This document shows, in pieces, positions 1 through 64,000 of a DNA stretch of 64,000 bases (positions are counted from its first letter, which is position 1; the number at the start of each line of letters is the position of its first letter). The notes under the pieces are model-generated. The model saw only the letters and a program-made list of their open reading frames with translations. It did not search any database and had not been told where the DNA came from. Both the position numbers and the translations under genes were made by a program. Where the stretch lies: assembly GCA_038206875.1 (NCBI GenBank), contig JBBRAK010000004.1:3174-67173 (forward strand), read 5' to 3'. This stretch comes from Candidatus Saccharimonadales bacterium. GTDB lineage: Bacteria > Patescibacteriota > Saccharimonadia > Saccharimonadales > JBBQAJ01.

Positions 1-1
1 T

Positions 2-1414
2 TGGAGTGGTTACAACTTTGAAGACGCAATTATCATAAGTCGAAAACTAGTTGAAGATGATACCCTGACGTCTATTCATATTGTCGATTACATGGTTGAA
101 GTTCGTGAAACAAAGCTTGGTCCAGAAATTGTAACGCGTGATATACCAAACGTTTCAGAAGAAGCCTTGAGACATCTAGATGATGATGGAATAGTCCGGA
201 TTGGTGCTGAAGTACACCCTGGCGACATATTGGTTGGAAAGATTACACCTAAAGGTGAACAAGAATTATCAAGCGAAGAGCGCTTACTGCGGGCAATTTT
301 TGGTGAAAAGGCTAAGGAAGTTCGCGACACCTCACAACGCATGAGCAACGGAAAACATGGCAAAGTAGTGGGTGTAAAGGTATTCTCTCGTGCCAATGGA
401 CATGAGCTAAAAGCCGGTGTCTTGATGCAGATTCAGGTTTTTGTAGCACAAATGCGCAAAATTAGTGTTGGAGATAAATTAGGTGGTAGACACGGTAACA
501 AAGGCGTAATTGCCCGGATTTTACCTGCAGAAGATATGCCCTTTATGGCAGATGGAACGCCTGTTGACATCATCCTAAACCCTCTGGGTGTACCGAGTCG
601 TATGAACATAGGTCAACTGTTTGAAACACACCTAGGTTGGGCAGCAAGAACCCTGGGACTAACAATTGCCAGTCCGGCATTTGACGGGGTTAGTCCGAGC
701 AAAATTAGAGAGCTTCTAAAAGAAGCTGGTTTTCCAGAAGACGGCAAACAACAGCTTTTTGATGGTCGCACTGGTGAGTCTTTCAAAGAACTAACTACTG
801 TTGGTTCTATGTATATGATCAAACTAAATCACATGATTGCAGACAAAATCCATGCCCGTTCAACCGGTCCATACACAATGGTTACTCAACAGCCACTTGG
901 TGGAAAAGCCCAAAATGGTGGCCAGAGATTTGGGGAAATGGAAGTATGGGCACTAGAAGCGTACGGTGCCTCAAATACACTTCAGGAAATGCTCACAATT
1001 AAATCAGACGATGTTTATGGCCGATCAAAAGCATATGAAGCGATAATTAAAGGTACGGAAATTGTAGGTCCAAAAGTTCCTGAAAGTTTCAACGTGTTAG
1101 TTAAAGAACTCCAGGGGTTGGGTCTAAAGATTGATTTAGTTGCCCAAAGCAAACTAATAGATGCAGAAGAAGTTTTGGCAAAAAACATCAAAGAAGAAGC
1201 AAAGCATTTGCCTGAGGTTGAAGTACCCGCACCATCTGCATCGGATATCGATGTAACCGAAGACGCAAATGAAATGAATGAATTTGTAGTAATGGAGCTT
1301 GACGATGATACTCCAGCAACAACGCTGATTGCGGATGACACAACACTTGCAGATGATGACAACACTACAGCGGCAGTCATCGCCGACGAAGACGATAAAG
1401 AGAAGGAGGCGTAA
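2..1414 (+). CDS. rpoB: DNA-directed RNA polymerase beta subunit, C-terminal part (5' end upstream of window)
   Basis: Frame open from window edge ([13 protein letters not shown]...). Beta motifs [54 protein letters not shown]. Directly precedes rpoC. Last ~89 aa are an acidic low-complexity tail. Confidence 0.97.
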
Positions 1415-1415
1415 T

Positions 1416-4400
1416 ATGAAGCGTTATTCATACGGAACAGATATAGCAGACTTTGACGCAGTACGTCTCGCCGTAGCCAGTCCAGAAGATATTATGGAAT
1501 GGAGCTACGGAGAAGTAACTAAACCTGAAACTATCAACTATCGAACTCAAAAACCCGAAAGAGATGGGCTGTTTTGCGAACGTATTTTTGGGCCAGTCAA
1601 AGACATAAATCCACATGACGCCAAATACAAAGGTGTTCGTTCAAGGGAAGCAGCAGTAGATAAAAACGGCGAAATTGTAACTAAATCAATTGTTCGACGA
1701 GAGCGCATGGCACATATCAATTTAGCAAGTCCAGTGGCTCACATTTGGTTTTTACGTGGTACACCGAGCGCAATCGGTTTACTCCTCGGCATGACTGTCA
1801 AAAATCTCGAGCGCGTTGCTTACTTTGCAAGCTATATCATCAAAAAAGTTGACGTAGAAAAACGTGACCAAATGCTAGCAGATAAAGAAGCAGAGTTTTC
1901 TGCTGCTAAAGAAGCCATAAAAGCACGTTACGAAAAAGAGGCTTCTGCTGAAGATGCAAATCTTAAAGCGCTTGCAGAAATGCAGACAAAGGAACTTGAA
2001 GACGCTCAGATAGAATTCGACGAATTTAAAACGCAAATAACTTCTCTAGCAAAATTAAATTTGATAAACGAAACCGATTACAGAATGTTGCCAGATGGAC
2101 TATCCGACCTGATAGAGGTTGGTATGGGTGGTTCAACTCTAAAAGATTTGTTAGTTGATGTAAATCTTGAAAATCTAATTACCGAGTTGTCCGCAGAGGC
2201 AGAAGAAGCAAAAGGACAACGCAAAAAGAAATTGATGAAACGATTACGTTTGCTCGAAAGCATGCATCGGGCCGGGATTAAACCTTCCAGTATGTGTGTT
2301 TCGGTACTCCCTGTTATCCCACCAGACCTGCGACCAATGGTACAGCTAACTGGAGGAAGATTTGCGACCTCTGACCTAAATGACCTGTATCGGCGAGTAA
2401 TAAACCGCAACAATCGACTTAAAAAATTGATTGATTTGAACGCGCCAGAAGTAATTCGCCGTAACGAACAGCGAATGTTGCAAGAAGCAGTTGATGCATT
2501 GATTGACAATAACAACGCACGAAGTGGTCGTGCTGTAGCTGCCACTGGCCAACGAAGACGACTAAAAAGTCTTTCGGACATGCTTAAAGGCAAACAAGGT
2601 CGATTCCGACAGAACCTACTAGGCAAACGAGTAGATTATTCTGGTCGTTCAGTCATTGTTGCTGGGCCGGAGCTCAAAATGTACCAATGTGGTCTACCTA
2701 AAATGATGGCTCTTGAGTTGTTCAAGCCATTTGTAATTGGTTGGCTCATCAGGAACGAATTTGCGCATAATATACGTTCTGCCACACGAATGATTGAAAC
2801 TGGCGAAACAGCAGTATGGGATGCCTTGGACGAAGTGATAAAGGGCAAATATGTACTTTTGAATCGTGCACCATCTCTTCACAGGCTTTCCATCCAGGCA
2901 TTTCAACCGGTGCTTATTGAAGGACGAGCAATCCAGCTACATCCATTGGTATGTAAAGGATTTAACGCTGACTTTGACGGAGATCAAATGGCTGTTCACT
3001 TGCCTTTGTCAGACGCTGCGCAAAATGAAGCAAGAGATATTATGGCAAGCAATAAAAACCTGTTAAAACCAGCAGATGGTTCACCAATTTTGCATATTGA
3101 ACAAGACATTGTGCTTGGTTGTTACTATTTGACCTATGACCGCGAATCAGCAAACAAAAAACAGAAAATATATTCATTTACTGGGCTTGAAGAAGCAGTT
3201 ATGGCGAAAGATGCTGGTGTAATTGACATACAGTCGCGTGTACGCGTACCTTTCCGGGGTGAAATTCGTCAATCCACTTTTGGACGATTACTATTCAATG
3301 AAATTTTCCCGGAAGATTTTGCTTTCCAGGACGAACCTATGACTAAGAAGAAGCTTACTAGTGTCATGGCACAAATCTACCAGCAATATGGTCAGGATGT
3401 CACAGCCGAAATTGCCGATGACCTAAAAGATATCGGATTTGACTGGGCAACACGCTCTGGGCTTTCGATGGGAATGGGTGACTTTACGCCAATCAAAGGC
3501 ATGGATGAGCTCATGGATGGCGGTGAGGAACGTGCAATTGCTATAAGCCAACAGTATGAGCAAGGATTTATAACCGAAGACGAAAGATATCGTCTGACAG
3601 TTGAAACATGGACAAAGATTGAGAACAAAGTACAAGATATGTTGGCTAAACAGATGGAAGGTTTTGAATCTTCAATGGCTATTGCTATAACTTCTGGAGC
3701 ACGCGGAAACATATCTCAGATGAAAATGTCCGTCGGAATGTTGGGCGTACTGTCTGATGCTACTGGACGTGCTATCGAACTTCCAATCAAGTCAGGTTAT
3801 GTCAAAGGACTTACCCCACTAGAATATTTCACAGGTACACGTGGTACCAGAAAAGCCTTGATTGACATTGCGCTTAAGACAGCTGACGCTGGGTATCTAA
3901 CTCGACGACTAGTCGATGTTGGTCAGGACGTGTTTACTATAAACGACGATGATACGGATCCTGGGTTCGCAATGAACAGAGCCGACGCTGAAGAAGTCGG
4001 AGTCAGCTATGCATCTAGACTAGAAGGACGTTTTGTTGCCGAAGATGTCAAGTCTGATGGTAAGAAGCTCATAAAAGCCGGAGAACAAATTAGCAAAGAG
4101 GTTGCCTCACTTCTGGAAGCTGACACATCGCTGGATGGCATAAAAATAATGAGTGCACTATCCTGTACTTCAGTGCGCGGAGTCCCTCAAAAGTCTTACG
4201 GAGTAGACCCAGCAACTGGTAATCTAGTGGCATCTCATCATCCAATTGGTGTTATAGCTGCTCAGAGTATTGGTGAACCAGGAACACAGCTGAGCTTGGA
4301 CTCCAAACACCGCTCTGGTGCAGTTTTGGCAGATGAAGCTGCTCAAGGTTTGTCGCGTGTTGAAGAACTATTTGAAGTTCGTTCTCCCAAAGGCCAAGCA

Positions 4401-5243
4401 TTTTTGACAGAAATTTCTGGCAAAGTAAACGCATTTGAAGAAGGTGATCAATATATTGTTCAAGTGACTGCCAAAGAAGCTTCAGACGTTGAATTAACTA
4501 TCGGTACACGTGCCGTCCAGATTGCAGATGGTTCAGAGGTTGCGATTGGTGATGTACTTGCTGCAAACAAAGACAATTCTAAGCCACTTATAAGTCCAAT
4601 AGCTGGCAAGGCGGAGATAACTGACAAGAAAATAATTGTAGTTCCAAGTGCAAAAAGTTCCGTTCGCTATGAAATCCCAGGATACAAACAATTGTTTGTC
4701 AAGGACGGCGACGAAGTAGTTGCTGGCCAGAGATTGACAAGTGGTTCTATCAATCTGCATGACCTTATGAGTTTGCAGGGTGTTGAAGCAACCCAGCGGT
4801 ACATAATGAACGAAATCCTGCGAATTTTTGCAGGTCAGGGCCAAAACATCGCCGACAAGCACCTTGAAATCATAGTTAGGCAGATGTTTAGCCGTGTTCA
4901 GATTGAAGAAGCTGGTGATAGCGAATTCGTAACAGGAGATATAGTTAGTAAACTTGCTGTTGTAGAAGCTAATGAAAAACTGGTAGCCGACAAAAAACAG
5001 CCAGCAAAAGTTACGCAACTGCTACTTGGAATCACCAAGGCAAGTTTAAGCACGGACTCCTTCCTAAGCGCCGCTTCGTTCCAGGACACTACCCGAGTTC
5101 TTATAGCGGCGGCAACTAGCGGAAAAATTGACAAACTATATGGTCTTAAAGAAAACGTGATTTTAGGTCGCCGTATTCCTGTCGGTACTGGATATCATCC
5201 GACGCATGATTTAGATCAAATAATCCCGGTTGAGGGTGCATAG
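1416..5243 (+). CDS. rpoC: DNA-directed RNA polymerase beta' subunit
   Basis: ORF 1329-5243. Start placed at ATG 1416 (MKRYSYGT...), 6 nt after GGAGG (1405-1409) and just after the rpoB stop. Motifs NADFDGDQMAVH, NRAPSLHRLSIQAF, SGARGN. Confidence 0.97.
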   Translation: MKRYSYGTDIADFDAVRLAVASPEDIMEWSYGEVTKPETINYRTQKPERDGLFCERIFGPVKDINPHDAKYKGVRSREAAVDKNGEIVTKSIVRRERMAHINLASPVAHIWFLRGTPSAIGLLLGMTVKNLERVAYFASYIIKKVDVEKRDQMLADKEAEFSAAKEAIKARYEKEASAEDANLKALAEMQTKELEDAQIEFDEFKTQITSLAKLNLINETDYRMLPDGLSDLIEVGMGGSTLKDLLVDVNLENLITELSAEAEEAKGQRKKKLMKRLRLLESMHRAGIKPSSMCVSVLPVIPPDLRPMVQLTGGRFATSDLNDLYRRVINRNNRLKKLIDLNAPEVIRRNEQRMLQEAVDALIDNNNARSGRAVAATGQRRRLKSLSDMLKGKQGRFRQNLLGKRVDYSGRSVIVAGPELKMYQCGLPKMMALELFKPFVIGWLIRNEFAHNIRSATRMIETGETAVWDALDEVIKGKYVLLNRAPSLHRLSIQAFQPVLIEGRAIQLHPLVCKGFNADFDGDQMAVHLPLSDAAQNEARDIMASNKNLLKPADGSPILHIEQDIVLGCYYLTYDRESANKKQKIYSFTGLEEAVMAKDAGVIDIQSRVRVPFRGEIRQSTFGRLLFNEIFPEDFAFQDEPMTKKKLTSVMAQIYQQYGQDVTAEIADDLKDIGFDWATRSGLSMGMGDFTPIKGMDELMDGGEERAIAISQQYEQGFITEDERYRLTVETWTKIENKVQDMLAKQMEGFESSMAIAITSGARGNISQMKMSVGMLGVLSDATGRAIELPIKSGYVKGLTPLEYFTGTRGTRKALIDIALKTADAGYLTRRLVDVGQDVFTINDDDTDPGFAMNRADAEEVGVSYASRLEGRFVAEDVKSDGKKLIKAGEQISKEVASLLEADTSLDGIKIMSALSCTSVRGVPQKSYGVDPATGNLVASHHPIGVIAAQSIGEPGTQLSLDSKHRSGAVLADEAAQGLSRVEELFEVRSPKGQAFLTEISGKVNAFEEGDQYIVQVTAKEASDVELTIGTRAVQIADGSEVAIGDVLAANKDNSKPLISPIAGKAEITDKKIIVVPSAKSSVRYEIPGYKQLFVKDGDEVVAGQRLTSGSINLHDLMSLQGVEATQRYIMNEILRIFAGQGQNIADKHLEIIVRQMFSRVQIEEAGDSEFVTGDIVSKLAVVEANEKLVADKKQPAKVTQLLLGITKASLSTDSFLSAASFQDTTRVLIAAATSGKIDKLYGLKENVILGRRIPVGTGYHPTHDLDQIIPVEGA

Positions 5244-5245
5244 AG

Positions 5246-5274
5246 TTGAAAAAATCTATCCCATCTGTTAAAGT
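5246..5274 (+). promoter_or_regulatory. candidate sigma70-type promoter of the str operon
   Basis: TTGAAA (5246-5251), 17-nt spacer, TAAAGT (5269-5274). The ~75-nt leader contains a GTGATC/GATCAC stem before RBS AAGGAG. Confidence 0.4.
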
Positions 5275-5349
5275 ACTCAAGTCATTAAGTGATCCGAGCC
5301 TTACGACGGCATGCGTTTGTAGCAGAAGATCACACTTGCAAGGAGAATC

Positions 5350-5763
5350 ATGCCAACAATAAATCAATTAGTGCGCAAGCCTCGCGCAATCAAACCCAAA
5401 AAATCTGGCGCACCACACCTTCAGCGTGTAACTAACAACCTAAAAACACGTAATTACGACAAACCCGCGCCATTTAAACGCGGTGTTTGCATAAAAGTTA
5501 CTACAAAAACACCCAAGAAACCTAACTCAGCACTGCGTAAAGTTGCACGTGTGCGACTGACAAATGGATATGAAGTTTGGGCATATATTGGTGGTGAAGG
5601 TCACAATTTACAAGAACACGCCGTTGTAACAATCAGAGGTGGACGCGTAAAAGACCTTCCCGGTGTTCGTTACCACATAGTTCGAGGTAGTTTGGACTTG
5701 CAGGGTGTTACTGACCGCAAAAATGGACGCAGTAAATACGGCACCAAGAAAGCAGGTAAATAA
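5350..5763 (+). CDS. rpsL: 30S ribosomal protein S12
   Basis: [12 protein letters not shown]..., [25 protein letters not shown] upstream. Confidence 0.98.
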
Positions 5764-5990
5764 TGTCAGGTTCAGGACCAGAATGTTTAGGAGCAAAATG
5801 TCAAGTATTTCTTGAGTGCGTGCAGGCTGAAAACGATATCATTGACACCGGTGCACTTCGGTCGGAACCGGAAATGGCTGATTATAGTGCACAAACCGAA
5901 GTTGCTCGTAAATGCTCTGAGATGGGTGGATGCACATTAAGAAGTGAACTTGTTGTGGAATTAGAATCGGAGCAACAACATGCCTCGTAA
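5763..5990 (+). CDS. hypothetical 75-aa acidic Cys-rich protein filling the rpsL-rpsG spacer
   Basis: ATG overlaps the rpsL stop (TAATG, 5761-5765). Its stop lies 11 nt inside rpsG. The ORF spans the whole gap. Cys at 8, 13, 19, 51, 57. No recognisable family. Confidence 0.5.
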   Translation: MSGSGPECLGAKCQVFLECVQAENDIIDTGALRSEPEMADYSAQTEVARKCSEMGGCTLRSELVVELESEQQHAS

Positions 5991-6459
5991 AGTTACCAAA
6001 TCACTTATAAGAGATATTAAACCAGACAGATTATATAACAGCGTCATGGTTCAACGTATGATTAATCGCGTCATGCGCCACGGTAAAAAACAAATGGCAG
6101 AGCGGATTGTATATGGCGGTTTGCAAAAAGCGGCCGACAAACTAGAGGTTCAAAATCCTTTAGAAGTGTTTGAGCAAGCTATGAAAAATGCTCGTCCCCA
6201 CATGGAAACTCGTTCACGACGTGTTGGCGGTGCAAACTACCAAATTCCTTTTGAAGTGTCAGGACAACGTCAAAATCATTTGACCATGATGTGGTTCGTA
6301 GCGGCAGCACGTGCTCGCAAAGGTATGAGTATGGAAGACCGTTTGGCTTTTGAGTTTGTAGACGCATATAACAACACTGGCACCGCAGTGAAGAAAAAAG
6401 AAGATACCCATAAAATGGCTGATGCCAACCGCGCATTTGCCCACTTCGCGAGGTTCTAG
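5980..6459 (+). CDS. rpsG: 30S ribosomal protein S7
   Basis: MPRKVTKSLIRDIKPD..., RRVGGANYQIPFEV. Canonical position after rpsL. Confidence 0.98.
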   Translation: MPRKVTKSLIRDIKPDRLYNSVMVQRMINRVMRHGKKQMAERIVYGGLQKAADKLEVQNPLEVFEQAMKNARPHMETRSRRVGGANYQIPFEVSGQRQNHLTMMWFVAAARARKGMSMEDRLAFEFVDAYNNTGTAVKKKEDTHKMADANRAFAHFARF

Positions 6460-6819
6460 ATGGTTGCTTCAATAGAAATAAACTCTGGATCTGGCCAGCC
6501 GTGGTCATTAACTCCCCCAGGCATGTTGTCGGAGAGAGAGCATGAAGAAGCCAGACAGATTGAAGCTATTATTGCGCATTTTGGCTCCGAACTTCCTGGT
6601 TATGTTGCAGTTGAAGAATTAGTATATCGGGACATACTAAAAGATAGCGACCTTACTGACAATGTGAAGGAGAGGACTGCAATAGAGAGGGCTTTAGAAT
6701 TTGCACCTAAATTCTATGCTATGGACATAGAGGGGGACACTCAATATATGTTGGAAGGTCAGGTTAGAAGTCTTATATTTGCGGGAGTAACAATAGAATC
6801 ATTAATAGAGGCAAACTAA
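6460..6819 (+). CDS. hypothetical 119-aa acidic protein between rpsG and fusA
   Basis: ATG abuts the rpsG TAG (6457-6462). Ends 10 nt before fusA. The ORF fills the whole gap. No TM segment, no known motif. Confidence 0.6.
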   Translation: MVASIEINSGSGQPWSLTPPGMLSEREHEEARQIEAIIAHFGSELPGYVAVEELVYRDILKDSDLTDNVKERTAIERALEFAPKFYAMDIEGDTQYMLEGQVRSLIFAGVTIESLIEAN

Positions 6820-6829
6820 AAGGAAAATA

Positions 6830-8917
6830 ATGGTAGCAAAAAAATATCCACTAGATAAAATTCGCAATTTGGGCATCATAGCTCATATTGACGCTGGCAA
6901 AACTACTACGACGGAAGGGATTCTATATAGGACGGGGTTAAACCATAAGATTGGTGCAGTACACGAAGGCGAAACTACCACTGACTGGATGGCTCAAGAA
7001 CGCGAAAGAGGCATAACTATCGTTGCTGCTTCTGTAACGTGTTTTTGGAAGGAGCATCAGATAAACATTATTGATACTCCTGGGCATATTGATTTTACGG
7101 TTGAAGTAGAACGCTCTTTGCGTGTTCTAGACGGTGCTTGTGTGGTTTTTGATGGCAAAATGGGTGTGGAATCTCAAAGTGAGACAGTATGGCGACAAGC
7201 AGACAAATACAAAGTACCTCGGATATGCTTTATCAACAAAATTAATCAAACTGGGGGTGATTTTTACAAATCGCTAGACACTATTCATGCCAGGTTGAGT
7301 AAACGAGCGTTCCCTGTACATCTCCCGATTGGCTTTGAGCAGGCTATAAACGGCATTGTTGACCTGGTAGCAATGAAAGCCTACACCTACAAAGATTTCA
7401 CAGACAAAGCGCTTGTAGAAGGCGAAATACCAGAAGACATGATGGACCAGGTCAAAAAATATCGTTCTTTACTGATTGAAAACGCTGTTGCAGAAGACGA
7501 ACAGATGCTAGAAAAATACTTTGATGTTGGTGAAGAAGGTCTAACTGAAGATGATATCAAACAAGCTATACGAACCGCTGTGCTTTCAGGAAAATTCTTT
7601 GCGGTTACCGGCGGTGATGGCCGAGGAGTTATTGTTGAGAAAGTTCTGGATTTGGTAAACGATTACCTGCCAAGTCCAGAAGACCGAGGAAGTACCTGGG
7701 GAACTCATCCAAAATCAGGTGACGAAATTGAGCGTAAGCCCGTAGAATCCGAACCATTTTCGGCTTTAGCGTTCAAAATCACAACCGACCCATTTGTCGG
7801 TAAACTGGCATATTTCCGTGTGTACTCTGGCAAACTTGTAGCTGGTTCCTATGTTCTGAACAGCTCTACCGGTGAAAAAGAACGCATTGGTAGGATTGTC
7901 AGACTTCAAGCAGACAAGCGCACAGATGTCACGGAAGTTGGAGCTGGAGACATAGCAGCAATTGTTGGTCTAAAAGGTACTACTACTGGCAACACTCTAT
8001 GCGACACCAATAATCCTATCGTGCTGGAAAGTATAACTTTCCCAGAACCTCCCGTGTCTATAGCAATTGAACCAAAAACCAAGGCTGATCAAGAAAAAAT
8101 GTCAATCGCCATGCAACGTCTGGCTGAAGAAGACCCAACTTTCCGAATTCGAGTTGATGATGAAACGGCTCAGACAATCATTTCAGGGATGGGAGAACTT
8201 CATCTAGAAATTATTGTTGACCGTATGAAGCGTGAATTTGGCGTTGAAGCAAACATTGGCGCACCACAAGTGGCCTACCGTGAAACAATTCGAAAAGATG
8301 GCGTTGAAGCTCAAGGTAAATTTATCCGTCAATCGGGTGGTCGGGGACAGTACGGTGACGTGTGGCTTAGGTTGAGCCAAAACGAACCTGGTAAAGGTTT
8401 TGAGTTTATCAATTCCATCAAGGGTGGAGTTGTTCCGAGTGAATATATTAAACCTGTTCAACAAGGTGTTGAAGAAGCATTGAATAATGGTGTTGTTGCT
8501 GGTTACCCGGTAGTAGATGTGAAGGCAGAGTTATATGATGGTTCATATCATGACGTAGACTCAAGCGAAATGGCCTTCAAAATTGCCGGCTCTATGGCAA
8601 TTCAGGCAGGTGTCAAGCTAGCAAATCCTGTAGTTCTTGAGCCAATTATGAAAGTAGTTGTAGTTACTCCAGAAGAATTCATGGGTGAAGTCATCGGAGA
8701 CCTCAACTCTAAAAGAGGTCGGATAGAAAGCATGGAGGATTTGAGCGCAGGAATCAAAGAAATTACCGCTTTTGTGCCACTAGGAGAAATGTTTGGCTAC
8801 ACCACAAACCTGCGTAGTAGTACTCAGGGACGTGCTAGTTCAAGCATGGAGCTTGACCACTATCAAGACGTGCCCCATAACGTGGCAGAAGCCATAATTG
8901 CCAAAAACGCCAAATAA
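6830..8917 (+). CDS. fusA: translation elongation factor G
   Basis: NLGIIAHIDAGKTTTTE, DTPGHIDFTVEVERSLRVLDG, 695 aa. AGGA RBS. Confidence 0.98.
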   Translation: MVAKKYPLDKIRNLGIIAHIDAGKTTTTEGILYRTGLNHKIGAVHEGETTTDWMAQERERGITIVAASVTCFWKEHQINIIDTPGHIDFTVEVERSLRVLDGACVVFDGKMGVESQSETVWRQADKYKVPRICFINKINQTGGDFYKSLDTIHARLSKRAFPVHLPIGFEQAINGIVDLVAMKAYTYKDFTDKALVEGEIPEDMMDQVKKYRSLLIENAVAEDEQMLEKYFDVGEEGLTEDDIKQAIRTAVLSGKFFAVTGGDGRGVIVEKVLDLVNDYLPSPEDRGSTWGTHPKSGDEIERKPVESEPFSALAFKITTDPFVGKLAYFRVYSGKLVAGSYVLNSSTGEKERIGRIVRLQADKRTDVTEVGAGDIAAIVGLKGTTTGNTLCDTNNPIVLESITFPEPPVSIAIEPKTKADQEKMSIAMQRLAEEDPTFRIRVDDETAQTIISGMGELHLEIIVDRMKREFGVEANIGAPQVAYRETIRKDGVEAQGKFIRQSGGRGQYGDVWLRLSQNEPGKGFEFINSIKGGVVPSEYIKPVQQGVEEALNNGVVAGYPVVDVKAELYDGSYHDVDSSEMAFKIAGSMAIQAGVKLANPVVLEPIMKVVVVTPEEFMGEVIGDLNSKRGRIESMEDLSAGIKEITAFVPLGEMFGYTTNLRSSTQGRASSSMELDHYQDVPHNVAEAIIAKNAK

Positions 8918-8931
8918 GCAAATTAAAGATA

Positions 8932-9576
8932 ATGAAGTTTACAGGATTAAATCAAAGCATTCTGGAGGCTGGACATGATCTTGCCAACTGGCATAGGACT
9001 TATGACAGCGAACACAGTAGCTCGCCTCGTATAGTCAGAGATGCACGCTTTCTGATGAGAATTGCAGGCGCTATCATGACAGGGGTTATTACGCCGGAAG
9101 TTAGTGAAGTTGAGGCGGAAAGGTGGAGAAGAAACGTAACAGAGTCCGGCTATGCCGCAGCTCTTGTAGACTTGATGGATGTGGGCCAGTACTTGCCTGC
9201 TAGGGTAAGTACTGCTGAAGATGTAATGAAGCGGGGTGTAGTTGATCCGGGTATGCGCTTTGCACGTTTTATGGTGAATCGTAAAATCTCAGGTCAAGAA
9301 CGCCACCTTTCTAGGCGGGCGGCTCCGGTTATGACCCTAAGTGATAACGATTTGATAGTTCTTGCATATCCGACGGGTAACGGTCAGAAAAAGCCTTTAT
9401 CTGTTGCTACTACTGTGGAGCTAGAAGGATCTTTAAGTATCGGATTATCGTCCGATGCGATATATCCAGCTGCCGCTCAAGGTATTCTAGACATAGTTAA
9501 TGGTAATGAACTGCCTCCACTAAACCAAGATGAGAACTTGAAGGCTTTGCAAGCCCTTCCAAGGAATACCTTTTAG
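8932..9576 (+). CDS. hypothetical 214-aa protein between fusA and tuf
   Basis: Starts 14 nt after the fusA stop, same strand. Long clean ORF, Cys-free, no TM segment, no recognisable motif. Weak or no SD. Confidence 0.65.
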   Translation: MKFTGLNQSILEAGHDLANWHRTYDSEHSSSPRIVRDARFLMRIAGAIMTGVITPEVSEVEAERWRRNVTESGYAAALVDLMDVGQYLPARVSTAEDVMKRGVVDPGMRFARFMVNRKISGQERHLSRRAAPVMTLSDNDLIVLAYPTGNGQKKPLSVATTVELEGSLSIGLSSDAIYPAAAQGILDIVNGNELPPLNQDENLKALQALPRNTF

Positions 9577-9694
9577 CAAGCTTGACTCTTTACAAACATC
9601 TTAAAATCAGATAATATTATTCGGTAACTCGCGTGGGTTTCTTTAGCTCATGCGAAAAACAACTAATTATATCAGCAATTGTAAGGAGAAAAAG

Positions 9695-10876
9695 ATGGCA
9701 AATTTTGACCGGAGCAAGCCACATGTAAACGTAGGTACAATGGGACACGTTGACCACGGTAAAACTACCCTAACCGCAGCTATTACTGCCGTATTGGCAA
9801 AAAAGCTTCCTAGCGAAGTAAACAAGCCAGTCAAATATGATGAAATTGACAACGCACCAGAAGAAAAAGCTCGTGGTATAACTATTGCGACTTCTCACCA
9901 AGAATACGAATCCGAAAAGCGACACTATGCGCATGTAGACATGCCAGGTCACGCGGACTATGTAAAAAACATGATTACTGGTGCTGCACAAATTGACGGT
10001 GCAATTTTGGTTGTTGGTGCAAACGATGGTCCCTTGCCTCAAACTCGTGAGCACGTACTTCTAGCCAAGCAGGTTGGTGTACCAAAAATCTTGGTATTTA
10101 TGAACAAAATGGATCTTGCAGATCCAGAGCTGATTGAACTCGTCGAACTGGACATACGTGAACTTTTGGCAAAGAACGGCTATGACGAAAATGCTCCCAT
10201 CATAAAGGGTTCTGCAACTAAAGCCCTAGCCGGTGACGCAGCTAGTGAAGACGCAATTATGGAATTGGTAAAAGCTATGGACGACTTTATCGAAGAGCCC
10301 AAGCGAGAATTAGACAAGCCATTCCTGATGCCTATTGAAGACGTATTTTCCATCAAGGGACGTGGCACGGTTGCCACTGGACGTGTTGAAACTGGAATTG
10401 TAAAAGTAAACGAAGAAGTAGAAATTGTTGGAATCCGCCCTACCAAAAAAGTAGTTGTAACGGGTGTAGAAATGTTCAAAAAGAACTTAGACCAAGGACA
10501 AGCTGGTGACAACGTTGGAATTCTGCTTCGAGGAATCGAGCGAGACGACATCGAGCGTGGTCAAGTACTTTGCAAGCCAGGTTCTATCACTCCACACACA
10601 GAATTTGACGCAGAAGTCTACATTCTGACAAAAGAAGAAGGTGGAAGACACACGCCATTTTTCAAGGGCTACAAACCTCAGTTCTATTTCCGAACTACGG
10701 ATGTAACGGGTGAAGTTGAACTACCCGCTGACAAAGAAATGGTTATGCCGGGTGATACAATTACTTTTAAAGTTAAATTGCTCGCTCCAATTGCCATGGA
10801 ACAAGGTCTACGTTTTGCTATCCGTGAAGGTGGCCGAACGGTTGGTGCTGGTGTAGTAACCAAAATCAACAAGTAG
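9695..10876 (+). CDS. tuf: translation elongation factor Tu
   Basis: ORF 9650-10876. Start moved to ATG 9695 ([25 protein letters not shown]) behind AAGGAG (9683-9688). [12 protein letters not shown]. Confidence 0.98.
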
Positions 10877-10900
10877 TTAAGAGCTACCGAGAAGCCAAAT

Positions 10901-10933
10901 AAGAGCGGTCAAAACAACCGCTCTTTTCTTTTA
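10901..10933 (+). terminator. rho-independent terminator after tuf
   Basis: AGAGCGG (10902-10908) pairs with CCGCTCT (10918-10924), followed by TTTCTTTT. Confidence 0.8.
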
Positions 10934-10944
10934 TAGCGCGATAT

Positions 10945-11044
10945 TGTAAAATAGTAAACGTAAATTAATGGTGATGACTAAAAGTCATCTCGATATCTCT
11001 AAATAGAGTCGGGAAGATGTTACATCACGTAGGAGATAAACCAC
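10945..11044 (+). promoter_or_regulatory. S10 operon promoter and leader
   Basis: TG + TAAAAT (10945-10952). Leader hairpin GATGACT/AGTCATC (10973-10989). GGAG RBS at 11031-11034. Confidence 0.45.
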
Positions 11045-11533
11045 ATGGTTGAGTCAAAAGATAATAAAGGCGGAAAAGCCAAAAAACCCGTGTCTAAGAA
11101 AGTAGTAGACAAAAAGTCAGTTGCCAAACCAACTGCAAAACCAGAGATTGAAAATGAAGTTGCAACTGAACCAGCGGTTGAGACTAAGCCAACGGTTGTG
11201 AGCGCAAAGGCAAAATCCGAGGCTCCTGTCAAACAGCGAATTCGCATTCGCTTGAAAGCGTATGACCACAAAGTTATAGACCAGTCTACCAAACAAATTG
11301 TAGATGTTGCTTTGCGTACAGGCGCCACAATCGCCGGACCAATTCCTCTTCCAACCAAGAAGACCACATATACTGTGGTTAAAAGCCCGCATGTATTTAA
11401 AAAAGGCCGTGAACAGTTTGAAATGCGTGTTCACAAACGCCTCATAGACGTTTTTGAACCAACCCCAAAGACAATTGATTCCCTAATGAACCTATCACTA
11501 CCTGCAGGCTGCGATGCAGAGATTAAAATGTAA
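11045..11533 (+). CDS. rpsJ: 30S ribosomal protein S10 with ~60-aa Lys-rich N-terminal extension
   Basis: Core [18 protein letters not shown]...GPIPLPT starts at residue 64. ATG 11045 has a GGAG RBS. An in-frame GTG at 11198 is an alternative short start without RBS. Confidence 0.9.
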
Positions 11534-11560
11534 CAATTCGAGCAGCTGTGACCTGTCCGT

Positions 11561-11577
11561 CCTGTCGGGCAGACAGG
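11561..11577 (+). other. GC-rich hairpin just after rpsJ (no U-tract)
   Basis: CCTGTC GGGCA GACAGG inside a locally GC-rich stretch (11551-11586). Confidence 0.4.
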
Positions 11578-11612
11578 CGGGCGCCGAAATCAAGATGTAG
11601 GAATAACCATCT

Positions 11613-11798
11613 ATGGACGATAAATTACATCAAAAAGACCCGATTTCTCCGGAAAAGGATATATATAGTGATGCAGAGCAAGTTTATGCTGGAGCTAGCG
11701 ATAACGAGAGATGGAGGTTAATAGATACAGTTGTAGGATTAGGAGCCTTGGCTTACAGCGGTCTTTTGGACAAGCTGGACACTTTACGTAAGAAATAG
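11613..11798 (+). CDS. possible 61-aa ORF in the rpsJ-rplC spacer
   Basis: ATG with a weak AGGA 9 nt upstream. C-terminal hydrophobic stretch LIDTVVGLGALAYSGLL. Could be spurious. Confidence 0.3.
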   Translation: MDDKLHQKDPISPEKDIYSDAEQVYAGASDNERWRLIDTVVGLGALAYSGLLDKLDTLRKK

Positions 11799-11960
11799 AC
11801 ACTGTCAAAGTAAACGCTTGCTGTTATTTTAGATGACGAAAACAACGAAGTATTCTTGACAAAATTGGACGTAAAGCGGACATCTTCGATACATTTTATC
11901 AACGTGTAGTAGTTTACGAATATGATGATACACGCTAACGTCAGTGGAATATACAACACC

Positions 11961-11988
11961 TTGACAGAGGTGCCCGTAGCGTGGTAAT
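11961..11988 (+). promoter_or_regulatory. candidate internal promoter for rplC and downstream genes
   Basis: TTGACA (11961-11966), 16-nt spacer, GGTAAT (11983-11988). Confidence 0.4.
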
Positions 11989-12013
11989 CTGTTATGGTAT
12001 TTAAATCAATTAC

Positions 12014-12071
12014 TTGGTCTATTGGCAAGGTTTACCACCAATATCAGGGGTGAAAACCAGCAGTGACCAAG
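12014..12071 (+). promoter_or_regulatory. structured 5' leader upstream of rplC
   Basis: Closing stem CTTGGTC (12014-12020) / GACCAAG (12065-12071) encloses an inner hairpin ATTGG (12021-12025) / CCAAT (12038-12042). Lies 48 nt before the rplC GTG. Confidence 0.4.
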
Positions 12072-12118
12072 CATTTTAATTTCTACATTCAAATTGTGTA
12101 GTTTATCGAAGGAAGTCA

Positions 12119-12733
12119 GTGAAAGCATTCATTACCAGAAAAGTCGGTATGACTAGCACCATTTCAGAAAATGGTGTTATGCAGGCTGTAACTTTGCTTT
12201 CAGCTTCACCCAATACAATTACGCAGATTAAGAACGACGAAACAGACGGATATATGGCAATTCAGATGGGCATGGAAAAGGCCAAAAAAATGGGAAAATC
12301 ACTCGCAGGACATTTCAAACTTTCCAAAACACAGCCCAAGGTCACTCGTGAGTTCCGAATTACAGAATCCCAAGAAGACCTAAACGTCGGCTCGCAACTA
12401 GCAGCCGACGTTTTTAGTGTAGGGGATATTGTGCACGCAACCGGCACTAGCAAAGGAAAAGGTTGGGCGGGCACAATCAAGCGACACAACTTTAATACGG
12501 GTCGTAAAACACACGGTGGTGGTTCATATAGACGACCTGGTTCCATTGGTCCCATGTACCCCCAGAAAATTTTTAAAGGCAAAAAAATGGCCGGCCAAAT
12601 GGGAGACGAACAAGTAACGGTTCGCAATCTAAAAGTCGCAATAGTAGACACGGAACTGGGCGTGATTGGAGTCACGGGTGCTGTGCCCGGACCGCGAAAA
12701 GGTATTGTTTTGATTCGAGGAGCTACAAAATGA
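12119..12733 (+). CDS. rplC: 50S ribosomal protein L3
   Basis: GTG start behind GAAGGAAG. ITRKVGMTS..., GTSKGKGWAGTIKRHNF. Confidence 0.97.
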   Translation: MKAFITRKVGMTSTISENGVMQAVTLLSASPNTITQIKNDETDGYMAIQMGMEKAKKMGKSLAGHFKLSKTQPKVTREFRITESQEDLNVGSQLAADVFSVGDIVHATGTSKGKGWAGTIKRHNFNTGRKTHGGGSYRRPGSIGPMYPQKIFKGKKMAGQMGDEQVTVRNLKVAIVDTELGVIGVTGAVPGPRKGIVLIRGATK

Positions 12734-13398
12734 CAGCTACTTACACCAAAACAGGAACCAAAGCTGTGACTCCCGCTAAACTAGATAAATCAATTTTTGG
12801 GGTAGTGCCTAAAAGTCACGAGCTCTTAAAAGCAGCCTATGTTGCCTACCTTGCGAACGGGCGTACTAGCGCAGGAAATACAAAAACTAGAGGTTTAGTT
12901 AGAGGTGGTGGTAAAAAGCCCTGGAAACAAAAAGGCACAGGACGGGCTCGTTTTGGATCTTCTAGAAACCCAATTTGGCGTGGTGGTGGAATTGTGTTTG
13001 GTCCATCTGGGGCAGAAAATTATTCCCACAAAATGCACACATCAGCAAAACGGCTGGCACTCCGTCAGGCACTTAGCGTTGCTTCCGCTGAGCACAAACT
13101 AATTGTTATCGAATCTCTCACGATTAAAGATAACAAAACATCTGAAGCGACCAAGCTACTTGGTAAAATTGGTGCTGTAAAGAACATTCTAATTGTCGTT
13201 TCTGACAAAACGCCCGAGATTGTTCGCGCAACAAACAACATAGCGTCTGTCAAACTAGTTCAAGCACGTTACCTGAATGTTTTCAGCATTATGAACTCGG
13301 ACAGTATTGTAGTCACGAGTGATGCATTAAAAGACATAATTGAATGGCTGGCTGATAGTCCAAAAAAACAAGCAGATTCTGTCAAGGAGACTAAATAA
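12730..13398 (+). CDS. rplD: 50S ribosomal protein L4
   Basis: ATGA overlap with rplC. GGGKKPWKQKGTGRARFGS. Confidence 0.97.
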   Translation: MTATYTKTGTKAVTPAKLDKSIFGVVPKSHELLKAAYVAYLANGRTSAGNTKTRGLVRGGGKKPWKQKGTGRARFGSSRNPIWRGGGIVFGPSGAENYSHKMHTSAKRLALRQALSVASAEHKLIVIESLTIKDNKTSEATKLLGKIGAVKNILIVVSDKTPEIVRATNNIASVKLVQARYLNVFSIMNSDSIVVTSDALKDIIEWLADSPKKQADSVKETK

Positions 13399-13760
13399 TG
13401 GACAAAGCCATGACTCTCAAACCACGCGTCAGCGAAAAATCATACGCACTTAGTCAGTTGCGAAATGTATATGTTTTTCAGGTACCATCCGATGCAAATA
13501 AACTGACAGTCAAAAAAGCTGTTTCTGCGCAATTTGACGTTACCGTTACAGATGTAAAAATTGCAAACATCAAAGGCAAAACCAAACGAACCGTGCGCAA
13601 AGGTGGCAGGCAAAGTTTTGGTAAACGAGCGGATATTAAGAAAGCCTACATAACACTGAAGACTGGTGAAAGTATTGCTGTTTTTGCATCAGAAGACGAT
13701 AAAAAAACAACTGATAAATCTACAGAAAAGTCTAAAAAAGCAACCCGGAGTAACAAATGA
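13398..13760 (+). CDS. rplW: 50S ribosomal protein L23 (Lys-rich C-terminal tail)
   Basis: TAATG overlap. Position between L4 and L2. KPRVSEKSYAL... Confidence 0.95.
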   Translation: MDKAMTLKPRVSEKSYALSQLRNVYVFQVPSDANKLTVKKAVSAQFDVTVTDVKIANIKGKTKRTVRKGGRQSFGKRADIKKAYITLKTGESIAVFASEDDKKTTDKSTEKSKKATRSNK

Positions 13761-14593
13761 GTATAAAGCTATACAACCCAACGACTCCCGGTCGCCGTGG
13801 CATGACAAGCCAGGATATGGACGCCATAACTACCAAAAAACCACTGAAGTCGTTGACAGTCATCAAGAAAAAGCACTCTGGTCGCAACAACATGGGACGC
13901 ATAACCACGCGTCATCGTGGTGGTGGTACACGCAAATTTTATAGAATCATGAACTACAAACTCGCGTCCGGTACTGAAGCAGTAATCGAACACATTGAAT
14001 ACGACCCAAACAGAAGCGCCAGAATTGCTCGTATAAAAGACAGCGAAAACAAGCATCACTACATTTTAGCTGCACAAGGTATGAATGTTGGCGACAAAAT
14101 TCACAGTGGTGAAGAAGTCCCTATAGAAACTGGTAACAGGCTACCGTTAAAAAGTATTCCTGTCGGAAGTCAGATTCATGCTGTTGAAATGACTCCAGGA
14201 CGAGGGGCTCAGTTAGTGCGATCTGCTGGTGCAAGTGCACAATTAGTTGCACGAGAAGACGTATATGCACAAGTGAAGTTGCCGAGTGGAGAAGTCCGGC
14301 TAGTTCATGTTGAATGCACGGCTAGCGTAGGTGTAATTGGTAACGAACAGCATCAAAACATAAAATGGGGCAAAGCTGGGCGTATGCGACACAAAGGATT
14401 CCGTCCCACAGTTCGAGGCGTTGTTATGAACGCTACTGATCACCCACACGGTGGAGGTGATGGTGGAAGACACGGAATTGGTAGAGATCCTCGTACTCCA
14501 TGGGGCCAAAAAACCCTGGGTTACAAAACCCGTAGTCGTAAGGCTGACAATAAATTTATACTAAAATCCCGACACGTAGGAAAGAGGAAATAG
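13757..14593 (+). CDS. rplB: 50S ribosomal protein L2
   Basis: GRNNMGRITTRHRGGGTRKFYR, TDHPHGGGDG. Confidence 0.98.
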   Translation: MSIKLYNPTTPGRRGMTSQDMDAITTKKPLKSLTVIKKKHSGRNNMGRITTRHRGGGTRKFYRIMNYKLASGTEAVIEHIEYDPNRSARIARIKDSENKHHYILAAQGMNVGDKIHSGEEVPIETGNRLPLKSIPVGSQIHAVEMTPGRGAQLVRSAGASAQLVAREDVYAQVKLPSGEVRLVHVECTASVGVIGNEQHQNIKWGKAGRMRHKGFRPTVRGVVMNATDHPHGGGDGGRHGIGRDPRTPWGQKTLGYKTRSRKADNKFILKSRHVGKRK

Positions 14594-14596
14594 CGT

Positions 14597-14872
14597 ATGT
14601 CTAGATCACTGAAAAAAGGACCATTTATAGACCCAAAGCTTGCAAAGAAAGTTGCCGCTCTGGGTAACGAAGACCGCACTATAATCAAGACATGGGCTCG
14701 AGCTAGTACAATTTCGCCAGAATTCGTTGGTAAAACGATTGCCGTTCACAATGGTAAAGTTCACGTACCAGTGTTCGTTACTGAAAACATGGTTGGTCAT
14801 AAACTTGGTGAGTTTAGTCCAACCCGTAAATTCCGTTCTCACGGTGGCAAGCTAGCAAAAGGTGGCAAATAA
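14597..14872 (+). CDS. rpsS: 30S ribosomal protein S19
   Basis: [26 protein letters not shown]. Confidence 0.98.
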
Positions 14873-15252
14873 TGAGTGTTAAAGCATCTGCCATGGGCGT
14901 TCGTATGAGTCCACGTAAAGTCGCTGTAGTTGCTGACCTTGTTCGTGGTCGCTCAGTTGCAGACGCAATTACTATTTTGACAAACACACCAAGAAGAAGC
15001 GCAACAGCAGTGCGAAAAGTAATAGAATCAGCTCGTGCAAACGCTGACTACAACCACAACTACAAACCGGAGTCTCTACAGATTACCGAAATCCGCGTCA
15101 GTTCTGGTCCAAGTATAAAAAGATTCCGTCCAGCATCACATGGTCGCGCACTTCCTTTCCAGCGACGAAGTAGCCATATTTATGTCGAAGTTGATGGCGA
15201 CATACGCGTGGTCAAAAAACCAAACGCAAAACCTGATAAGGAGACTAAATAA
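14872..15252 (+). CDS. rplV: 50S ribosomal protein L22
   Basis: TAATG overlap. VRMSPRKVAVVADLVRG. Confidence 0.96.
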   Translation: MSVKASAMGVRMSPRKVAVVADLVRGRSVADAITILTNTPRRSATAVRKVIESARANADYNHNYKPESLQITEIRVSSGPSIKRFRPASHGRALPFQRRSSHIYVEVDGDIRVVKKPNAKPDKETK

Positions 15253-15884
15253 TGGGTCAAAAAGTTAACCCTATCAGCATGAGACTGCAAGTGAACAAGG
15301 ACTGGCGTAGCAAATGGTTCGCTAACAAGCGTGACTATCGCAGGTTTTTGACACAAGACTTAGCGGTTCGTCGACTAATTCAGGACAAAGTAGGAAGTCG
15401 AGGTGGCGTTAACAAGGTTGACATTGAGCGGTCGCCCAATCTTTGCTCAGTTACTATTAGTACAGCCAAAGCCGGTGTTGTAATAGGTCGTGGTGGAGCT
15501 GGAGCGCAGGAACTAAAAGCCGCCATAGAAAAAATTTATGCTACTCCCACTAGAGTAAACATTGAAGAAATCAAAAAACCAGAACTATATGCTAAATTAG
15601 TTGCTGAAAATATCGCACACCAATTAGAAAGAAGAATTGCTTTCAGGCGTGCAGTCAAGTCGTCTGCAGCAGCAACGATGCGCGCAGGCGCTAAAGGAAT
15701 TCGTATTGAAGTATCTGGGCGCTTAGGAGGCGCTGACATGTCAAGAAAAGAAAAAACCGTCGAAGGAAGCGTGCCCTTGCACACCCTTCGCGCTGACATT
15801 GATTTTCATAAAACTGCTGCACAATACCCCGGTTCAGGACTTATTGGTATTAAAGTATGGATATATAAAGGCGAGGTATCGTAG
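15252..15884 (+). CDS. rpsC: 30S ribosomal protein S3
   Basis: [14 protein letters not shown]-domain pattern VIGRGGAG. Confidence 0.98.
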
Positions 15885-15885
15885 C

Positions 15886-16299
15886 ATGTTGATGCCCAAG
15901 AGACAAAAACATCGAAAGGTGTTCAAAGGCAAAATCCGAGGTGTAGCAACTGTCGGTAATGAAATTGCCTTTGGTCAATATGCTTTGCAAGCACTTGGTC
16001 ATGACAGAGTAACATCTAGACAAATTGAATCTGCACGTCAGGCAATGACACGATATATAAAACGCGGAGGCAAAATCTGGATTAGAATATTTCCACATAC
16101 CCCTGTTTCACGTAAACCCCTGGATGTAAAAATGGGAAGCGGTAAAGGTAATCCGGAGTTTTTTGTAGCAAAGGTACGTCCAGGAACTATTCTATTTGAA
16201 ATGCAGGGTGTTACTGATGAAGTCGCGCGTGAAGCTATGAGACTTGCTGCACACAAATTGTCTGTGAAAACCAAATTTTTGGTTAAGGAGGATGCATAA
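15886..16299 (+). CDS. rplP: 50S ribosomal protein L16
   Basis: ORF 15799-16299. Start moved to ATG 15886 ([15 protein letters not shown]), 1 nt after the rpsC stop. Confidence 0.97.
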
Positions 16300-16499
16300 T
16301 GAAAATCGTTGAAATCCGCAAGATCAAAACTGGTGAACTAGCTTCTGAAAGTACAAAGTTGCGAGAAGAAATCGCTGAAATCCGTAGACGAGTGCATATG
16401 GGTGAAACCACGAATGTTAGGCAACTTCGCACCAAACGCAAGGATTTAGCACGTATGCTAACAGTTTTGTCGGAACAATTACTAAAGGAGGCTGCATAA
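16299..16499 (+). CDS. rpmC: 50S ribosomal protein L29
   Basis: TAATG overlap. 66 aa. Position between L16 and S17. Confidence 0.93.
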   Translation: MKIVEIRKIKTGELASESTKLREEIAEIRRRVHMGETTNVRQLRTKRKDLARMLTVLSEQLLKEAA

Positions 16500-16861
16500 T
16501 GGCTAAAACACTTCAAGGTGTAGTAACGTCTGACGTTGCAGACAAAACGATAGTCGTTACTGTACGGACTCGTAAAACACACCCAATATATAAGAAACAA
16601 TTTACTGTGAGCAAAAAATTTCTGGCTCATGATGAAGAGAACGAAGCAAAAACCGGTGACAAAGTAATAATAAGTGAGACAAGGCCTATTTCCGCTCGGA
16701 AACGATTCAAACTAGATTCAGTGGTGGTTAAAGCTACCATCAAACACGTAGAACCTGAACCAGACAAAGTAGAAGTAGAAATACCCGAAAAAATTGTGAA
16801 AGTCGACGCCAAACCTAAAGTTAAAAATACAGATAAACCACCTAAAGAGGATAAATCATGA
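16499..16861 (+). CDS. rpsQ: 30S ribosomal protein S17 (C-terminal Lys/Glu/Pro tail)
   Basis: [19 protein letters not shown], then a ~35-aa extra tail. Confidence 0.96.
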
Positions 16862-17226
16862 TTCAACAAGAATCTAGACTAATTGTATGTGATAACAGCG
16901 GAGCTAAAGAAATTTTATGCATACGTGTTTTGGGTGGAACACGACGCCGATACGCTCGTGTTGGTGACACAATCGTTGCCACGGTCAAACAAGCCAACCC
17001 TACTGGACAGGTCAAAAAGAAATCGGTAGTAAGGGCGGTTGTTGTGCGAACTAGAGACGCAATCCAACGCAAAGACGGTTCTTCAATAAGATTCGATGAC
17101 AACGCCGCGGTAATAATTGGTGATGACAAACTGCCAAAAGCAACACGTATCTTTGGACCTGTACCTAGAGAACTTAGAGAACAAGGCTATTCCAAAATCA
17201 TCAGCCTTGCACCGGAGGTACTATAG
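16858..17226 (+). CDS. rplN: 50S ribosomal protein L14
   Basis: [18 protein letters not shown]. Confidence 0.98.
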
Positions 17227-17552
17227 TGAGTGTTTACAAAATTAAACTCAAAAAAGACGATACAGTAGTGGTGCTGACAGGTAAGTACAAAGGCAAAACT
17301 GGCAAAATAGTTGCTACTCACCCGTCACTAAACAAAGTCACAGTTGAAGGAATAAACATAGTCAAAAAACATCAAAAGCCAAACCGCGAACATCCTCAAG
17401 GAGGAATCATTGATATCACAAAGCCAATATGGGTTAGTAAAGTAGCTGCTTATGAGCCAACAAGCAAAAAAGCTTCAAAAATCGGTTATAAATTAGACAA
17501 AGACGGTAAAAAATCACGAATATATAAATCCAACGGAAAGGAGATGAAATAA
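17226..17552 (+). CDS. rplX: 50S ribosomal protein L24
   Basis: GTG start overlapping the L14 stop. KOW pattern DDTVVVLTGKYKGKTGKI. Confidence 0.96.
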   Translation: MSVYKIKLKKDDTVVVLTGKYKGKTGKIVATHPSLNKVTVEGINIVKKHQKPNREHPQGGIIDITKPIWVSKVAAYEPTSKKASKIGYKLDKDGKKSRIYKSNGKEMK

Positions 17553-18178
17553 TGACTACCGCAGAAAAAACTAAACCTATCAATTCAGTGCCTGTTTCAT
17601 CTGCCCGTTTGAAAGCTCAATATATGAGCACGATAACTAAAGAACTTGTAACCGAATTAGGACTTTCAAATATTAACCAAGTCCCAAGGTTAGAAAAAAT
17701 TGTAATAAATGTTGGCCTAGGGAAAGCCAAAGATGACAAGAAAGTTATAGCCGCGGCGCATAACACGCTTACGAAAATAACTGGTCAAAAGCCAATCGAA
17801 ACAACAGCAAAACTATCAATTGCTGGATTTAAGCTCCGTGAAGGCAATAAGATTGGTCTTAAAGTTACGCTTCGGGACGAGCGAATGTATGAATTCATGG
17901 ACAGGCTTATCAATATTGTCATACCGCGGTTGCGCGATTTTCACGGTGTTAAACTAAGAGCATTTGATAAATCAGGAAACTTTAGTATTGGTATCAACGA
18001 CCAGTCTGTTTTTCCCGAGCTGTCATTTGAAGAAACAACAACCGTACATGGACTACAAGCTGTCTTTGTGATTCGTTGTGAAGAATGGGAACATGCAAAA
18101 CTATTGTTAGAAAAATTTGGAATGCCTTTTGAAAAACCACAGGGCAAATCTGCTGAGACAATTAAGGAGACAAAGTAA
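17552..18178 (+). CDS. rplE: 50S ribosomal protein L5
   Basis: [26 protein letters not shown]. Confidence 0.97.
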
Positions 18179-18447
18179 TGGCTAAAAAATCTATAATTGC
18201 GAGAGACCTAAAACGCAAAAAAATGATTATTCAGTACGCAACAAAACGAGCAGAGTTAAAAGAGCTTGGAGATCGTGAAGGTTTACACCTGTTACCTAGA
18301 AACTCTTCTAGAACTCGTTTTAAAAATAGATGTAGTGAGACTGGACGCCCAAGGGCATATATGCGTCAATTTGGACTGAGTCGTATGTCTTTTCGAGAAC
18401 ATGCCTCCAAAGGTGAAATTCCAGGCGTAACTAAGGCGAGCTGGTAG
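18178..18447 (+). CDS. rpsN: 30S ribosomal protein S14, long Cys-free type
   Basis: [15 protein letters not shown]...[11 protein letters not shown]. 89 aa, no CxxC pairs. Confidence 0.96.
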
Positions 18448-18461
18448 GAAAGGATAATTAT

Positions 18462-18863
18462 ATGTCAACAGTATCAACAGACCCAATAGCAGACATGCTT
18501 TCAAGAATTCGTAACGCAATTGCAGTTAATAAAACAGAGATTCACTTGCCTCATTCAAACGCAAAAGAAGCAGTCGCAAGGCTAATTCAATCATCCAAAT
18601 ATATCGACAATGTAAAAGTTGTAGATGCAAGTATCGGTAAAACCTTAACTTTGAGCCTGCATTCCGAAGGAACTAATTCCCGAATTACAGAAATAGACCG
18701 TTTGAGTAAGCCAGGTAGAAGAATGTACACTTCAGCCGACAAAATGCCAAACGTCAAACAGGGGCGTGGAATTGTTATTGTCAGTACTTCAAAAGGTATG
18801 ATGACCGGAAGCGAAGCCAAAAAACAACGCGTTGGCGGCGAATTAATTTGTAAGATTTATTAA
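18462..18863 (+). CDS. rpsH: 30S ribosomal protein S8
   Basis: DPIADMLSRIRNA. Confidence 0.97.
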   Translation: MSTVSTDPIADMLSRIRNAIAVNKTEIHLPHSNAKEAVARLIQSSKYIDNVKVVDASIGKTLTLSLHSEGTNSRITEIDRLSKPGRRMYTSADKMPNVKQGRGIVIVSTSKGMMTGSEAKKQRVGGELICKIY

Positions 18864-18878
18864 GGAAATAAGGATAAT

Positions 18879-19418
18879 ATGAGTCGTATAGGAAAACAAC
18901 CAATAGACATTCCGTCTGGTGTGACAATCACTGTAGAAAATGACTTGATTACCGTAAATGGTGGTAAAGGTTCTTTGACTCAATTTACTATGCCTGGAAT
19001 AACTGTTAAGCAAGAAGAAAACCAGGTGGTTGTAACTAGAGTTGACGATGAGGCACCGAACAGATCTAAACACGGACTTATGCGTACCCTGATTAGCAAT
19101 ATGATTTTGGGTGTATCGGCTGGTTTTACCAAACAACTAGAACTAAATGGAGTTGGTTACCGTGTAGCGTTGGCTGGCAATGGATTGAAGCTAAATCTAG
19201 GCTTTTCACATGACGTAAATTACGAACTTCCCGTAGGTGTTACAGCTGCTGTAGATCAAAACATAATTACTATAAGTGGGATCAACAAACAGCAGGTCGG
19301 TCAGGCTGCTGCTGAAATTAGAGCTCTAAAGAAACCAGAACCCTACAAAGGTAAAGGTATTAAATATGTTGGTGAGCGTATTATTCGTAAAAGTGGTAAA
19401 TCTGGTAAGGATAAATAA
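18879..19418 (+). CDS. rplF: 50S ribosomal protein L6
   Basis: [15 protein letters not shown]. Confidence 0.97.
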
Positions 19419-19774
19419 TGGACAGACTTAAAAAGAACGTACAAAATCTAGCAAGGCGCAAACATCGTGTCCGAGCGAAGGTTATTGGTACCTCAGCTCG
19501 ACCTCGTTTGACTGTGTTTATCAGCAATGCGAACATATCAGCTCAAATTATTGATGATAGCTCTCATAAAACATTAGCGTACAGTACTACTGTTGGAAGT
19601 AAATCTGCAAAAGGAACGATGACCGAAAAAGCGTCGTCAGTCGGAACCGAAATTGCTAGCAAAGCAAAGACTGCAAAGATAAAGCAGGTGGTTTTTGATA
19701 GAAACGGGCGCCTGTATCATGGACGAATTAAAGCTCTTGCAGAAGCCGCAAGAGCAGGAGGATTGGAGTTTTAA
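19418..19774 (+). CDS. rplR: 50S ribosomal protein L18
   Basis: [21 protein letters not shown]. Confidence 0.97.
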
Positions 19775-20356
19775 ATGGCAGAATTTGGTCAAGACCGAAG
19801 CAATAGACCCAATCGTGATAATCGTCGCGACGGGGTTCAAGAAGAAAAACAATTTGATGAAAGAGTTGTGCATATTGATCGTGTTGCGCGAGTGGTAAAA
19901 GGCGGTCGTCGTTTTAGATTTAGAGCACTTGTTGTTGTTGGTGATCATAAAGGTAAAATTGGAATTGGAATCGCCAAAGGGGCCGACGTAACAACCGCAA
20001 TAACAAAAGCTGTCGAAGTTGCAAAAAAGCATTTTGTCCATATTCATATCGTAAACGGAACCGTTCCACATGAATCAGAAGTAAAAGTTGGTGGAGCAAG
20101 GATTCTTATAAAACCCGCAGTACTAGGTACTGGATTGATTGCTGGAGGTGTAGTTAGAACTGTACTCGAAGTTGCAGGAATTAGTAATGTTTTGTCAAAA
20201 TCACTAGGTTCTTCAAACAAAATAAACACTGCATATGCAACACTTGCTGCACTTCAAGCTATCGAGCATCCTGACAAATGGATTACTATCCAAAATAAGC
20301 CCAAAAAAGGAGTACCACCATCTCCTAAGACTACCGACGAAAAGGTAAAAGTATGA
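19775..20356 (+). CDS. rpsE: 30S ribosomal protein S5
   Basis: VVHIDRVARVVKGGRRFRFRALVVVGD. Confidence 0.97.
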   Translation: MAEFGQDRSNRPNRDNRRDGVQEEKQFDERVVHIDRVARVVKGGRRFRFRALVVVGDHKGKIGIGIAKGADVTTAITKAVEVAKKHFVHIHIVNGTVPHESEVKVGGARILIKPAVLGTGLIAGGVVRTVLEVAGISNVLSKSLGSSNKINTAYATLAALQAIEHPDKWITIQNKPKKGVPPSPKTTDEKVKV

Positions 20357-20823
20357 AATTTCACGAATTAAAAGTCAAACCAAACAAGACAGCGCGAAGA
20401 GCCGGTCGAGGGATTGCTGCTGGACGCGGTAAAACTGCTGGTAGAGGTACCAAAGGACAAAAATCTCGCACCGGAAGCGGTAGACGACCCGGATTTGAAG
20501 GTGGCCAAAACCCACTGATGCAGAGATTGCCAAAACTGCGTGGGTTTAGAAGTATTCGGGAGCCAAAAGAGAATGTTTATACTGGTCAATTAAACAGTTT
20601 GGGCGCTAAAATAGATAATTTTTCGTTGTACGACGCTGGTGTAGTAAGTAGTCCATATGTGTCAGTAAAAGTTATTTTCAACGGCGAACTCACAAAAAAA
20701 GTTACGGTAAATCTGCAATCCGCAAGCGTAAACGCCGTAGAAGCAATACAAAAGCACGGCGGTACTTTCGTACAAACACCCCGCGTAGCGCGTCAAAAAC
20801 AAGAAAAGCCTGAAACAAAATAA
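20353..20823 (+). CDS. rplO: 50S ribosomal protein L15 (follows S5 directly; no L30 gene)
   Basis: ATGA overlap with rpsE. GRGIAAGRGKTAGRGTKGQKSR. Confidence 0.97.
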   Translation: MKFHELKVKPNKTARRAGRGIAAGRGKTAGRGTKGQKSRTGSGRRPGFEGGQNPLMQRLPKLRGFRSIREPKENVYTGQLNSLGAKIDNFSLYDAGVVSSPYVSVKVIFNGELTKKVTVNLQSASVNAVEAIQKHGGTFVQTPRVARQKQEKPETK

Positions 20824-20900
20824 CTATTGCAAAACAGTTTGCTTGGCTTTGTAAATACTATATACTTTCATGAGATATTAAGAGACAAAGAGGGTAATTC

Positions 20901-22400
20901 GTGAGTTGGAAAATCATATGGACATCACTGAAAAGTAGCGACATGCGCAACCGCATTCTCGCTGTTTTGGGAATGTTACTGATTTTTCGAATTCTTGCCC
21001 ACATACCTATTCCACTGAGTAATCCAGAAACACTCAAACAAGTTTTACAGAACCTGTTTACATCCAACAACACGCCGTCGTTACTTAGTTTTATAGATAT
21101 TTTATCCGGCGGTGCGCTAGCAAACTTTTCTATCATGCTTGTTGGGCTGGGACCGTACATTAATGCCTCGATTATTATGCAATTACTTACTAAAGCAATT
21201 CCACATCTCGAAAACATGAACAAAGAGGGTGAATACGGACGAAAGAAAATCAACCAATACACTCGTTTGCTAACTCTGCCACTAGCGATTATTCAATCTG
21301 TTGGTGCAATATATCTTGTGAGACAATCAGCACAACAAGTAGGTGGGATTGGCGATATTACTGCAAATACATCTCTAATCCAATGGGTATTAATGATTAG
21401 TGCGCTTACCGGTGGTGCCATGATGTTGATGTGGCTAGGTGAATTAATTACTGAGAAAAGCGTGGGTAATGGAATATCACTTATCATAACTGTAGGTATT
21501 GTGAGTAAACTACCAAGCACAATTTCACAAATAATATCATCGATTGTTGCTAAAGGAAGCCATTTCGTAGTATTTGGCAAAACACTACCCATAAACAAAG
21601 AATCACTAATTTTTGGGCTATTGATGCTAAGCATTGTTGTCGCTGTCACGGTCTTTATCGTCAAACTCAACGAAGCCGCCAGGAATTTGACTATCAACTA
21701 TGCAAAAAGAGTACAAGGAAACCGTGCCTATGGTGGTGTTACTACAATACTGCCAGTCAAGCTGATAACAGCTGGAGTAATTCCGATTATTTTTGCAGTC
21801 GCTTTTTTGAGTGTCCCGAGTTTTGCGGGTCAGTTAATGACTTCCTCAAGTAGCGCACACTTACATGAGATTGGGTCCAAACTTGTGTTATGGTTTCAGA
21901 CACCAACAGCACAGTCGCTTAGAAGTGGAGGCTTGATACCCTATATATATCCACTAGTGTACTTTTTGCTTGTATTTGTCTTTACCTATTTCTACACTAG
22001 CATCACTTTTAACGCTAAGGAAATTTCTGAGAATCTACAAAAACAAGGTGGATTTATAGCAGACATTCGCTCCGGTTCAAAAACCGAAAAATATTTGAGC
22101 CAAGTCGTTAACAGACTAACTTTGTTCGGTGCATTGAGTTTGGGATTTCTGGCATTACTTCCAATCGCGGGGCAGAGGTTTTTGCAAACAAACATTGCTA
22201 TTGGTGGTACGAGTATTTTGATTTTGGTTTCCGTAGCACTCGAAACACTTCGAGCAATAGAATCAAGAGCTCTCATGGTAACGTACGACCAGTATGAACA
22301 GCCTGATTTCTTTTACGATTCAGCCCAACCGGCTCAGGCGGCAACTGGCGGTAGAATATTGAGATATCTGCCTAGGCGTAGGCGAAAAAAACAACAATAA
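20901..22400 (+). CDS. secY: preprotein translocase subunit SecY
   Basis: GTG start behind AGAGGG. Polytopic (about 10 hydrophobic segments). Position after rplO. Basic C-terminal tail. Confidence 0.95.
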   Translation: MSWKIIWTSLKSSDMRNRILAVLGMLLIFRILAHIPIPLSNPETLKQVLQNLFTSNNTPSLLSFIDILSGGALANFSIMLVGLGPYINASIIMQLLTKAIPHLENMNKEGEYGRKKINQYTRLLTLPLAIIQSVGAIYLVRQSAQQVGGIGDITANTSLIQWVLMISALTGGAMMLMWLGELITEKSVGNGISLIITVGIVSKLPSTISQIISSIVAKGSHFVVFGKTLPINKESLIFGLLMLSIVVAVTVFIVKLNEAARNLTINYAKRVQGNRAYGGVTTILPVKLITAGVIPIIFAVAFLSVPSFAGQLMTSSSSAHLHEIGSKLVLWFQTPTAQSLRSGGLIPYIYPLVYFLLVFVFTYFYTSITFNAKEISENLQKQGGFIADIRSGSKTEKYLSQVVNRLTLFGALSLGFLALLPIAGQRFLQTNIAIGGTSILILVSVALETLRAIESRALMVTYDQYEQPDFFYDSAQPAQAATGGRILRYLPRRRRKKQQ

Positions 22401-22419
22401 TTCATATCTGAAAAACTTC

Positions 22420-22449
22420 TTTACAAACTATTGACATATCTGGTATACT
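22420..22449 (+). promoter_or_regulatory. candidate infA promoter (extended -10)
   Basis: TTTACA (22420-22425), spacer containing ACTATTGACA, TGG + TATACT (22441-22449). Confidence 0.5.
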
Positions 22450-22466
22450 GAACCCTTGTTATATCT

Positions 22467-22685
22467 ATGGCGAATAAAGAGGTTATCGAACTAGCAGGAA
22501 CAATAGTAGAGGCCTTACCAGGTACTCAGTTCCGAGTAGAGCTCGAAAACGGCCATAAGATTATAGCTCACGTCGCCGGTAAGATGCGGAAACATTATAT
22601 TCGCCTTGTACCCGGAGACGGCGTTACGGTCGAGTTGACCCCTTATGATCTTACTAAGGGAAGAATCACCTATCGCAAATCATAA
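22467..22685 (+). CDS. infA: translation initiation factor IF-1
   Basis: [37 protein letters not shown]. Confidence 0.97.
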
Positions 22686-22733
22686 TATTTAAGCAGTGTG
22701 TCATTCACGAGCAGATAGAGGAGAATGATCCGC

Positions 22734-22850
22734 ATGAAAGTGCGTGCAAGTGTCAAAAAAATCAGTCCCGATGATAAAATTGTACGTCGTAAAGGGCGTG
22801 TTTACGTCATAAACAAGCTAAAGCCAAAGCATAAACAGAGGCAGGGTTAG
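22734..22850 (+). CDS. rpmJ: 50S ribosomal protein L36 (Cys-free variant)
   Basis: Not in the ORF track (38 aa): [38 protein letters not shown]. Canonical Zn ligands C11/C14/C27 are S/D/N here. Confidence 0.93.
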
Positions 22851-22853
22851 TAC

Positions 22854-23240
22854 ATGGCAAGAATTTCTGGAGTTACAATCCCCGACGGCAAGCAAGTGCA
22901 TGTTGCTCTGACTTATGTGTATGGCATTGGCCCAAAAACCTCGGGTGATGTATTGAAGGAAGCTAGTGTGGACGCTACGACAAGAGTAAAAAATCTAACG
23001 GATGATGAAATTAGCCGTATACAAGAGGCAATAAACAAAAAACTGATCGTAGAAGGTGAACTTCAAAGAATAGTCGCCACCAACATAAAGCGTCTAAAAG
23101 ACATCAATAGCTACCGAGGTCTACGTCATAAAATTGGGCTTCCTTCCAAAGGTCAAAGAACTCGCACTAATGCTCGAACTCGACGTGGTAAAAAGACGTC
23201 AGTGGGCGGATCTCAACCTAAATCAGCATCAAAGACGTAA
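22854..23240 (+). CDS. rpsM: 30S ribosomal protein S13
   Basis: MARISGVTIP...YRGLRHKIGLP. Confidence 0.97.
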   Translation: MARISGVTIPDGKQVHVALTYVYGIGPKTSGDVLKEASVDATTRVKNLTDDEISRIQEAINKKLIVEGELQRIVATNIKRLKDINSYRGLRHKIGLPSKGQRTRTNARTRRGKKTSVGGSQPKSASKT

Positions 23241-23252
23241 GCAAGAGGATAT

Positions 23253-23744
23253 ATGGCACAAGATAAACCCAAACAAGATTTAGAAGAGACACCAGTAGTA
23301 GAAAACGCTGTTGTTGCAGAAAATGCTGAAACCAATGATGTTGATGCTACAATCAACAAACCAAAACCTTCAAAGAAAAAAAAGACTAAGAGATCGGTTC
23401 CATCGGGCCAGTTACATATCCTTTCAACATTTAATAATACAATCGTAACTTTCACTGACAACTCTGGTGGAGTTTTGTCTGCATCTAGCGCTGGTGCGTG
23501 TGGTTTTAGGGGTTCCAAAAAAGGTACTGCATATGCAGCACAAATTGCGTCTGAGAAAGCTGGCCAGATAGCTAAACAAAGTTTTGGTTTGAACAAAGTC
23601 GACGTTTTTATAAAAGGCATTGGTATGGGACGTGAAGCCGCAGTTAGGAGTTTGCAAGGAATGGATATTTCAGTTGATAGTATACGAGATGTGACTACAA
23701 TTGCGCATGGTGGTGTACGTCCACGAAAGGCTAGAAGGGTTTAA
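23253..23744 (+). CDS. rpsK: 30S ribosomal protein S11 (~35-aa N-terminal extension)
   Basis: HILSTFNNTIVTFTD. AGAGGA RBS. Confidence 0.96.
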   Translation: MAQDKPKQDLEETPVVENAVVAENAETNDVDATINKPKPSKKKKTKRSVPSGQLHILSTFNNTIVTFTDNSGGVLSASSAGACGFRGSKKGTAYAAQIASEKAGQIAKQSFGLNKVDVFIKGIGMGREAAVRSLQGMDISVDSIRDVTTIAHGGVRPRKARRV

Positions 23745-23748
23745 TACA

Positions 23749-24369
23749 ATGGCACGAGACACAGGTTCAATCGTAAAAATGAGTCGTCGTGAAGGCTACG
23801 CACTTCACCCAAAGGCACACAAAGCTTTGGTAAAACGTACAGCCACACCAGGACAGCAAAACACAGGGCGAGGATACAGAGCTAAAACTAGCCAGTATTC
23901 CCTGCAACTTCGTGAAAAACAAAAAGTCAAGCGTCTTTATGGTCTTTTGGAAAAGCAATTTAGCAATCTTATGAAGGAGGCTTCGAGACGCCAAGGCCAA
24001 ACGGGTGAAATGTTGCTACAGTTACTCGAACAAAGAGCTGACAATGCAGTCTACAGAGCCGGGTTTGCATCCTCGCGACGTGCTGCAAGACAACTAGTTA
24101 CCCATGGTCACTTTATACTTAACGGTCATCGATTTGATATTCCTTCATTAAGGCTCAAGTCAGGCGATGAATTAGTGGTACGAGACCACAGTAAAAAAAC
24201 CGAGTACTTCAAGCGAATAGAAGATGTAAGCCCAGCTCCAGCCGAATTACCTGGATGGTTAAAAGCTGACCGGAAAAAACTGTCGATAAAAGTTACCGGA
24301 TTACCGCTTCGTACTGAAGCCGAACCAGATATTAATGAACAACTAATCGTAGAGTATTACTCTCGCTAA
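23749..24369 (+). CDS. rpsD: 30S ribosomal protein S4
   Basis: ORF 23701-24369. Start moved to ATG 23749 (MARDTGSIVKMSRREG), after the rpsK stop. Confidence 0.96.
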   Translation: MARDTGSIVKMSRREGYALHPKAHKALVKRTATPGQQNTGRGYRAKTSQYSLQLREKQKVKRLYGLLEKQFSNLMKEASRRQGQTGEMLLQLLEQRADNAVYRAGFASSRRAARQLVTHGHFILNGHRFDIPSLRLKSGDELVVRDHSKKTEYFKRIEDVSPAPAELPGWLKADRKKLSIKVTGLPLRTEAEPDINEQLIVEYYSR

Positions 24370-24387
24370 GCCAAGGAGGCCAAATAT

Positions 24388-25329
24388 ATGTCAAAAATAA
24401 TTCATACACCAGGAGTAGTACGGGTAGACGATCACAGTCCAACCAGTGCGACATTTACTATCGAGCCGCTTCACACCGGTTACGGAATGACACTGGGAAA
24501 TTCCCTGCGAAGAGTTTTACTTTCTTCAATCGCTGGTGCTTCTGTTACCTCGTTTAAGATTGAAGGAGTGACGCACGAATTTACCACCGTTAAAGGTGTA
24601 AAAGAAGATGCCGTAGACATCATGATGAACCTAAAATCAATCAGATTTAGAGTTTTTGGTGATGACGTACAAAACGTTCGGATTGTTCATTCAGGAAAAG
24701 GAGTTGTCACAGCTGGCGACATTCAAACAAACGCAGAGGTAGAAATTGTAAACCCAAAGCAAATTATTGCTACAATCGACGAAGAAAAAACAAAATTTGT
24801 TGTGGATTTGGTTGTCGAAACTGGACGAGGATATCGGACCATAGAAACCGGCACAATTAAAAAACCTAGCGACCATGTGGCGTTAGATGCGATATTCACG
24901 CCGGTACACCGCGTACGATATAAGGTGGAAAATACTCGTGTTGGGCAAATGACCGACCTGGACAAACTGCTTCTAACGGTAGATACCGACGGTTCGATAA
25001 CTCCTAGAGATGCATTTGAAGAAGCCGCTGCAATTCTGGTAAACCAATACACTGCGCTAGCAGGACAGACTCGAATTGAAGCATCTGCTCCTCTGTCATT
25101 AGCAGGAGAATCTTCTGATGCAACTGACTCAGATGAGTCAGCAGAACTCATGACGCCAATTGAAGATTTAAATCTATCTGCAAGAACTACCAATGCATTG
25201 ATAAATAATGACATTCACACCCTAAAAGATTTGTTTGCACTTAGCGACAGCGAACTTCGAGAACTTAAAGGCTTTGGTAGCAAAGCCCTCGACGAAGTAA
25301 AAGAAAAAATGGCGGAGATGGAACTTTAA
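24388..25329 (+). CDS. rpoA: RNA polymerase alpha subunit
   Basis: N-terminal domain FTIEPLHTGYGMTLGNSLRRVLLSS. C-terminal domain LNLSARTTNALINNDIHTLKDL. Confidence 0.97.
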   Translation: MSKIIHTPGVVRVDDHSPTSATFTIEPLHTGYGMTLGNSLRRVLLSSIAGASVTSFKIEGVTHEFTTVKGVKEDAVDIMMNLKSIRFRVFGDDVQNVRIVHSGKGVVTAGDIQTNAEVEIVNPKQIIATIDEEKTKFVVDLVVETGRGYRTIETGTIKKPSDHVALDAIFTPVHRVRYKVENTRVGQMTDLDKLLLTVDTDGSITPRDAFEEAAAILVNQYTALAGQTRIEASAPLSLAGESSDATDSDESAELMTPIEDLNLSARTTNALINNDIHTLKDLFALSDSELRELKGFGSKALDEVKEKMAEMEL

Positions 25330-25330
25330 G

Positions 25331-25801
25331 ATGCATCGCCACGGGTACAAAGGTCGTAAATTTAACCGTGAACGTGACCAGCGCGAAGCTTTGTTGCAGA
25401 GTTTGGCGGAGAGTTTGATTATTCATGAATCTATTGAAACTACCCTGTCAAAAGCCAAAGAAATCGTGCCGATGGTTGAAAAACTTATAACAAAATCAAA
25501 AATCGGCGACTTACATAACCGTCGTCAAATCATTTCAGAGTTGCAGACTATTGGCACAGCTCACAAGTTGATTGACGAAATCGCGCCCAAGCTCAAGGGT
25601 CGAAATAGTGGACATTTAAGAATTGAGAGAACTCGATTGCGTCGTGGAGATAATGCACAACTAGCTAGAGTAAGTTTTGTGGATGATTTGAAAGATGCGC
25701 CCGTTGCAAAGGCTGTATCAACAACCACCAGCAAGCAAGCGTCCTCTACTCCCAAAAAAGTGACACCTAGAAAATCTGAAACCAAGAAAGTGACTAAATA
25801 A
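25331..25801 (+). CDS. rplQ: 50S ribosomal protein L17 (C-terminal tail)
   Basis: MHRHGYKGRKFNRERDQREALL. Confidence 0.96.
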   Translation: MHRHGYKGRKFNRERDQREALLQSLAESLIIHESIETTLSKAKEIVPMVEKLITKSKIGDLHNRRQIISELQTIGTAHKLIDEIAPKLKGRNSGHLRIERTRLRRGDNAQLARVSFVDDLKDAPVAKAVSTTTSKQASSTPKKVTPRKSETKKVTK

Positions 25802-26241
25802 TGAAAACCTACAGTGCAAAACCTACAGATGTAACTCGCGCATGGCATGTCGTTGATGCCTCTGAAGTTCCACTCGGACGAATGGCAACAGTTATAGCGA
25901 CTCTTTTGACTGGCAAAGGTAAACCACAGTTCACACATCACATAGATTGTGGTGATTTTGTAGTCGTTATAAACGCCGAGAAAATCGTTGTTACTGGTAA
26001 TAAATTAGTAGACAAGAAATACTATCGCTATAGCGGGTATCCTAGCGGGCTAACTACAACTGCACTGAAAGATTTAATTGCTAAGGACCCGTCGCAGCCA
26101 ATTTACAAAGCTGTTAGGGGCATGTTACCGATAAATAAACTGCGAGCCGATCGACTTAAAAGGCTTAAAATTTATGCAGGGCCTGAACATGAACATGAAG
26201 CACAGAAACCCAAAAAACTTACATTGAAAGCAGGTAAATGA
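25801..26241 (+). CDS. rplM: 50S ribosomal protein L13
   Basis: WHVVDASEVPLGRMATVIATLLTGKGKPQFTHH. Confidence 0.97.
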   Translation: MKTYSAKPTDVTRAWHVVDASEVPLGRMATVIATLLTGKGKPQFTHHIDCGDFVVVINAEKIVVTGNKLVDKKYYRYSGYPSGLTTTALKDLIAKDPSQPIYKAVRGMLPINKLRADRLKRLKIYAGPEHEHEAQKPKKLTLKAGK

Positions 26242-26645
26242 TGGCAGATAAAGCAAAACATTATTTTTACGCACTGGGGCGACGTAAAAGCTCCACATCT
26301 AGAGTCAGACTTATGAATGGCAAGGGTTCAGTTGTTATTAACGGCAAGCCAGCAAACGAATATTTAGCGGATAGTAAATCCCTACTTCATGAACTTGAAC
26401 GTCCGTTCATAGCACTCGAGATTCAGAATAAATACGATGTCAGCGCTGTAGTCTCAGGAGGAGGACACAGTAGCCAGGTAGACGCAATTCGCTTAGGAAT
26501 ATCCAAAGCTCTGGCAGTAATGAATGAAGATTTACGAAGTACTCTAAAAAGAGCTGACATGCTAGGTCGTGACCCTAGAGAAAAAGAACGAAAGAAGTTC
26601 GGTCTCAAGGGCGCCAGAAAACAGCGCCAATTCACCAAACGGTAG
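26238..26645 (+). CDS. rpsI: 30S ribosomal protein S9
   Basis: YFYALGRRKSSTSRVRL...RKQRQFTKR. Confidence 0.97.
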   Translation: MMADKAKHYFYALGRRKSSTSRVRLMNGKGSVVINGKPANEYLADSKSLLHELERPFIALEIQNKYDVSAVVSGGGHSSQVDAIRLGISKALAVMNEDLRSTLKRADMLGRDPREKERKKFGLKGARKQRQFTKR

Positions 26646-26671
26646 ACAACTATTGACAGACATGGTATAAT
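26643..26671 (+). promoter_or_regulatory. promoter of the aromatic-operon leader
   Basis: TAGACA (26643-26648), 17-nt spacer, TGG + TATAAT (26663-26671). An ATG lies 7 nt after the -10 box. Confidence 0.6.
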
Positions 26672-26678
26672 GTATCTT

Positions 26679-26744
26679 ATGTTAAGAGTAAGTTTTTGGA
26701 ACTACGCATACTTTATCAACCCCCGAGTGGCGACGAGTTCATAG
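26679..26744 (+). CDS. candidate leaderless leader peptide MLRVSFWNYAYFINPRVATSS (aromatic codon run)
   Basis: 21 codons. Codons 6-12 read F W N Y A Y F. No SD; the ATG sits at the predicted transcription start. Followed by a terminator, then the aroG-pheA-tyrA-like genes. Confidence 0.55.
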   Translation: MLRVSFWNYAYFINPRVATSS

Positions 26745-26767
26745 CGATTGCAAAATCACCCAAGAAC

Positions 26768-26791
26768 AAAACCGCCAAGAGGCGGTTTTTT
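26768..26791 (+). terminator. intrinsic terminator (attenuator) upstream of the DAHP synthase gene
   Basis: AAAACCGCC AAGA GGCGGTTTTTT. Lies 27 nt before the aroG-like start. Confidence 0.8.
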
Positions 26792-26817
26792 AATTAAAGG
26801 GAACAAGGATAAGAATA

Positions 26818-28089
26818 ATGTCATTTGAAACTAGCGAGTTACAGGCACCAGTGCTGGACGAAGCAATGCGAATTAAAGACGTACTGTTAACCGCTCGTGA
26901 AGACATCGAGACCGCGCACACGAGAATTGAAGACAGTATTCTGCAAGGTGCGCGAGTGCGCTTAGGATACTCAGAGTTTGAACCCGGCGATATGTCAGAG
27001 TTGGTAGATGCAAGAGTAACAAAGCAACCCATGGTTACACCGAGAATGGTCACTGGCGTACTCCCATTGTCCAATCGGAGCGCATTAACCACTCTCGAGG
27101 CCCGCAAAACATTAGCTGACATACATGCTCACCGCAATTTCAAGCTCGCTGTAGGCATAGGTGAATGTTCTGTTCGTGATCCAGAAGCAACGCTCGAATA
27201 TACTAGAAACGTAGTTCGATGGCAACCAATGTTTCCAAACCTTCTACTTATGCAACGTGCATTTTTAGAAAAACCAAGAACACCCAAAAAAATTGGAGGC
27301 GAGATGCCTTGGAAAGGCTTCATTTATGACCCACTCTTAGATGGCTCAAACGACATCAATTTAGGTGTAATAGCGTCCAGACTATTGTTATGTCGAATTA
27401 CTGACATGGGCGTACCAACACTGAAAGAACAGCTAAATGCTCTGACGCCACAGTTTCTTAATGGTTTAGTAACTCAGGATAATATAGGTGCACGCTCAGT
27501 TGAAGACCAAAAGGGTATGGAATATGCTTCTGGGACATCGGCGGTTGTTGGAGAAAAAAATAATCTCGAAGGAGATATAGAAGTTGCGATGCAGGCTGCT
27601 GCCTCCGCGCATGGCGAACATGCATTCTTGGGAATAGATGATTATGGAAATATATGTCTAGTGCGAACTACAGGCAACGATACAGCGCATGTAATATTAC
27701 GTGGTGGAAAAAACGGTCCCAATTATGAAGCTGAACACGTCGAAGAAGCGCGTCAATTGGCAGAAAAATACGGCCTTGAATTTTCTCTAGATATTGATGC
27801 AAATCATGGAAATAGTGGTAAAAAAGCCAAGAACCAACTAATAGTGGTTAGGAATGTCGCATCACAAATTGAAGCAGGAGAACCAGCAATCACTGGTGTG
27901 CAGATGGAAACAAATTTAGTAGAAGGCAAACAACCATTTGAGGTTGGCATGGATTTAAGTCTTCTCGTGTACGGGCAAAGCATTACTGATGAATGCATGG
28001 GAATTCCCGATACATTAGAAAGTCTCAGCATTCTAGATGAAGCTGCTGCAAAACGACGCGAGCGTGCAAACGTGATTGGGATCACGTAA
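26818..28089 (+). CDS. aroG: 3-deoxy-7-phosphoheptulonate (DAHP) synthase, class I-alpha like, with ~60-aa N-terminal extension
   Basis: Matches E. coli AroG-type blocks: VGIGECSVRDPEATLEY, FLEKPRT...WKGFIYDP, ILRGGKNGPNYEAEHV, DANHGNSGK, YGQSITDECMG. Confidence 0.85.
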   Translation: MSFETSELQAPVLDEAMRIKDVLLTAREDIETAHTRIEDSILQGARVRLGYSEFEPGDMSELVDARVTKQPMVTPRMVTGVLPLSNRSALTTLEARKTLADIHAHRNFKLAVGIGECSVRDPEATLEYTRNVVRWQPMFPNLLLMQRAFLEKPRTPKKIGGEMPWKGFIYDPLLDGSNDINLGVIASRLLLCRITDMGVPTLKEQLNALTPQFLNGLVTQDNIGARSVEDQKGMEYASGTSAVVGEKNNLEGDIEVAMQAAASAHGEHAFLGIDDYGNICLVRTTGNDTAHVILRGGKNGPNYEAEHVEEARQLAEKYGLEFSLDIDANHGNSGKKAKNQLIVVRNVASQIEAGEPAITGVQMETNLVEGKQPFEVGMDLSLLVYGQSITDECMGIPDTLESLSILDEAAAKRRERANVIGIT

Positions 28090-29282
28090 TGACAGAGTTA
28101 GCTGTTGGAATTCAAGGTGGGGCGGGTAGTTTCCATCACGAAACTGGGCTCGAATATTTTGGAGCTGGGAACGTTGATAGGTTTGTATCATTCCCAGACC
28201 ATGATGCAATGCTTAGTAACTTATTTGACAGATACTCTGACTTGCACGTTGCAATTATTGCGGTTGATAATAATACTTCAGGTAGAGTCCTAAGCGCAGT
28301 TGAAGCACTTAGCAAACAAACGGACGTTCGGGTCGTGGGCAGTATTACTCGGAGAATTAATCAGTATTTGTGGGTTTATCCAGGTCACGATCCAGATGAT
28401 GTTGAAGCTGTCATTTCTCAACAACCTGCATTGGATCAGTGTGAACAAAATATTGCTGCCGCTGGGTATACGCCAGAGGATTACTTTGATACAGCTGAAG
28501 CAGCGCGTCGAATAAGTACTTCAAAGGGGAAATACAAGAACTACAAGTCCACTGGTGCAATTGCATCACAAACGGCCGGTGAACTATATGGGCTGACTAT
28601 GGTTCGTAAGTTTAACGACAATGAAAACAATGCTACAAAATTTTGGGTTATATCTGATAGCGAGACTAACACTGAAGGGACACATTCCGCACTCACATTT
28701 GAAGTACCAGACATTAAGGGTGGGCTCTTAAGAGCGGTAGAGAGAATATGGCAGGAATGCGGTTTTAATTTGACTGACATTGATAGCCATCTTGCATCTG
28801 CACTTGACGGTGACCGAGGCTTTTTCGCAGAAATTACTCAAGATGATCCTAGCGTGATGCGCGAGTTGCTTATAAAATATCTTGTAGCTGATGGATATAA
28901 GCCTCACGTTCTGGGCAACTACACACCAAAGGGTGAAGATCTTGAGGTTATTGATGAAAACCATCAGATACCTCCAGCTCTTAGGCATGACAAATGGGCT
29001 GGAAGAAAGGGGCTGATATATCCAGAAGGGTCAACAAGATTGTATGTTGAAACAAATCATAAATCTGGTGCACTCTATAGTGTTCTGGGCTGCCTCGCGT
29101 CATGCAACTTAGTTGATCTAGGACGTCCTGTTAATCCGAAAGACAACAGATTTAACAGAGGTTTCTATATAGTACTCGACCCAACCACGCCGAGTATTAT
29201 TGAAAAATTAGCAACAGCAACAATTAAAGCACAGGGCTTTCATGTTGAAATTGTTGAAGATGGAGAGAAAGTAGTAGCATGA
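28089..29282 (+). CDS. pheA: prephenate dehydratase with two ACT-like domains
   Basis: PDT blocks VGIQGGAGSFHHE, SQQPALDQCEQ, GAIASQTAGELYGL, NATKFWVIS. ACT1 HSALTFEVPDIKGGLL...NLTDIDSH. ACT2 TRLYVETNHKSGALYSVLG...LGRPVNP...RGFYIVLD. Confidence 0.8.
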   Translation: MTELAVGIQGGAGSFHHETGLEYFGAGNVDRFVSFPDHDAMLSNLFDRYSDLHVAIIAVDNNTSGRVLSAVEALSKQTDVRVVGSITRRINQYLWVYPGHDPDDVEAVISQQPALDQCEQNIAAAGYTPEDYFDTAEAARRISTSKGKYKNYKSTGAIASQTAGELYGLTMVRKFNDNENNATKFWVISDSETNTEGTHSALTFEVPDIKGGLLRAVERIWQECGFNLTDIDSHLASALDGDRGFFAEITQDDPSVMRELLIKYLVADGYKPHVLGNYTPKGEDLEVIDENHQIPPALRHDKWAGRKGLIYPEGSTRLYVETNHKSGALYSVLGCLASCNLVDLGRPVNPKDNRFNRGFYIVLDPTTPSIIEKLATATIKAQGFHVEIVEDGEKVVA

Positions 29283-30052
29283 GTAGCACTGAGGTTATCG
29301 GTATCGTTGGAGTGTATGGTGATTTGGGACGTCAGATGGTTGTGCAGGTAGGGAATGCTTCTCAAAATGTGATAGGATACGATATCCCTAGTGCCGTGCC
29401 AGTGTCAGCACGATTTGGAATAGACTCAAAACTTTCAGCATCTGCGCTGACTACACAGCCAGAATTGGTAGATAATTTAGGGGATTTAATCCATGAGTCT
29501 AGCATAGTTCATTGGTGCGCCCCGATTGGTGCACTAAAATCTCTAGGAGAAGTATGTGAAGATACTATGGTTGTATTACATGATGGTGTGATGCATACTA
29601 GCACTTCAGCAGAGAAAAGATTGCTACAACGGCCAAATTTCGCTGGCCGAATTGCAATAGTGCACTGTTTGATGAATCCCGAGAAGACGGTTATTATTGA
29701 CTCTGATGCACCGGCTATGGAAGAAGCTTTTGAGCACTTCCTTGGTATTGGGCTTAGGCCCGACCTAATGACTGTCGAGGAACATGATTATATGATGGCC
29801 GTAATGCAGGGTCTGTTTGCGGTGGCTATTCAAGGAACAAGCGGTGGACGCTTGGATGAATACCAACTGGCTGGTCGGATGACTCCTTCAGGGTTGCATT
29901 TTAAAGAAGCAAGAGATTCCAGAGATTCTAAATGGACACATCAAACCAAAGAATCTATATTTAGAAACCCCGAACTGAAAAAGCTAGTACGCGTACTTCT
30001 CGATTTGCTTGAAAATCCAAACCAGCCAAGACACGATGAGCTTGACATATAA
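29279..30052 (+). CDS. tyrA: prephenate/arogenate dehydrogenase-like
   Basis: IGIVGVYGDLGRQM (compare TyrA IVGGGGQMGR), IVHCLMNP (compare LHPMFGP), TVEEHDYMMAVMQGL (compare AVEHDQNMAFIQAL). Confidence 0.6.
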   Translation: MSSTEVIGIVGVYGDLGRQMVVQVGNASQNVIGYDIPSAVPVSARFGIDSKLSASALTTQPELVDNLGDLIHESSIVHWCAPIGALKSLGEVCEDTMVVLHDGVMHTSTSAEKRLLQRPNFAGRIAIVHCLMNPEKTVIIDSDAPAMEEAFEHFLGIGLRPDLMTVEEHDYMMAVMQGLFAVAIQGTSGGRLDEYQLAGRMTPSGLHFKEARDSRDSKWTHQTKESIFRNPELKKLVRVLLDLLENPNQPRHDELDI

Positions 30053-30071
30053 ATTGGTAGTGTGATAGTAT
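30042..30071 (+). promoter_or_regulatory. promoter of the trp-operon leader
   Basis: TTGACA (30042-30047), 18-nt spacer with TG (30063-30064), TAGTAT (30066-30071). An ATG lies 7 nt after the -10 box. Confidence 0.6.
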
Positions 30072-30078
30072 TGCTCTT

Positions 30079-30168
30079 ATGTCTAATTTACAAGATGATC
30101 AAATAATACCTAACCTTGGTCAGCAAGGTGCATGGCGAAACTCTCAGGATACATGGGAGTCTATTTAG
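30079..30168 (+). CDS. candidate leaderless leader peptide MSNLQDDQIIPNLGQQGAWRNSQDTWESI (two Trp codons)
   Basis: 29 codons. TGG at 30133-30135 and 30154-30156. Its 3' end (30155-30164) is complementary to the terminator 5' arm (30196-30204). Confidence 0.5.
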   Translation: MSNLQDDQIIPNLGQQGAWRNSQDTWESI

Positions 30169-30197
30169 TTTTGTAAATTTTTAGTAATGCAATTTAT

Positions 30198-30219
30198 AGC
30201 TCCCGAAAGGGAGTTTTTT
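30198..30219 (+). terminator. intrinsic terminator (attenuator) upstream of hyp-trpB-trpA-trpS
   Basis: AGCTCCC GAAA GGGAGTT followed by TTTT. Lies 18 nt before the next ATG, which has an AAGGAG RBS. Confidence 0.8.
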
Positions 30220-30236
30220 AATTTAAGGAGAAAATA

Positions 30237-30710
30237 ATGAGTGAATTTGAACAACAACGAAGCTATGTTAGGTCGTTTGGTCCTTACATAGGAGACGAGA
30301 TTGAGTTTTACCAATCCGATGAAGTTACTAATCAAACAGGTCAGGGACCTAAGGAGTATGTTGCGACATTTTTAGAGCGAAATATGTATTACGGTATTAT
30401 GAATACTTCAGTGAGCGAATATGCTCAAAATCTCTATGCTTTTCCAGCCCCTCCAGATGAGATGAGTCTGCGTGATTACCACCTTCTGGTTCGAAATTTA
30501 GCGATTGGACTATCCTACGAAGATGAACGTTACGCAGAGCTAGAAGCCTTCGTTTTGGGGATAAGAAACGGAACTCTCGAAGAAGATAGAAAAGCAGGCA
30601 AGGCTTACACAGATTTTAACCCGAGTCAAGGCGACTACAATTTTTTTGAACGGGCTAGAACGGCGATTGAAGGCGCGGGCGGATACTGCTCGGATGGAGG
30701 AATGATATGA
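30237..30710 (+). CDS. hypothetical 157-aa Trp-free, Tyr-rich protein; first cistron of the trp operon
   Basis: AAGGAG RBS. ATGA overlap with trpB. No W and 14 Y residues. No recognisable motif. Confidence 0.7.
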   Translation: MSEFEQQRSYVRSFGPYIGDEIEFYQSDEVTNQTGQGPKEYVATFLERNMYYGIMNTSVSEYAQNLYAFPAPPDEMSLRDYHLLVRNLAIGLSYEDERYAELEAFVLGIRNGTLEEDRKAGKAYTDFNPSQGDYNFFERARTAIEGAGGYCSDGGMI

Positions 30711-31921
30711 CGAATAATGCAGGATACTTTGGACAATATGGTGGTAGATATGTTCCAGAAATGCTTCAACCAACTTTGAAAGAGTTGGCTGAAGTCTATG
30801 ACAAGTTAAAGATTGATTCGAAATTTCAACTGGAACTTCAAGAGCTTCAAACACAATATAACTCTAGACCTACACCCTTAGTGTTTGCAAAAAACCTAAC
30901 AGAAAAGGTGGGGGGTGCCAAGATATATCTAAAAAATGAAGGTATGAATCACACAGGAGCACACAAGATAAATCATTGTCTTGGTCAAGCACTAGTTGCC
31001 CGTAAACTTAAAAAGACCCGTCTTATAGCCGAAACAGGCGCCGGCCAACATGGCCTGGCCACAGCGACCATTGCCGCAAGAATGGGCTTCAAATGTACAG
31101 TCTACATGGGAGAGCTAGACATCGACAGACAAAGGCCAAATGTGTTGCTTATGGAACTGCTAGGCGCAGAAGTGATTCCGGTGAAATTTGGTTCACGAAC
31201 ATTGAAGGACGCAGTCAACGCAGCCATGAAAGACTTACTACAAAATTCCGAAACGACACATTATGTAATAGGGTCTTGTCTGGGGCCAGACCCTTATCCG
31301 AGAATGAACCGAGATTTCCAATCAATTATTGGTAAAGAAATTCATAGCCAGCTCAACAAACTTCCAGACTATATAGTGGCGTGCGTAGGAGGTGGTAGTA
31401 ATGCGTTGGGTGCATTCACGGAGTTTATTGACAAGCAATCGGTGAAACTTATCGCAGTAGAAGCTGGTGGCAAGGGTAAACGCATTGGAGAACATGCGGT
31501 GAGGTTTCCATCAGCAAAGGTAGGCATTATTGAAGGATATAAATCATTTTTTCTTCAGGACAACGATGGCAACACCGCAAAAACTCATAGTGTTGCAGCC
31601 GGACTAGATTATATTGGCATTGGTCCAGAGTTAGCCAATCTACACGACAATGGCAGGGTAAAATTTACAAGTATGACGGATATAGATGCTCTACAGGCTG
31701 TACAATTACTCGCAAAAACGGAAGGAATTATACCTGCACTGGAGTCCGCACATGCGGTTGCTTACGGAGCAAAAATTGCCAAAAAATTGCCAAAAAGCAA
31801 ATTAATTGTTGTCAATGTCTCAGGAAGGGGTGACAAAGATATGTTTACACTTGCTAGGCATTTTGATAATACAAAGTTTCAAAAGTTTTTGGCAGAGGAG
31901 TTAACCCGCTATGAAACATAA
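30707..31921 (+). CDS. trpB: tryptophan synthase beta chain
   Basis: GQYGGRYVPEML, NHTGAHKINH, ETGAGQHG, GGGSNA. Confidence 0.96.
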   Translation: MTNNAGYFGQYGGRYVPEMLQPTLKELAEVYDKLKIDSKFQLELQELQTQYNSRPTPLVFAKNLTEKVGGAKIYLKNEGMNHTGAHKINHCLGQALVARKLKKTRLIAETGAGQHGLATATIAARMGFKCTVYMGELDIDRQRPNVLLMELLGAEVIPVKFGSRTLKDAVNAAMKDLLQNSETTHYVIGSCLGPDPYPRMNRDFQSIIGKEIHSQLNKLPDYIVACVGGGSNALGAFTEFIDKQSVKLIAVEAGGKGKRIGEHAVRFPSAKVGIIEGYKSFFLQDNDGNTAKTHSVAAGLDYIGIGPELANLHDNGRVKFTSMTDIDALQAVQLLAKTEGIIPALESAHAVAYGAKIAKKLPKSKLIVVNVSGRGDKDMFTLARHFDNTKFQKFLAEELTRYET

Positions 31922-32705
31922 ATTGATGACGCATGTGGTTGCTGGATACCCGACCACGGATTTATGCATTGAACTGCTGTTGGGGATGCAAGAGGCAGGA
32001 GTCTGTGCTATTGAAGTTCAAATACCGTTTTCTGATCCAAGCGCGGATGGAGCTTTAATAATGCACGCAAATGACGTCGCCATTCAAAACAGAATGACAA
32101 TAAACCAGTGCTTTAAAATGATTCAAAATGCACGCAAAAAGGGCCTGAACATACCCATATATATAATGTGCTATGCAAATAAACTATACAATTATGGGTT
32201 TGAAGTTTTTTGTAAAAACTCGGTCAAATGTGGCGTTTTCGGTTTTATAGTTCCTGATTTACCACATGATACTAACGAATACTCTGAGTTAAGACAATTC
32301 GCAAACACCAATGGAATTGAGATTGTGCCAGTTCTATCACCTGGCATTCAGTCAGATCGCGTAAAAATGTATCAGTTACATAAAACAAAGCTAGTCTACA
32401 TCACAAGTATGAAAGGTATAACTGGCAATAAGTTGATTATACGTAGTGATTTAATACATCTAATTCGTACAATTCGGAAGCAGTCTGATTGTGAAATTGC
32501 CTTAGGATTCGGAATACGAACCATAGTGCACGTCGATATGGCTTTAGAAATCGCAGATATTGCCGTTGTGGGTAGCGAGGTGATTAGGCATATTGACAGA
32601 AACAATGTGTCTGGTGCGATAAAATTTGTTTCACAACTTGTAGCTGGACAGAAATATTCCTCAATATCAGGAAATTCTACTATACTAGGAGATAACGATG
32701 AGTAA
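31911..32705 (+). CDS. trpA: tryptophan synthase alpha chain
   Basis: IEVQIPFSDPSADG, GFIVPDLP, YITSMKGITG, LGFGI. Confidence 0.9.
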   Translation: MKHKLMTHVVAGYPTTDLCIELLLGMQEAGVCAIEVQIPFSDPSADGALIMHANDVAIQNRMTINQCFKMIQNARKKGLNIPIYIMCYANKLYNYGFEVFCKNSVKCGVFGFIVPDLPHDTNEYSELRQFANTNGIEIVPVLSPGIQSDRVKMYQLHKTKLVYITSMKGITGNKLIIRSDLIHLIRTIRKQSDCEIALGFGIRTIVHVDMALEIADIAVVGSEVIRHIDRNNVSGAIKFVSQLVAGQKYSSISGNSTILGDNDE

Positions 32706-33714
32706 ACAAGTGATATTGACCGGACTTCGAGCCAATAACGACCTGCATATAGGAAACTATTTGGGGGCTCTTTTACCAATTGTTGATATGGCAAAAAGAC
32801 AAGCTAGTGAATATCATGTTAACTTAATGATGGCCGATTTGCACAGTTTCTCTACACCGATTGACCATAGCAAACTCCAGGACCAAATCCAAGCAAATCT
32901 AAACGTGTACGTTGCCGCTGGACTGCCACTGGACAATGAAAACATACGTATTTTTCGTGAAAGCTACGTGCCCGCACACTCCGAGCTAATGCACATTTTA
33001 GATGCATTCACTGGAGTAGGTGAAATGGCAAGAATGACGCAGTACAAAGATAAGTCTAAAAAGATTGGTTCTGATAGGGTTAGTGTCGCACTATTTAACT
33101 ACCCAACCCTAATGTCTGCTGATATCTTGCTATATGGAGCTAGCTATGTGCCTGTTGGGGACGATCAATCACAGCATTTGGAGTTTACTCGAGACATTGC
33201 CAGCCGGATGAACAAAAAATTTGGCGAACTCTTTACAGTTCCAAAACCAGTCAATGAGCAACACAAATTCTTCGGAAACGATCAGGGTTTGCGCATAAAA
33301 GATTTGCTTGACCCTACAAAAAAAATGAGTAAATCGGATGAAACAGGAAAAGGAGTTATATTTTTGAACGAAAATCCCGAATCTGCCAAGAAAAAGATTT
33401 TGGGAGCAACAACTGATTCATTTGGTGATGTACAATACGATTTTATCAAACGGCCCGGGGTTAGTAATTTATTGGATATATTGAGACTACTTGGTGGCAA
33501 TCCCGAGGAGTTCATAGGGCAAAAGCAGTACGGACCACTTAAAACTGCAGTCGCAGAAAAAGTCTCAACTTTTCTATCTGATTTTCAGTCTAAATTGTCT
33601 GAAGTAGAAGACAAGACAGTATTAGAGAAACTTGAATCTAGCGAAAAAACCTTGAACTTACAGGCTAATGCTACTCTGCTCAATGTTCAACATGCCGTTG
33701 GCCTCCGAAAATGA
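32698..33714 (+). CDS. trpS: tryptophanyl-tRNA synthetase
   Basis: LTGLRANNDLHIGNYLGA, KKMSKSD. 338 aa. Overlaps trpA by 8 nt. Confidence 0.92.
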   Translation: MSKQVILTGLRANNDLHIGNYLGALLPIVDMAKRQASEYHVNLMMADLHSFSTPIDHSKLQDQIQANLNVYVAAGLPLDNENIRIFRESYVPAHSELMHILDAFTGVGEMARMTQYKDKSKKIGSDRVSVALFNYPTLMSADILLYGASYVPVGDDQSQHLEFTRDIASRMNKKFGELFTVPKPVNEQHKFFGNDQGLRIKDLLDPTKKMSKSDETGKGVIFLNENPESAKKKILGATTDSFGDVQYDFIKRPGVSNLLDILRLLGGNPEEFIGQKQYGPLKTAVAEKVSTFLSDFQSKLSEVEDKTVLEKLESSEKTLNLQANATLLNVQHAVGLRK

Positions 33715-34562
33715 TAACTTCTCCCAAAGTACCCAAACAGCGCCTAGACCACTACTTAGCAGAAAAATACACAGATATCAGTAGAGCTTTTTTGCAAAAA
33801 CTATGTACAAATGACCAAGTATTAGTAAATGGGCGTCCAGAACGTTCTGGTTATAAACTAAAGCCAACAGACAAAGTAGAAGTCATATATGACATGGCAG
33901 GTATAGAAAAAATTGAAGACATTGATTTGCCAATTTTGTATCAGGATGAGAACGTAATTGTGGTAAACAAGCCTGCTGGAGTAATAAGTCATAGCAGGGG
34001 CAAATTCTGGAATGAACCATCGGTTGCCTCGTTTATCAGACAACTGACTAATCAACCCGGGGGCAGAGCAGGGATTGTACATAGATTAGATAGGGCCACT
34101 TCTGGAGTTATGATATGCGCAAAAACACAGTTAGCTATGATAGCCCTTCAAAAGGAATTTGCCGATAGAAAAGTTAAAAAGATGTATGTTGCGGTAGTTT
34201 CTGGCCATCTGGACCCCAGACAAGCGGTAATTGATATGCCAATTGAGCGAAATCCTAAAGCGCCGTCAACATTTAGAGTTGGCTCAAATGGGAAGACAGC
34301 ACAAACGCAATACAAGGTTACTGAGTCATCAGACAAATATGATTTGGTTCAACTTGAGCCTAAAACTGGTAGGACTCATCAACTGAGAGTCCACATGCAA
34401 CAGCAAAAACATCCAATAGTTGGTGATACTTTGTATGGCGGAGAAACCCATGACAGACTTATGCTACACGCGCTACAAATAAAAATTAAGCTACCGAATG
34501 GTAAAGCAACATTGTTTTCTGCACCCATACCAAATGATTTTGGCGAAATGATGAGTAAATAA
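33711..34562 (+). CDS. rluD: RluA-family pseudouridine synthase with S4 domain (RluD-like)
   Basis: HRLDRATSGVMICAKT. N-terminal S4-like RLDHYLAEKY...VLVNGR. Confidence 0.85.
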   Translation: MITSPKVPKQRLDHYLAEKYTDISRAFLQKLCTNDQVLVNGRPERSGYKLKPTDKVEVIYDMAGIEKIEDIDLPILYQDENVIVVNKPAGVISHSRGKFWNEPSVASFIRQLTNQPGGRAGIVHRLDRATSGVMICAKTQLAMIALQKEFADRKVKKMYVAVVSGHLDPRQAVIDMPIERNPKAPSTFRVGSNGKTAQTQYKVTESSDKYDLVQLEPKTGRTHQLRVHMQQQKHPIVGDTLYGGETHDRLMLHALQIKIKLPNGKATLFSAPIPNDFGEMMSK

Positions 34563-34564
34563 TC

Positions 34565-35425
34565 ATGCAGGAACTACTTCTACACCCAACCACGAGACAT
34601 CAGTTAGTTGCACTCCAGCAATCGCTACCGCATGCTGTTTTGATACATGGCAACTCAGGAACAGGCAAAAAAACTATAACGGATGCATTTGTAACCAGTG
34701 TTGTGGGCAATTTAGACAAAAACAATCCAAATATACTACGAATACTTCCAGAAGATGGAAGCATTGGTATTGAACAAGTACGTAGCATTCGCGAATATCT
34801 AAAACGAAAAACACTTGGTAAAAAAGCTGTACGTAGAATTATTCTCATCGTGGACGCACATCTTTTGACAGTAGAGGCCCAAAATGCATTACTCAAAATG
34901 CTGGAAGAACCCCCCGCCGACACTATTGTGGTACTGACCGCAGATGATGCAAGCAAACTTAGGCATACTATACGCTCTAGATCTCAACAGTTGATTGTTT
35001 TGCCAGTCGATCTTGACACTGCAGAACAGTACTTTAGTTTGCAGGGCTTTAAACAGCAGGACATAGTTTCTGCCTATTACATGAGTGACGGGCGAGCAGG
35101 ACTATTGAACGCGATTTTGAATGATTTTTCAGAGCACGAACTGGTTCAAGCAATAGCATATGCAAAAAAACTACTTAAACAATCATCGTTTGAAAGATTG
35201 ACGCAAATTGACGCTATAGTAAAAGACAAGGAAGGCTTAACAGCAAAATTGCTTGGACTAGAACGAGTTGTGGCAAGTGGACTACGACAAGCAGCGGCAA
35301 AAAATGAATATGCGGTAGCTCGAAAATTCTACAAAATTAGCAAGCTTATTGAAAATTCTAAATATGCGTTGGGTGCAAATGGGAATCCAAAATTAATTAT
35401 TTCAGAATTATTCATAAATTTATAG
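34565..35425 (+). CDS. holB: DNA polymerase III delta' subunit
   Basis: HAVLIHGNSGTGKKT, LLKMLEEPP, TIRSR. Confidence 0.85.
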   Translation: MQELLLHPTTRHQLVALQQSLPHAVLIHGNSGTGKKTITDAFVTSVVGNLDKNNPNILRILPEDGSIGIEQVRSIREYLKRKTLGKKAVRRIILIVDAHLLTVEAQNALLKMLEEPPADTIVVLTADDASKLRHTIRSRSQQLIVLPVDLDTAEQYFSLQGFKQQDIVSAYYMSDGRAGLLNAILNDFSEHELVQAIAYAKKLLKQSSFERLTQIDAIVKDKEGLTAKLLGLERVVASGLRQAAAKNEYAVARKFYKISKLIENSKYALGANGNPKLIISELFINL

Positions 35426-35470
35426 AGAAATAGATTTATGCACTAATGCCTGTATAATGAAAAGTATATT

Positions 35471-36124
35471 ATGTATGAATTAGCCCTTCTGGTGGGATTT
35501 GGAATATTAGCATTGCGTGGCATAAGTCTTCGTGATGAGGAGCTTTCCCCTCTCCCGCGTAAAATTAGCGATAAACTTGGCAGGTTGTGGGACATTGCTC
35601 ACCAAGGAATGCGTGAAAATCGATTTCTAAGAGCCGAAAAGGCTTTGTTGTCCATACTCAAGATTGATGAAAAAAATGCCGCTGCCTATAACAGGCTGGG
35701 CATACTATACGCCAAGCAAAAAGAGTACAAAGATGCTATTGACTGTTTTGAAATTGCCTCTTCAATAGAGCCCACTGCCTCGTCACTACATAACCTAGGG
35801 CTTATATATTATGAAACAGAAGATTATCCAAAGGCATCTGCGGCATTTGAACAGGCAATTAACTTAGAAAGCGATTTAGCAGCTCGTCATATTGCTTACG
35901 CAAAAGTTCAGGAGAAACTTGGAAACAGTAAACTGATGTTGCAAGAGCTAGAAATTGCCGTTGAGTTAGAGCCTAACAAAGAGAGCTACGTACTGCTAAT
36001 GAACAGTTACAGAAGTAATGGACAGGCAGAAGACGCTGATTTGATAGAAAGCAAGCTTCAAAAACTTATAACGCCTTCTGGGTCGCCCAAGCGCATTGTT
36101 CGACCAAAAAGAGTCGTTATATAA
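35471..36124 (+). CDS. TPR-repeat protein with N-terminal hydrophobic segment
   Basis: Repeated AxxYxxLGxxYxxxxxYxxAIxxFExA units. TG + TATAAT at 35451-35458 upstream. Confidence 0.8.
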   Translation: MYELALLVGFGILALRGISLRDEELSPLPRKISDKLGRLWDIAHQGMRENRFLRAEKALLSILKIDEKNAAAYNRLGILYAKQKEYKDAIDCFEIASSIEPTASSLHNLGLIYYETEDYPKASAAFEQAINLESDLAARHIAYAKVQEKLGNSKLMLQELEIAVELEPNKESYVLLMNSYRSNGQAEDADLIESKLQKLITPSGSPKRIVRPKRVVI

Positions 36125-36142
36125 CGTAACCCGGTTTTTTAT

Positions 36143-37021
36143 ATGGAAAAAGCAATTGTTAGCGGAGAGGTTGTAGATAAAAACCTTGTGGTCATACCAA
36201 TAGATAATAAAGGGTACTTTTTTGATTTTTGCGTGTATTCGACCATGAAAGTATTGCAAGGCAAGCTTTTTTTCCCGGATTTCCACGCAGAGCGGATTAT
36301 TGAGTCAGCCAACTTGCTAGGTATTAAACACAATTTAAATGTGTCGGATGTTTCTAAATGGCTAGCTAAGCTGGTAAAAGTAAACAAATATGAGAATTCT
36401 TTAATTCGAATGGTACTGGTCGGCGATCCTGATGATGTTGAATACGGTAGTTTATATATTTTTGCGGTAGGCTCACTCACTTTTTATCCTAACAAATTCT
36501 ATACCGGAGGCGTCAAAGTTATCACATATCCAGGTGAACGGCTTGTGCCAAAAGCAAAATCAAAAGACTTACTTTTGTCAGCTCTAGCGTACAGAGAAGC
36601 AAAAAAACACGGTGCATTAGACGCACTACTTGTTGACAATAACGGAAATATCCGAGAAGGAACTAGAACAAACTTTTTTGCAATAAGAGGCAACCAGCTG
36701 ATAACTCCACCTGCTGAGCAGGTTTTGGGTGGGATAGTTCAAAAATTAGTAATAAAACTATCGAAACCTGACTTTGAAATTGTACGTGAAGATATCCCAC
36801 TTCTCAAAATTGAAGAATACGATGAGTTCTTTATGACCAATACGAGCATGAACGTCATGCCTATCAATCAAATAGACGACCATAAGTTTGTTTCAAATTT
36901 TCCAAAAACCAAACAAATCCAAAAACTACTAAAACACTACTACAAAACCAATAATTTGATGCATAGTTATCTACCAACTACGAACGATATTCCGCACCCA
37001 ATAATACCACTATCTAATTAG
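36143..37021 (+). CDS. class IV aminotransferase (BCAT / D-aminotransferase / ADC-lyase family)
   Basis: EGTRTNFFAIRGNQLITPP, VLGGIVQ, fold-type IV pattern. Subfamily not resolvable by eye. Confidence 0.75.
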   Translation: MEKAIVSGEVVDKNLVVIPIDNKGYFFDFCVYSTMKVLQGKLFFPDFHAERIIESANLLGIKHNLNVSDVSKWLAKLVKVNKYENSLIRMVLVGDPDDVEYGSLYIFAVGSLTFYPNKFYTGGVKVITYPGERLVPKAKSKDLLLSALAYREAKKHGALDALLVDNNGNIREGTRTNFFAIRGNQLITPPAEQVLGGIVQKLVIKLSKPDFEIVREDIPLLKIEEYDEFFMTNTSMNVMPINQIDDHKFVSNFPKTKQIQKLLKHYYKTNNLMHSYLPTTNDIPHPIIPLSN

Positions 37022-37682
37022 TGGTCGCTTCGCGGCTTCTTACAAACAGCTCTGCGGTTGAAAAAATAAAGTCCTGGCCGATATGTTGTAGGTCAAAATT
37101 TCGAGCATCCTTTTCATCACGATCATAATGAGTATAATGCCAATTGCGGACTCTATGTGGTACTAAACCAGCGGCAATTGAAGCCGGGACTGCAAAAAAT
37201 AAAAACCTAGCCTTTTGGGTTAATGAGGCATCATCTTGTATGGCAACTCTACCAATTTTTAGAATTAAGTCGCTCATGCGTTGCCTTCTTCGACCCTCAC
37301 CAACCTCTGGACGATCTAAAAAATGTGAAGTTTCGTGGCGTAGAATACTGCTTAGTTCGGGGAAAAACTCCGGATGAATGACTATAACTGAACGACCCAA
37401 CAGATGCATGTCAGGATCTAATTCTTTGCTCCTAAAATTAGTTGTGTAATATCCTTTTATTTCAATGCCCTCAGGGTCAGACAAATCGGGCTGAGGGGCG
37501 AAAACAACGCATAAATCAGTTATTTGCTCATCTGTCGCGCCCTGGGTTCGTAAAAAATCGGAATAGCCTTCAATATCTATACCTATATCCACCAAATTAC
37601 CTACCGGGGTTTCTAAACCATATGTGCTTATGCTAGTTAAAACTGTAGGAGCTGTTTCTGGCCAACCTACTTGAGTCGTCAT
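37014..37682 (-). CDS. hypothetical protein with HExxH motif (putative metallopeptidase)
   Basis: LRHETSHFL. C-terminal hydrophobic stretch FLFFAVPASIAAGLV. Converges on and overlaps the aminotransferase gene by 8 nt. Confidence 0.7.
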   Translation of the reverse strand: MTTQVGWPETAPTVLTSISTYGLETPVGNLVDIGIDIEGYSDFLRTQGATDEQITDLCVVFAPQPDLSDPEGIEIKGYYTTNFRSKELDPDMHLLGRSVIVIHPEFFPELSSILRHETSHFLDRPEVGEGRRRQRMSDLILKIGRVAIQDDASLTQKARFLFFAVPASIAAGLVPHRVRNWHYTHYDRDEKDARNFDLQHIGQDFIFSTAELFVRSREATTN

Positions 37683-37718
37683 AAAACATATTATAACATT
37701 ATGCGATACCTAAGTAAA

Positions 37719-37891
37719 TGGTGCAGGGTGTAAGATATCACCACCTTCGTGGCTCTTTCGCTGTGCCGTGCTCGAAGTAAACTTCTGCGCGTGTGCTCGC
37801 TCCACCGAACCTTAAATTGCTGTGCAATCATGCCCTAGCAGCCCACAGCCTAAACCAATTAAAAAATCCAGCTTTGGCTGGATCTATTAAT
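37719..37891 (-). repeat. insert downstream of tRNA-Tyr ending in an 18-nt copy (17/18) of the tRNA 3' end
   Basis: TGGTGCAGGGTGTAAGAT (37719-37736) versus the tRNA copy at 37892-37909. The interior shares blocks (GCTCG..TAAAC, TTCTGCGC, CCGAACCTT) with the insert at 37999-38148. Confidence 0.75.
37861..37883 (-). terminator. intrinsic terminator after tRNA-Tyr
   Basis: On the minus strand: ATCCAGC CAAA GCTGGAT followed by TTTTT. Confidence 0.75.
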
Positions 37892-37977
37892 TGGTGCAGG
37901 GTGTAGGATTCGAACCTACGAAGGCATAAGCCGACAGATTTACAGTCTGTTGTGTTTGACCGCTTCACTAACCCTGC
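37892..37977 (-). tRNA. tRNA-Tyr (GTA), long variable arm, CCA encoded
   Basis: Manual fold: acceptor GCAGGGT/ACCCTGC, anticodon loop CTGTAAA, T-arm GTAGG TTCGAAT CCTAC. 86 nt. Confidence 0.93.
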
Positions 37978-37978
37978 G

Positions 37979-38148
37979 TATGGAGCCACCTGTCGGATAT
38001 CGCACGGCTACGCCGTACTCCTTCCTGCGATGCTCGTAAACAAGAAATATATTTCATGTTTTCTGCGCTTCTCGTCCGCCGAACCTTCGGTTCTCATCAG
38101 ATCATTCGCATAATTATTGTAACAAGTATTTACTTCTTACAATAATTA
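37979..38148 (-). repeat. insert downstream of tRNA-Thr(TGT) ending in an exact 18-20-nt copy of the tRNA 3' end
   Basis: TATGGAGCCACCTGTCGGAT (37979-37998) is identical to 38147-38166. The identity breaks inside GATATC, at the same T-loop position as the Tyr-linked insert. Confidence 0.75.
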
Positions 38149-38149
38149 T
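38110..38149 (-). other. long AT-rich hairpin immediately after tRNA-Thr(TGT)
   Basis: ATAATTATTGTAA (38110-38122) / TTACAATAATTAT (38137-38149), a perfect 13-bp inverted repeat. Confidence 0.6.
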
Positions 38150-38225
38150 GGAGCCACCTGTCGGATTCGAACCGACGACCTACTGTTTACAAAACAGTCG
38201 CTCTAACCAACTGAGCTAAGGTGGC
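38149..38225 (-). tRNA. tRNA-Thr (TGT), CCA encoded
   Basis: Manual fold: acceptor GCCACCT/AGGTGGC, anticodon loop TTTGTAA, T-arm GTCGG TTCGAAT CCGAC. 77 nt. Confidence 0.93.
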
Positions 38226-38243
38226 ATGTAACAGTTCTAAAGT

Positions 38244-38270
38244 GTAGCAAATACTCAGTATTTTTGCTAC
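38244..38270. promoter_or_regulatory. palindrome between the divergent tRNA genes
   Basis: GTAGCAAATACT C AGTATTTTTGCTAC (8-12 bp arms) in the 64-nt divergent promoter region. Confidence 0.3.
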
Positions 38271-38289
38271 TATGCCTTGGTTAAATTTT

Positions 38290-38364
38290 GCCGTCGTAGC
38301 TCAGTGGTAGAGCATCGCCATGGTAAGGCGGGGGTCAGGAGTTCAAGTCTCCTCGACGGCTCCA
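38290..38364 (+). tRNA. tRNA-Thr (GGT), CCA encoded
   Basis: Manual fold: acceptor GCCGTCG/CGACGGC, anticodon loop ATGGTAA, T-arm AGGAG TTCAAGT CTCCT. 75 nt. Confidence 0.93.
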
Positions 38365-38367
38365 GTA

Positions 38368-38396
38368 TTGCATAGTACATCCTAATCTGTTAAAAT
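38368..38396 (+). promoter_or_regulatory. rpmG promoter
   Basis: TTGCAT (38368-38373), 17-nt spacer, TAAAAT (38391-38396). ATG lies 10 nt downstream. Confidence 0.55.
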
Positions 38397-38406
38397 CTAA
38401 TCCCAT

Positions 38407-38610
38407 ATGGCTAAAAAAGGCGGAAAAAGAAAGATAATTGGCTTGGTGTCGGAAGAGTCTGGGCACAGGCACTATTACACTCGTAAAAACACTATGAACA
38501 CACCCGACAAACTTGAACTCAAGAAATACGACCCAGTACTACGGAAACACGTTTTGTACGTAGAAACCAAAAAGTCTCTAGGTCGTAACGAAGTAAAGAA
38601 AAAGAAGTAA
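38407..38610 (+). CDS. rpmG: 50S ribosomal protein L33 (Cys-free type, Lys-rich C-terminal tail)
   Basis: [34 protein letters not shown]. Confidence 0.93.
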
Positions 38611-38709
38611 TATAGCAAACTTGGGTAAGTATTTTGTTTTTTAGCAGACGATCAAGCTAATGACAAAACATCGTAAATCGGCTATGATAACTCCGTACGA
38701 TGACACTAT

Positions 38710-38786
38710 AGGGGCGTAGCTCAGCTGGTTAGAGCGTTGGTCTCCAAAACCAAAGGCCGCGGGTTCGAATCCCTCCGCCCCTGCCA
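38710..38786 (+). tRNA. tRNA-Trp (CCA), CCA end encoded
   Basis: Manual fold: acceptor AGGGGCG/CGCCCCT, anticodon loop CTCCAAA, T-loop TTCGAAT (one C-U mismatch in the T stem). Confidence 0.88.
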
Positions 38787-38790
38787 TGCT

Positions 38791-38817
38791 TTGCAACAGA
38801 GACATAAAAGTTATAAT
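38791..38817 (+). promoter_or_regulatory. candidate promoter of the kinase/DUF45 genes
   Basis: TTGCAA (38791-38796), 15-nt spacer, TATAAT (38812-38817). ATG lies 10 nt downstream. Confidence 0.45.
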
Positions 38818-38827
38818 ATATTAGTCT

Positions 38828-39490
38828 ATGCAGAAACTATTGCTATCGCAACCAACCATTTTTATACTATATGGGTTTCCAGGTTCAGGTAAAACTTTTT
38901 TTGCAAGGCAGTTATGTGAAGAGTTGCAAGCAGCGCACTTACAAGGCGATAGGGTTCGATTTGAGCTCTTCGACCAGCCACGCTACGACAGACGTGAAAA
39001 TGAGATTGTTAGACATTTGATGGACTACATGACAGAAGAATTTATACAAGCGGGAGTTAGCGTAGTATATGATGCCAACGCCATCAGAGCTAGTCAGCGT
39101 AAATCCATGCGTGAACTTGCGCTAAAAAACAAAGCAAAATCTGTACTTGTTTGGTTCCAGACAGACCTGGAAAGTGCCTATGAACGCGTTTCTGGTCGGG
39201 ATCGTCGCAAAGCGGATGACAAATACACCGCAGAGCTAAACCGGACACAATTTGACTCTATCACACAGGGGATGCAAAACCCCACCAGAACTGAAAGCTA
39301 CATAGTTATTAGTGGTAAACGAACTTTTCAGACTCAGAGAAGTGCGATTATCAAAAAACTTTATGATATGGGACTTTTACAGTCAGAACAAACAACAGCT
39401 GGTTTGGCAAAACCAAACTTGGTTAATCTAGTCCCAAACATGAGTGGTGGTAGAGTAGACCCATCCAGGCGTAACATTACAATTAGATAA
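38828..39490 (+). CDS. P-loop kinase (AAA_33 / zeta-toxin-like fold)
   Basis: Walker A YGFPGSGKTFFA, then VVYDAN. Substrate unknown. Confidence 0.7.
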   Translation: MQKLLLSQPTIFILYGFPGSGKTFFARQLCEELQAAHLQGDRVRFELFDQPRYDRRENEIVRHLMDYMTEEFIQAGVSVVYDANAIRASQRKSMRELALKNKAKSVLVWFQTDLESAYERVSGRDRRKADDKYTAELNRTQFDSITQGMQNPTRTESYIVISGKRTFQTQRSAIIKKLYDMGLLQSEQTTAGLAKPNLVNLVPNMSGGRVDPSRRNITIR

Positions 39491-39492
39491 TT

Positions 39493-40206
39493 TTGGCACA
39501 AAAACTCATAAACCTATCAGGAGTTGGAGCAGTTAAGCTCCAAAAACGAAAAAGAGCAAAAAGAATACGGCTTTCTGTTGGTCATGACGGAGTTATACGG
39601 GTATCACTGCCTGTATGGACACCCTACAAAGCTGGTGAAATGTTTGCACTAAGTAAGAAAGACTGGATTTTGAGCCAGCTTATAGATAAACGAAATCAAG
39701 ATATTTTACATAACCATAGAATTGGCAAAAACCATCGCGTAAAGTTTGTGATTGTCGACTCAGGTAAAGTCTCGTGTCGAATAACCGACACAGAAGTCAT
39801 AGTTCGAGTGTCAAGAACTAAAAGCACATCTGATGAAGATGTCCAGAAAAAACTTCACGCAGGTGCTATCAGAGCTTTAAAACAAGAAGCAAAGAACTTA
39901 CTACCGCAAAAACTAGACATGTTAGCTCAAAAATATGACTTTAGGTACAAAAACGTAAACATTAAACAGCTCAAAACTAGGTGGGGGAGCTGTAGTTCGA
40001 ATAGTGAGATAGTGCTAAATTGCTTTTTGATGCAACTACCCTGGGAACTAATTGATTATGTGCTCTTGCACGAGTTAGTTCACACGCAAGTAATGGCGCA
40101 TGGAGGCAAGTTTTGGAGCGAACTTTCAAAGTATGTTTCAGACTTGCAAAACAAAAAGAAGTTGATAAAAAAATACCACCCCACACTACTGCCTGAGATA
40201 AATTGA
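39493..40206 (+). CDS. DUF45/YgjP-like metal-dependent hydrolase
   Basis: TTG start. RWGSCSS...IDYVLLHELVHTQVMAHGGKFW (HExxH plus a downstream H). Confidence 0.75.
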   Translation: MAQKLINLSGVGAVKLQKRKRAKRIRLSVGHDGVIRVSLPVWTPYKAGEMFALSKKDWILSQLIDKRNQDILHNHRIGKNHRVKFVIVDSGKVSCRITDTEVIVRVSRTKSTSDEDVQKKLHAGAIRALKQEAKNLLPQKLDMLAQKYDFRYKNVNIKQLKTRWGSCSSNSEIVLNCFLMQLPWELIDYVLLHELVHTQVMAHGGKFWSELSKYVSDLQNKKKLIKKYHPTLLPEIN

Positions 40207-40225
40207 CAACAAACTAGGGCCTCTT

Positions 40226-40234
40226 TGTTACAAT
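40226..40234 (+). promoter_or_regulatory. extended -10 promoter of the histidine kinase gene
   Basis: TGtTACAAT, then 6 nt, then ATG 40241. Confidence 0.45.
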
Positions 40235-40240
40235 ATGCTT

Positions 40241-41371
40241 ATGCCTAACGACTTCGACAATTTAGTACAGGAAACGTTATCTGGTGACCAACAACCAGAC
40301 GTAGAACTAGAACGAGAAAGATTGACGAGCCTGATTAACAGCATGGGGGATGGGGTTTTAGCAGTAGATGAAAACTTCAATATCGTAGTAACGAACGGTG
40401 CCGCCCTCAACATACTGGACGTCAATACAACTTTATCGGGTCAAAAGCTATACACTGTTCTAAAGCTACTGGATAAAACAAACGAAGAACTTGATTTACA
40501 AAAGCTTATTTCTTCCAAAAATACGTCTCAAGCCTCACGAGAATGGCGTATAAAATACTCTGATGGCAGTTTAGTCAATCTATATGTCAGTATAGCGCCT
40601 GTGCGGTTAGGATATGGAAAACGTGGCATGAAAGGCTATGTTATTTTGCTTCGTGATATAACACGTGAAAAATCGTTAGAAGAAGAAAGGGACGAATTTA
40701 TAAGCGTAGTGAGTCACGAACTTCGTACGCCAATTACTATAGCAGAAGGGAATATAAGTAACGCAGAGTACATTCTAGAAAAATCTGGACTAAACAATCA
40801 AGGGATTCATGATGCCCTTGCACAAGCTCATTCACAAGTGGAATTTTTAGCTGGACTAATAAACGACCTGGCTACCCTATCACGAGCAGAAAGAGGTGAA
40901 CTACACGTGGAAAGTGAGTCCATAAATGCTCACTCACTAGTCGAAGAGCTAGTATCTGACTACAATCCTCAAGCTGTCGCAAAAGGGCTAAAACTAACAA
41001 GTGAGCTTGACCCTACCCTTGAATTACTAGATTCTTCAAAGCTATATGTGCGTGAAATTTTGCAAAATTTTATCACTAACTCTATAAAATATACTGAAAA
41101 AGGTGGTGTCACTATTGGTGCCTCCTCAAAAGAAAACGGCATTGAATTTACCGTATCAGACACCGGTATCGGAATAAGCAAAAACGATCAGGCAAAAGTT
41201 TTTGACAAATTTTTTCGTTCTGAAGATTTTCGAACTCGCGAAAGCAACGGCACCGGGCTTGGTCTATACGTTACTATGAAGCTAGCGAACTTGATACATG
41301 CCAAAATTAGCCTCGTAAGTGAGCTTAACAAGGGAACAGTTTTCATAATTTTTATACCAAACATGAAGTAG
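40241..41371 (+). CDS. cytoplasmic sensor histidine kinase (PAS-HisKA-HATPase); no adjacent response regulator
   Basis: H-box SHELRTPIT, N-box NFITNSIKYT, DTGIGI, GTGLGL. The ORF track starts at 40235; ATG 40241 is preferred (leaderless spacing). Confidence 0.88.
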   Translation: MPNDFDNLVQETLSGDQQPDVELERERLTSLINSMGDGVLAVDENFNIVVTNGAALNILDVNTTLSGQKLYTVLKLLDKTNEELDLQKLISSKNTSQASREWRIKYSDGSLVNLYVSIAPVRLGYGKRGMKGYVILLRDITREKSLEEERDEFISVVSHELRTPITIAEGNISNAEYILEKSGLNNQGIHDALAQAHSQVEFLAGLINDLATLSRAERGELHVESESINAHSLVEELVSDYNPQAVAKGLKLTSELDPTLELLDSSKLYVREILQNFITNSIKYTEKGGVTIGASSKENGIEFTVSDTGIGISKNDQAKVFDKFFRSEDFRTRESNGTGLGLYVTMKLANLIHAKISLVSELNKGTVFIIFIPNMK

Positions 41372-41398
41372 TTTCTAAATTTGACGTTTGACTATTTT

Positions 41399-42874
41399 TT
41401 ATACTTTTGGCAATCGTGGAATTACATGCATAACAGGGATACAGATATTCCTATCTTTCCATTCAATTGTTAAAAATTCGTATTGAACCATTGATATATA
41501 ACCAATCACCATCTCGCTGATTGCGGCTACAGGGAAGCTAACAACAGCAAAAAGACTGTTTTCAGGGTCGGTGATGCTTACAATTGTAACGTGCGAAATC
41601 ACAAGCAGAACACATGTTATACCAACTAACAGTGCATTGATAGAATTCTCCCAAACACTTGCTACAAGAAAAGCAAACGGTAATACAAGAAATAGTAAAT
41701 TGATAGCCGTTAGCAAAAGTGCCCACTCCGGGCGCCTACGAATCTGTGGATACCTATTTCGTATTGCAGTATGAAGCTGTTCACTAAAATTCTTGTTTGT
41801 TTTTACTTCAAGCTCGTTGCTACTTCTAACAAAACTATACTTATCTTCCTTAGCTAGTTCTCTAGCAAAAAAGCCTTCTGGGATGATTGCATGGCTTACA
41901 GAACCAAATCCACCAAGCTTTCTCAAAGATTCTCTTTCAATCATCCAGCAGGTGTTAAGTACCGGCGGTCTATTGAATAATCTTCTTGGCAAAGCAAGCT
42001 CCCACCAGTAGCGCATTGGCTGTATAAAGGCATCCATAGCGGTGCTTGCACTACGGACAGGCAAAACACTTAGCATTGATTTGTTCCTATTCTTCAGTAA
42101 GTTCACCATACTCCTGATTGCCTGACTGCCTATCCTTGTATCAACGCCACAGAAAAGCACAAAGTCGCCACTGGATTCGACTAAAAGCTGTTCATACGCC
42201 TGGTTTTTTGCTAACCATCTTTCGGCAGGTGGCTGCCCCTTCACGAACCTAACCCCTTTTTGAGCATAGCTTTTGATGATTTCAGCAGTTTTCCCCTGTG
42301 AACAGTCATCCAAAACAATGACTTCAAGTTTAGGGTAGTCGTTTGCTAGTACTGCGTTCAAACACTCCTGAAGTGAGACTGTTTCGTTCCGGGCTGGAAT
42401 TGCAACCGTAACTGTGGGTAGCTCATTATCAACCAAATATTTTTCTGGCATATGAAATCTTAGCTTCATAACATTCTTTTGAACCACTATTAGTATGCTG
42501 CCGGCTATGATTAATTGTAAATAAACGACTAAATCAACGATGTTTGACCTTTCCATAAAATACCCTAAACTCAATACCGAAATTACCACAGGATATATCA
42601 AAAATAGATGTAGGCTGGTCTGAGCAGTGGCTCGTCTCAGGTAAGCTTGGTGCATTCGATTTTTTAGAATTCTCATCATATTCAGAATTCTAAAAACCGC
42701 AATCAACCCAATTGGCAATCCAATGATTAGATTAACCTTCATTAGGAGCCAAACATTTGTAGAAATTATTAACAACGCAATAATTACAGACAGAGTTCTC
42801 TTGATTCTCCATAAAAATGTGACGCTAAACAGCAGTCCCTCAAATGCGAGCGTCAAAAACCACAATTCATACAT
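41399..42874 (-). CDS. membrane-embedded family 2 glycosyltransferase
   Basis: VTVAIPARNE...LEVIVLDDCSQGKT, flanked by multiple N- and C-terminal TM segments. Confidence 0.8.
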   Translation of the reverse strand: MYELWFLTLAFEGLLFSVTFLWRIKRTLSVIIALLIISTNVWLLMKVNLIIGLPIGLIAVFRILNMMRILKNRMHQAYLRRATAQTSLHLFLIYPVVISVLSLGYFMERSNIVDLVVYLQLIIAGSILIVVQKNVMKLRFHMPEKYLVDNELPTVTVAIPARNETVSLQECLNAVLANDYPKLEVIVLDDCSQGKTAEIIKSYAQKGVRFVKGQPPAERWLAKNQAYEQLLVESSGDFVLFCGVDTRIGSQAIRSMVNLLKNRNKSMLSVLPVRSASTAMDAFIQPMRYWWELALPRRLFNRPPVLNTCWMIERESLRKLGGFGSVSHAIIPEGFFARELAKEDKYSFVRSSNELEVKTNKNFSEQLHTAIRNRYPQIRRRPEWALLLTAINLLFLVLPFAFLVASVWENSINALLVGITCVLLVISHVTIVSITDPENSLFAVVSFPVAAISEMVIGYISMVQYEFLTIEWKDRNICIPVMHVIPRLPKV

Positions 42875-42984
42875 ATTGTTATCATACTACGTAGTAGTTA
42901 TGATGTTATAAAGTACTTTTTAAATTGGAACTATATATAGTTACAGACTTTAAATATATCGTAAAGGTATTGCAAATTGGCATC

Positions 42985-42992
42985 TGTATGAT
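42985..42992 (+). promoter_or_regulatory. candidate promoter of the secE-nusG operon
   Basis: TG + TATGAT (42985-42992). Confidence 0.4.
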
Positions 42993-43007
42993 ATATTGAC
43001 ATCAGCG

Positions 43008-43034
43008 GAACCTATACATAGGTTCTTTTTATTT
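43008..43034 (+). terminator. terminator-like hairpin in the very short secE leader
   Basis: GAACCTA TACA TAGGTTC followed by TTTTTATTT. A GGAG RBS and ATG 43043 follow immediately. Confidence 0.55.
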
Positions 43035-43042
43035 GGAGACAT

Positions 43043-43456
43043 ATGGCAGAACGTAAAAAACCCAGCATCAAGCGACAGTTGAAAAAATCTTCGACTGTTA
43101 GAGAGCGAGCCGAAAAATTTGGCGGGGTTGTAAAGAACCGTCGCATAAAACAGGCTCACAGCTCAATCTTGCGTGTGATAAAGCCAATTAGACAGGTTTC
43201 TAAATCAGGCCGTAGAGAATATTATCTGCCTCTGCCTGATAACAAAATTGGTCGATTCCTAAACAAACGACGCAGGATTATACCAAGCTATTTCCGCAAT
43301 GCATGGGCAGAATTGCGTCAAGTTAAATGGCCGAACAACAGGGAAACAATCAAATTAACGTTCGCAGTGTTTGTTTTTGCAATATTTTTTATGTTATTTA
43401 TTTCAGCAGCTGATTTTGGGTTAGATAAAGTGTTTAAAAAACTTATTTTGAAGTAG
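43043..43456 (+). CDS. secE: preprotein translocase subunit SecE (basic N-terminal extension)
   Basis: C-terminal AWAELRQVKWPNNRETIKLTFAVFVFAIFFMLFI. Position before nusG. Confidence 0.88.
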   Translation: MAERKKPSIKRQLKKSSTVRERAEKFGGVVKNRRIKQAHSSILRVIKPIRQVSKSGRREYYLPLPDNKIGRFLNKRRRIIPSYFRNAWAELRQVKWPNNRETIKLTFAVFVFAIFFMLFISAADFGLDKVFKKLILK

Positions 43457-43466
43457 GAGAAATTTG

Positions 43467-44009
43467 ATGGTAAAAAGATACGATGCAACAAAACAATGGT
43501 ATGCAATTCATACATATAGTGGATATGAGGAGAAAGTAGCCGAAAGTATACGTCAGAGAACAGAGAGCCTGGATATGAAAGACAAAATCATCCAAGTTCT
43601 TGTGCCAAAAGAAAAAATGATTGAAGTAAAAAATGGCAAAAGAAAAGTAGTTGAAAAGCGAATTTTCCAGGGCTATGTATTGGTTCAGATAAAGATGACT
43701 GAAGATGCTTGGTACATTGTTCGTAACACCCCCTCAGTTACGGGTTTTGTGGGTAGCGGAACAGACCCAACGCCAATAAGCGATGATGAGATAGACAAAA
43801 TCATGAAGCGTATGGGTCGTGACGAGCCAAAACACAAGATAGATTACAAGATTGGTGAAGTTGTAAACATCGTAGATGGACCATTCAAAGGCTTTGACGG
43901 CAGTATAAATGAAGTTGACCAAACCAAAGGCAAACTAAAAGTCCTTGTAAACATGTTTGGACGAGAAACTCCCGTAGAACTCGACAGTCTACAAGTCAAA
44001 CGCGTATAG
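43467..44009 (+). CDS. nusG: transcription termination/antitermination factor NusG
   Basis: WYAIHTYSGYEEKV; KOW pattern GEVVNIVDGPFKGFDG. ATG 43467 lies 7 nt after GGAG (the ORF track TTG 43464 is an alternative). Confidence 0.95.
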   Translation: MVKRYDATKQWYAIHTYSGYEEKVAESIRQRTESLDMKDKIIQVLVPKEKMIEVKNGKRKVVEKRIFQGYVLVQIKMTEDAWYIVRNTPSVTGFVGSGTDPTPISDDEIDKIMKRMGRDEPKHKIDYKIGEVVNIVDGPFKGFDGSINEVDQTKGKLKVLVNMFGRETPVELDSLQVKRV

Positions 44010-44011
44010 TC

Positions 44012-44254
44012 ATGTCAGAGCTAGAGCCAAATCAGCAACTGGAGTTGCCAAAGATCATATCCATTGGCGCTAAGGTTGGTGGAGTTGCACTTATATCTGA
44101 GGCAGTACTGGTAATGGGGATTGAAATAGTACAGGATTCACTCAATACTACCCAGGCTCTGAAGTCTGGGTTAGGGGCTCTACTAGGAGCAGGCGCTCTG
44201 TTTGCATCCCGGCTCATTGACAAAGCATATGGATGGACTAGACAACAGGGGTAA
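44012..44254 (+). CDS. hypothetical 80-aa small membrane protein between nusG and rplK
   Basis: Starts 2 nt after the nusG stop. Two Gly/Ala-rich hydrophobic segments (IISIGAKVGGVALISEAVLVMGI; GLGALLGAGALFASRLI). Confidence 0.55.
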   Translation: MSELEPNQQLELPKIISIGAKVGGVALISEAVLVMGIEIVQDSLNTTQALKSGLGALLGAGALFASRLIDKAYGWTRQQG

Positions 44255-44305
44255 TTTGTAGTACAATCTACAAGTTACGCACTTGGTTACATGCTTTAGT
44301 AACCA
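44239..44305 (+). promoter_or_regulatory. rplK promoter and leader hairpin
   Basis: TAGACA (44239-44244), 17-nt spacer, TACAAT (44262-44267). Leader stem TGGTTAC (44284-44290) / GTAACCA (44299-44305). AAGGAG RBS. Confidence 0.5.
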
Positions 44306-44327
44306 TTAATGCAAGGAGAATACTACT

Positions 44328-44753
44328 ATGGCCAAAAAGGTCACGGCAAATTTGAAAATGAAAATCAAAGGTGGGCAAGCAAGCGCAGCTCCTCCCGTAG
44401 GTAGTACGCTTGGTCAATATGGCGTAAATATGATGGACTTCATAGGCCCATTCAATGACGCTACAAAAGACCAAATGGGCCAGGATTTAACTGTACATAT
44501 TGCTATTTATGAAGACAGAAGCATGAGCTTTCGAACCGTAGGCATACCCACAGACGATCTCATACGAAAAGCCCTAGGTATACAAAAAGGCTCTGGCAAA
44601 CCTAACACTGAAAAAATTTCTAAAAAACTATCTGAATCACAGCTCACCGAAATTGCTGAGACAAAAGCAGGCGACATGAACACAGATGATATTCCAGCAG
44701 TCAAAAAAATAGTTGCGGGAACCGCCCGAAGCATGGGAGTGGAAATAGAATAG
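44328..44753 (+). CDS. rplK: 50S ribosomal protein L11
   Basis: KIKGGQASAAPPVGSTLGQYGVNMMDF. Confidence 0.97.
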   Translation: MAKKVTANLKMKIKGGQASAAPPVGSTLGQYGVNMMDFIGPFNDATKDQMGQDLTVHIAIYEDRSMSFRTVGIPTDDLIRKALGIQKGSGKPNTEKISKKLSESQLTEIAETKAGDMNTDDIPAVKKIVAGTARSMGVEIE

Positions 44754-44807
44754 AAATAACCATAATTGTGGGAGGACATAGACCGTTTGCACCACGAAGG
44801 AGAAAAT

Positions 44808-45818
44808 ATGTCAGTTAAGTCAAAACCTGAAAGTAAATCAAAAACCACAAAGGATGTTAAAACAAAGCAAGCTAAAGAAGTTACTAAGCCAAAGGTTGAT
44901 GCAACTGTAGACACGAAAACACCGGAAGACTCCAAGTCAAAGGAAGCAAAATCTGAAGTTGTCAGTGAATCAAAATCGACTGCTAAGTCTGGCAAACGAA
45001 GCGACAAAGGCATAAAAGAAGCTGAAGATAAACAATCCAGGCTTGAACAGCAAGCGAAGGTACACACGGACCTAGACAGCAAAGCAAAACCCACCAAACC
45101 TAAACATGTTCAAAACATTCGCACCAAGCTAGAACGAAGCTCAAAAGGCTACAGGAAAGCCTCGGAACTTCTTGAAACTGGAAAAGTTTATTCCGTAAAA
45201 GAGGCTATGGAAGTGATAGTAAAAACCAGCCCAGTCAAATTTGACGCAACAGTCGAACTTCACGTACGACTAGGGATTGACCCTAAGCAAGCAGATCAAA
45301 ATATACGAGACATCGTAACTTTGCCAGCCGGAACTGGCAAAACATTGCGTGTTGCAGTATTTGCCGAAACCGAACTGGCAGCCGCAGCAAAAAAAGCAGG
45401 AGCAGACATATCATCTGGTGACGAATTTTTACAACAGTTAGAAAAAGGTACAATTGATTTTGACATCTTAATTGTTACGCCATCACAGATGCCAAAGCTT
45501 GGCAAATTTGCAAGATTGTTAGGTCCCAAAGGACTTATGCCAAACCCAAAAAGCGGTACTGTTACACAAGACGTCGTAAAAGCAGTTACTGAAGCAAAAG
45601 CCGGTCGGCTAGAATACCGCGTTGATAGTACTGGGATTATCCATGTGGGGATAGGGAAAGTAAGTTTTGGTCCCGAAAAATTGCTACAAAATGCTCAAGC
45701 ATTATTCACTAGTGTCAAAAACAACAAACCGTCCACGCTAAAGGCTGTATACGTAAAATCAATCTTTGCGACTACAAGCATGGGTCCGAGTATTTCAATA
45801 GAATTATCGTCTGTATAG
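44808..45818 (+). CDS. rplA: 50S ribosomal protein L1 with ~110-aa Lys/Ser/Glu-rich N-terminal extension
   Basis: ORF 44766-45818. Start moved to ATG 44808 behind GAAGGAG. L1 core from about KGYRKASELLE... (FDATVELHVRLGIDPKQADQNIR, LGPKGLMPNPKSGTV). Confidence 0.93.
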   Translation: MSVKSKPESKSKTTKDVKTKQAKEVTKPKVDATVDTKTPEDSKSKEAKSEVVSESKSTAKSGKRSDKGIKEAEDKQSRLEQQAKVHTDLDSKAKPTKPKHVQNIRTKLERSSKGYRKASELLETGKVYSVKEAMEVIVKTSPVKFDATVELHVRLGIDPKQADQNIRDIVTLPAGTGKTLRVAVFAETELAAAAKKAGADISSGDEFLQQLEKGTIDFDILIVTPSQMPKLGKFARLLGPKGLMPNPKSGTVTQDVVKAVTEAKAGRLEYRVDSTGIIHVGIGKVSFGPEKLLQNAQALFTSVKNNKPSTLKAVYVKSIFATTSMGPSISIELSSV

Positions 45819-45824
45819 ACTAAC

Positions 45825-45854
45825 TAGACTTAGGTACCTCTCACAAAGTAAAAT
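45825..45854 (+). promoter_or_regulatory. promoter of the Nudix gene (leaderless spacing)
   Basis: TAGACT (45825-45830), 18-nt spacer, TAAAAT (45849-45854), 6 nt, ATG 45861. Confidence 0.5.
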
Positions 45855-45860
45855 ATATTC

Positions 45861-46352
45861 ATGCCACACGTTCATGAACTATACGATTTCACCTCAAGTG
45901 GCTATATTGTATTTAAAAATAAAGTATTGCTTGTCCACCACAAGAAACTAAAGGTATGGATAGCGCCAGGTGGACACATAGAGTTAGATGAAGACCCTCT
46001 GCAGACACTTTGGCGAGAAATATTTGAAGAAACAGGCCTAAAAAAGCAAACTCTGAAGCTTGTTAATACTGGCCAGAAAGTACAGGGACTTGAAAATACT
46101 AAATCTTTCCAGTCACTCCCATCGCCGTTTGCTATGTTTGTTGTTGATTATGATGAAAGTTCTGCTCATAAACACATTGATCTTTGCTATTTGATGTCGT
46201 CAAACACTTCAGTGGTGACTCTCGAAGAGCGATCCTCGCATGACATAGATTGGTTTAGTGAAAAGCAACTTGCTCAGTTGCATAATAAAGGACTGCTGTT
46301 TCGAAATTCGTTAACATATTGTAGGTTCGCACTAAATTTTGTCAAAAAATAA
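45861..46352 (+). CDS. NUDIX hydrolase
   Basis: Nudix box GGHIELDEDPLQTLWREIFEETGL. Confidence 0.88.
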   Translation: MPHVHELYDFTSSGYIVFKNKVLLVHHKKLKVWIAPGGHIELDEDPLQTLWREIFEETGLKKQTLKLVNTGQKVQGLENTKSFQSLPSPFAMFVVDYDESSAHKHIDLCYLMSSNTSVVTLEERSSHDIDWFSEKQLAQLHNKGLLFRNSLTYCRFALNFVKK

Positions 46353-46375
46353 AGTTTTAGCTATGGCTTAACTCT

Positions 46376-46383
46376 TGTACAAT
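46376..46383 (+). promoter_or_regulatory. candidate -10 (TGTACAAT) for the kinase gene
   Basis: TG + TACAAT, 6 nt, ATG 46390. Confidence 0.4.
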
Positions 46384-46389
46384 ATGCTC

Positions 46390-47145
46390 ATGATTATTTT
46401 GGGCATGACAGGTCCTATTGGACATGGTAAAACCACTTTTGCGGACGCATTATCGACACTGGAACCTAACACAGTGCATTTTGAATCTTCGTTGGTTATT
46501 GCCGAAGTCGCCAATTCCTTGCAAGCAGCTTTGACAGACATTCCAGACCCATACAATGTGGAGAGACTAAACAATTGGTTGCGTGCCTTACCAGCAATAT
46601 TACTTGAAAGTGCACATGTCCATTGTACGTTTGAACAAATCAAATTACACCAATACTCCATGGAAGAACACCCAATTGAGTATCAAAAATTGATTTTACA
46701 CGTAGAAAACCTGCAACGTAAACCAGAACTTATGAATCAACAAATCACTAAAGAAAACAAAGAAAGTTTTAGACCATTTCTGCAATGGCTAGGAGGTTAT
46801 CTAGTTCAGCGCATAGATAGTGGGATTTGGTACAACGAAATCGTCAGACGTATTCGACAAGCGGCGGGTGCAGGTGCAAATCTTTGTATAGTCGGAGGCT
46901 TGAGATACCCAACCGACGCTGCAGTTTTACGGGGAGCTGGTGCAATAGTTATAAAAGTGTACCGCCCCGGCCATCTTCAGAGTGATTTGTTGGACCCGAC
47001 TGAACGTGAACGACAAAATATCCAGGTAGATTGCACAATAAAATCAAATGGAACAGTAGCAGACGTAAAAGTTTTTGCTAAGCAATTTTACGAAGATTTG
47101 AATAATAACAAGCTTCAGACAACATATAATACTGTTGTAGTTTAG
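46390..47145 (+). CDS. P-loop nucleotide kinase, dNMP-kinase-like
   Basis: ILGMTGPIGHGKTTFA. Later LQWLGGYLVQRIDSGIWYNE and IVGGLRYPTDAAVLR resemble deoxynucleotide monophosphate kinases. The ORF track starts at TTG 46375. Confidence 0.6.
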   Translation: MIILGMTGPIGHGKTTFADALSTLEPNTVHFESSLVIAEVANSLQAALTDIPDPYNVERLNNWLRALPAILLESAHVHCTFEQIKLHQYSMEEHPIEYQKLILHVENLQRKPELMNQQITKENKESFRPFLQWLGGYLVQRIDSGIWYNEIVRRIRQAAGAGANLCIVGGLRYPTDAAVLRGAGAIVIKVYRPGHLQSDLLDPTERERQNIQVDCTIKSNGTVADVKVFAKQFYEDLNNNKLQTTYNTVVV

Positions 47146-47215
47146 TGACGTTCTAAAATACGGGACTAACTGTAGTAATATTTCCACATAACCTTGTGTT
47201 GCCACCAAAATATTT

Positions 47216-47223
47216 TGTACAAT
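47216..47223 (+). promoter_or_regulatory. candidate -10 (TGTACAAT) for dcd
   Basis: TG + TACAAT. GGGAG RBS at 47234-47238 before ATG 47246. Confidence 0.4.
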
Positions 47224-47245
47224 ATATGTAGATTGGGAGTCAAAT

Positions 47246-47947
47246 ATGGCAGTTTACAGCAATATACAGATTAAAAGAGCAATCAAAGACGGTCACATTG
47301 TGTTTCACCCGTACAATGAGTCTCACATTGCCGGAAGTAGCGTAGATGTAACTTTAGGGGAGTGGTTTTTCCGCACGGAAAGGCCCAGCGAAGGTGGATT
47401 CTATAACCCTTTTTCCAAACAAGCTGTCAAGCAATATTTTGGGGAAGTATTACATGCCGAGATTCACAAAGATTGGGCAGAAAAAAACGGTCGTAGAATG
47501 TTTGATAACATCCCACCAGAACAACCAATAATTGTCCTGAGACCAAAAGAACGAATCTTGGGCCATACCAATGAATTCATAGGTATAAAAGCCCCTGGCA
47601 CAAGTACCATGCAAGCACGTAGCACATGGGGCAGAAACGGTGTTGCGGTTTGTTTAGACGCCGGGTGGGGTGACCCAGGGTACATTAACCGCTGGACAAT
47701 GGAAATATACAATATGAACGAGCACGAAAGTGTTGTACTTCCGGTAGGTGAACGGATAGCACAAATGGTGTTTTATGAAACTGGCCCTGTTGACAGCGAA
47801 TACAAGAAGCTCAGTGGAAAGTACCAGTCAGATAAAAGTGAAAATTTAGAATCAATAATTGCCGACTGGACTCCCGAACAGATGCTTCCAAGAGCATATA
47901 ACGACGAAAGAAAACTTCCGGAGCCAATTAAAGGTTTAAAAGTATGA
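47246..47947 (+). CDS. dcd: dCTP deaminase / dUTPase-superfamily protein
   Basis: MAVYSNIQIKRAIKDGHIV, SSVDVTLG, LDAGWGDPGYINRWTMEIYN, GERIAQMVF. Confidence 0.8.
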   Translation: MAVYSNIQIKRAIKDGHIVFHPYNESHIAGSSVDVTLGEWFFRTERPSEGGFYNPFSKQAVKQYFGEVLHAEIHKDWAEKNGRRMFDNIPPEQPIIVLRPKERILGHTNEFIGIKAPGTSTMQARSTWGRNGVAVCLDAGWGDPGYINRWTMEIYNMNEHESVVLPVGERIAQMVFYETGPVDSEYKKLSGKYQSDKSENLESIIADWTPEQMLPRAYNDERKLPEPIKGLKV

Positions 47948-50295
47948 TGTCCAGCAACGGCGAAATTAGCCGTGGAACATTTGTCGTACTTGAAGGGACT
48001 GACGGAACCGGCAAATCCACCCAGTACGAAATCTTAAAAAATAAACTACGGACAGAGGGACACGATGTTGTCGAAATGCAGTTTCCTCGATACGACGACC
48101 CATCCTCTTTTTTTGTCAGAGAATATCTGCGAGGCAAATATGGTTCCGCCGATGAAGTCGGTCCTTATACAGCCTCGCTATTTTATGCCCTGGACAGATA
48201 TCAGGCGTCGGTTGACATTGAACAAGCTTTATCTGCCGGCAAAATAGTTCTTTGTGATCGTTTTACTGGAAGCAACATGGCTCATCAAGGAACTAAGTTT
48301 ATACACGCCGAAGAACGACGTGGGTTTTTTATATGGTTGGACAATTTAGAATTTGAAATGCTGAAAATACCCAGACCAGACATAAGTCTAGTTTTGACAG
48401 CCCCGTACGAAGTAATCGCTCAGAGACTGAATTCTAGAGTTAACTCGAGTAGTCACGCAAACGGCAAAGACATTCATGAGACCAACCCAGAACACATTAA
48501 GAAATCGTTGGAAATATACAAAGACCTATGCAATCTGTTTCCCAAAGATTTTAAAGAAGTAACCGGTGTCCGTGGAGACGAAGTTCAAACAGTAGAAATA
48601 ATCAGCAAATACATATATGAGACTCTACAGCCCCTACTACCTATTAGAAGCATAAAACCACCCGCCAAAACCAGCGAAGCGAAGGTTGAAAAACAACCTT
48701 CAACAGTTACAAAAAACCCATATATTGAGAAAACTTCTGATGGATTTGAAATTTCACCGGCTGGTCAAACGTTTTTAGATTTGAGTGTTACCAACTCACA
48801 CGACAACGTCTACGCTTTTACAGATAAACTCAGTCCAACTACCATTGCGGCCGCCATGGCGAGATTGTCTAGACGAGCAGACGATATGCGAATAACGATT
48901 TTGGATGAATTCGCAGCTGCAATGGGAAAGGATGCCAAGCTTTTACAAAGAGTTATTTCCGCCTACGGTGATGATTCCGTACAACAACTCATCGGCCAAC
49001 ACGTTGTCGTTGAAAACGCCAGCAACTTACTAACAAAAAAACTAGAATGGGGTCGTTTGGCATCATATCTGGAACAGTCTACCCGATATATATATTTTGA
49101 TAAGAAAGATACTGCTGGCAAATACCGCTATTTCACACCGGAACATTTCGACGCTAAAACCAAAAAACTCTATAACGCAAGTTTAGACGAAATTTTCGAT
49201 TTATACTCAGAAATGGTCCATAAGCTCACCACTCATGTCAGGGAGAAGTCCGATGTACCCAAAGACCAACAAGATATTGCTTGGCAAGGTGCTACTAGGG
49301 CACAAGCATGTGATGCTATTAGAGCCGTTTTACCAGTTGCTACTAAATCTACCGTCGGAATTTATGCTTCGGGTCAGGCACTCGAAAGTCTTATCATGCA
49401 CCTTATGTCAGACGATTTACCAGAAGCAGTTACAGTTGGTAAACAACTTCTCGTCGAGAGTCGGAAAGTAATACCAACTTTTCTAGAGAGAGCCGACAAA
49501 CCAGACAGAGGTGGTGCAACAATTGCCTACAATGCAAATACGCGTAAAGATGTAAGAGAATTGACCAGCAAGTACCTACCAGACAGTCACTCTTCGCAAA
49601 CTGAGTCGGTTCAACTAGTTTCTTCGTGGCCAAAAAATGAACTTGATCTTGTACCAGATATGCTTTACGAACACAGTAGTCTTTCTGTTAAGGAATTGCG
49701 TTCGCAAGTAAACAAATGGTCAATAGCCAAAAAAGAGAAAGTGTTTAATGCGTATATGGGTGAGCGACTAAACAGACGACACAGACCGGGAAGAGCTATC
49801 GAGAAGGCACATTATAGCTGGGATATAGTTTGTGATTATGGCATATTCAGAGATTTGCAACGCCATCGTATGGTAGACGATATGAACTGGCAGGTTTTGA
49901 CGCCAAGATACGGCTACGAGATTCCCGAGCTTGTAGAAGAGTCCCTGCTAACCGACACATTTGAGAAGTGTTTTGACCTCAGCCTAGAGCTATACAGTAA
50001 GTTACAAGAGGCCGGATATGAGCTGGAAGCCCAATATGCTACTCTCCTAGGTCATAAAATGCGCTGGAAGGTGACATACAATGCTCGTGAGGCATTTCAC
50101 TTCCATGAGCTTCGTACAAGCCCACAAGGTCACCCAGGCTACCGCAAGCTAGTACTAAAGATGCACGAAAAGCTCGCAGAGGTACACCCCATGATGGCTG
50201 AAGCTATGAAATTTGTTAATCAAGATGAAGATCCAGCACTTACCCGACTTGCAGCAGAGCGTGCCACTCAGTTTAAGCTCGCAAACCTCAGCTAG
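47944..50295 (+). CDS. tmk-thyX: fusion of thymidylate kinase (N-terminal) with a tandem ThyX-like domain protein (C-terminal)
   Basis: N-terminal FVVLEGTDGTGKSTQ...LCDRFTGSNMAHQG. C-terminal two Thy1-like halves: degenerate (YGDDSVQQL...LEQSTRYIYF) and canonical-like (FRDLQRHRMVDD...TPRYGY; NAREAFHFHELRTSPQGHPGYR). ATGA overlap with dcd. Confidence 0.75.
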   Translation: MMSSNGEISRGTFVVLEGTDGTGKSTQYEILKNKLRTEGHDVVEMQFPRYDDPSSFFVREYLRGKYGSADEVGPYTASLFYALDRYQASVDIEQALSAGKIVLCDRFTGSNMAHQGTKFIHAEERRGFFIWLDNLEFEMLKIPRPDISLVLTAPYEVIAQRLNSRVNSSSHANGKDIHETNPEHIKKSLEIYKDLCNLFPKDFKEVTGVRGDEVQTVEIISKYIYETLQPLLPIRSIKPPAKTSEAKVEKQPSTVTKNPYIEKTSDGFEISPAGQTFLDLSVTNSHDNVYAFTDKLSPTTIAAAMARLSRRADDMRITILDEFAAAMGKDAKLLQRVISAYGDDSVQQLIGQHVVVENASNLLTKKLEWGRLASYLEQSTRYIYFDKKDTAGKYRYFTPEHFDAKTKKLYNASLDEIFDLYSEMVHKLTTHVREKSDVPKDQQDIAWQGATRAQACDAIRAVLPVATKSTVGIYASGQALESLIMHLMSDDLPEAVTVGKQLLVESRKVIPTFLERADKPDRGGATIAYNANTRKDVRELTSKYLPDSHSSQTESVQLVSSWPKNELDLVPDMLYEHSSLSVKELRSQVNKWSIAKKEKVFNAYMGERLNRRHRPGRAIEKAHYSWDIVCDYGIFRDLQRHRMVDDMNWQVLTPRYGYEIPELVEESLLTDTFEKCFDLSLELYSKLQEAGYELEAQYATLLGHKMRWKVTYNAREAFHFHELRTSPQGHPGYRKLVLKMHEKLAEVHPMMAEAMKFVNQDEDPALTRLAAERATQFKLANLS

Positions 50296-50788
50296 GGTTT
50301 AATACTGATATAACCGAAACCAAGTCCAACATTGATAATCTAGCGGCTTCGGTAGCGGGATATTCAACTCGAGGCGTTGCTTCAGATACTGCGTTATATC
50401 TTCCTAAAACTACGTCCGGTATGCGCCCAGGGTCCGCGACCCAAATATGTTCAACATCCAGTTCGTCACGTAACAAATGGGCAATCTTTTTCATTTCATC
50501 ATAGACAGCGCCAATAATGGGGACCACAGTGCCGTTTTTTTCAGTTCCAAACTGCCTCTCTGAAAATACCGTTGCATGATTTTGCATTGCAGAGTCTAGC
50601 TCTCGCTCGTACTCATCTAACTCATGATAATAATGAGGGTCGGATAGAACCTCAGCAAGATCCAATCTAAAAGGATATACTTCATCTGGTGAATTTTCTG
50701 TAAATGTATTTTCATTAAAAATACCTACACGATATTCTACAGTTCGTATAGCTTCTAACGGCGAATGTTTCAAAAATGGTACTACCAT
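50288..50788 (-). CDS. hypothetical 166-aa acidic protein
   Basis: Clean ORF with a near-consensus leaderless promoter upstream. Converges on and overlaps tmk-thyX by 8 nt. No motif recognised. Confidence 0.7.
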   Translation of the reverse strand: MVVPFLKHSPLEAIRTVEYRVGIFNENTFTENSPDEVYPFRLDLAEVLSDPHYYHELDEYERELDSAMQNHATVFSERQFGTEKNGTVVPIIGAVYDEMKKIAHLLRDELDVEHIWVADPGRIPDVVLGRYNAVSEATPRVEYPATEAARLSMLDLVSVISVLNPS

Positions 50789-50796
50789 AGTCGTAA

Positions 50797-50825
50797 ATAT
50801 TAAACTATTATGCTAATTTTGTCAA
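50797..50825 (-). promoter_or_regulatory. near-consensus promoter of the 166-aa gene (leaderless)
   Basis: Minus strand: TTGACA (50825-50820), 17-nt spacer, TAATAT (50802-50797), 8 nt, ATG (50788). Confidence 0.65.
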
Positions 50826-50867
50826 TGCTTAGATATCAACTTATCGTTTGCGCTTGTAAGAATGCCT

Positions 50868-51000
50868 TTGATAGGATAATCTACATCTATAATGAATTTC
50901 AGTCAGAAGCAAACAGCAAACCTACCTCTCAGCCCTACAAGGCTGTGCTTCAGTATGATTGAAGCCTATCCTGCCTAAACAGGAATAGCACAGTCAAACC
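50868..51000 (+). promoter_or_regulatory. structured leader upstream of the 79-aa gene
   Basis: TATAAT (50888-50893) or GATAAT (50875-50880). Stems CAGCC/GGCTG (50930-50945) and CTATCCTG/CAGGAATAG. GAAGCCT (50961-50967) is complementary to the terminator 5' arm AGGCTTC (51005-51011). Confidence 0.45.
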
Positions 51001-51025
51001 AATCAGGCTTCACAGCCTGATTTTT
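51001..51025 (+). terminator. intrinsic terminator in the leader of the 79-aa gene
   Basis: AATCAGGCT TCAC AGCCTGATT followed by TTT. Lies 27 nt before ATG 51053. Confidence 0.75.
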
Positions 51026-51052
51026 AATTTAAGTATTTTAAAGGACAATAAG

Positions 51053-51292
51053 ATGAAAAGTATAATGTTTGGTGCGGAAAGCTTTAACTGGAATTCTGAA
51101 GGATTACCCTTCTGTACTCAAGAAGTACAAGAGGCAACACAAGCGACTAAAGAAGAAATGGATAGAAGTAAAGCAGGAGATGTTGGAGGAATGGCAATTG
51201 GCAAAGTAAATGAGTCTGGAGGCTTTGACATACCAGAAACACTAAAACCATCGGATGATTTTAGGGAGTATTGGGCAAATATGATTGCTTGA
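51053..51292 (+). CDS. hypothetical 79-aa protein
   Basis: AAAGGA RBS region. No motif recognised. Confidence 0.6.
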   Translation: MKSIMFGAESFNWNSEGLPFCTQEVQEATQATKEEMDRSKAGDVGGMAIGKVNESGGFDIPETLKPSDDFREYWANMIA

Positions 51293-51317
51293 CATATAAA
51301 CGGAAACGGGGAATAAT
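51289..51317 (+). promoter_or_regulatory. promoter of the second leader
   Basis: TTGACA (51289-51294), 17-nt spacer, AATAAT (51312-51317), 7 nt, ATG 51325. Confidence 0.55.
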
Positions 51318-51324
51318 GACAGAC

Positions 51325-51378
51325 ATGGCTAAATCAATTCGAATAAATAAGATTGTCGCACCCCGCTTACGGGACTGA
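51325..51378 (+). CDS. candidate leaderless uORF MAKSIRINKIVAPRLRD
   Basis: 17 codons. The TGA stop (51376-51378) overlaps GAAGCC (51377-51382), which is complementary to the terminator 5' arm GGCTTC (51404-51409). Confidence 0.35.
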   Translation: MAKSIRINKIVAPRLRD

Positions 51379-51400
51379 AGCCATTTACTTGAATAACACA

Positions 51401-51426
51401 ATAGGCTTCACCCGAAGCCTATTTTT
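51401..51426 (+). terminator. intrinsic terminator in the leader of the 73-aa gene
   Basis: ATAGGCTTC ACCC GAAGCCTAT followed by TTTT. Shares AGGCTTCAC...TTTTTAATT with the terminator at 51001-51025. Confidence 0.75.
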
Positions 51427-51442
51427 AATTGAAAGGAGAGAT

Positions 51443-51664
51443 ATGCCTGAACATGCAATATTTGAATCAGACAGACCACTGTCAGACGGACTGGCGATAA
51501 TTCCCCAGGCAGGCGAAGTATCAACGCTGGAGCGAGATCCCGAGACGGATAGAGCTGAGCGCTATAAACGCTTCCTTGATGCACGTCCACCAACTAGTCC
51601 AGCTACTCATAGACTTCTGGGCAGAACCACAAGCATGGTTAGTGTTGAGCCTGCGGAAAAATAA
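51443..51664 (+). CDS. hypothetical 73-aa protein
   Basis: ORF track 51353-51664 runs through the terminator. Start moved to ATG 51443 behind AAAGGAGAG. Confidence 0.6.
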   Translation: MPEHAIFESDRPLSDGLAIIPQAGEVSTLERDPETDRAERYKRFLDARPPTSPATHRLLGRTTSMVSVEPAEK

Positions 51665-51683
51665 AACGCACCAATATTAGCGG

Positions 51684-51835
51684 TTGACCACGTAGTGTTT
51701 CTCTGTTAAGCTCTACTCACGTTACCAAAGACAGCGACGACTGTAAAAGGTTTGATAATGTCGCCTAGGTGCAAGCTAACTTTTTGTTTGTAAGCATGTT
51801 TTTATGGCCCTTTGGTAACACCAAAGGGCCTTTTT
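51684..51835 (+). promoter_or_regulatory. rplJ (L10) leader with antiterminator/terminator
   Basis: TTGACC (51684-51689), 17-nt spacer, TAAGCT (51707-51712). GTTACCAAAG (51721-51730) is perfectly complementary to CTTTGGTAAC (51810-51819) in the terminator GGCCCTTTGG TAACA CCAAAGGGCC TTTTT (51806-51835). Confidence 0.65.
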
Positions 51836-51895
51836 GGTAGTTTTTGGAGTTGACAGGTCGAAAACTTCATACTAAATAATCTAAAGGAGAAGCCC

Positions 51896-52420
51896 ATGGC
51901 TTTGACCAAAGACAAGAAAAATACATTAGTTACGGACATATCCGCCCAACTAGCTAGCTCTAAACTAACCGTCGTGGCTGCCTATAAAGGTACACCTGTA
52001 AAAGCTATGCAAGAGCTGAGACGCCAAGCAAGGGACAACGGAACCAAAATACAAGTTGTCAAAAACCGTCTGGTTATCAAAGCACTTCAAAACAACGAAG
52101 CAACTAAATCTATCGACACTAGCACCCTTACGGGTATGCTTTTGTACGCGTTTAACAACGATGACGAAATTGCACCTGCTCAAGTACTGGCACAGTTTGC
52201 TAAGTCGCAACCGACTATTCAGTTTGTTGGAGCAATTAACTCTGACGGCAGTCAGATGAGCGCCGAAGAAGTAAAAGCTTACGCTTTGTTACCGAGCAAA
52301 AATCAGCTTATAGCTGGAATAATCAGTACACTCAACTCACCAGTTATGGGAGTTATGAGCGGTCTAAAGGGCAACCTGCATGGGTTGCTTGACGCAGTAG
52401 CTGCAAAATCAGTAGCATAA
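51896..52420 (+). CDS. rplJ: 50S ribosomal protein L10
   Basis: AAGGAG RBS. LTVVAAYKGTPVKAMQELRRQAR. Precedes rplL. Confidence 0.95.
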   Translation: MALTKDKKNTLVTDISAQLASSKLTVVAAYKGTPVKAMQELRRQARDNGTKIQVVKNRLVIKALQNNEATKSIDTSTLTGMLLYAFNNDDEIAPAQVLAQFAKSQPTIQFVGAINSDGSQMSAEEVKAYALLPSKNQLIAGIISTLNSPVMGVMSGLKGNLHGLLDAVAAKSVA

Positions 52421-52441
52421 TTAATTGAAAGGAAATAAGAA

Positions 52442-52825
52442 ATGGCAACAGATCTAAAGAAATTCGCAGAACAATTAGTAAATCTAAGCGTTTTAGAAGT
52501 AAATGAACTAGGAACAATCCTAAAAGAAGAATACAACATCGAACCAGCTGCCGCAGTTGCAGTAGCAGGTCCAGCTGGCGGTGGCGCAGACGCCACTCCA
52601 GCAGAAGACGAAAAGTCTGAGTACGATGTAGTGCTTAAAGACGCTGGTGCTCAAAAAGTAGCAGTTATCAAAGCCGTAAAAGACATCACAGGCCTAGGAC
52701 TTGGCGAAGCCAAAGCAATTGTTGACGGTGTGCCAAAGAATGTTTTGGACAAAGCTAAAAAAGAAGATGCAGAAGCCGCCAAGAAAACGCTTGAAGAAGC
52801 CGGCGCAACTGTAGAACTAGCATAA
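52442..52825 (+). CDS. rplL: 50S ribosomal protein L7/L12
   Basis: Ala/Pro hinge, then [25 protein letters not shown]...[10 protein letters not shown]. Confidence 0.97.
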
Positions 52826-52846
52826 TTACTCTGTAGTTTTACATAT

Positions 52847-52872
52847 AAAAACCCGTACTACTGCGGGTTTTT
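52847..52872 (+). terminator. rho-independent terminator after rplL
   Basis: AAAAACCCGTA CTAC TGCGGGTTTTT. Confidence 0.8.
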
Positions 52873-53025
52873 ATATGTCCTAAACCTAGAGCGCTGATTA
52901 TGTTTGTTCTCCATGAACTACAAAAGATTGCAACCTCTAAACATATCAAAATGTAGAATAGAACTTCGATACATACGCCAAGAAAAATAACGTCGATTCA
53001 AAATACCGCGACGAGCTTATGGTTA

Positions 53026-53054
53026 TTGTCAAAATGTTACTCCACCTGTATTCT
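53026..53054 (+). promoter_or_regulatory. promoter of the 236-aa gene (leaderless)
   Basis: TTGTCA (53026-53031), 17-nt spacer, TATTCT (53049-53054), 6 nt, ATG 53061. Confidence 0.55.
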
Positions 53055-53060
53055 GAAGTT

Positions 53061-53771
53061 ATGAAACTACACCAAAAGGGGATTGCTAATTCAGGACTTT
53101 TCCTAGCTCTGCTCGTGATTTTAGTTGCCGGATTTTCGGGATGGCGAGTATATGAAGCAAGCGTAAAACCAAAACTAGCTAAAGTAAACCAGAGCCCTGA
53201 ATCCGAAATTGAGCAAGCACACACAACCTCTGTACCTAATGGTTTTTCTGAATATCAGAACACGGAACTTAGTTTTAGATTTGTCTACCCAAAAACATGG
53301 GGTGATGTTGTTAGCCACACTCAAACTCCAGTCGCAGGCAAAGACGTGTATCTGACGTTTAGTAACAATGAAAAAGGATCAATAGAAGCAGCATCTCACG
53401 ATTATAAGGGCAATCCCGCCGGATACCCATGCTCTAGCCCTGTCAATTCGCCTTCCGCCACTAAGCCTGATATTACTAAATCTGACCAGAACGTTTCTTT
53501 CTCAAACACTGTCATTAAACCTATAGAATCCGCTACAGATTATCTGATAAACAAAAAATTTATCAATGATGGCTGCCAAGGAAGCTACAACTATCTTAGT
53601 GGCGTGCATGTCATTGACAGTAAAACATATGCTGTGTACGTAATATATAACGTGAATCTAGAACATCTTGTATCCAATTCCGAATATGCTGCCGATGAAT
53701 TTCAATTCATATCCAAACAAGAAGAAGCCGATTTCACGACATTGGTCAAATCAATTGCACCAATACAGTAA
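53061..53771 (+). CDS. hypothetical membrane-anchored/secreted protein
   Basis: ORF track 53019. ATG 53061 preferred (MKLHQKGIANSGLFLALLVILVAGFSGW signal-anchor). Confidence 0.7.
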   Translation: MKLHQKGIANSGLFLALLVILVAGFSGWRVYEASVKPKLAKVNQSPESEIEQAHTTSVPNGFSEYQNTELSFRFVYPKTWGDVVSHTQTPVAGKDVYLTFSNNEKGSIEAASHDYKGNPAGYPCSSPVNSPSATKPDITKSDQNVSFSNTVIKPIESATDYLINKKFINDGCQGSYNYLSGVHVIDSKTYAVYVIYNVNLEHLVSNSEYAADEFQFISKQEEADFTTLVKSIAPIQ

Positions 53772-53884
53772 TCATTTATCCACAGTTTATCTGCCGATTT
53801 TTGACTTGACTTGACATACGTGGTAACGTATTGCAAGGAGTGTAGTAAATAAACACTTAAAACATATGATGTGAGACGAAACAA

Positions 53885-54394
53885 ATGGCAGATGTACCAG
53901 AAAAACAAATCAAACGGCTAAAATCTTTGATCCAAGAAGCAGAAACTAGCATGGCCGCGGCCAAAGAACTACTGATGAGTTTGGTTGGGGAAGACCCTGT
54001 GATTGCAGATGCTATTACGGACGAACCACTAGGCAAAATAATAGAGGGAGTTTTTGATGGTCAAACTATGGTGGGTAGTGATGGCAAAAGTTACCCCGTT
54101 CCTGCTAACTATGCGAGTAAATCCAAACTTGTCCAGGGCGACATACTCAAGCTTACAATTGCTGACGACGGTTCGTTCCTATATAAGCAAATCGGACCCG
54201 TGCCACGCAAACAAGTTGTAGGCATGCTAAAGCTTGAAAACGGCCACTATTTTGTAGATGTTGGCACCAAACAATACCGCGTGCTACTAGCCAGTGTGAC
54301 TTATTTCAAAGCAAAACCCGGTGACCAAGTGAGTGTAAACGTACCAGAAGACGACACCCATGCCGAATGGGCCGCCCTGGAAGCCGCGCTATAA
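53885..54394 (+). CDS. hypothetical 169-aa protein
   Basis: Clean ORF. N-terminal coiled-coil-like helix, then a beta-rich part. No motif recognised. Confidence 0.7.
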   Translation: MADVPEKQIKRLKSLIQEAETSMAAAKELLMSLVGEDPVIADAITDEPLGKIIEGVFDGQTMVGSDGKSYPVPANYASKSKLVQGDILKLTIADDGSFLYKQIGPVPRKQVVGMLKLENGHYFVDVGTKQYRVLLASVTYFKAKPGDQVSVNVPEDDTHAEWAALEAAL

Positions 54395-54433
54395 GCACTT
54401 GATATATTGTATTAATTATTGTACTGTCTGTTA

Positions 54434-55036
54434 ATGGTAGAAATATATGGAGAACAAGTTGTTAATGTACCAAACACAATAACAACTGTTCGAATTATTG
54501 GTTCTGCGTACGAGTCATTTCAATACGCAACAACAGGGGACTTGCAACACTACATAGCTGCAGGCGCATGGTATGGGGCAGATGTACTTGATGGTTTTGC
54601 TGCTCGAAAGCTTGGTCAAGAAACTGATTTTGGCGCACAGTTGGACCCAGTTGGCGATAAGATTTCTGTAGTTGGACTGACAGTATCTGCATTGATGCAA
54701 AAAAATGTTGATGTACCCGTCGCAACTGCGGTTGGCATTATAAATACACTCAACGCGGTTACAACGATGGCTGCAAAGAATAAAGGCCTAACTTTAGAAG
54801 TTGGCAAGGTCAACAAACGTGCGCAATTTCTTATGAACAGCGGAGCAGGCCTTAACGTAATAGGAAACCACTTTCGCAAACATGGCAAAACAAGATTAAA
54901 AAAGTCAGGTGGACAAGTTCTAAGAATAGCTGGTGCAGGTCTAGCTATAGGAACAGCATTTACGCTAGGGGCAACCTCGTCAGCCGAATTAATCCGTCAA
55001 AAGCGTAAAAGCTCAGCAACAATCACAACGGATTAG
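54434..55036 (+). CDS. CDP-alcohol phosphatidyltransferase family protein
   Basis: DGFAARKLGQETDFGAQLDPVGDK matches DGx2ARx8Gx3Dx3D. The ORF track TTG 54419 is an alternative start. Confidence 0.82.
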   Translation: MVEIYGEQVVNVPNTITTVRIIGSAYESFQYATTGDLQHYIAAGAWYGADVLDGFAARKLGQETDFGAQLDPVGDKISVVGLTVSALMQKNVDVPVATAVGIINTLNAVTTMAAKNKGLTLEVGKVNKRAQFLMNSGAGLNVIGNHFRKHGKTRLKKSGGQVLRIAGAGLAIGTAFTLGATSSAELIRQKRKSSATITTD

Positions 55037-55051
55037 CACAATGTAATTCGG

Positions 55052-55057
55052 TATAAT
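55052..55057 (+). promoter_or_regulatory. candidate -10 box for dnaX
   Basis: TATAAT, 8 nt, ATG 55066. No SD. Confidence 0.4.
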
Positions 55058-55065
55058 GTAGATAC

Positions 55066-56517
55066 ATGGGGAAGGCGCTATACCGGAAACACCGGCCTAA
55101 AAAGTTATCGGAGGTTGTCGGTCAGGAACACATAACCGATACTCTTGGACGTGCGCTAAAAAACCAAACCGTTAGCCATGCGTATTTACTAACCGGACCT
55201 CGAGGAACAGGAAAAACGTCTGTTGCTCGAATTTTGGCGTACGAAGTAAACAGTTTGCCTTATGATGAAGAAGGCACACACATGGACATTATTGAAATAG
55301 ATGCCGCCAGCAACCGCCGAATTGACGAAATCCGAGAACTCAAAGAACGTGTCAACATTGCACCAACAAGTGCAAAATACAAAGTCTACATCATTGACGA
55401 AGTTCATATGCTTACTAAGGAGGCCTTTAACGCACTTCTAAAAACTTTAGAAGAACCACCAGAACACGCTATTTTTATATTGGCTACTACTGAATCCCAT
55501 AAGGTACCTGAAACTATAGTCAGCCGCACACAACGATTTACTTTCAAACCCGTAGAAACTAACAAAGTCGTAAATCATCTTAAATCAATTGCCAAAGCCG
55601 AAAAAATTGTGATAGAAGATGGCGCCCTAGAACTAGTTGCAAAGTTTGGCGAAGGAAGTTTTAGGGACAGTATCAGTTTGCTTGATCAGGTCAGATACAC
55701 TAGCAACAAAATAACCTTGCAAGATATCCAAAATGCAGTGGGTCAGGCACCAGAAGATATCCTAAACAATGTATTGAGGAACGTAGAAAGTCACAATCTC
55801 CAACAAATTGCAAAAAGCCTAACTGAATTACGCACCCAGGGAATACAGTCTACTCAGATTGCCAAACAACTATCAGCAAAAATTCGACAGAGATTAATTT
55901 CTGACAGCTCTGTTATCGTCACCCTAAGTGAGGTTGAATTACTTTCTGATTTGCTTAACATTTCCGCAACTACGGAGCCAGATATAGCCTTAGAAGTTGC
56001 ATTGTTTAAAACTGCTTTGGACAAAAATATTGACCCAATTTTACAAACTATGTCAAAGACACAATCAAAAGCAGATATTTCTACTAAACCAAAAAAAGGA
56101 CTTAGTTCTGAGAAAAAAGCAGAAAAAGAAAGTATAGTTCACGACTTAGCTGTATCTAAACACAAAGAACTGTCCGAATTAGACGAAACCTCGTGGCAAG
56201 AAGTATTGTCCGCTATCAAATCCAAATACAATACGCTTTACGGCATAGCACGAATGGCCACTCCAAGGTTTGAAAAAGACAAGCTCACACTTGTTTTGAA
56301 TTTCGCATTTCATTTAAAACGCCTAGAAGATCCAAAAAATAAAGGTTACATACAGGAGTTGATTGCTCAAACAACTGGCCAAAATGTTTCCATTGAATTT
56401 CTATTGGACAAGCATGTTATAAAACAAAATTCACAACAACTAGAAGAAGAAGCTTCAAAAGAACTAAACCTAGAAACCATAAGCAATATCTTTGGTAGCG
56501 CAGAAATAGTAGAGTAA
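55066..56517 (+). CDS. dnaX: DNA polymerase III gamma/tau subunit
   Basis: HAYLLTGPRGTGKTS, IIDEVHMLT, LLKTLEEPP, SRTQRF. Confidence 0.95.
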   Translation: MGKALYRKHRPKKLSEVVGQEHITDTLGRALKNQTVSHAYLLTGPRGTGKTSVARILAYEVNSLPYDEEGTHMDIIEIDAASNRRIDEIRELKERVNIAPTSAKYKVYIIDEVHMLTKEAFNALLKTLEEPPEHAIFILATTESHKVPETIVSRTQRFTFKPVETNKVVNHLKSIAKAEKIVIEDGALELVAKFGEGSFRDSISLLDQVRYTSNKITLQDIQNAVGQAPEDILNNVLRNVESHNLQQIAKSLTELRTQGIQSTQIAKQLSAKIRQRLISDSSVIVTLSEVELLSDLLNISATTEPDIALEVALFKTALDKNIDPILQTMSKTQSKADISTKPKKGLSSEKKAEKESIVHDLAVSKHKELSELDETSWQEVLSAIKSKYNTLYGIARMATPRFEKDKLTLVLNFAFHLKRLEDPKNKGYIQELIAQTTGQNVSIEFLLDKHVIKQNSQQLEEEASKELNLETISNIFGSAEIVE

Positions 56518-56521
56518 GTAA

Positions 56522-57880
56522 ATGGATAATAAAGCTCCTCTTGTGCCACCGCAGAATACTGATGCTGAAGCTTCACTTCTAGGGGCAATTTTGATTGACA
56601 CAGATGCTTTGGTTAAGATTGCTGACAAAATTGATTCATACGACTTTTACGATGAAAAACATCGGTATATCTATGAAGCAATCACTCAGCTATACGACAA
56701 ACACAGCGCTATAGACGTCTTAACACTTTCTGATCAAATGAAAACAAATACTACACTGGAAGCAATTGGTGGCTCGTCTTATCTTGCAGAATTAACAAAC
56801 TTTGTGCCAACTGCAGCTCATGTCGAGCAATATGCCGAAATTGTAGCTCAAAAAGCCTTGCGTCGACGACTTATCAAAGCCGCCCAGGACATCACAACCA
56901 TGGGGTTTAACGAAACCAACAAATTACAGGAACTCATAGAAGATGCTGAAACACGTTTGTTTGAAGTTAGCCAAAAGTATATCAAACAAGATGTCACAAG
57001 CCTAGAAACCATATTAAATGAGAGTTTTGAGAGGCTGGACGAACTACACAAAGACAAAGGCAAAATTCGTGGCGTCCCAACGGGCTTCAAAGACATGGAC
57101 AACATACTTGCCGGGCTTCAAAAGTCTGATTTGTTTGTTCTCGCGGCACGGCCATCCATGGGAAAAACCGCACTTTCACTTAACATAGCACACAATGTTG
57201 CACTCCAGTCTGCTCTCCCAGTGTTAGTTTTTAGTTTGGAAATGAGCAAGGAGCAACTAGTAGACAGACTGCTAGCAATGGAATCGGGTGTAGATGCTTG
57301 GGCTCTCAGGACGGGGAACTTGACTGACTCTGATTTCGAGAAAATCGGTCAAGCCATGGGGGCATTGTCGGAGACACCTATATTTATCGACGATAGCCCT
57401 AGCATTACGGTTAGCGAGCTACGTACCAAAGCCCGCCGTGAAGCGCACACTCATGAGCTGGGACTAATTATTGTTGATTATTTGCAGCTTATGAGTGGCG
57501 GGGGCAAGTTTGGCGGTGAAGGCAATCGTGTTCAAGAAATCAGTGAAATATCTCGTGGACTGAAGGGCGTAGCTCGTGAGCTAAACGTTCCTGTGATGGC
57601 GCTTAGTCAACTGAGCCGTTCTGTTGAATCTCGAAGTCCACAAATTCCTCAGTTAGCAGACTTACGCGAATCTGGTTCCATCGAACAAGATGCCGATGTC
57701 GTAGCATTTATTTACAGAGAGGATTACTATAACCCCGAAACTGATCGTCGAAACATAACAGACATATTTATCAAAAAGCATCGAAATGGTCCAACTGGTT
57801 CATTTGAGCTATATTTTGACAAAGAAAAACAGCGTTTTAGAACTCTCGACACCAAACACACACAACCATTTGAGAATTAG
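56522..57880 (+). CDS. dnaB: replicative DNA helicase DnaB
   Basis: PPQNTDAEASLLGAIL, ARPSMGKTA, IIVDYLQLM, LSQLSR. Confidence 0.96.
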   Translation: MDNKAPLVPPQNTDAEASLLGAILIDTDALVKIADKIDSYDFYDEKHRYIYEAITQLYDKHSAIDVLTLSDQMKTNTTLEAIGGSSYLAELTNFVPTAAHVEQYAEIVAQKALRRRLIKAAQDITTMGFNETNKLQELIEDAETRLFEVSQKYIKQDVTSLETILNESFERLDELHKDKGKIRGVPTGFKDMDNILAGLQKSDLFVLAARPSMGKTALSLNIAHNVALQSALPVLVFSLEMSKEQLVDRLLAMESGVDAWALRTGNLTDSDFEKIGQAMGALSETPIFIDDSPSITVSELRTKARREAHTHELGLIIVDYLQLMSGGGKFGGEGNRVQEISEISRGLKGVARELNVPVMALSQLSRSVESRSPQIPQLADLRESGSIEQDADVVAFIYREDYYNPETDRRNITDIFIKKHRNGPTGSFELYFDKEKQRFRTLDTKHTQPFEN

Positions 57881-57921
57881 CTAAACAAAGCCACTATAGG
57901 GCTATCTTGAATCCTAAATCC

Positions 57922-57929
57922 TGTATAAT
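57922..57929 (+). promoter_or_regulatory. candidate -10 (TGTATAAT) for the membrane protein gene
   Basis: TG + TATAAT, 12 nt, ATG 57942. Confidence 0.4.
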
Positions 57930-57941
57930 GTTGTTCAAGAG

Positions 57942-59141
57942 ATGAAAAATTCTAACAGTAAGTTTAGAGAGTGGGTCTTCACAATGTGGCGTCCAATATT
58001 GATATTTATTGGAGTTACCCTAATTGTAAGCATGCTGTTTGGGTTCAAGCTCGGCAACCTGACAACGTCTGCCAGCGAACCAGAAACATCCTATATAAAC
58101 TCTGTCAGCTCAGGTAGCGAACTTTTAAAACATCCGGTATATTTTATACATAAATTACCCGTATATGTTCTTTTTAAACTTAACGTTCACAGTTTAGTGG
58201 CATATAGAGCAGTCAGTGCTTTTTTTGCCGGCATAGCTGTTGTTAGTTGTTTCTTTATACTCCGAGAATGGTACACGAACAGAATTGCACTCCTGGGTAC
58301 CGGATTGTTTCTATGCTCTGCATGGATACTTCACACTGGTCGACTAGCTACACCGGAGGCGTCATATCTACTACTGATGCCACTTGTCTGGGCAGTTGTT
58401 TGGTTGTATTTCACTACTTTTCGGAAAACCGCGTTATTTGTACTGAGTTTACTGTGCACGGTTAGTACTTACATACCTGGGTTTGCTTGGTTATTGTTAT
58501 TTATTATCATTTGGCAGCACAAACGCATATGGGAAGAAATCAAATACGTCCCTTGGTGGTTTATTGGCTTTTGCATTCTTGTTATCGTGGGTGGCTTAAT
58601 CCCTCTGATATGGGCAGGCGTAAACACCCCTAATGTCTTTCTCTTGGCTTCCGGCCTACCAGACCATCTTCCCTCGATTAGATCAGTATTTGATAACCTT
58701 ATTCATATTCCAGAAAATCTTTTTTTACGCGGTCCTAATGACCCTGTAAGGTGGCTAGGACGTCTACCACTGCTTGACGTATTCAGCACAGCAATGTTTG
58801 TACTTGGGATATACAGTGTCCGGTATGGCTTAAAACAACAAAAGATCCGAATCCTAACCGGTAGTTCTGTATTTTTTGTGGTGCTTATCGCAACTGGGGG
58901 AGCATTGTCCATTACAGTGCTAATGCCTGCAATATATATATTAATCGCTGGTGGAATCGCATTTTTGTTACAACAGTGGTTCGCCGTTTTCCCGCGAAAT
59001 CCATTAGCTCATACTTTAGCAACTTCGTTGATTTCCATAAGTGTTTTACTGGTTTGCTTTTATCACTTAAATCACTACTTCGTCGCATGGCCTAAAACTC
59101 CGGCAACTAAGTCATCTTTTAGACATTCTCTGGTAAAATAG
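57942..59141 (+). CDS. polytopic membrane protein (possibly GT-C/ArnT-like glycosyltransferase)
   Basis: About 10 hydrophobic segments. The family assignment is only a guess from topology. Confidence 0.7.
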   Translation: MKNSNSKFREWVFTMWRPILIFIGVTLIVSMLFGFKLGNLTTSASEPETSYINSVSSGSELLKHPVYFIHKLPVYVLFKLNVHSLVAYRAVSAFFAGIAVVSCFFILREWYTNRIALLGTGLFLCSAWILHTGRLATPEASYLLLMPLVWAVVWLYFTTFRKTALFVLSLLCTVSTYIPGFAWLLLFIIIWQHKRIWEEIKYVPWWFIGFCILVIVGGLIPLIWAGVNTPNVFLLASGLPDHLPSIRSVFDNLIHIPENLFLRGPNDPVRWLGRLPLLDVFSTAMFVLGIYSVRYGLKQQKIRILTGSSVFFVVLIATGGALSITVLMPAIYILIAGGIAFLLQQWFAVFPRNPLAHTLATSLISISVLLVCFYHLNHYFVAWPKTPATKSSFRHSLVK

Positions 59142-59178
59142 TACATAGGACTTTCGCACATTTACGTAGATAACAGGG

Positions 59179-59271
59179 CATAGATAGTTTAAGCGAAAAC
59201 TGTCTAACTTATGGAGGGGTAGCTGTAGCTACATTGAGATGAGATAGACAGTTTGTAGCCAGCTATCTGTG
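59179..59271 (+). other. 93-nt nested hairpin in the intergenic region before ybaB
   Basis: Three coaxial stems: CATAGATAG/CTATCTGTG (59179-59187 / 59263-59271), CTGTCTA/TAGACAG (59200-59206 / 59245-59251), GTAGC/GCTAC (59219-59232). Confidence 0.45.
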
Positions 59272-59283
59272 GTCTGGTGCTAC

Positions 59284-59289
59284 GATAAT
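59284..59289 (+). promoter_or_regulatory. candidate -10 box for ybaB (leaderless spacing)
   Basis: GATAAT, 6 nt, ATG 59296. Confidence 0.35.
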
Positions 59290-59295
59290 GTGTGA

Positions 59296-59622
59296 ATGTC
59301 CTATTTAGAAGTAAACGAAAGGATAAATGTGAGTAAATTCGACCAAGCAAAAATGCTTTTAAAAGTAAAAAAGTTGCAAAAAGAACTGCAAAAAATGACT
59401 ATTATAGTCGAAAAGGGCGATGGAGCAGTGAGTATTGAAATCACCGGCGAGCAAAAGATCAAAAAAGTTCACATTGACCCAGAGTACGTAGACCTTGACG
59501 ACATTAATCAATTAGAACGATGGATAGAAGATGCCGTAAAAGAAGCGATCCAGGAAAGTCAAAAAATTGCAGCCGAGAAAATGCAGCCAATGATGGGCGC
59601 ACTTGGCGAGCTTGGTCTGTAG
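59296..59622 (+). CDS. ybaB: YbaB/EbfC family nucleoid-associated protein
   Basis: KKLQKELQK...IEITGEQKIKKVHIDPE. Position before recR. An in-frame GTG at 59329 is an alternative start. Confidence 0.88.
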   Translation: MSYLEVNERINVSKFDQAKMLLKVKKLQKELQKMTIIVEKGDGAVSIEITGEQKIKKVHIDPEYVDLDDINQLERWIEDAVKEAIQESQKIAAEKMQPMMGALGELGL

Positions 59623-59628
59623 TAACAC

Positions 59629-60234
59629 ATGGGCGTACTTCCTCCGGCACTAGAATCAGTGATTGAAGCACTTGGCGCACTTCCTGGTGTAGGTTCTCGT
59701 ACAGCTGAACGTTACGCATACTATTTGCTAAAATCAGACCCTCAGGGAGCTCAAAAGATTTCACTAACTCTAGGCAAACTGCGTTCGGGAATAGGTTATT
59801 GTAAAAAAACCTTCGCGCTCGTTCCCAGTGGCCAAGAATTTTCGCAGTTATACACAGACCCAAAACGCGACAAAACACTAGTCGCCGTAGTTGCAGAGCC
59901 ATTTGATATTTTAGCGTTGGAGAAAACCGGTCACTTTCATGGAACTTATCATGTATTAGGTGGCCTAGTATCTCCAATCGATGGCGTTACACCTGAACAG
60001 TTGCATATTGCTGAGCTTTTAAAACGGATAGATGAAGATAAGGTTGTTGAAATCATATTAGGCACGAACGCCAGCGTAGAAGGTGAATCGACTGCAATGT
60101 ACATACAGCAACAACTGGGTAAACGAAACGTAAAGATTACTCGCTTAGCACGGGGACTTCCTGTTGGCGTAGATTTAGAATACGCTGACCAAATCACGCT
60201 TGGTAGAGCCCTTGAAGGTAGAACAATTTTATGA
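59629..60234 (+). CDS. recR: recombination protein RecR (zinc-finger cysteines mostly lost)
   Basis: LPGVGSRTAERYAYYLL. Toprim pattern VAVVAEPFDILALEKTGHFHGTYHVLGG. Only 1 of the usual 4 Cys is present (IGYCKKT...SQLY). Confidence 0.92.
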   Translation: MGVLPPALESVIEALGALPGVGSRTAERYAYYLLKSDPQGAQKISLTLGKLRSGIGYCKKTFALVPSGQEFSQLYTDPKRDKTLVAVVAEPFDILALEKTGHFHGTYHVLGGLVSPIDGVTPEQLHIAELLKRIDEDKVVEIILGTNASVEGESTAMYIQQQLGKRNVKITRLARGLPVGVDLEYADQITLGRALEGRTIL

Positions 60235-61265
60235 GCAAACACCAAAAAATTTCTGATATCATTGATTCTGCAAAAAAAATACTCATTCTGCAGGCCGACA
60301 ACCCAGATGCCGACAGTTTGGGTAGTGCACTGGCACTCGAGGCAATTCTTGAAAATCGTGGAAAAGAAGTGTATTTGTATTGTGCGGTTGATATGCCCGA
60401 TTACCTGAAATATCTTGAAGGTTGGAGCCGAGTAAACAACGTGTTACCTTCGCAGTTTGACTTGAGCGTTATCGTGGACGCTTCAACTTTAGATTTGTTC
60501 GAACGATTGAACAGCTTAAACAAAGTACCGTGGCTCGCAACAAAGCCATCAATTGTGCTTGACCACCACAGAGAAACTTCAAATAATATTCAATTTGCTT
60601 CGGAGATATTAAATGACCATGATGCTTCATCAACCTGTGAAGTCATATTTAATATTGCTAAGAGTTTAGAATGGGAGCTACCCAAAGATTCACTTCCGTA
60701 TATATTGACCGGAATTTTAGGTGATACTCAGGGTTTATCAAATCAGTTAACCCGCGCAGATACTTACCGTATTGTTGGTGATTTAGTAGAGCTTGGCGTA
60801 GACAGACCAGCCCTCGAAGAGCTTCGGCGTGCATCTAGCAAAATGCCAGAATCTATTTACAAATATAAAGCCCGGCTGATAAACAGGACCGAGTTGCTTG
60901 CAGACAGTCGGGTTGCGCTTGTAAGTATACCTCAAGACGAAATTAACACCTTCAGCCCTCTTTACAACCCTGGACCATTGATTCAAACCGACATGCTACA
61001 AATTGAAGGAGTGTTAGTAGGTATTGTTTGCAAAATCTATGACAATGGTAGGGTAACTGGAATGATTCGTTGCAATCCTGCTGGTGGCATTGGGGGCGAG
61101 CTGGCAGCGAGTCTGGGTGGTGGCGGACATGCGTTCGCAGCTGGATTCAAAGTACAAGATGGGCGGTCATACGCAGAAATCAAAACGCAGTGTATTTCCA
61201 AAGCAACGGAATTGTTAGACAATCTAAACATGGACGAAACAGATGAAGCTATACAACACGCTTAA
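60231..61265 (+). CDS. nrnA: DHH/DHHA1 phosphoesterase (NrnA-like)
   Basis: DADSLGSALAL, VLDHHRE, GGGGHAFAAGF. Confidence 0.85.
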   Translation: MSKHQKISDIIDSAKKILILQADNPDADSLGSALALEAILENRGKEVYLYCAVDMPDYLKYLEGWSRVNNVLPSQFDLSVIVDASTLDLFERLNSLNKVPWLATKPSIVLDHHRETSNNIQFASEILNDHDASSTCEVIFNIAKSLEWELPKDSLPYILTGILGDTQGLSNQLTRADTYRIVGDLVELGVDRPALEELRRASSKMPESIYKYKARLINRTELLADSRVALVSIPQDEINTFSPLYNPGPLIQTDMLQIEGVLVGIVCKIYDNGRVTGMIRCNPAGGIGGELAASLGGGGHAFAAGFKVQDGRSYAEIKTQCISKATELLDNLNMDETDEAIQHA

Positions 61266-62673
61266 ACGTAAAGTAGAAATATTTAAGCCGTCAAATGATG
61301 ATTCGGTTAGCTTGTACACTTGTGGACCAACCGTTTATGATTATTACCATGTTGGAAACTTACGTAATGCAGTTTTCAATGATACCTTGCGAAGAACTCT
61401 TGAAGCATCTGGATACGATACTCAACACGTTATGAATATAACCGATGTGGGTCATCTAGTTTCGGACTCTGACGAGGGCGACGACAAACTTGAAAAAGGA
61501 GCGACAAGAGAAGGTAAAACAGTCTGGGTGGTAGCAAAGCATTATACAGATGCCTTCAAAAACGACATGGTCAAAATGAACGTATTGTCGCCAAACGGCT
61601 ACAATGACATGAAAAATGGCGACAATTATGCCCGAGCCACCGATTTTATTGACGAACAAATCAACATGATTGAACGGCTTATAAAAAACGGATTCGCCTA
61701 TCAAACCAAACAGGCAATATATTTTGACGTCACAAAACTACCTAGCTACGGCGTTCTATCCGGGCAAAAGCTTTCTGATAAAGAAACTGGGGCTCGTGTT
61801 GATGTTGTAACCGATATCCAAAAACGTAACTCACACGACTTCGCAGTATGGTTTTTTGCAGTCGGCCACTTTGCTAAACATACCATGCAATGGGACAGCC
61901 CATGGGGTAGGGGTTTCCCAGGATGGCACCTTGAATGTTCTGCTATCATTCACTCAACCTTAGGTGACCCAATAGACATTCACACTGGTGGCATTGACCA
62001 TATTGGAACCCACCATCCAAACGAAATGGCACAGACTGAAGCTGCATTCGGCCACCAACTTGCCCGATACTGGATTCACAACGAATTTATCTTGGTAGAC
62101 GGCACCAAAATGTCTAAATCAAAAGGAAACAGCTACACACTCAAAGACGTCACTGACCACGATTTTGATCCGTTATCATTACGTTTACTATATCTTCAGG
62201 CACATTATCGCACTGAGCTGAACTTCAGCTGGGATAACCTAGAAGCAGCCCAGAACCGATTACATAATCTACATGCGCTAGCCGATCTTCGTTGGCAAAG
62301 CCAAAGCAATGGTGTTCATTTCAACTTTGAAAGTACTGTAAATCATATTCTAGAACGCCTACAAAACGACCTAGACACTCCCGGGGCTCTGGCACAGCTG
62401 AGCATTATAGACACAACGTTAGCAGGACGTGTCATTAGAACATCAGATCGCTCGAGTTTCGAAAAACTCTTACAATTCCTTGACGCTACGCTCGGACTTG
62501 ATTTATCAACGCGCGCCGATACTAATGAAGAACAAAAAAAACAGCTACTAGCACGACAAAAAGCTCGCGATGAAAATGATTGGACAAAATCTGACGAACT
62601 TCGCGATGACCTTCAGAAACAGGGCATATCCGTGCGTGACACCGAAGCTGGCCAAATCTGGTCACGTATATAA
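61243..62673 (+). CDS. cysS: cysteinyl-tRNA synthetase
   Basis: MKLYNTLKRKVEIFKP, CGPTVYDYYHVGNLR, KMSKSKGN. Overlaps nrnA by 23 nt. Confidence 0.95.
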   Translation: MKLYNTLKRKVEIFKPSNDDSVSLYTCGPTVYDYYHVGNLRNAVFNDTLRRTLEASGYDTQHVMNITDVGHLVSDSDEGDDKLEKGATREGKTVWVVAKHYTDAFKNDMVKMNVLSPNGYNDMKNGDNYARATDFIDEQINMIERLIKNGFAYQTKQAIYFDVTKLPSYGVLSGQKLSDKETGARVDVVTDIQKRNSHDFAVWFFAVGHFAKHTMQWDSPWGRGFPGWHLECSAIIHSTLGDPIDIHTGGIDHIGTHHPNEMAQTEAAFGHQLARYWIHNEFILVDGTKMSKSKGNSYTLKDVTDHDFDPLSLRLLYLQAHYRTELNFSWDNLEAAQNRLHNLHALADLRWQSQSNGVHFNFESTVNHILERLQNDLDTPGALAQLSIIDTTLAGRVIRTSDRSSFEKLLQFLDATLGLDLSTRADTNEEQKKQLLARQKARDENDWTKSDELRDDLQKQGISVRDTEAGQIWSRI

Positions 62674-62688
62674 TCACATTTCACTCAT

Positions 62689-62713
62689 CTGTAAAAGGTC
62701 GGACCTTTTACAG
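62689..62713. terminator. perfect 10-bp hairpin between convergent cysS and the transporter gene (no U-tract)
   Basis: CTGTAAAAGG TCGGA CCTTTTACAG. Confidence 0.5.
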
Positions 62714-62773
62714 AGAGGAATTATGTGATGTTTGAAATTAACTGATTACTTGGTTATTAAAATTAGCTTGGAT

Positions 62774-63871
62774 TTAGTCTTGTTCTGGAGAACTCAGAAA
62801 CTTGCGAGTAGACAAGTAGTCAAGGACCAATATTCTGATACATCCGGCCACCGGGATGGCAAGTAGTCCTCCAAATAGACCGCCAAAGTTTACGCCAATT
62901 ATTACAGAGCTGAAAACAAGCAGTGGTGACATGTTGGTTGAGTTGGATTGAATTTTTGGTTGTAAAACGTAATTCTCAATCTGCTGGTAAGTTATGTAGT
63001 ATATTAGAACTCCCAAAGCAGCAATTGGAGAGTTGAAAAGAGCAACTGTACTGACTATAATCGCTCCAATAGAGTGTCCAACAAGTGGAATCAGACCTGC
63101 GATAAAAACAATCACCATTAATGCAACTGGATAGCTAACCTTAAAAACTATTAGAGGTATGAGTATCATGACCGCGGCGAGCGCCGCCAGAGTTACCTGC
63201 CCGTTTACAAACCCAGTGATAACTTTGTACATATCTTCGGAAATTTTTTCATAATGTGGAAGTTTTTTGTCGGGAATCAGTCTTCGGGCAAAGAGCATCC
63301 ACCTTGGACCTTCAATTAGCATCATAAAAGTAAGTACAATTAACGTAAGAGTAGAGAAAATGCTACTAGTAATTCGGGTGAAAGTTGACACCGCCGTGCC
63401 ACTAACATTTCCTAGCCTGTCAGAGAGTTCCGTCGATAATTTATCAGTCTGGTCTTGCAAGTTGTATTTACGCACAAACTTACCTAGCCCCGAGTCTTCG
63501 CTTCTTACGTCCTCAATTAAACTGGGCGCTGCTTGAATAAACGTATTAGTTTGCTTCACTAATGGCGGGACAATACTGGCTAGAAATCCTATTAAGAACG
63601 CAATTATTATAAAAAACGACAAACCCGTGGCTAAAGTTCTGTTGCCTCGACGTTTCCCTGGAATTCTTTGTGCCAACCAATGAACAGGTACGTTTAGAGC
63701 AATTGATAAGAAGAATGCCGTAAATATCAATATAAGAGCATGCGATGCTTTTCGAGCTGCCGAAAGAACCAACATCGATGATATAGTCAAAAGCAATACC
63801 TTGACAACAGTTGCATTGGCAATTGTTATTTCTATTTCACCCATGTTTTTTTTACGTCCAAAGTTTAACAT
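62774..63871 (-). CDS. AI-2E family (PerM/YhhT-like) transporter
   Basis: About 8 TM segments with the typical long central loop. 365 aa. Confidence 0.8.
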   Translation of the reverse strand: MLNFGRKKNMGEIEITIANATVVKVLLLTISSMLVLSAARKASHALILIFTAFFLSIALNVPVHWLAQRIPGKRRGNRTLATGLSFFIIIAFLIGFLASIVPPLVKQTNTFIQAAPSLIEDVRSEDSGLGKFVRKYNLQDQTDKLSTELSDRLGNVSGTAVSTFTRITSSIFSTLTLIVLTFMMLIEGPRWMLFARRLIPDKKLPHYEKISEDMYKVITGFVNGQVTLAALAAVMILIPLIVFKVSYPVALMVIVFIAGLIPLVGHSIGAIIVSTVALFNSPIAALGVLIYYITYQQIENYVLQPKIQSNSTNMSPLLVFSSVIIGVNFGGLFGGLLAIPVAGCIRILVLDYLSTRKFLSSPEQD

Positions 63872-63877
63872 AGATTA

Positions 63878-63905
63878 ATTATCTCATTTCTTGTCTTCTA
63901 TGCAA
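63878..63905 (-). promoter_or_regulatory. promoter of the transporter gene (leaderless)
   Basis: Minus strand: TTGCAT (63905-63900), 16-nt spacer, GATAAT (63883-63878), 6 nt, ATG (63871). Confidence 0.55.
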
Positions 63906-64000
63906 CTGCGCTTGTGAATATAGCTCTATTATTTGGTCACCTACAATGTTTACATCATAGGTCTGCACCATTTCGCGTTGTTTTATATGTAATGAATTTC
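63879..64000 (-). CDS. possible 3' end of a minus-strand gene running off the window
   Basis: One minus frame is open for 39 sense codons from the window edge (...QTYDVNIVGDQIIELYSQAQLHRRQEMR*). The stop overlaps the -10 box of the next gene. Confidence 0.3.
   Translation of the reverse strand, partial: NSLHIKQREMVQTYDVNIVGDQIIELYSQAQLHRRQEMR

Follow-up and report, generated by a model that had tools for sequence, protein, structure and literature searches.

The aromatic operon and its upstream region

Three tandem genes lie downstream of rpsI in the window, by which we mean the whole 64,000-nucleotide stretch of DNA analysed here, and they are preceded by a promoter, a short open reading frame and a terminator hairpin (Table 1). 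The first gene encodes a class I DAHP synthase carrying a clade-specific N-terminal extension of about 70–100 aa, and the second a prephenate dehydratase. The original prediction had placed a ribosome-binding site and genes for DAHP synthase, prephenate dehydratase and prephenate dehydrogenase at these positions. The AAGGA site and the first two genes were borne out, the latter by Pfam and NCBIfam, while the third is only probably a prephenate dehydrogenase (TyrA). Its 257-aa product had no match in Pfam, NCBIfam or the PDB in direct sequence searches, and a word-index homology search was empty apart from one relative. An exhaustive HMMER search assembled a family of 127 representatives whose profile matches a plant prephenate dehydrogenase at 5e-5; PDH_N/PDH_C is matched in 1 of 45 members. 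Additionally, the best Foldseek matches are TyrA structures, obtained with a low-confidence model (a two-sequence AlphaFold prediction, pLDDT 54). Profile and predicted fold together suggest that the protein is probably a divergent TyrA.

Table 1. Features of the window, with positions counted from its first letter.
Feature	Positions	Strand	Remarks
-35 hexamer TAGACA	26643–26648	+	Overlaps the rpsI stop codon TAG (26643–26645)
Extended -10 TGgTATAAT	26663–26671	+	Hexamer at 26666–26671; 11/12 plus TG
Leader ORF MLRVSFWNYAYFINPRVATSS	26679–26744	+	21 codons plus TAG (26742–26744); homologous ORF in all relatives
Putative regulatory aromatic codons F6 W7 (N) Y9 (A) Y11 F12	26694–26714	+	5 of 7 codons aromatic; F, W and Y all present
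Region 1 CGCAUACUU, 5' strand of the anti-antiterminator hairpin	26705–26713	+	MFE fold; inside the aromatic run
Region 2 GAGUGGCG	26725–26732	+	Pairs with region 1, or with region 3 through UGGCG (26728–26732; antiterminator)
Region 3, terminator 5' arm AAAACCGCC (26768–26776) plus A26777	26768–26777	+	CGCCA (26773–26777) used by the antiterminator
Region 4, terminator 3' arm GGCGG and U tract	26781–26791	+	From folding
Shine-Dalgarno AAGGA of the DAHP synthase gene	26805–26809	+	8 nt 5' of its ATG; 3' of the terminator and not sequestered
Class I DAHP synthase (aroFGH type)	26818–28089	+	Pfam PF00793, 1e-43; TIGR00034, 281 bits against a cutoff of 173
Prephenate dehydratase with long C-terminal part	28089–29282	+	Pfam PF00800, 1e-31; start overlaps the DAHP synthase stop
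257-aa Rossmann dehydrogenase, probably a divergent prephenate/arogenate dehydrogenase (TyrA)	29279–30052	+	Weak fold and profile support
Second element of like design	30042–30219	+	TTGACA/18/TAGTAT, 7 nt, ATG at 30079

The predicted promoter, a leader ORF lacking a Shine-Dalgarno (SD) sequence and its aromatic codons were all found in place. The promoter hexamers are separated by 17 nt, and exactly 7 nt lie between the -10 hexamer and the leader ATG at 26679, a gap too short for any SD-like sequence. From this geometry we infer that transcription starts at, or adjoining, the A of the ATG. This is the top-scoring promoter-like site between 22 and 38 kb, a 16-kb interval in which such sites are overall about as numerous as in shuffles (36 against 34.9). 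By itself, the aromatic run is not statistically unusual in the window: five-of-seven runs occur at 37 places over the six frames, and 17 of these contain all three residues. Since it is not significant alone, this statistic was dropped as an argument, and the significance of the leader rests on its conservation in relatives, the window alone proving little. The full arrangement of a -10, a start codon 6–8 nt downstream, a short ORF and a terminator occurs at only two places in the 64 kb, and both stand before aromatic operons.

The second element in Table 1 contains a leader ORF, MSNLQDDQIIPNLGQQGAWRNSQDTWESI, with two Trp codons, followed by a hairpin (ACUCUCA/UGGGAGU) and a terminator (AGCUCCC-GAAA-GGGAGUU-U). 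It precedes a 157-aa ORF, trpB, trpA and trpS, and is conserved in L002, one of the related loci described below.

Folding confirmed the terminator expected upstream of the DAHP synthase gene (-13.3 kcal/mol), in which AAAACCGCC and GGCGGUUUU (26781–26789) enclose an AAGA loop and U residues extend to 26791. An automated terminator scan missed this hairpin, probably because extension of the stem consumed the T-run. No terminator lies between rpsI and the leader, and read-through RNA from rpsI must therefore exist in the window. Region 2 can pair with region 1 (the 1:2 hairpin, -5.3 kcal/mol) or with region 3 (2:3). The latter pairing, UGGCG with CGCCA, had been proposed as a weak antiterminator. 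It is indeed weak, at 5 bp and -5.0 kcal/mol when taken alone and longer in constrained folds, and it is the weakest of its family, a local version of a 7–8 bp pairing that is present with compensatory changes in all relatives. Because region 1 sits within the aromatic run, a ribosome stalled there would cover it.

Free window RNA folds as 1:2 plus the terminator (-29.7 kcal/mol, z = -3.5). In constrained folds, the check suggested with the original prediction, a ribosome on F6, W7 or Y9 makes the antiterminated structure the MFE (-20.1 versus -18.6); one placed on Y11 or F12 leaves the terminator as the favoured equilibrium structure (-18.3 versus about -12). In RNA lacking region 4, 2:3 is the MFE structure in all stalled states, but not in the free or at-stop state.

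A common layout in related loci

Sampling by DAHP synthase protein gave 11 loci from a Saccharibacteria-like clade (44–100% protein identity, window included), of which the ten besides the window (L002, L003, L004, L084–L087, L089, L107 and L108) show 44–69% identity. With such identities and different gene contexts, the related loci are not one sequence duplicated during assembly. A metagenome scan with a DNA pattern derived from the peptide alone (ATGTC...QYWF(T/S)(G/D) codons) added 15 more loci, and a -35/-10, 6–7 nt spacing, an antiterminator and a terminator were found in all 15. Family counts over 25 loci thus include these 15, chosen by peptide pattern. A contig scan with a DAHP synthase alignment was swamped by universal motifs of this enzyme; besides one useful locus from Saccharibacteria it returned 79 from other phyla, which were reused as negative controls.

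All 11 protein-sampled loci share one upstream layout. A TTGACx/17/TAxxxT promoter is followed after 7 nt by the ATG of a 20–25-codon ORF with adjacent aromatic codons, usually Tyr-Trp-Phe; a copy of the terminator 3' arm lies within the ORF, and the stop codon and a CCGCC/GGCGG-U6 terminator complete the arrangement. Only in L108 does the distance from the -10 to the ATG differ from 7 nt (range 7–8 nt). A near-consensus TTGACx -35 and -10, spaced by 16–18 nt, occur in 25/25 related loci, and in 23 of them exactly 7 nt separate the -10 from the ATG, with a pyrimidine preceding the A. Aromatic codons are kept in all 25 leaders.

Eight of the 11 protein-sampled elements follow the L13-S9 ribosomal block, seven of them directly after rpsI; in L107 one unannotated 245-aa ORF stands between block and element. 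In L084 the element follows clpP and in L089 it diverges from def, and thus it is not tied to rpsI. Outside the rpsI context (L084, L089, L108 and the metagenome loci) the promoter travels with it. The genes downstream are always aromatic-related, namely class I DAHP synthase, class II DAHP synthase, a DAHP_synth_1-like protein, or small ORFs followed by trpS, and this movement with DAHP synthase or trpS into other contexts supports reading the element as an attenuator. A covariance model of the family found loci outside its training set, L107 at 53 bits and L108 at 39 bits, and nothing below E = 0.05 in 74 DAHP synthase loci of other phyla.

These comparisons bear on whether the parts at the window locus belong together at all. 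The hairpin could simply terminate the ribosomal-protein operon, and the promoter could be fortuitous or constitutive and the aromatic ORF a product of chance; the terminator does come after rpsI, and the commonness of aromatic runs and of promoter-like sites in the window has been noted above. However, a promoter 5' of the terminator is meaningful only in an attenuator, 25 loci repeat the full arrangement, some of them away from rpsI, the antiterminator and terminator change together, and the covariance model separates the clade loci from the 74 controls. An assembly of unrelated neighbours is already contradicted by the comparative data, and we give it almost no credence.

A different question is where the transcript begins. 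An attenuator need not be leaderless if its RNA starts in rplM-rpsI read-through or a few nucleotides upstream, with the AUG used independently of an SD sequence or by re-initiation. The read-through RNA in the window and the frequent position behind the L13-S9 block fit such a start, and the start at the AUG is read from promoter consensus only. Against this stand the regular promoter spacing and the 7-nt distance to the ATG, which recur across the related loci and cannot hold an SD-like sequence, and the promoter that stays with the element away from rpsI. Additionally, the same -35/-10/7 nt/ATG geometry occurs at two ordinary window genes (starts at 45861 on the + strand and 50788 on the - strand), and the window contains nine such sites compared with 2.4 in shuffles. 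We consider a start elsewhere unlikely, and a leaderless transcript remains our preferred reading.

Conservation within the leader is consistent with its translation. Relatives carry Y/S/T-W-F or similar at codons 9–12, and aromatic codons persist where the surrounding sequence has diverged (FWNYAYF in the window, AYWFASF in L002, YWFTPYY in L107 and YQFWF in L108). The frame-0 stop always falls at nt 60–75, while the other frames reach their first stops at scattered positions, and the leader stop lies mostly 33–39 nt, and up to 46 nt, before region 4. Synonymous variation is seen at Tyr, Gln and Thr codons, and three indels 5' of the Trp codon are all multiples of three. Most leaders have only one codon each for Tyr, Trp and Phe, fewer than classical leaders. 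A search among the relatives for loci without the small ORF or its aromatic codons did not refute the original prediction; the leader alignment has conserved aromatic codons together with compensatory changes in the antiterminator. The fixed 7-nt geometry and an ORF with aromatic codons kept where the peptide differs fit the proposed leaderless attenuator.

The fair conservation of the main-clade peptide, MS..QNNQYWFT(D/G)T.RGG, might point to a TnaC-type sensor in which the nascent ..QYWFT.. stalls on a free aromatic amino acid and not in response to tRNA charging. The search pattern and RNA pairing (region 1 being ACC-GRC and region 2 CGU-GGC-GGU), however, together account for much of that conservation. 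The window and the unbiased loci have only aromatic residues in common, and frameshifted variants preserve the RNA, not the peptide. A stall on an abundant amino acid would also induce biosynthesis that is not needed, the wrong regulatory sign. Sensing of this kind is very improbable, and tRNA charging is the signal adopted below.

Competing RNA pairings and the proposed mechanism

In the family, two mutually exclusive pairings are conserved. Region 1 (ACCGRCAC) begins with the codon that follows Phe, and the 1:2 helix is paired in 92.5% of cells, with three pairs changed on both sides. Region 2, GUGGCGGU, pairs with ACCGCCAC to form an antiterminator of 7–8 bp that is paired in 92.9% of cells, compared with 29–77% when slid, and includes two compensated pairs. 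The terminator helix is paired in 95% of cells across 23 sequences; the terminator and 1:2 helices together reach 93.7%, versus 24–50% when slid, with five pairs changed on both sides. RNAalifold independently recovered 1:2, the terminator and a further hairpin, P0 (AACCA/UGGUU), which includes the Trp codon and is strongly conserved. Its covariation term is close to 0, regions 2–4 being nearly invariant and thus leaving little room for covariation. L002 alters regions 2, 3 and 4 together (GGCGAU/AUCGCC/GGCGAU), and in L096, L101 and L105 region 2 lies in another reading frame with its nucleotides unchanged. These patterns suggest that the 3' half of the leader is under RNA constraint.

Equilibrium folding supports the potential for both structures, gives mixed results as a test of the switch and cannot decide the mechanism. 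In truncated free RNAs, 2:3 already beats 1:2 in 13/25 loci, and the full-length terminator is present at equilibrium in 20/25 free RNAs versus 12/25 stalled ones, being lost in only about eight more. Given this poor separation of states, the attenuation model has to appeal, as is usual, to kinetics, with 1:2, as the local hairpin, forming first.

Could the RNA alone be the switch, with a metabolite, a protein or an uncharged tRNA selecting antiterminator or terminator and the ORF incidental? Regions 1–4 and P0 are strongly conserved as nucleotides, region 2 is kept whatever the frame, and 2:3 forms at equilibrium without a ribosome in half of the loci. Yet the aromatic codons outlast both nucleotide and peptide sequence, the ATG is fixed at 7 nt in nearly all related loci, and the ORF is always open, with its stop at a restricted distance from region 4. 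Free variation over the 18 nt that separate ATGTC from the aromatic codons is unlike a ligand pocket, and the element, at about 115 nt, is too small for a T-box. A scan of the whole window at Rfam gathering thresholds returned tRNAs and an L10 leader only, and the Rfam Phe_leader model (RF01859) scored 18.6 bits on the window against a gathering cutoff of 55 (E = 1.4). The five canonical family loci compared with Rfam had no match at E <= 1, and the family is absent from Rfam 15. With nothing relevant at gathering or permissive thresholds (E <= 1–10), T-box, TRAP-like and known leader families were rejected. A switch made of RNA alone is improbable.

We therefore return to the leader peptide. 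Ribosome-mediated transcription attenuation of the aromatic operon is likely in our view, and the transcript concerned most likely starts at the leader AUG. On the best reading, the controlled genes would be those for DAHP synthase, prephenate dehydratase and the probable divergent TyrA. The transcription start, the translation of the ORF and the response to amino acids are parts of this model that we infer from sequence. RNA polymerase would start about 7 nt after the -10, giving an RNA that begins with AUG and on which, to judge from this geometry, a ribosome loads without an SD sequence. With charged Phe-, Trp- and Tyr-tRNAs available, the ribosome would reach the stop codon, leaving region 2 covered or paired back to region 1, and regions 3 and 4 (the paired arm of the latter at 26781–26789) would pair and terminate transcription before the DAHP synthase gene. 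If any aromatic tRNA is poorly charged, the ribosome would stall on F6, W7, Y9, Y11 or F12 and cover region 1. Region 2 would then be free to pair with region 3 once it is made, the terminator would be blocked, and transcription would continue into the genes for DAHP synthase, prephenate dehydratase and the TyrA-like protein. RNA that is not translated would form both 1:2 and 3:4 and terminate, and by extension the terminator would also end rplM-rpsI read-through.

Relation to known leaders and meaning for Saccharibacteria

The mechanism of attenuation is itself classical, and leaderless and aromatic/DAHP synthase precedents exist in Actinobacteria. Similar to the family, the enterobacterial trpL, pheL (RF01859 Phe_leader) and pheST leaders have a short ORF with codons for the pathway amino acid, four RNA segments in which 1:2 and 3:4 compete with 2:3, and a terminator before the first biosynthetic gene. 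The family shares neither sequence nor model membership with them and, as predicted from its promoters, would lack a 5' UTR or SD sequence. Its codons are mixed Tyr/Trp/Phe, usually one each, while enterobacterial leaders have consecutive codons for a single amino acid. A considerable distance separates region 2 from the stop codon downstream of it in the main clade, unlike in enterobacterial leaders, and termination would thus rely on 1:2 re-forming behind the ribosome; in the window, a ribosome at the stop would cover region 2.

T-box riboswitches of Firmicutes also convert tRNA charging into a choice between antiterminator and terminator before aromatic biosynthesis and tRNA-synthetase genes. 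The family has no Stem I or specifier architecture, is about 115 nt long and has no RF00230 match, and its sensing would pass through a translating ribosome.

By functional description, the basis of this comparison, the closest analogue is aroR, which precedes aroF (DAHP synthase) in Corynebacterium glutamicum, belongs to a different phylum (Actinobacteria) and likewise has adjacent aromatic codons before a DAHP synthase operon. It is described as a Phe-Tyr-Phe leader acting by ribosome stalling (Neshat et al. 2014, summarised in PMC11802643 and PMC7356990); PMC11802643 reports no Trp codon and an effect of Phe limitation only. Leaderless leader peptides are documented in Streptomyces lividans, including trpL1 before trpE, trpL2 before trpS, leuL and ilvL (PMC8079986), and polycysteine leaderless uORFs in mycobacteria (bioRxiv 10.1101/834739). 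In these actinobacterial cases the start was mapped to the start codon by RNA-seq, while in the family it is predicted from promoter geometry. They have a hairpin and U-tract downstream, and their targets, as in the family, include a biosynthetic gene and the cognate synthetase trpS; they differ in amino-acid specificity and have no sequence relation. The literature covered by our search reports neither attenuators nor leaderless mRNAs for Saccharibacteria/Patescibacteria (CPR); the original view that leaderless attenuation would be notable in a CPR-like genome is tempered by these actinobacterial leaders.

Two proteobacterial control loci also carry an aromatic-rich leader ORF before class I DAHP synthase, L023 from Parasutterella muris (MRAAQFFFYYFSFYFSLSAEKDTLHA) and L026 from Pseudoxanthomonas (MNAYRARYYFWFPKPTAEEGARSP). 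Both resemble the family in their mixed aromatic codons, a GGCGG-type segment within the ORF or immediately 3' of it, and a CCGCC/GGCGG-U terminator immediately preceding DAHP synthase. Their peptides and promoters differ from those of the family, and the family covariance model matched them weakly, below significance (E = 0.14 and 0.89). They suggest that the general solution is either widespread or convergent.

To our knowledge, almost no gene-regulation mechanisms are known in Saccharibacteria/CPR, bacteria that are usually described as lacking amino-acid biosynthesis. The present loci would add a well-supported family of regulatory RNA and leader peptide. With slightly better than even confidence, we take it to be an uncatalogued cis-regulatory family across Saccharibacteria, in which one Tyr-Trp-Phe codon triplet on a transcript beginning with its own AUG integrates the charging states of three aromatic tRNAs and controls several DAHP synthase classes and trpS. 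A mixed Tyr-Trp-Phe sensor before a common-pathway enzyme would be an elegant twist on the logic of leaders that respond to one amino acid. With the covariance model, such leaders can be annotated, and the small unknown ORFs and trpS genes under their putative control can be flagged. The conserved spacing of promoter, 7 nt and AUG is indirect evidence for leaderless mRNA translation and for coupling of translation to transcription in Saccharibacteria. If the model is true, these ultra-small, ribosome-reduced bacteria would sense aromatic amino acids through efficient leaderless (70S-type) initiation and tight transcription-translation coupling, and the family would offer a handle on the aromatic regulon of an uncultivated phylum, with the entry enzyme of the shikimate pathway under its control.

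The element upstream of the DAHP synthase gene

The original prediction placed a leader-peptide attenuator of an aromatic amino acid operon at 26643-26817. In this region and directly downstream we found promoter, leader ORF, terminator, RBS, DAHP synthase (DAHPS) and prephenate dehydratase (see table), and UGGCG (26728-32) and CGCCA (26773-77), the proposed antiterminator strands, lie exactly at the predicted positions; the observation is therefore confirmed. The promoter with its -10 at 26666-71 was the top promoter-like site of 16 kb scanned (11/12 plus TG), in which promoter-like sites overall were no more frequent than in shuffles. We discarded a 24-codon version of the leader from the ORF list, starting at ATG 26670; its start codon falls within the -10 hexamer. 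The six frames of the window hold 37 places where at least five of seven consecutive codons are aromatic, 17 of them with F, W and Y all present, and the aromatic run carries little statistical weight from the window alone.

Features of the two elements and of related loci (window coordinates unless a fetched locus, L-number, is named)
Feature	Position	Strand	Remarks
rpsI (S9) stop, TAG	26643-45	+	Pfam; overlaps -35-like TAGACA
Extended -10, TGgTATAAT	26666-71 (hexamer)	+	17 nt beyond TAGACA
Leader ORF MLRVSFWNYAYFINPRVATSS	ATG 26679 to TAG 26742	+	ATG exactly 7 nt 3' of -10
Terminator hairpin AAAACCGCC-AAGA-GGCGGUUUU	U to 26791	+	-13.3 kcal/mol
RBS AAGGA	26805-09	+	3' of terminator hairpin
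DAHP synthase	26818-28089	+	PF00793; TIGR00034
Prephenate dehydratase	28089-29282	+	PF00800
257-aa ORF	29279-30052	+	overlaps prephenate dehydratase gene
Second element, whole	30042-30219	+	conserved in L002 at 7534-7680 with peptide MSKIYGNTINRSISTQTTWQNSHNVRESI
Second-element promoter	TTGACA 30042	+	18 nt, TAGTAT, then 7 nt
Second leader ORF MSNLQDDQIIPNLGQQGAWRNSQDTWESI	ATG 30079	+	29 codons, two Trp codons
Second-element 1:2 hairpin			ACUCUCA/UGGGAGU
Second-element terminator	30198-30219		AGCUCCC-GAAA-GGGAGUU-U
Short ORF MRAAQFFFYYFSFYFSLSAEKDTLHA, GGCGG segment, CCGCC/GGCGG-U terminator	L023 2809-2940		Parasutterella muris; directly upstream of DAHPS
Short ORF MNAYRARYYFWFPKPTAEEGARSP, GGCGG segment, CCGCC/GGCGG-U terminator	L026 2800-2925		Pseudoxanthomonas sp.; directly upstream of DAHPS
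Trp_repressor-family gene	L087 4271-4537; L089 4292-4549; L108 4282-4545

For the 257-aa ORF, predicted to encode prephenate dehydrogenase, direct searches matched nothing in Pfam, NCBIfam or PDB, and the word index gave a single homologue. An exhaustive HMMER search yielded a family of 127 representatives, many with generic NAD-binding domain matches and one with PDH_N and PDH_C. The family profile matches plant prephenate dehydrogenase 5t95 at 5e-5, and the top Foldseek matches of a low-confidence model (pLDDT 54) are bacterial TyrA (E = 2e-5, TM about 0.4). The family is one of Rossmann dehydrogenases, and this weak profile and fold evidence points to a very divergent prephenate/arogenate dehydrogenase; the predicted assignment is thus plausible, not established.

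Elsewhere in the window, the genes for S5 (19775-20356) and L15 (20353-20823) overlap and no L30 gene separates them, a hallmark of the CPR and consistent with a CPR/Patescibacteria genome. An Rfam L10_leader (51707-51844; 54.3 bits, above the gathering score) lies upstream of rplJ, and four tRNA genes lie at 37895-38783.

Conservation and targets of the family

Contigs were sampled through DAHPS homologues of falling identity, without reference to the leader; source names of the homologues include Candidatus Saccharimonadales and Saccharibacteria. All ten fetched loci share a TTGACx -35, 16-18 nt, a TAxxxT -10 and an ATG 7 nt on (8 nt in L108), followed by a 20-25-codon leader ORF and the intrinsic terminator ACCGCC-loop-GGCGGU(5-7). 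DAHPS identities to the window protein, with leader peptides, are 69% (L002, MSTTTQNCAYWFASFKKAIV), 62% (L003, MSTAQSNQYWFTGTSRGGLFCKRA), 53-56% (L084, MSKQSTTQYWFTDTSRGGLLNLFA; L085, MSKAQINQYWFTDTHYGGLLCAHA; L086, MSTAQNNQSWFTGTTRGGQFCVCA), 51% (L087, MSRFQDGSPYWFSGSARGGRLRLNA), 47% (L004, MSTQSSKQYWFTGITDGGSFCA; L089, MSIAKSNYTWFTDLYDDGCFNVHL), 45% (L107, MSSNQQNCAYWFTPYYPSGYLAVSA) and 44% (L108, MLGSNVSYQFWFTELTRAVAA). These peptides and that of the window have the aromatic-codon cluster in common, while the remaining sequence is not shared. Loss of the small ORF or its aromatic codons in relatives would speak against attenuation; both are present at all 10 further loci, and the hypothesis withstood this comparison. 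Because the element follows clpP in L084 and occupies a divergent intergenic region in L089 and L108, it goes with the downstream gene and not with rpsI. An identical copy of the region is present in a Logan assembly (L001).

A metagenome collection was scanned with the DNA pattern ATGTC-N16-(Q Y W F T/S G/D) only, which has no promoter, antiterminator or terminator terms; all three features were present at each of the 15 loci recovered. Of 25 distinct loci, 23 have the ATG 7 nt from the -10; one has 6 nt and another 8 nt. At the metagenome loci the terminator is followed by a class I DAHPS of the clade in some cases, by a class II DAHPS (PF01474) in L097, by a DAHP_synth_1-like protein in L095, and by small ORFs and then tryptophanyl-tRNA synthetase in L091, L092, L096, L098, L100 and L105. 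Thus, the targets are consistently tied to aromatic amino acids.

A covariance model of the family scored two untrained loci at 53 bits (L107) and 39 bits (L108) and gave no match below E = 0.05 on 74 DAHPS loci of other phyla. Within the 64-kb window, a -10 is followed after 6-8 nt by a start codon that opens an 8-40-codon ORF with a terminator only at 26679 and 30079.

Other features accompany these operons. Small ORFs lacking a Pfam match lie right behind the attenuators and ahead of trpB or trpS (window 30237-30710; L091/L092 +19, 123 aa; L096, 129 aa; L098, 70 aa; L100, 82 aa; L105, 83 aa) and are predicted to be co-regulated with the aromatic genes. Several relatives have a small gene of the Trp_repressor family (PF01371) located between the attenuated DAHPS and trpC-trpB-trpA, suggesting that a protein adds a further level of control. 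In the clade's DAHP synthases, ~70-100 extra residues precede the DAHP_synth_1 domain at the N-terminus (consensus TPILEESARIKD...LGY; residues 1-100 of the window's DAHPS, 26818-27120), and this extension may be a regulatory domain.

Alternative RNA structures

The RNA comprises four segments, pairing as anti-antiterminator (1:2), antiterminator (2:3) or terminator (3:4). The family fold consists of a small hairpin, P0 (AACCA/UGGUU), containing the Trp codon; the 1:2 hairpin ACCGRCAC-N5-GUGGCGGU, whose 5' strand starts one codon past Phe; and the terminator. Region 3 (ACCGCCAC), the terminator's 5' arm, can pair with region 2 (GUGGCGGU) as well. In a 23-sequence alignment, 93.7% of cells were paired for P0, 1:2 and terminator together (24-50% when slid), with 5 pairs changed on both sides, and 92.9% for 2:3 (29-77% when slid), with 2 such pairs. 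L002 has all three interacting segments altered together (GGCGAU/AUCGCC/GGCGAU), and L087 has GUG to GCG alongside CAC to CGC. The RNAalifold covariation term was ~0; with a nearly invariant core, the alignment holds little variation. The data support well that the two alternative pairings are conserved, but as proof by covariation they are modest.

As putative signs of translation, the stop in frame 0 falls at nt 60-75 in every case, usually 33-39 nt and at most 46 nt 5' of region 4, whereas in the other two frames the first stop may come anywhere from nt 4 to beyond 112. Indels 5' of the Trp codon measure +3, +3 and -9 nt, and synonymous codons alternate for Tyr (TAT/TAC), Gln (CAA/CAG) and Thr (ACC/ACA). 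In the frameshifted L096, L101 and L105, region 2 reads V-A-V instead of R-G-G with its nucleotides unchanged, which argues for constraint at the RNA level on the ORF's 3' half and by the aromatic codons on its 5' half. An outer helix, CAGAAC/GUUCUG (nt 13-18 with 57-62; e.g. L094, L098), surrounds P0 and the 1:2 hairpin in many members, and the leaders share a conserved end, GCA-UAA (last sense codon plus stop); the simple four-segment model accounts for the role of neither.

The free window RNA folds at -29.7 kcal/mol (z = -3.5), with region 1 (26705-13, within the aromatic run) paired to region 2 (26725-32), the terminator formed, and an outer helix joining GUUUUUGGAACU (26692-703) to 26736-40 and 26760-67. 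Ribosome footprints were modelled as forced unpaired stretches. A ribosome at the stop codon covers 26727-56 and therefore region 2, as proposed. Stalling was predicted to free the antiterminator: with the A site on F6, W7 or Y9, equilibrium favours the antiterminated fold (-20.1 versus -18.6 kcal/mol); on Y11 or F12 the terminated fold is favoured (-18.3 versus about -12 kcal/mol). In RNA ending before region 4, UGGCG:CGCCA is the MFE pairing in all stalled states and not when the RNA is free or the ribosome is at the stop, in agreement with the proposed model. The window antiterminator is the family's weakest (5 bp versus 7-8 bp elsewhere). Across the family, the terminator forms at equilibrium in 20/25 free, 21/25 at-stop and 12/25 stalled RNAs, and 2:3 already beats 1:2 in 13/25 free RNAs ending before region 4. 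The equilibrium folds are thus mixed, and the decision between terminator and antiterminator has to be kinetic, as for classical attenuators.

A second element, precedents and novelty

The second element, a probable Trp-specific attenuator, lies upstream of a 157-aa ORF, trpB, trpA and trpS. Since it is of like build and conserved in L002, the genome appears to use the leaderless-leader design twice, for the common plus Phe/Tyr branch and for Trp. The geometry -35, -10, 7 nt, ATG occurs at nine window sites versus 2.4 in shuffles. In two ordinary ORFs, at 45861 (+; 163 aa) and 50788 (-; 166 aa), the ATG comes ~7 nt after a -10 that is paired with a TTGACA-like -35; these candidate leaderless mRNAs hint that leaderless transcripts are not limited to leaders.

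The mechanism proposed for the DAHPS element is classical attenuation as in trpL/pheL, and the element and its family were found to belong to none of the curated Rfam leader families. Corynebacterium glutamicum has an aroR leader with Phe-Tyr-Phe upstream of the DAHP synthase gene aroF (Neshat et al. 2014, as summarised in PMC11802643 and PMC7356990). Streptomyces lividans has leaderless leader peptides, among them trpL1 before trpE and trpL2 before trpS (PMC8079986), with mapped starts, whereas we infer that of our element. Mycobacteria have leaderless polycysteine uORF attenuators (bioRxiv 10.1101/834739). Given these precedents, a leaderless leader and an aromatic leader ahead of DAHPS are both of a known kind. 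Additionally, aromatic-rich leader ORFs and CCGCC/GGCGG terminators precede DAHPS in the proteobacterial control loci L023 and L026, predicted analogous attenuators that would be either widespread or convergent.

The layout common to relatives and the conservation of both alternative pairings support the original interpretation, and we regard ribosome-mediated attenuation, with a transcript that is probably leaderless, as the best explanation, and a likely one. Here transcription start, ORF translation and physiological response are all inferred from sequence. What is new is the family itself, whose putative sensor typically has one codon each for Tyr, Trp and Phe: Rfam 15 does not contain it, and we found no report of it for Saccharibacteria or the CPR in the searchable literature. 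It represents a new proposed attenuator family in a phylum for which, to our knowledge, almost no regulatory mechanisms are known.

Follow-up and report, generated by a model that had tools for sequence, protein, structure and literature searches.

A candidate tryptophan attenuator with a leaderless leader peptide upstream of Saccharimonadales trpBA-trpS, and its probable origin by trpR deletion

In the Yanofsky model of the trpL leader of E. coli and other enterobacteria, a short ORF containing Trp codons reads out charged tRNA-Trp through the exclusive helices 1:2, 2:3 and 3:4, where helix 3:4 and its U tract act as an intrinsic terminator and the stop codon lets the terminating ribosome mask segment 2. 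Classic trp leaders carry two or three tandem Trp codons; the two of E. coli lie inside segment 1, and the regulated operon is trpEDCBA. In Firmicutes, T-box elements on trpS and trp genes likewise couple expression to tRNA-Trp charging through a choice between terminator and antiterminator, in this case by direct tRNA binding. In Chlamydia, a trpL leader peptide has reportedly been proposed for the trpRBA intergenic region. The trpRBA operon of Chlamydia trachomatis involves YtgR, an internal promoter and Trp-dependent attenuation (PMC7755916, PMC6504234). Leaderless sensory ORFs, located at or next to the transcription start and remodeling the downstream RNA when a ribosome stalls at a cognate codon, have been described in two further groups: 14 leaderless leader peptides are predicted in Deinococcus deserti (PMC4007540), including one for trpEGD with a transcription start site at -1, and mycobacteria have leaderless polycysteine short ORFs that act on translation (bioRxiv 10.1101/834739).

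Here we describe a locus in a 64-kb stretch of DNA (the window, 64,000 nucleotides in all) that probably encodes a classic four-segment transcription attenuator, mediated by the ribosome and sensing Trp-tRNA, with a leader peptide predicted to be translated from a leaderless mRNA. The window is placed in the Saccharimonadales by its trpB, whose product is 70-87% identical to TrpB proteins from MAGs of this order. Patescibacteria (CPR) are regarded as metabolically minimal. Our literature search for leaderless mRNAs or attenuators in CPR or Saccharibacteria returned nothing, and one groundwater study detected trpA and trpB in only 15-18% of the Patescibacteria MAGs from one size fraction (PMC8672522). 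The kind of mechanism is already known; the window is a new example of it, not a new mechanism. The locus shares with E. coli trpL the short ORF with Trp codons, the predicted exclusive helices, the terminator with its U tract, the placement of the stop codon and the proposed read-out, but has no sequence or covariance-model similarity to it: an Rfam search of positions 30000-30300 gave no match at the gathering score, and at E<=10 returned unrelated families at chance level only. It further differs in having one conserved Trp codon located 7 nt upstream of segment 1, in controlling trpBA, trpS and a 157-aa ORF (hyp157), and in that the TrpR operator at its leader promoter is decayed. Unlike a T-box, it would use the translating ribosome as its sensor, in a leader of ~140 nt without a T-box match.

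The leader promoter has a TTGACA -35 box (30042-30047; + strand, as are all features below), recorded as overlapping the stop codon of an upstream 257-aa ORF, followed after an 18-nt spacer by a TAGTAT -10 box (30066-30071) with an upstream TGn; the box corresponds to the right half of an ancestral operator. In a promoter scan, GATAGT also came up as a possible -10, behind a 16-nt spacer. Only 7 nt (TGCTCTT) separate the -10 box from ATG 30079, which is the sole possible start of the leader ORF because an in-frame TAG lies at 30058-30060. No purine-rich SD precedes this ATG, and the 20 nt on its 5' side (GTGATAGTATTGCTCTT) lack GGAG, GAGG and AGGA, in contrast to hyp157, which has AAGGAG, and to the leaders of the related loci L163-L166, which have AGGAA or AAGGAG. 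From the short -10-to-ATG distance and the missing SD, we infer that the leader mRNA is leaderless, with a start at or within 1-3 nt of A30079. The same 6-7 nt geometry without an SD recurs in the related locus L007, in seven trpR genes and in four aromatic leaders. The ORF (30079-30168, with the promoter at 30042-30071 on its 5' side and hyp157 at 30237 on its 3' side) comprises 29 codons encoding MSNLQDDQIIPNLGQQGAWRNSQDTWESI, with TGG at codon 19 (30133-30135) and codon 26 (30154-30156); two or more TGG codons occur in 5.2% of the window's ATG-started ORFs of 20-40 codons. The promoter, SD-less ATG, 29-codon ORF and both TGG codons of the original prediction, as well as its terminator and complementary segment, are all present where it had placed them.

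The RNA that follows codon 19 can form alternative helices. Segment 1 (ACUCUCA, 30140-30146) pairs with UGGGAGU (30154-30160) in a 1:2 hairpin of -7.8 kcal/mol that is part of the minimum free energy (MFE) fold. Segment 2, which comprises this UGGGAGU and a CUAU extension (30154-30164 in all) and includes the codon 26 TGG, can pair with either segment 1 or segment 3. Segment 3 (AUAGCUCCC, 30196-30204) serves as 5' arm in the terminator and as 3' arm in the antiterminator, and together with segment 4 (GGGAGUU and a U6 tract, 30209-30219) it makes an intrinsic terminator, resolved by a terminator scan as AGCTCCC (30198-30204), GAAA, GGGAGTT (30209-30215) and T6 (30214-30219) with an energy of -10.9 kcal/mol. 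For the antiterminator 2:3, RNAduplex reproduced exactly the predicted 9-bp duplex with one bulge, between GGGAGTCTAT (30155-30164) and ATAGCTCCC (30196-30204), at -12.6 kcal/mol. A duplex equal or better arose in 30 of 2000 dinucleotide shuffles of the leader ORF; statistical support from the window by itself is modest, and the feature is judged non-random because it is conserved in relatives. Segments 1 and 2 lie 7 and 21 nt downstream of the codon 19 TGG, the stop codon comes 12 nt after segment 2 starts, and the 11 codons from Trp to stop span about one ribosome footprint. The original prediction, in which a ribosome stalled at codon 19 leaves the antiterminator segment free to pair, is supported by the folds and by conservation, but it had overlooked the 1:2 hairpin. 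This hairpin would complete a four-segment attenuator and would explain why a ribosome at codon 19 is needed to free segment 2.

Ten distinct homologous leaders were identified: that of the window and those of loci L007, L002, L163, L164, L165, L166, L169, L171 and L087. The gene order of L007 matches that of the window (DAHP synthase, PDT, 252-aa ORF, leader, small ORF, trpB, trpA, trpS, rluD, holB), and the P0026 neighbourhood is of the same type. Regex and motif scans of 170+ loci yielded nothing beyond these ten, and a metagenome trpB scan gave few close relatives with enough upstream DNA (L082, L083, L085 and L162 are too short). The leader is absent from L084, L085, L086 and L089, where trpC/trpF lies directly upstream of trpB, and from L173, which has trpC-trpB. 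An in-frame TGG located 10-12 codons before the stop is invariant in all ten leaders, and all ten retain the complementary segment; orthologues lacking either, the outcome that would have counted against the original prediction, were not seen among them. Three leaders (L002, L165 and L171) have a tandem TGG-TGG, and the window, L007, L163, L164, L166, L169 and L087 have a single conserved Trp codon, so that compared to classic leaders with two or three tandem Trp codons the response may be shallow. On the N-terminal side of the Trp codon the leaders have 9 to 82 codons of free sequence; a stop 12 nt past the start of segment 2 is a conserved feature. Codon 26 reads NGG-GAG in relatives (TGG, CGG, AGG or GGG), and is not conserved as Trp. 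Its first base is the first base of segment 2 and covaries with the terminator arm, which argues that the codon is fixed by RNA pairing. Thus, of the two Trp codons originally put forward, codon 19 is retained as the conserved sensing codon and codon 26 is incidental, and it is this incidental codon that the concern about a stall masking the antiterminator relates to.

Ribosomes appear to be delivered to this conserved codon by four routes. The window and L007 have the leaderless arrangement; in L002 and L163-L166 the leader has its own SD inside the 3' end of trpR; in L087 and possibly L171, which has an alternative internal ATG downstream of trpR, the leader ATG overlaps the trpR stop; and in L169, L170 and L172 the leader is an in-frame extension of TrpR (L172 is identical to L169 over the compared 421-nt trpR-leader stretch). 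That four routes lead to the same codon argues that translation of this codon is the selected function.

The GGGAG/CUCCC/GGGAG arrangement of antiterminator and terminator is found in 10/10 leaders, with compensatory changes beside the core. Conserved pairing is limited to a GGGAG(U):(A/G)CUCCC core flanked by a single pair at either end; only the window has the CUAU:AUAG extension. Folding the ten sequences gave 2:3 in every case as the MFE structure of a transcript ending before segment 4, and in every case a ribosome placed at the stop left no helix but the terminator. Duplex energies range from -10.5 to -15.4 kcal/mol for 2:3 and from -8.4 to -13.8 kcal/mol for 3:4. Since MAFFT set the CUCCC cores of the native leaders out of register, we counted pairs on concatenated segments anchored on the core motifs, where independent information comes from the flanking pairs only. 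For 2:3, 87.5% of cells are paired (<=54% in slid controls) and three pairs are changed on both sides (U:A, U:G, A:U, G:C; C:G, U:A, U:G), a result reached by 6/500 shuffles, counts that are not probabilities as the ten sequences are related. With ten related sequences in an alignment anchored by hand, this amounts to moderate covariation support for an antiterminator that excludes the terminator. The terminator 3:4 is paired in 91% of cells in relatives, with a U4-6 tract directly after a GC-rich hairpin in all ten. For 1:2, conservation in a fixed register is moderate, with 71% of cells paired across relatives, and its weak covariation was matched by 119/500 shuffles.

In the model that we propose, transcription would start at or 1-3 nt from A30079 via TTGACA-18-TAGTAT, and a 70S ribosome would initiate on the 5'-terminal AUG. 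When charged tRNA-Trp is plentiful, the ribosome would reach the stop at 30166 and mask segment 2 (30154-30160), so that the 3:4 terminator folds and RNA polymerase halts in the U tract (30214-30219). When charged tRNA-Trp is scarce, the ribosome would stall with UGG19 (30133-30135) in its A site, masking segment 1 and leaving segment 2 free to take segment 3 once it is made; no terminator would form, and transcription would continue into hyp157-trpB-trpA-trpS. On a transcript without a ribosome, 1:2 and 3:4 would form and lead to termination, as might occur on read-through transcripts from the aro operon, in which the AUG is internal and lacks an SD. By its energy, the antiterminator equals or exceeds 1:2 in stability in three leaders (window, L007 and L164), which suggests that termination in Trp-replete cells would depend on kinetic coupling or on masking by the ribosome.

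The leader promoters of the window and L007 align with those of seven typical trpR genes of relatives, which read TTGACA-17-TAGTAT-6/7-ATG and all lack an SD; the TTGACA is invariant across these nine promoters. This homology comes from a separate alignment, as MAFFT on the whole trpR-leader regions put the deletion gap at the left end and left the promoters unaligned. Trp repressor sites have CTAG as their core (PMC1166578), and loci that carry trpR have an invariant TACTAG-N4-CTAGTA operator. In the window, the corresponding positions (30055-30070) read TGGTAG-TGTG-ATAGTA, with both CTAG cores mutated. A tblastn search of the 64-kb window with eight TrpR queries (that from L002 was mistranslated) gave nothing at E<0.1. 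These alignments point to a trpR promoter and operator as the source of both the unusual -10 box (TAGTAT) and the leaderless layout. A promoter homologous to that of trpR, mutated CTAG cores and a window without trpR together suggest that the leaderless leader probably arose by trpR deletion. Its ancestor would have been a trpR-trpL-trpBA locus, in which ribosomes were fed into the attenuator by an SD, by a start/stop overlap or by having the sensing codon within the TrpR frame (as in L169). A deletion would have fused the leaderless promoter and first codons of trpR to trpL, after which the TrpR operator decayed and attenuation was left as the only Trp control at the window's promoter. More broadly, we are slightly inclined to see in the Saccharimonadales lineage a stepwise rewiring of trp control, from a TrpR-autoregulated leaderless trpR that feeds an attenuator to a leaderless attenuator alone, with the repressor arm discarded. 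If functional, this would be the first amino-acid attenuator to be documented in CPR/Patescibacteria, with 70S initiation at a 5'-terminal AUG sufficient for coupling.

A functional Trp attenuator need not be leaderless: the ORF could be read from upstream or aro-operon transcripts at an internal, SD-less AUG, by S1-dependent initiation or re-initiation, for example. Read-through transcripts must exist, since a terminator scan found none between the 257-aa ORF and the leader; most relatives' leaders are internal and SD-led; and the position of the transcription start is a prediction from geometry. However, TTGACA and TAGTAT are kept at proper spacing in both the window and L007 while nearby operator bases have decayed, the 6-7 nt distance without an SD is common to the trpR genes and the aromatic leaders, and the 27 nt from the stop of the 257-aa ORF (30050-30052) to the leader ATG make ordinary stop-start coupling improbable. 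We consider this alternative unlikely. Less likely still is that the trpR deletion left the small ORF behind as a non-functional scar, without Trp sensing, between a constitutive promoter and a terminator serving to insulate the aro operon against trpBA-trpS. The modest statistics from the window alone, the incidental TGG at codon 26 and the presumably indispensable genes downstream would fit a scar, and the visible decay of the operator indicates that parts of the region are no longer under selection. Against this, a 29-codon ORF with TGG as its codon 19 persists in both the window and L007 despite strong divergence in its 5' half, the TGG and the alternative pairing are found in all ten leaders, and a promoter placed right before a strong terminator is sensible only with conditional termination.

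Control by a trans-acting factor or by nascent-peptide arrest, in place of simple codon starvation, is very improbable, whether through a TRAP-like or T-box-like RNA sensor or a TnaC-like peptide (W-x-N-S-x3-W/R-E-S-I) that senses free Trp in the ribosome tunnel. The six closest leaders have a fairly similar C-terminal WxNSxxx(W/R)ESI, and there is only one conserved Trp codon, as in TnaC; but the peptide positions that are conserved are those encoded by segments 1 and 2 (AACUCUC, GGGAGUC), and the C-termini differ in the more distant leaders L164, L169, L171 and L087. Arrest by free Trp would moreover have the wrong sign, turning a biosynthetic operon on at high Trp. For an RNA sensor, Rfam gives no T-box or riboswitch match even at E<=10, and the 158-nt leader contains 6 (G/U)AG triplets and no TRAP-like array. 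We give equally little credence to translational control by sequestration of the ribosome-binding site, the mode of the leaderless Cys short ORFs in mycobacteria (bioRxiv 10.1101/834739): the SD of hyp157 (AAGGAG, 30225-30230) lies outside every predicted helix, and an intrinsic terminator is present in all ten leaders.

Under the preferred reading, a leaderless Trp attenuator, the locus resembles the Deinococcus and mycobacterial leaders in having its sensory ORF at or beside the transcription start, but belongs to another phylum (Patescibacteria) and is known from sequence, where those systems have transcriptome support. It also differs from the translational elements of mycobacteria in its canonical terminator, and from both groups in that its leaderless state would go back to a fusion with the leaderless start of trpR. 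Loci L002, L087, L163-L166, L169 and L171 resemble chlamydial trpRBA, with trpR, an intergenic attenuator region and trpB-trpA in a reduced genome; the window in contrast lacks trpR and has a compact leader and terminator within ~140 nt. A conserved attenuator family would mean that these bacteria monitor tRNA-Trp charging, and probably that of aromatic tRNAs in the neighbouring operon; the charging signal would tune Trp synthesis or salvage through trpBA as well as Trp charging through trpS. The loci form a candidate evolutionary series, from repressor plus attenuator, through a repressor frame fused to the attenuator, to a leaderless attenuator alone, in which a single deletion can give rise to a leaderless leader. 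If functional, the element would indicate that 70S initiation on a 5'-terminal AUG suffices for translation-termination coupling in an ultra-small, little-regulated bacterium. At ~180 bp it would be a compact Trp-responsive element, and its motif can be used to find and annotate similar elements in MAGs; a genetically tractable Saccharibacteria system exists (PMC10633639).

Pfam and TIGR matches confirmed the predicted downstream order hyp-trpB-trpA-trpS, in which the first gene is hyp157. This gene (30237-30710, ATG 30237) is lineage-restricted: searches of Pfam, NCBIfam and PDB gave no match, a word-indexed protein search recovered solely hyp157 itself, and it has only 3 representatives among 1.84 billion proteins. 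The single other contig that carries the gene begins 37 nt upstream of it, and the C-terminal half of the protein is 37% identical to the ORF at the same position in L166. It is followed by trpB (30707-31921; Pfam PALP), trpA (31911-32705; Pfam Trp_syntA, 1.2e-60) and trpS, encoding tryptophan-tRNA ligase (32698-33714; TIGR00233, 257 bits vs a cutoff of 177). As trpS overlaps trpA, it belongs to the same transcription unit. From trpS through rluD and holB there are no gaps or terminators, and since these three genes are expected to be indispensable, the attenuator must be leaky or internal promoters must exist. On the 5' side, the 257-aa ORF has no Pfam, NCBIfam or PDB match. A second predicted leaderless leader, with many aromatic codons (FWNYAYF), precedes the DAHP synthase gene 3.4 kb upstream; homologues of this leader occur in L004, L006 and L007.

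The stretch at 30042-30236 matches the original prediction's description exactly, with all features on the + strand. A -35 box, TTGACA (30042-30047), is followed by an 18-nt spacer and a -10 box, TAGTAT (30066-30071), with TGn directly 5' of it; a second -10 candidate from a consensus promoter scan is GATAGT, spaced by 16 nt. Seven nucleotides (TGCTCTT), with no purine-rich stretch that could serve as a Shine-Dalgarno (SD) sequence, separate the -10 from ATG 30079, which is the sole possible start because of an in-frame TAG at 30058-30060. The leader ORF (trpL, 30079-30168) encodes MSNLQDDQIIPNLGQQGAWRNSQDTWESI, with TGG at codons 19 (30133-30135) and 26 (30154-30156). The terminator AGCTCCC-GAAA-GGGAGTT (30198-30215), with T6 at 30214-30219, is followed by a good SD, AAGGAG (30225-30230), for the next gene, which starts at 30237. 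The predicted 9-bp bulged antiterminator duplex, GGGAGUCUAU/AUAGCUCCC, was recovered by RNAduplex at -12.6 kcal/mol. By themselves, these features are unusual only to a moderate degree: 30 of 2000 dinucleotide shuffles of the leader ORF pair equally well with the terminator arm, and at least two TGG codons occur in 5.2% of the window's ATG-ORFs of 20-40 codons.

Comparison with relatives supports the attenuator interpretation with refinements, as the Trp codon and the alternative pairing are both kept. We compared ten leaders: that of the window, that of L007 (a Saccharimonadales MAG locus with the window's gene order), and eight from genomic and metagenomic loci retrieved with trpB. The 29-codon L007 leader, MSKIYGNTINRSISTQTTWQNSHNVRESI, lies in the same place, with identical promoter geometry (TTGACA-18-TAGTAT-7-ATG), the shared segments AACUCUC and GGGAGUC, and the terminator CUCCC-N4-GGGAG-U6. 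Other leader peptides are MTNLHIRQQNTWWNSRYIWESI (L002), MKTSITITNFGQQGAWRTYIDIWESI (L163), MKMFVAGITWRNSPILRESFT (L164), MKNRIVLLTSFGEQGAWWNSHESWELL (L165), MKIILMNYSQHGAWQNSRYVWESI (L166) and one ending in VFWWQRRILREVR (L171). All ten leaders have an in-frame TGG, their only invariant codon, at a distance of 10-12 codons from the stop (11 codons in 8/10); the 9 to 82 codons ahead of this TGG are free in sequence. Three leaders carry a tandem TGG-TGG, and in seven, the window's included, only one sensing codon is conserved; four of these seven contain just one Trp codon overall. Codon 19 of the two predicted Trp codons is thus the one invariant in 10/10. Codon 26, in contrast, is TGG, CGG, AGG or GGG in relatives; this triplet begins the conserved GGGAG, and the first base of the codon covaries with the base after CUCCC in the terminator arm (U:A, U:G, C:G), which argues that it is kept by RNA pairing and not as a sensing codon.

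Taken together, the conserved sequence parts, a Trp codon that is invariant and fixed in position, mutually exclusive helices with partial covariation, the missing SD and the promoter homology make it likely that this element is a functional, leaderless, Trp-sensing transcription attenuator.

Folding of the window leader adds a helix absent from the original prediction. The minimum free energy (MFE) structure pairs ACUCUCA (segment 1, 30140-30146) with UGGGAGU (30154-30160, within segment 2, 30154-30164) alongside the terminator, formed by segment 3 (30196-30204) and segment 4 with its U tract (30209-30219). This gives the element all four segments known from the classic model, which pair as hairpin 1:2, antiterminator 2:3 and terminator 3:4. 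Across the ten leaders, duplex energies are -3.3 to -11.2 kcal/mol for 1:2, -10.5 to -15.4 for 2:3 and -8.4 to -13.8 for 3:4. In constrained folds comparing the alternatives, 2:3 is the MFE in 10/10 when the transcript ends before segment 4, and the terminator alone remains in 10/10 with a ribosome placed at the stop codon. When the full-length RNA is folded with a ribosome at the Trp codon, thermodynamics still favours the terminator in 8/10, so the decision must be kinetic, as it is in E. coli; 2:3 would form before segment 4 exists.

Pair counts on motif-anchored segments were set against 500 shuffles and slid controls, and are indicative only because the ten leaders are mutually related and the alignment is anchored on the motifs. 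Helix 2:3 has 87.5% of cells paired and three pairs changed on both sides (best slid control 54%; percentage reached by 6/500 shuffles, pair count by 78/500). Helix 3:4 has 91% and one such pair (64%; 30/500 and 332/500), and helix 1:2 has 71% and two (49%), a percentage reached by 119/500 shuffles and thus not above them; its conservation is weak. The 2:3 pairing of the predicted antiterminator is kept in relatives, with partial covariation, but its CUAU:AUAG extension is peculiar to the window.

From the arrangement of these parts we infer a transcription start, leader translation, stalling and a regulatory output. Bacterial ribosomes protect about 12-15 nt downstream of the A-site codon. 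With UGG19 in the A site, protection would reach to about 30145-30148, covering segment 1 but not segment 2; once the stop codon (30166) occupies the A site, about 30151-30180 would be covered, including segment 2 and excluding segment 3 (30196 onward). A conserved spacing of 11 codons from Trp to stop, roughly the length of one ribosome footprint, fits this covering requirement. The 1:2 hairpin with its U-rich stretch was scored terminator-like by a terminator scan, and may be a pause site synchronising ribosome and polymerase.

The way in which ribosomes reach the Trp codon differs among relatives. In most, a small gene whose product carries the Pfam Trp_repressor domain (trpR) lies immediately 5' of the leader. 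The leader's own SD sits inside the 3' end of trpR in L163-L166 and L002, and its ATG overlaps the trpR stop in L087; the L171 ATG may likewise overlap, a second candidate ATG lying downstream of trpR. L169 (identical to L170 and L172) has no separate leader: the TrpR frame, with the C-terminal tail ALGSWQGNSSSREST, reads on past the Trp codon and ends 11 codons later, before the terminator. The sensing codon thus belongs to the repressor gene, and on its sequence the repressor ORF appears to double as the leader peptide. This 94-aa frame (L169 1738-2022) runs into the attenuator, ending in GHFKALGSWQGNSSSREST. The window and L007 lack trpR, and their leaders begin at the promoter. That four ribosome routes lead to one codon before one RNA switch would be difficult to account for if translating this codon were not the function. 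Between the more distant L087 leader, MYNHKDKYQAVSWQSYSTSGSS (420-535), and the small ORF and trpB behind it lie two terminator-like hairpins in a row.

The leader promoter resembles that of trpR. In seven typical trpR loci, the trpR ATG lies 6-7 nt past TTGACA-17-TAGTAT and lacks an SD, and these trpR genes look leaderless; L087 has diverged further. In the typical loci, an invariant palindrome, TACTAG-N4-CTAGTA, overlaps the -10 (for example L163 2244-2287; also L164, L165, L166, L169, L171 and L002); the E. coli trp operator shares this core. Trp repressor sites have CTAG as their core (PMC1166578). The leader promoters of the window and L007 align with the trpR promoters, keeping the -35, -10, ATG and next bases (ATGTC), and the window leader's N-terminus, MSN-L-Q-D, compares with MS(N/D/E/A)F(N/K)(D/E/T) in TrpR. 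Both CTAG cores are mutated in these two promoters (TGGTAG-TGTG-ATAGTA in the window), and tblastn with TrpR proteins found no trpR in the 64-kb window. From codon 9-12 on, the window peptide matches SD-led leaders (NLGQQGAW versus NFGQQGAW in L163). On the simplest reading, trpR was deleted from about codon 7 to the first trpL codons, fusing its leaderless start to the leader; the operator, now useless, would then have decayed, and the -10 TAGTAT would be unusual because it is the right half of the old operator. The same palindrome also occurs about 65 nt 5' of trpB in L167 (2418-2436), a locus with neither trpR nor leader. In many Saccharimonadales, proteins of about 495-507 aa join a Trp_repressor domain (PF01371) and TrpB (PF00291) in one polypeptide (P0056, P0061, P0062, P0067 and others; L008 558-2045; L009 3719-5209).

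The window's trpB is 70-87% identical to that of Candidatus Saccharibacteria/Saccharimonadales MAGs, placing the window in a CPR/Patescibacteria member. Behind the leader, all genes are tightly packed or overlapping: a 157-aa ORF, trpB, trpA and trpS, then, with overlaps or very short gaps, an rluD-like pseudouridine synthase gene, holB, a TPR protein gene and a 292-aa ORF (33711-37021 for the last four). The 157-aa ORF (30237-30710), the first gene behind the attenuator, has no match in Pfam, NCBIfam or PDB and belongs to a tiny lineage-restricted family with three representatives among 1.84 billion proteins; every relative fills this slot with small ORFs of 63-211 aa, related to it or not. 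A terminator scan of the window detected none on the + strand behind the leader before about 37 kb, and weak internal promoter candidates are at chance level. Thus trpS and holB, which are expected to be indispensable, lie 3' of the attenuator with no evident terminator or strong promoter, so that either basal read-through is substantial or internal promoters are present; these genes may be part of the attenuated transcript or rely on internal promoters that escaped detection.

Upstream lies the aro operon (DAHP synthase, prephenate dehydratase and a 257-aa ORF, 29279-30052), whose last stop codon overlaps the leader -35 box. The 257-aa ORF has no Pfam, NCBIfam or PDB match, carries an N-terminal GxGxxG-like motif (GIVGVYGDLG) and is conserved in L007 as 252 aa; its position suggests a candidate divergent prephenate/arogenate dehydrogenase. 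In read-through transcripts from this operon, the leader AUG would be internal and lack an SD; such transcripts should therefore end at 30214-30219, and the two operons would thereby be insulated from each other.

The predicted mode of action is like that of the enterobacterial trp attenuator, to which an Rfam search found no sequence relationship, and the relatives' trpR-attenuator-trpBA order is reminiscent of the trpRBA operon of Chlamydia. Leaderless leader peptides have precedents elsewhere; here the phylum is unusual and the proposed origin instructive. In Deinococcus deserti, TSS maps led to the prediction of fourteen, one for trpEGD (PMC4007540), and leaderless polycysteine ORFs were experimentally demonstrated to attenuate translation in mycobacteria (10.1101/834739). 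Our literature search turned up no report of either attenuation or leaderless mRNAs for CPR/Saccharibacteria.

Another element built in this way precedes the aro operon (26643-26791, + strand). Its promoter, TAGACA-17-TATAAT, lies upstream of DAHP synthase, 7 nt before ATG 26679; the peptide is MLRVSFWNYAYFINPRVATSS (F6, W7, Y9, Y11, F12), the terminator is CCGCC-AAGA-GGCGG-T6 (26772-26791), and the fold z-score is -3.4. Homologous, putatively leaderless "YWF" leaders precede DAHP synthase in L004 (16-93), L006 (1019-1093) and L007 (150-212). Finally, a 166-aa ORF at 50788 (- strand) starts 8 nt past a promoter-like site, TTGACA-17-TAATAT, and may be another leaderless gene of this genome.

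Follow-up and report, generated by a model that had tools for sequence, protein, structure and literature searches.

On the minus strand of the 64-kb stretch of DNA analyzed here (the window), from a Saccharibacteria (CPR) genome, two adjacent tRNA genes are each trailed by a short insert, at whose end the last 18 bases of the respective tRNA are copied. Our preferred reading, to which we give an even chance of being correct, is that these inserts are small, protein-less and non-autonomous integrative cassettes, which would carry a structured RNA and enter by recombination between their tail and the 3' end of a tRNA gene, catalyzed in trans. The anatomy of the locus, its membership in a wider family, the covariation of the structure, polymorphic presence and absence, the arrays and the lack of linked mobility genes are directly supported by the data described below.

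Anatomy of the tRNA-Thr/tRNA-Tyr locus

All features of the locus lie on the minus strand. The first gene, tRNA-Thr(TGT) (38149..38225; ARAGORN; Rfam tRNA, 75.1 bits), carries in its 3'-terminal 18 nt (38149-38166) the first copy of the repeat. It runs into an AT-rich hairpin, H(Thr) (38109..38150; inverted repeat I2), whose arms of 20 nt each (38109-38128 and 38131-38150) are 95% complementary in the repeat scan; the stem starts within the CA of the tRNA-Thr CCA, and a U-tract is absent. The promoter scan also marked a weak promoter-like site within this hairpin (TTGTAA-18-AATAAT). The type A core (GAGAACCG...GCGAT; 37999..38095), delimited by alignment and by a covariance-model match (37981-38095, 133.9 bits), is followed by Tail(Thr) (37981..37998; repeat D2, 100%), an exact copy of tRNA-Thr positions 59-76 (ATCCGACAGGTGGCTCCA). 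With a further TA, the direct repeat reaches 20/20 (37979-37998 and 38147-38166), and tRNA-Tyr begins 3 nt downstream of the tail.

The second gene, tRNA-Tyr(GTA) (37892..37977; ARAGORN; Rfam tRNA), likewise holds the first repeat copy in its last 18 nt (37892-37909). The hairpin that follows, H(Tyr) (37842..37891), was predicted by the terminator scan and MFE folds to consist of an intrinsic terminator, with its stem at 37864-37885 and a U-tract thereafter, and of an anti-tail whose sequence (37842-37858, UUGGUUUAGGCUGUGGG) complements the 3' end of tRNA-Tyr; the repeat scan places a 31-nt inverted repeat, I1, at the same position (81%). Both the AT-rich hairpin after tRNA-Thr and the terminator after tRNA-Tyr, which a preliminary description of this DNA had pointed out, were located by the repeat and terminator scans. 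The type B core (AAGGTTCGGTGGAGCGAG...GGTGAT; 37737..37822) was assigned from a covariance-model match (37719-37822, E=0.004), relatives in L008 and L002, and shared motifs; its invariant blocks are homologous to those of type A, and it has its own P2 (GAAG-UUUA-CUUC) and P3 (CCAC-GAAG-GUGG) hairpins. It ends in Tail(Tyr) (37719..37736; repeat D1), a copy of tRNA-Tyr positions 59-76 (ATCTTACACCCTGCACCA) that lies within a direct repeat of 91% identity (37715-37736 versus 37888-37909).

Both tails span T-loop position 59 to the terminal CCA, and the repeat originally described, in which each tRNA is trailed by a homologous insert ending in its own 18-nt tail, is confirmed at 18/18 (Thr) and 17/18 (Tyr). 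An arithmetic estimate gives a chance expectation of ~1e-9 for an exact 18-mer repeated within ~170 nt. The blocks said to be shared by the two cores, AAGGTTCGGYGGA and GCGCAGAA..TTTAC..GAGCA, occur exactly twice each in the 64 kb (expected 0.07 and 0.00), and the window inserts are two subtypes of one family, A behind tRNA-Thr and B behind tRNA-Tyr. The window inserts are about 170 nt long; cassettes of the family measure 150-185 bp and are devoid of a conserved ORF. The distal border of the tRNA-Tyr cassette is marked by a sigma-70-like promoter predicted at 37690..37718 (TTTACT-17-TATAAT with TG before it; promoter scan, 10/12 matches), whose first base directly follows Tail(Tyr) and which points at a 222-aa ORF (37014-37682).

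The neighbors of the locus are the DNA polymerase III delta' subunit, a TPR protein and L33; a search of the protein collection returned no entry identical to the window's L33. An assembly artefact is ruled out, since L045, assembled independently (Logan SRR19962010), shows the same locus and does not differ at any base over the tRNA-Tyr insert.

Fold of the core and distribution of the family

The core probably folds on the tRNA-sense strand, with four or five predicted hairpins set between invariant single-stranded blocks. In type A, the covariance model yields helix P1a (38089-38093/38081-38085), a small GCG/CGC hairpin (38077-38079/38065-38067) and hairpin P3 (38004-38016); these are joined by a variable hairpin, P2 (38036-38063), whose loop is UAUA in the window copy and UUUA in most other copies, and by P2b (38027-38031/37999-38003), which encloses the purine bulge AGGAAGGAG. 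In the core alignment, which had been fitted to the covariance model, 91% of cells are paired and 15/24 pairs display compensatory changes on both sides; none of 500 shuffled controls attained these values, and slid controls were 22-40% paired. The preliminary description had seen no obvious conserved helices, a view that these compensatory changes overturn. The sense strand outfolds the antisense strand in 17/17 units. Strand asymmetry within the stems is modest (11 G-U versus 5 A-C cells), so that folding as RNA, as single-stranded DNA or even on the opposite strand is not rigorously separated.

At gathering and at permissive thresholds alike, a search of Rfam 15 recovered only tRNAs; for the core, the window gave no match up to E<=10 and L021 none up to E<=5. 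Several resemblances to known RNAs were set aside. The likeness of CUGAUGAG to a hammerhead core was dropped because the motif is not conserved in other copies and has no Rfam match, that of GGACGAG..GCGC to a guanidine-III riboswitch because it covers only 8-14 nt and has neither pseudoknot partners nor an Rfam match, and the SRP-like block GGAAGGAG for want of an Rfam match. We also considered that the tail could form an acceptor/T minihelix with the rest of the unit; this was abandoned since duplex energies were unremarkable against shuffled tails in most units, with pairing standing out only in L003, L008, the window Tyr unit and L021-Y. An apparent acceptor mimic in L021-X (GCAGG) was not conserved in L004-X and was likewise rejected. 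To our knowledge, very few non-coding RNAs have been characterized in CPR bacteria.

A pattern search for the core in 185,579 genomes detected the type A/B element in eight other Saccharibacteria/CPR genomes, behind tRNA-Thr (L004, L009), tRNA-Tyr (L005, L007, L001), tRNA-Leu (L003) and tRNA-Met (L008), so that the core does recur elsewhere and behind other tRNAs. In seven of these genomes (L001, L003-L005 and L007-L009) the tail equals the 3' end of the local tRNA, starting at T-loop position 58-59, and L002 carries a decayed tail that matches tRNA-Gln at 13/18. The same organization is seen in no fewer than two additional, unrelated core families (X and Y), located behind tRNA-Tyr and tRNA-Trp, and tRNA 3'-segment repeats flank at least 15 units outside the window. 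In nearly all units the tail terminates exactly at CCA; its start on tRNA-Tyr varies by family (positions 55, 56 and 59), and repeat length varies among units (13, 18, 20-22 and 55 nt). Older, distal tails are decayed (L004, L005, L054, L002). Tail copies were found at 11/145 tRNA instances, and at none when tails were shuffled.

A metagenome scan for the core gave only a chance match (L010), and a match in L006 (Trueperaceae) was also attributed to chance. Scans of IMG/VR for types A/B, X and Y returned nothing, and BLAST against phages found tRNA-Tyr genes only. Literature searches revealed no account of tRNA-appended cassettes of this kind, and families X, Y and A/B are previously undescribed.

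Occupancy, arrays and mobility genes

Most related genomes have empty sites. Tight Thr/Tyr/Thr tRNA clusters are unit-free in L035-L044, L064 and L074, which provides the empty-site comparison foreseen earlier, and in L005 and L007 the Thr-Tyr spacer is just 9-15 nt. Among genomes with an L33 protein in common, an insertion of 58 nt and a 13-nt tail sits exactly after the CCA in L027 and is missing from L029, and L029 has a Y unit behind tRNA-Trp that is absent from L027 and L028. The presence/absence pattern may also stem from loss by repeat-mediated deletion instead of gain. An old, fixed duplication, which would be invariant, with neither empty sites nor copies elsewhere, is contradicted by the finding of both.

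Units also occur in tandem, as X-Y-X' with a period of 185 nt in L021 and as Y-X in L054, and L001 holds three type A copies interleaved with ORFs. Features of three genomes read as signatures of Campbell-type entry. The repeat of L003 runs for 55 nt, through the terminator, and in L008 the cassette hairpin is unlike the native terminator that comes after the tail. The X tail of L004 retains a foreign T-stem (CCCTCT; CCTACA in the resident tRNA), and this difference puts the crossover 3' of position 66. A simple target-site duplication was rejected on account of the variable repeat length and of the L008 hairpin, and a reverse-transcriptase stop at a modified T-loop base was discarded because families found on one and the same tRNA have tails that begin at different positions.

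No recombinase was detected with Pfam within ~4 kb in the window or beside units in L001-L009 and L021, and neither a transposase nor a reverse transcriptase adjoins any copy examined. The only recombinase seen with a tRNA-3'-end site of this type is a large serine recombinase in L002, which adjoins tRNA-Gln together with a Rep protein and has an 18-nt tail 5.7 kb away; the attR side of this island is free of the type A/B core. Full-length relatives that carry the core were not found with this search pattern among the 185,579 genomes, and IMG/VR and phages yielded none either.

Origin and relationships of the cassettes

In the model that we favor, each cassette comprises a hairpin or terminator whose stem starts from the tRNA CCA, a core of ~100 nt and a tail equal to the tRNA from T-loop to CCA. 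Entry would proceed by reciprocal, Campbell-type recombination between the cassette tail and the identical chromosomal tRNA 3' end, which would restore a complete tRNA, put the hairpin of the cassette itself behind it and leave a second tail copy at the far end; repeated entry would produce tandem arrays, and recombination between two tail copies would remove a cassette precisely. Catalysis in trans would most likely fall to a site-specific recombinase belonging to a co-resident element, or possibly to RecA working on taken-up DNA; Saccharibacteria are naturally competent (PMC10633639). The core may be a structured RNA transcribed with the tRNA or just after it, and the Thr copy would have to be part of the Thr-Tyr precursor, from which normal 5' and 3' processing of the tRNAs could free it. 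A miniature element mobilized in trans was among the explanations first put forward and fits best, given the empty sites, the several tRNAs, the arrays and the absence of a nearby mobility gene, although a tyrosine integrase would be no more than a candidate for the enzyme. Against the model stands the fact that no recombinase adjoins a unit in the genomes examined or is tied to the family. The size of the cassettes also counts against it, since 150-185 bp is a very short length for a double-stranded circle that integrates site-specifically. A single core family bears tails from no fewer than four or five tRNAs, and we know of no sequence-specific integrase that readily accepts one core with many tRNA tails.

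Like islands inserted at tRNA 3' ends, at att sites of tyrosine or serine recombinases, the cassettes are flanked by a direct T-loop-to-3'-end repeat, restore the tRNA with their own copy, accrete in tandem at one tRNA and are polymorphic in occupancy; unlike them, they are gene-free, 150-185 bp in size and without their own integrase or recombinase, their body is a conserved folded module, and one core family occurs with the tails of several tRNAs. CIMEs are decayed ICEs or IMEs that keep attL and attR and have lost their integration and transfer genes (PMC5704250). They resemble the cassettes in having att repeats where the target gene ends, no recombinase of their own, a tandem arrangement with other elements and mobilization only with help; however, they are kilobase-scale and lack a conserved structured core, whereas selection acts on the cassette core, which recurs as a family. 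The cassettes have att-like repeats and lack integration and transfer genes, and the searches of the 185,579 genomes, IMG/VR and phages uncovered no core-bearing parent ICE or IME. With MITEs and IS200/IS605-derived elements the cassettes share their size class, non-coding nature, strong secondary structure and reliance on trans factors, but they differ in having no fixed short target duplication and no consistent terminal inverted repeats, and in that the target stays intact beside the cassette. Repeat length varies, anti-tail/tail pairing occurs in only some units, and no autonomous parent element was found in the genomes searched.

The cores could alternatively belong to a host small-RNA gene family, in which the tail, with the anti-tail where present, mimics the acceptor/T-arm end of a tRNA so that tRNA-processing enzymes (RNase P and those of 3' maturation) excise and stabilize the RNA, and in which differences between genomes reflect duplication and repeat-mediated loss. 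The suggestion of a functional RNA reusing the tRNA 3' end had been made before, and it is in part sustained by the structured core with its invariant blocks and by family Y, where the first 8-9 nt of the tail and the 5' end of the core form a closing helix that covaries with tRNA identity (GGGACUUG/CAAGUCCC for Trp; AGGGGUUCG/CGAAUCCCU and GGGAUUUGA/UCGAAUCCC for Tyr). In the Leu copy the core has become GGGAG, which forms pairs with CUCCU in the tail. RNase P has an established role in tRNA processing, and it must define the 3' side of the Thr unit because tRNA-Tyr starts 3 nt downstream. Nevertheless, processing would not depend on whether the tail matches the neighboring tRNA, and tail pairing is no better than that of shuffled tails in most units. 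Moreover, sites hold 0-3 copies, four unrelated core families occupy the same site, and one family lies behind different tRNAs and is missing from most relatives, which ill suits a housekeeping RNA; we regard a host gene family as unlikely. Alternatively, the tail-ended folded cores could serve as single-stranded recombination sites, analogous to attC, with the tRNA 3' end as attI, and empty or ORF-bearing cassettes would stack behind the tRNA under a recombinase encoded elsewhere. Like integron cassettes, the units are small and arrayed at one site, some lack ORFs, and their ends are structured and diverse in sequence, with the recombination point within the fold. Several unrelated core families with one architecture closed by pairing with the tail start would agree with this, as would the folding bias between strands, arrays that mix RNA-only and ORF-bearing units ending in tails or tail remnants (L001; L021 at 2959-2969), and an ORF in L001 after which come just the 3' half of a type A core and a tail. 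Yet no IntI-like gene lies beside the tRNA at any locus examined, nor do the arrays adjoin attI or Pc, the cores lack RYYYAAC/GTTRRRY sites and hence the attC core-site consensus, and their long invariant unpaired blocks and anchoring at a tRNA gene are foreign to attC. ORFs after tails have their own promoters in the promoter scan, and the tail remnants that follow ORFs are short and statistically weak, so that we find this reading very doubtful. Its broader form, a CPR platform of tRNA-anchored cassettes analogous to integrons in which modules A, B, X and Y would be the recombination sites, with a fold that includes the crossover region, seems to us quite improbable; RNA-only or ORF-bearing cassettes would then be captured and stacked behind tRNA genes, either by a recombinase whose gene lies elsewhere or through a step that depends on RNA and makes use of the tail.

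Two further explanations attract very little of our confidence, and to the same small degree. The units could be inert scars, attR-side arms left by larger tRNA-integrated islands or prophages after deletion of their bodies. The T-loop-to-CCA repeat is a classic att footprint, the 5.7-kb recombinase-bearing island of L002 has just such a tail, and older, distal tails are decayed; decayed att scars had indeed been proposed initially. This proposal is at odds with the conservation of invariant blocks and covarying hairpins between distant genomes and between different tRNAs, with the want of any core-bearing full-length relative in the collections searched, and with the coreless attR side of the L002 island. 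The other explanation is a guide or primer RNA, in which a scaffold plus the 18-nt tail could act as an omega RNA of the TnpB/Cas12 type aimed at the tRNA gene, TTCGA of the T-loop serving as adjacent motif; alternatively, the tail could reflect tRNA-primed or tRNA-copying reverse transcription. As in TnpB omega RNA, a scaffold precedes a 3' segment equal to the flanking target, here as ~100 nt of scaffold, a hairpin, ~5 nt and 18 target-identical nt; tails end exactly at CCA in nearly all units, and type A/B tails begin at position 58-59. Retroviral primer-binding sites are 18 nt long and reach up to position 58. However, no TnpB, IscB, Cas or reverse transcriptase was found near any unit examined, a nuclease guide would target its own locus since the intact tRNA keeps both motif and target, and no omega-RNA family in Rfam gave a match. 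The different tail starts on tRNA-Tyr imply that a modified base does not set the start, and the inclusion of the terminator in the L003 repeat indicates copying at the DNA level.

If our preferred reading of mobile, RNA-bearing cassettes is correct, they would be, as far as we know, the smallest tRNA-targeting integrative units described, with a conserved folded RNA in place of genes as their body, and would unite traits of genomic islands, MITEs and small-RNA genes. The cassettes would add four or more new structured-RNA families in CPR bacteria, would make the tRNA-Thr/Tyr site, which lies in the ribosomal-protein region of tiny genomes, a hotspot of gene capture, and would raise the question of which trans-acting enzyme takes one core with many different tRNA tails. 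Since Saccharibacteria are now transformable (PMC10633639), the cassettes are directly testable, and they might serve as natural landing pads.

Anatomy and setting of the two inserts

On the minus strand of the window, tRNA-Thr(TGT) (38225-38149) comes first and is followed by an AT-rich hairpin with 20-bp arms, whose stem starts from the CA of the tRNA's CCA, by a first core, and by a tail, ATCCGACAGGTGGCTCCA (37998-37981). After TAC comes tRNA-Tyr (37977-37892), followed by an intrinsic terminator, a second core and a second tail, ATCTTACACCCTGCACCA (37736-37719). Repeat comparison within the window showed that the Thr tail is identical to the tRNA-Thr end at 18/18 positions (20/20 counting the two next bases) and the Tyr tail to the tRNA-Tyr end at 17/18, with both repeats starting at T-loop position 59 and ending at the terminal A of CCA. 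The blocks AAGGTTCGGYGGA and GCGCAGAA..TTTAC..GAGCA were found in 64 kb at the two cores alone (0.07 and 0 expected), and the Tyr insert has the same sequence in L045, a contig from an independent assembly of the window strain. Both the tRNA-hairpin-core-tail layout and the shared core blocks of the preliminary description are thus confirmed by the tRNA calls, the repeats and these comparisons. We refer to hairpin or terminator, core and tail as a unit; the window holds one type A core (Thr unit) and one type B core (Tyr unit).

L33 homologues place the window in the Saccharibacteria, and the region encodes ribosomal proteins, EF-Tu, RpoA and NusG; an ordinary ribosomal protein L10 leader (Rfam RF00557, 54.3 bits) lies upstream of the L10 gene at 51707-51844. 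The tRNA cluster is flanked by genes for the DNA polymerase III delta' subunit, a TPR protein, a class IV aminotransferase, a 222-aa ORF without assignment, L33, an AAA_33 kinase and YgjP. None of these flanking genes encodes an integrase, transposase, reverse transcriptase or TnpB, which bears out the earlier remark that no integrase is nearby. In the window, the aminotransferase gene and the 222-aa ORF (36143-37682) separate the TPR gene from the tRNA cluster, whereas in many relatives (L035, L064, L074) the TPR gene directly adjoins the tRNAs. The segment on the downstream side of tRNA-Tyr thus has the appearance of a gene-capture hotspot, and its contents differ in L021, L027, L029 and L054.

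With a co-oriented tRNA on either side and a hairpin lacking a U-tract, the Thr unit must, by its sequence context, belong to a predicted Thr-Tyr precursor; an RNase P cut 3 nt beyond the Thr tail would define its 3' side. A canonical terminator precedes the Tyr unit, so its transcription would require read-through or a promoter of its own. In a promoter scan, the next ORF has a good sigma-70-like promoter that starts at the first base past the Tyr tail, marking the distal border of the cassette.

Folded cores in several families

A covariance model of type A recovered every A and B copy as well as two new copies. In the resulting alignment, which is model-fitted, 91% of cells form standard pairs as compared to 76.5% after shuffling (0/500 shuffles as high), both sides have changed in 15 of 24 pairs, and sliding the partners by 1-3 columns leaves only 22-40% paired. 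These values contradict the initial impression that there were no obvious conserved helices. Most compensatory changes fall in two hairpins, P2, which is variable, and P3, the last one; helix P1a has no double-sided variation in any copy, and in P2b (AUCGC/GCGAU) a U-to-C variant gives C-A in four copies. Most copies have UUUA as the P2 loop; variants include UAUA in the window Thr copy. Sense folds better than antisense in 17/17 units from all families, and the tRNA-sense strand is thus likely the functional one, though G-U exceeds A-C cells by 11 to 5 only. Rfam, at permissive thresholds, gave no match for the cores.

An exact-pattern scan over 185,579 species genomes, a search already envisaged in the preliminary description, returned nine loci, eight of them from Saccharibacteria or other CPR genomes; L006 was a chance match. 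Several different tRNAs precede the core: tRNA-Thr(TGT) in L004 and L009, tRNA-Tyr in L005, L007 and L001, tRNA-Leu(GAG) in L003 and an initiator-type tRNA-Met in L008. No tRNA adjoins the core in L002, whose tail resembles the end of a tRNA-Gln encoded 5.7 kb upstream. At all eight loci the core's 3' terminus is the end of that locus's own tRNA, from T-loop position 58-59. Type A reads GAGAACCGAAGGUUCGGCGGACGAGAAGCGCAG - hairpin - CGAGCAUCGCAGGAAGGAG - hairpin - GCGAU - tail, and type B AAGGUUCGGYGGAGCGAG..GCGCAG - hairpin - CGAGCAC...purine run - hairpin - tail.

Loci obtained via L33 homologues, a sampling unbiased as to motif, yielded two more core families without sequence similarity to A or B, namely X (L021 twice, L054, L004) and Y (L021, L054, L029). 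Their units comprise a hairpin from CCA, a structured 100-130 nt core, and a tRNA copy from T-loop position 55/56 to CCA; tRNA-Tyr precedes X and Y units, and tRNA-Trp one Y unit. Units also form arrays: X-Y-X' with a period of exactly 185 nt in L021, Y-X in L054, and three type A copies interspersed with a 56-aa ORF and a cupredoxin ORF in L001, the third being the core 3' half alone with a 16/18 tail. The 56-aa ORF (L001:3708-3878, minus strand), zinc-ribbon-like with CxxC...C motifs, has a type A unit on either side, and behind it comes a shortened tail (GCTGCACCA); downstream of tRNA-Tyr in L009 (~5900-5950) there is a fragment of a similar ORF.

In family Y, the tail's first 8-9 nt pair with the core 5' end, whose sequence varies with the tRNA (GGGACUUG / CAAGUCCC for Trp; AGGGGUUCG / CGAAUCCCU and GGGAUUUGA / UCGAAUCCC for Tyr). 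The tRNA-Trp T-loop is non-palindromic, and there the 5' strand is complementary to the tail and does not copy the T-arm. In the type A Leu copy (L003), the elsewhere-constant GGAAGGAG becomes GGGAGG, pairing with CUCCU of the Leu tail; L007 and L001 have a GCAGGA/UCCUGC pairing, and the window Tyr unit and the Y unit of L021 have, behind the hairpin, an anti-tail able to pair with the entire tail. Over all units, tail-body pairing is no better than with shuffled tails, which rules out a tRNA-like minihelix as a general feature.

Empty sites and route of entry

Most L33-anchored loci (L035-L044, L064, L068, L074 and others) carry tightly packed Thr/Tyr/Thr clusters free of units, and the Thr-Tyr spacing is 9-15 nt in L005 and L007 versus ~170 nt in the window and L009, providing the empty sites with which a comparison had been proposed. 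Among genomes with one common L33 protein, 58 nt and a 13-nt tail are inserted in L027 precisely after the tRNA-Thr CCA, where L029 has nothing, and a Y unit behind tRNA-Trp is present in L029 and absent from L027 and L028. As to whether other tRNA genes carry the same appendix, tail copies (last 13 nt of the tRNA with no more than one mismatch, up to 1.5 kb downstream, over the whole set of loci) follow 11 of 145 tRNA instances versus 0 with shuffled tails, a count that is not a frequency, as L001-L009 were motif-selected.

We favor the reading that the units are small non-autonomous integrative cassettes with a structured RNA. In Campbell-type entry, the cassette-borne copy of the tRNA end would recombine with the chromosomal tRNA gene, and details of three loci point to this route. 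The repeat in L003 spans 55 nt, terminator included, indicating that what was copied is DNA comprising the tRNA end and its flank. The hairpin behind the tRNA in L008 is unlike the terminator behind the tail; the former arrived with the cassette and the latter is native. The X unit behind tRNA-Tyr in L004 (1043-1230, minus strand) has lost CCA and carries in its tail the T-stem CCCTCT of another tRNA-Tyr allele, whereas in the resident gene the T-stem reads CCTACA and its 5' strand matches; this implies exchange 3' of position 66, and the unit is either a fossil or evidence of crossover within the tail's acceptor portion. The differing tail starts on the same tRNA-Tyr (positions 55, 56 and 59, by family) argue against a stop at a modified base. 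Alternatively, entry could be RecA-mediated, with tRNA and tail as homology: Saccharibacteria have natural competence and use homologous recombination to integrate DNA, although the arms used in experiment were ~1 kb (PMC10633639).

That tRNA ends in these genomes serve recombinase-bearing elements is shown by L002 (78-2587 and 5824-5997), where a large serine recombinase (Resolvase, Recombinase, Zn_ribbon_recom) and a rolling-circle-type Rep (REP_ORF2-G2P/RepSA-like) abut tRNA-Gln, the 3' end of the recombinase ORF overlapping the tRNA on the opposite strand. An 18-nt copy of the tRNA-Gln end 5.7 kb downstream (13/18, last 11 nt exact) delimits an integrated element of ~5.7 kb, and a type B unit directly follows this tail. 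Since none of the units carries its own recombinase, mobilisation of the cassettes would have to be in trans.

Relation to known elements and neighboring ORFs

The units behave like tRNA-targeting integrative elements and are similar to CIMEs, which are att-flanked and gene-less (PMC5704250). They are distinct from both by their size, by their conserved, covarying folded core, and in that several unrelated cores share one architecture and one core occurs with several tRNA tails. They do not qualify as an integrase-bearing island, a MITE, an omega RNA, an integron cassette or a member of any Rfam family. A minority reading, that of a tRNA-anchored capture system, integron-like or RNA-dependent, would, if true, be categorically new.

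HNH and GIY-YIG ORFs adjoin tRNAs at some loci. A 107-aa HNH endonuclease ORF (L021:1221-1544) heads the X-Y-X' locus and stops 3 nt short of tRNA-Thr(TGT). An 81-aa GIY-YIG ORF adjoins tRNA-Trp in some genomes with one common L33 protein (L011:4352-4597, L014:3341-3586, L017:661-906) and is missing in others (L012, L013). Another strongly folding tRNA-Thr/tRNA-Tyr spacer, with no tail, occurs at L021:1624-1836 (z = -6.4), L027:5637-5732 and L029:3443-3538; TGCGAGAGTGTCTAAA is common to all three, and the spacer may be a further small RNA or a decayed unit.
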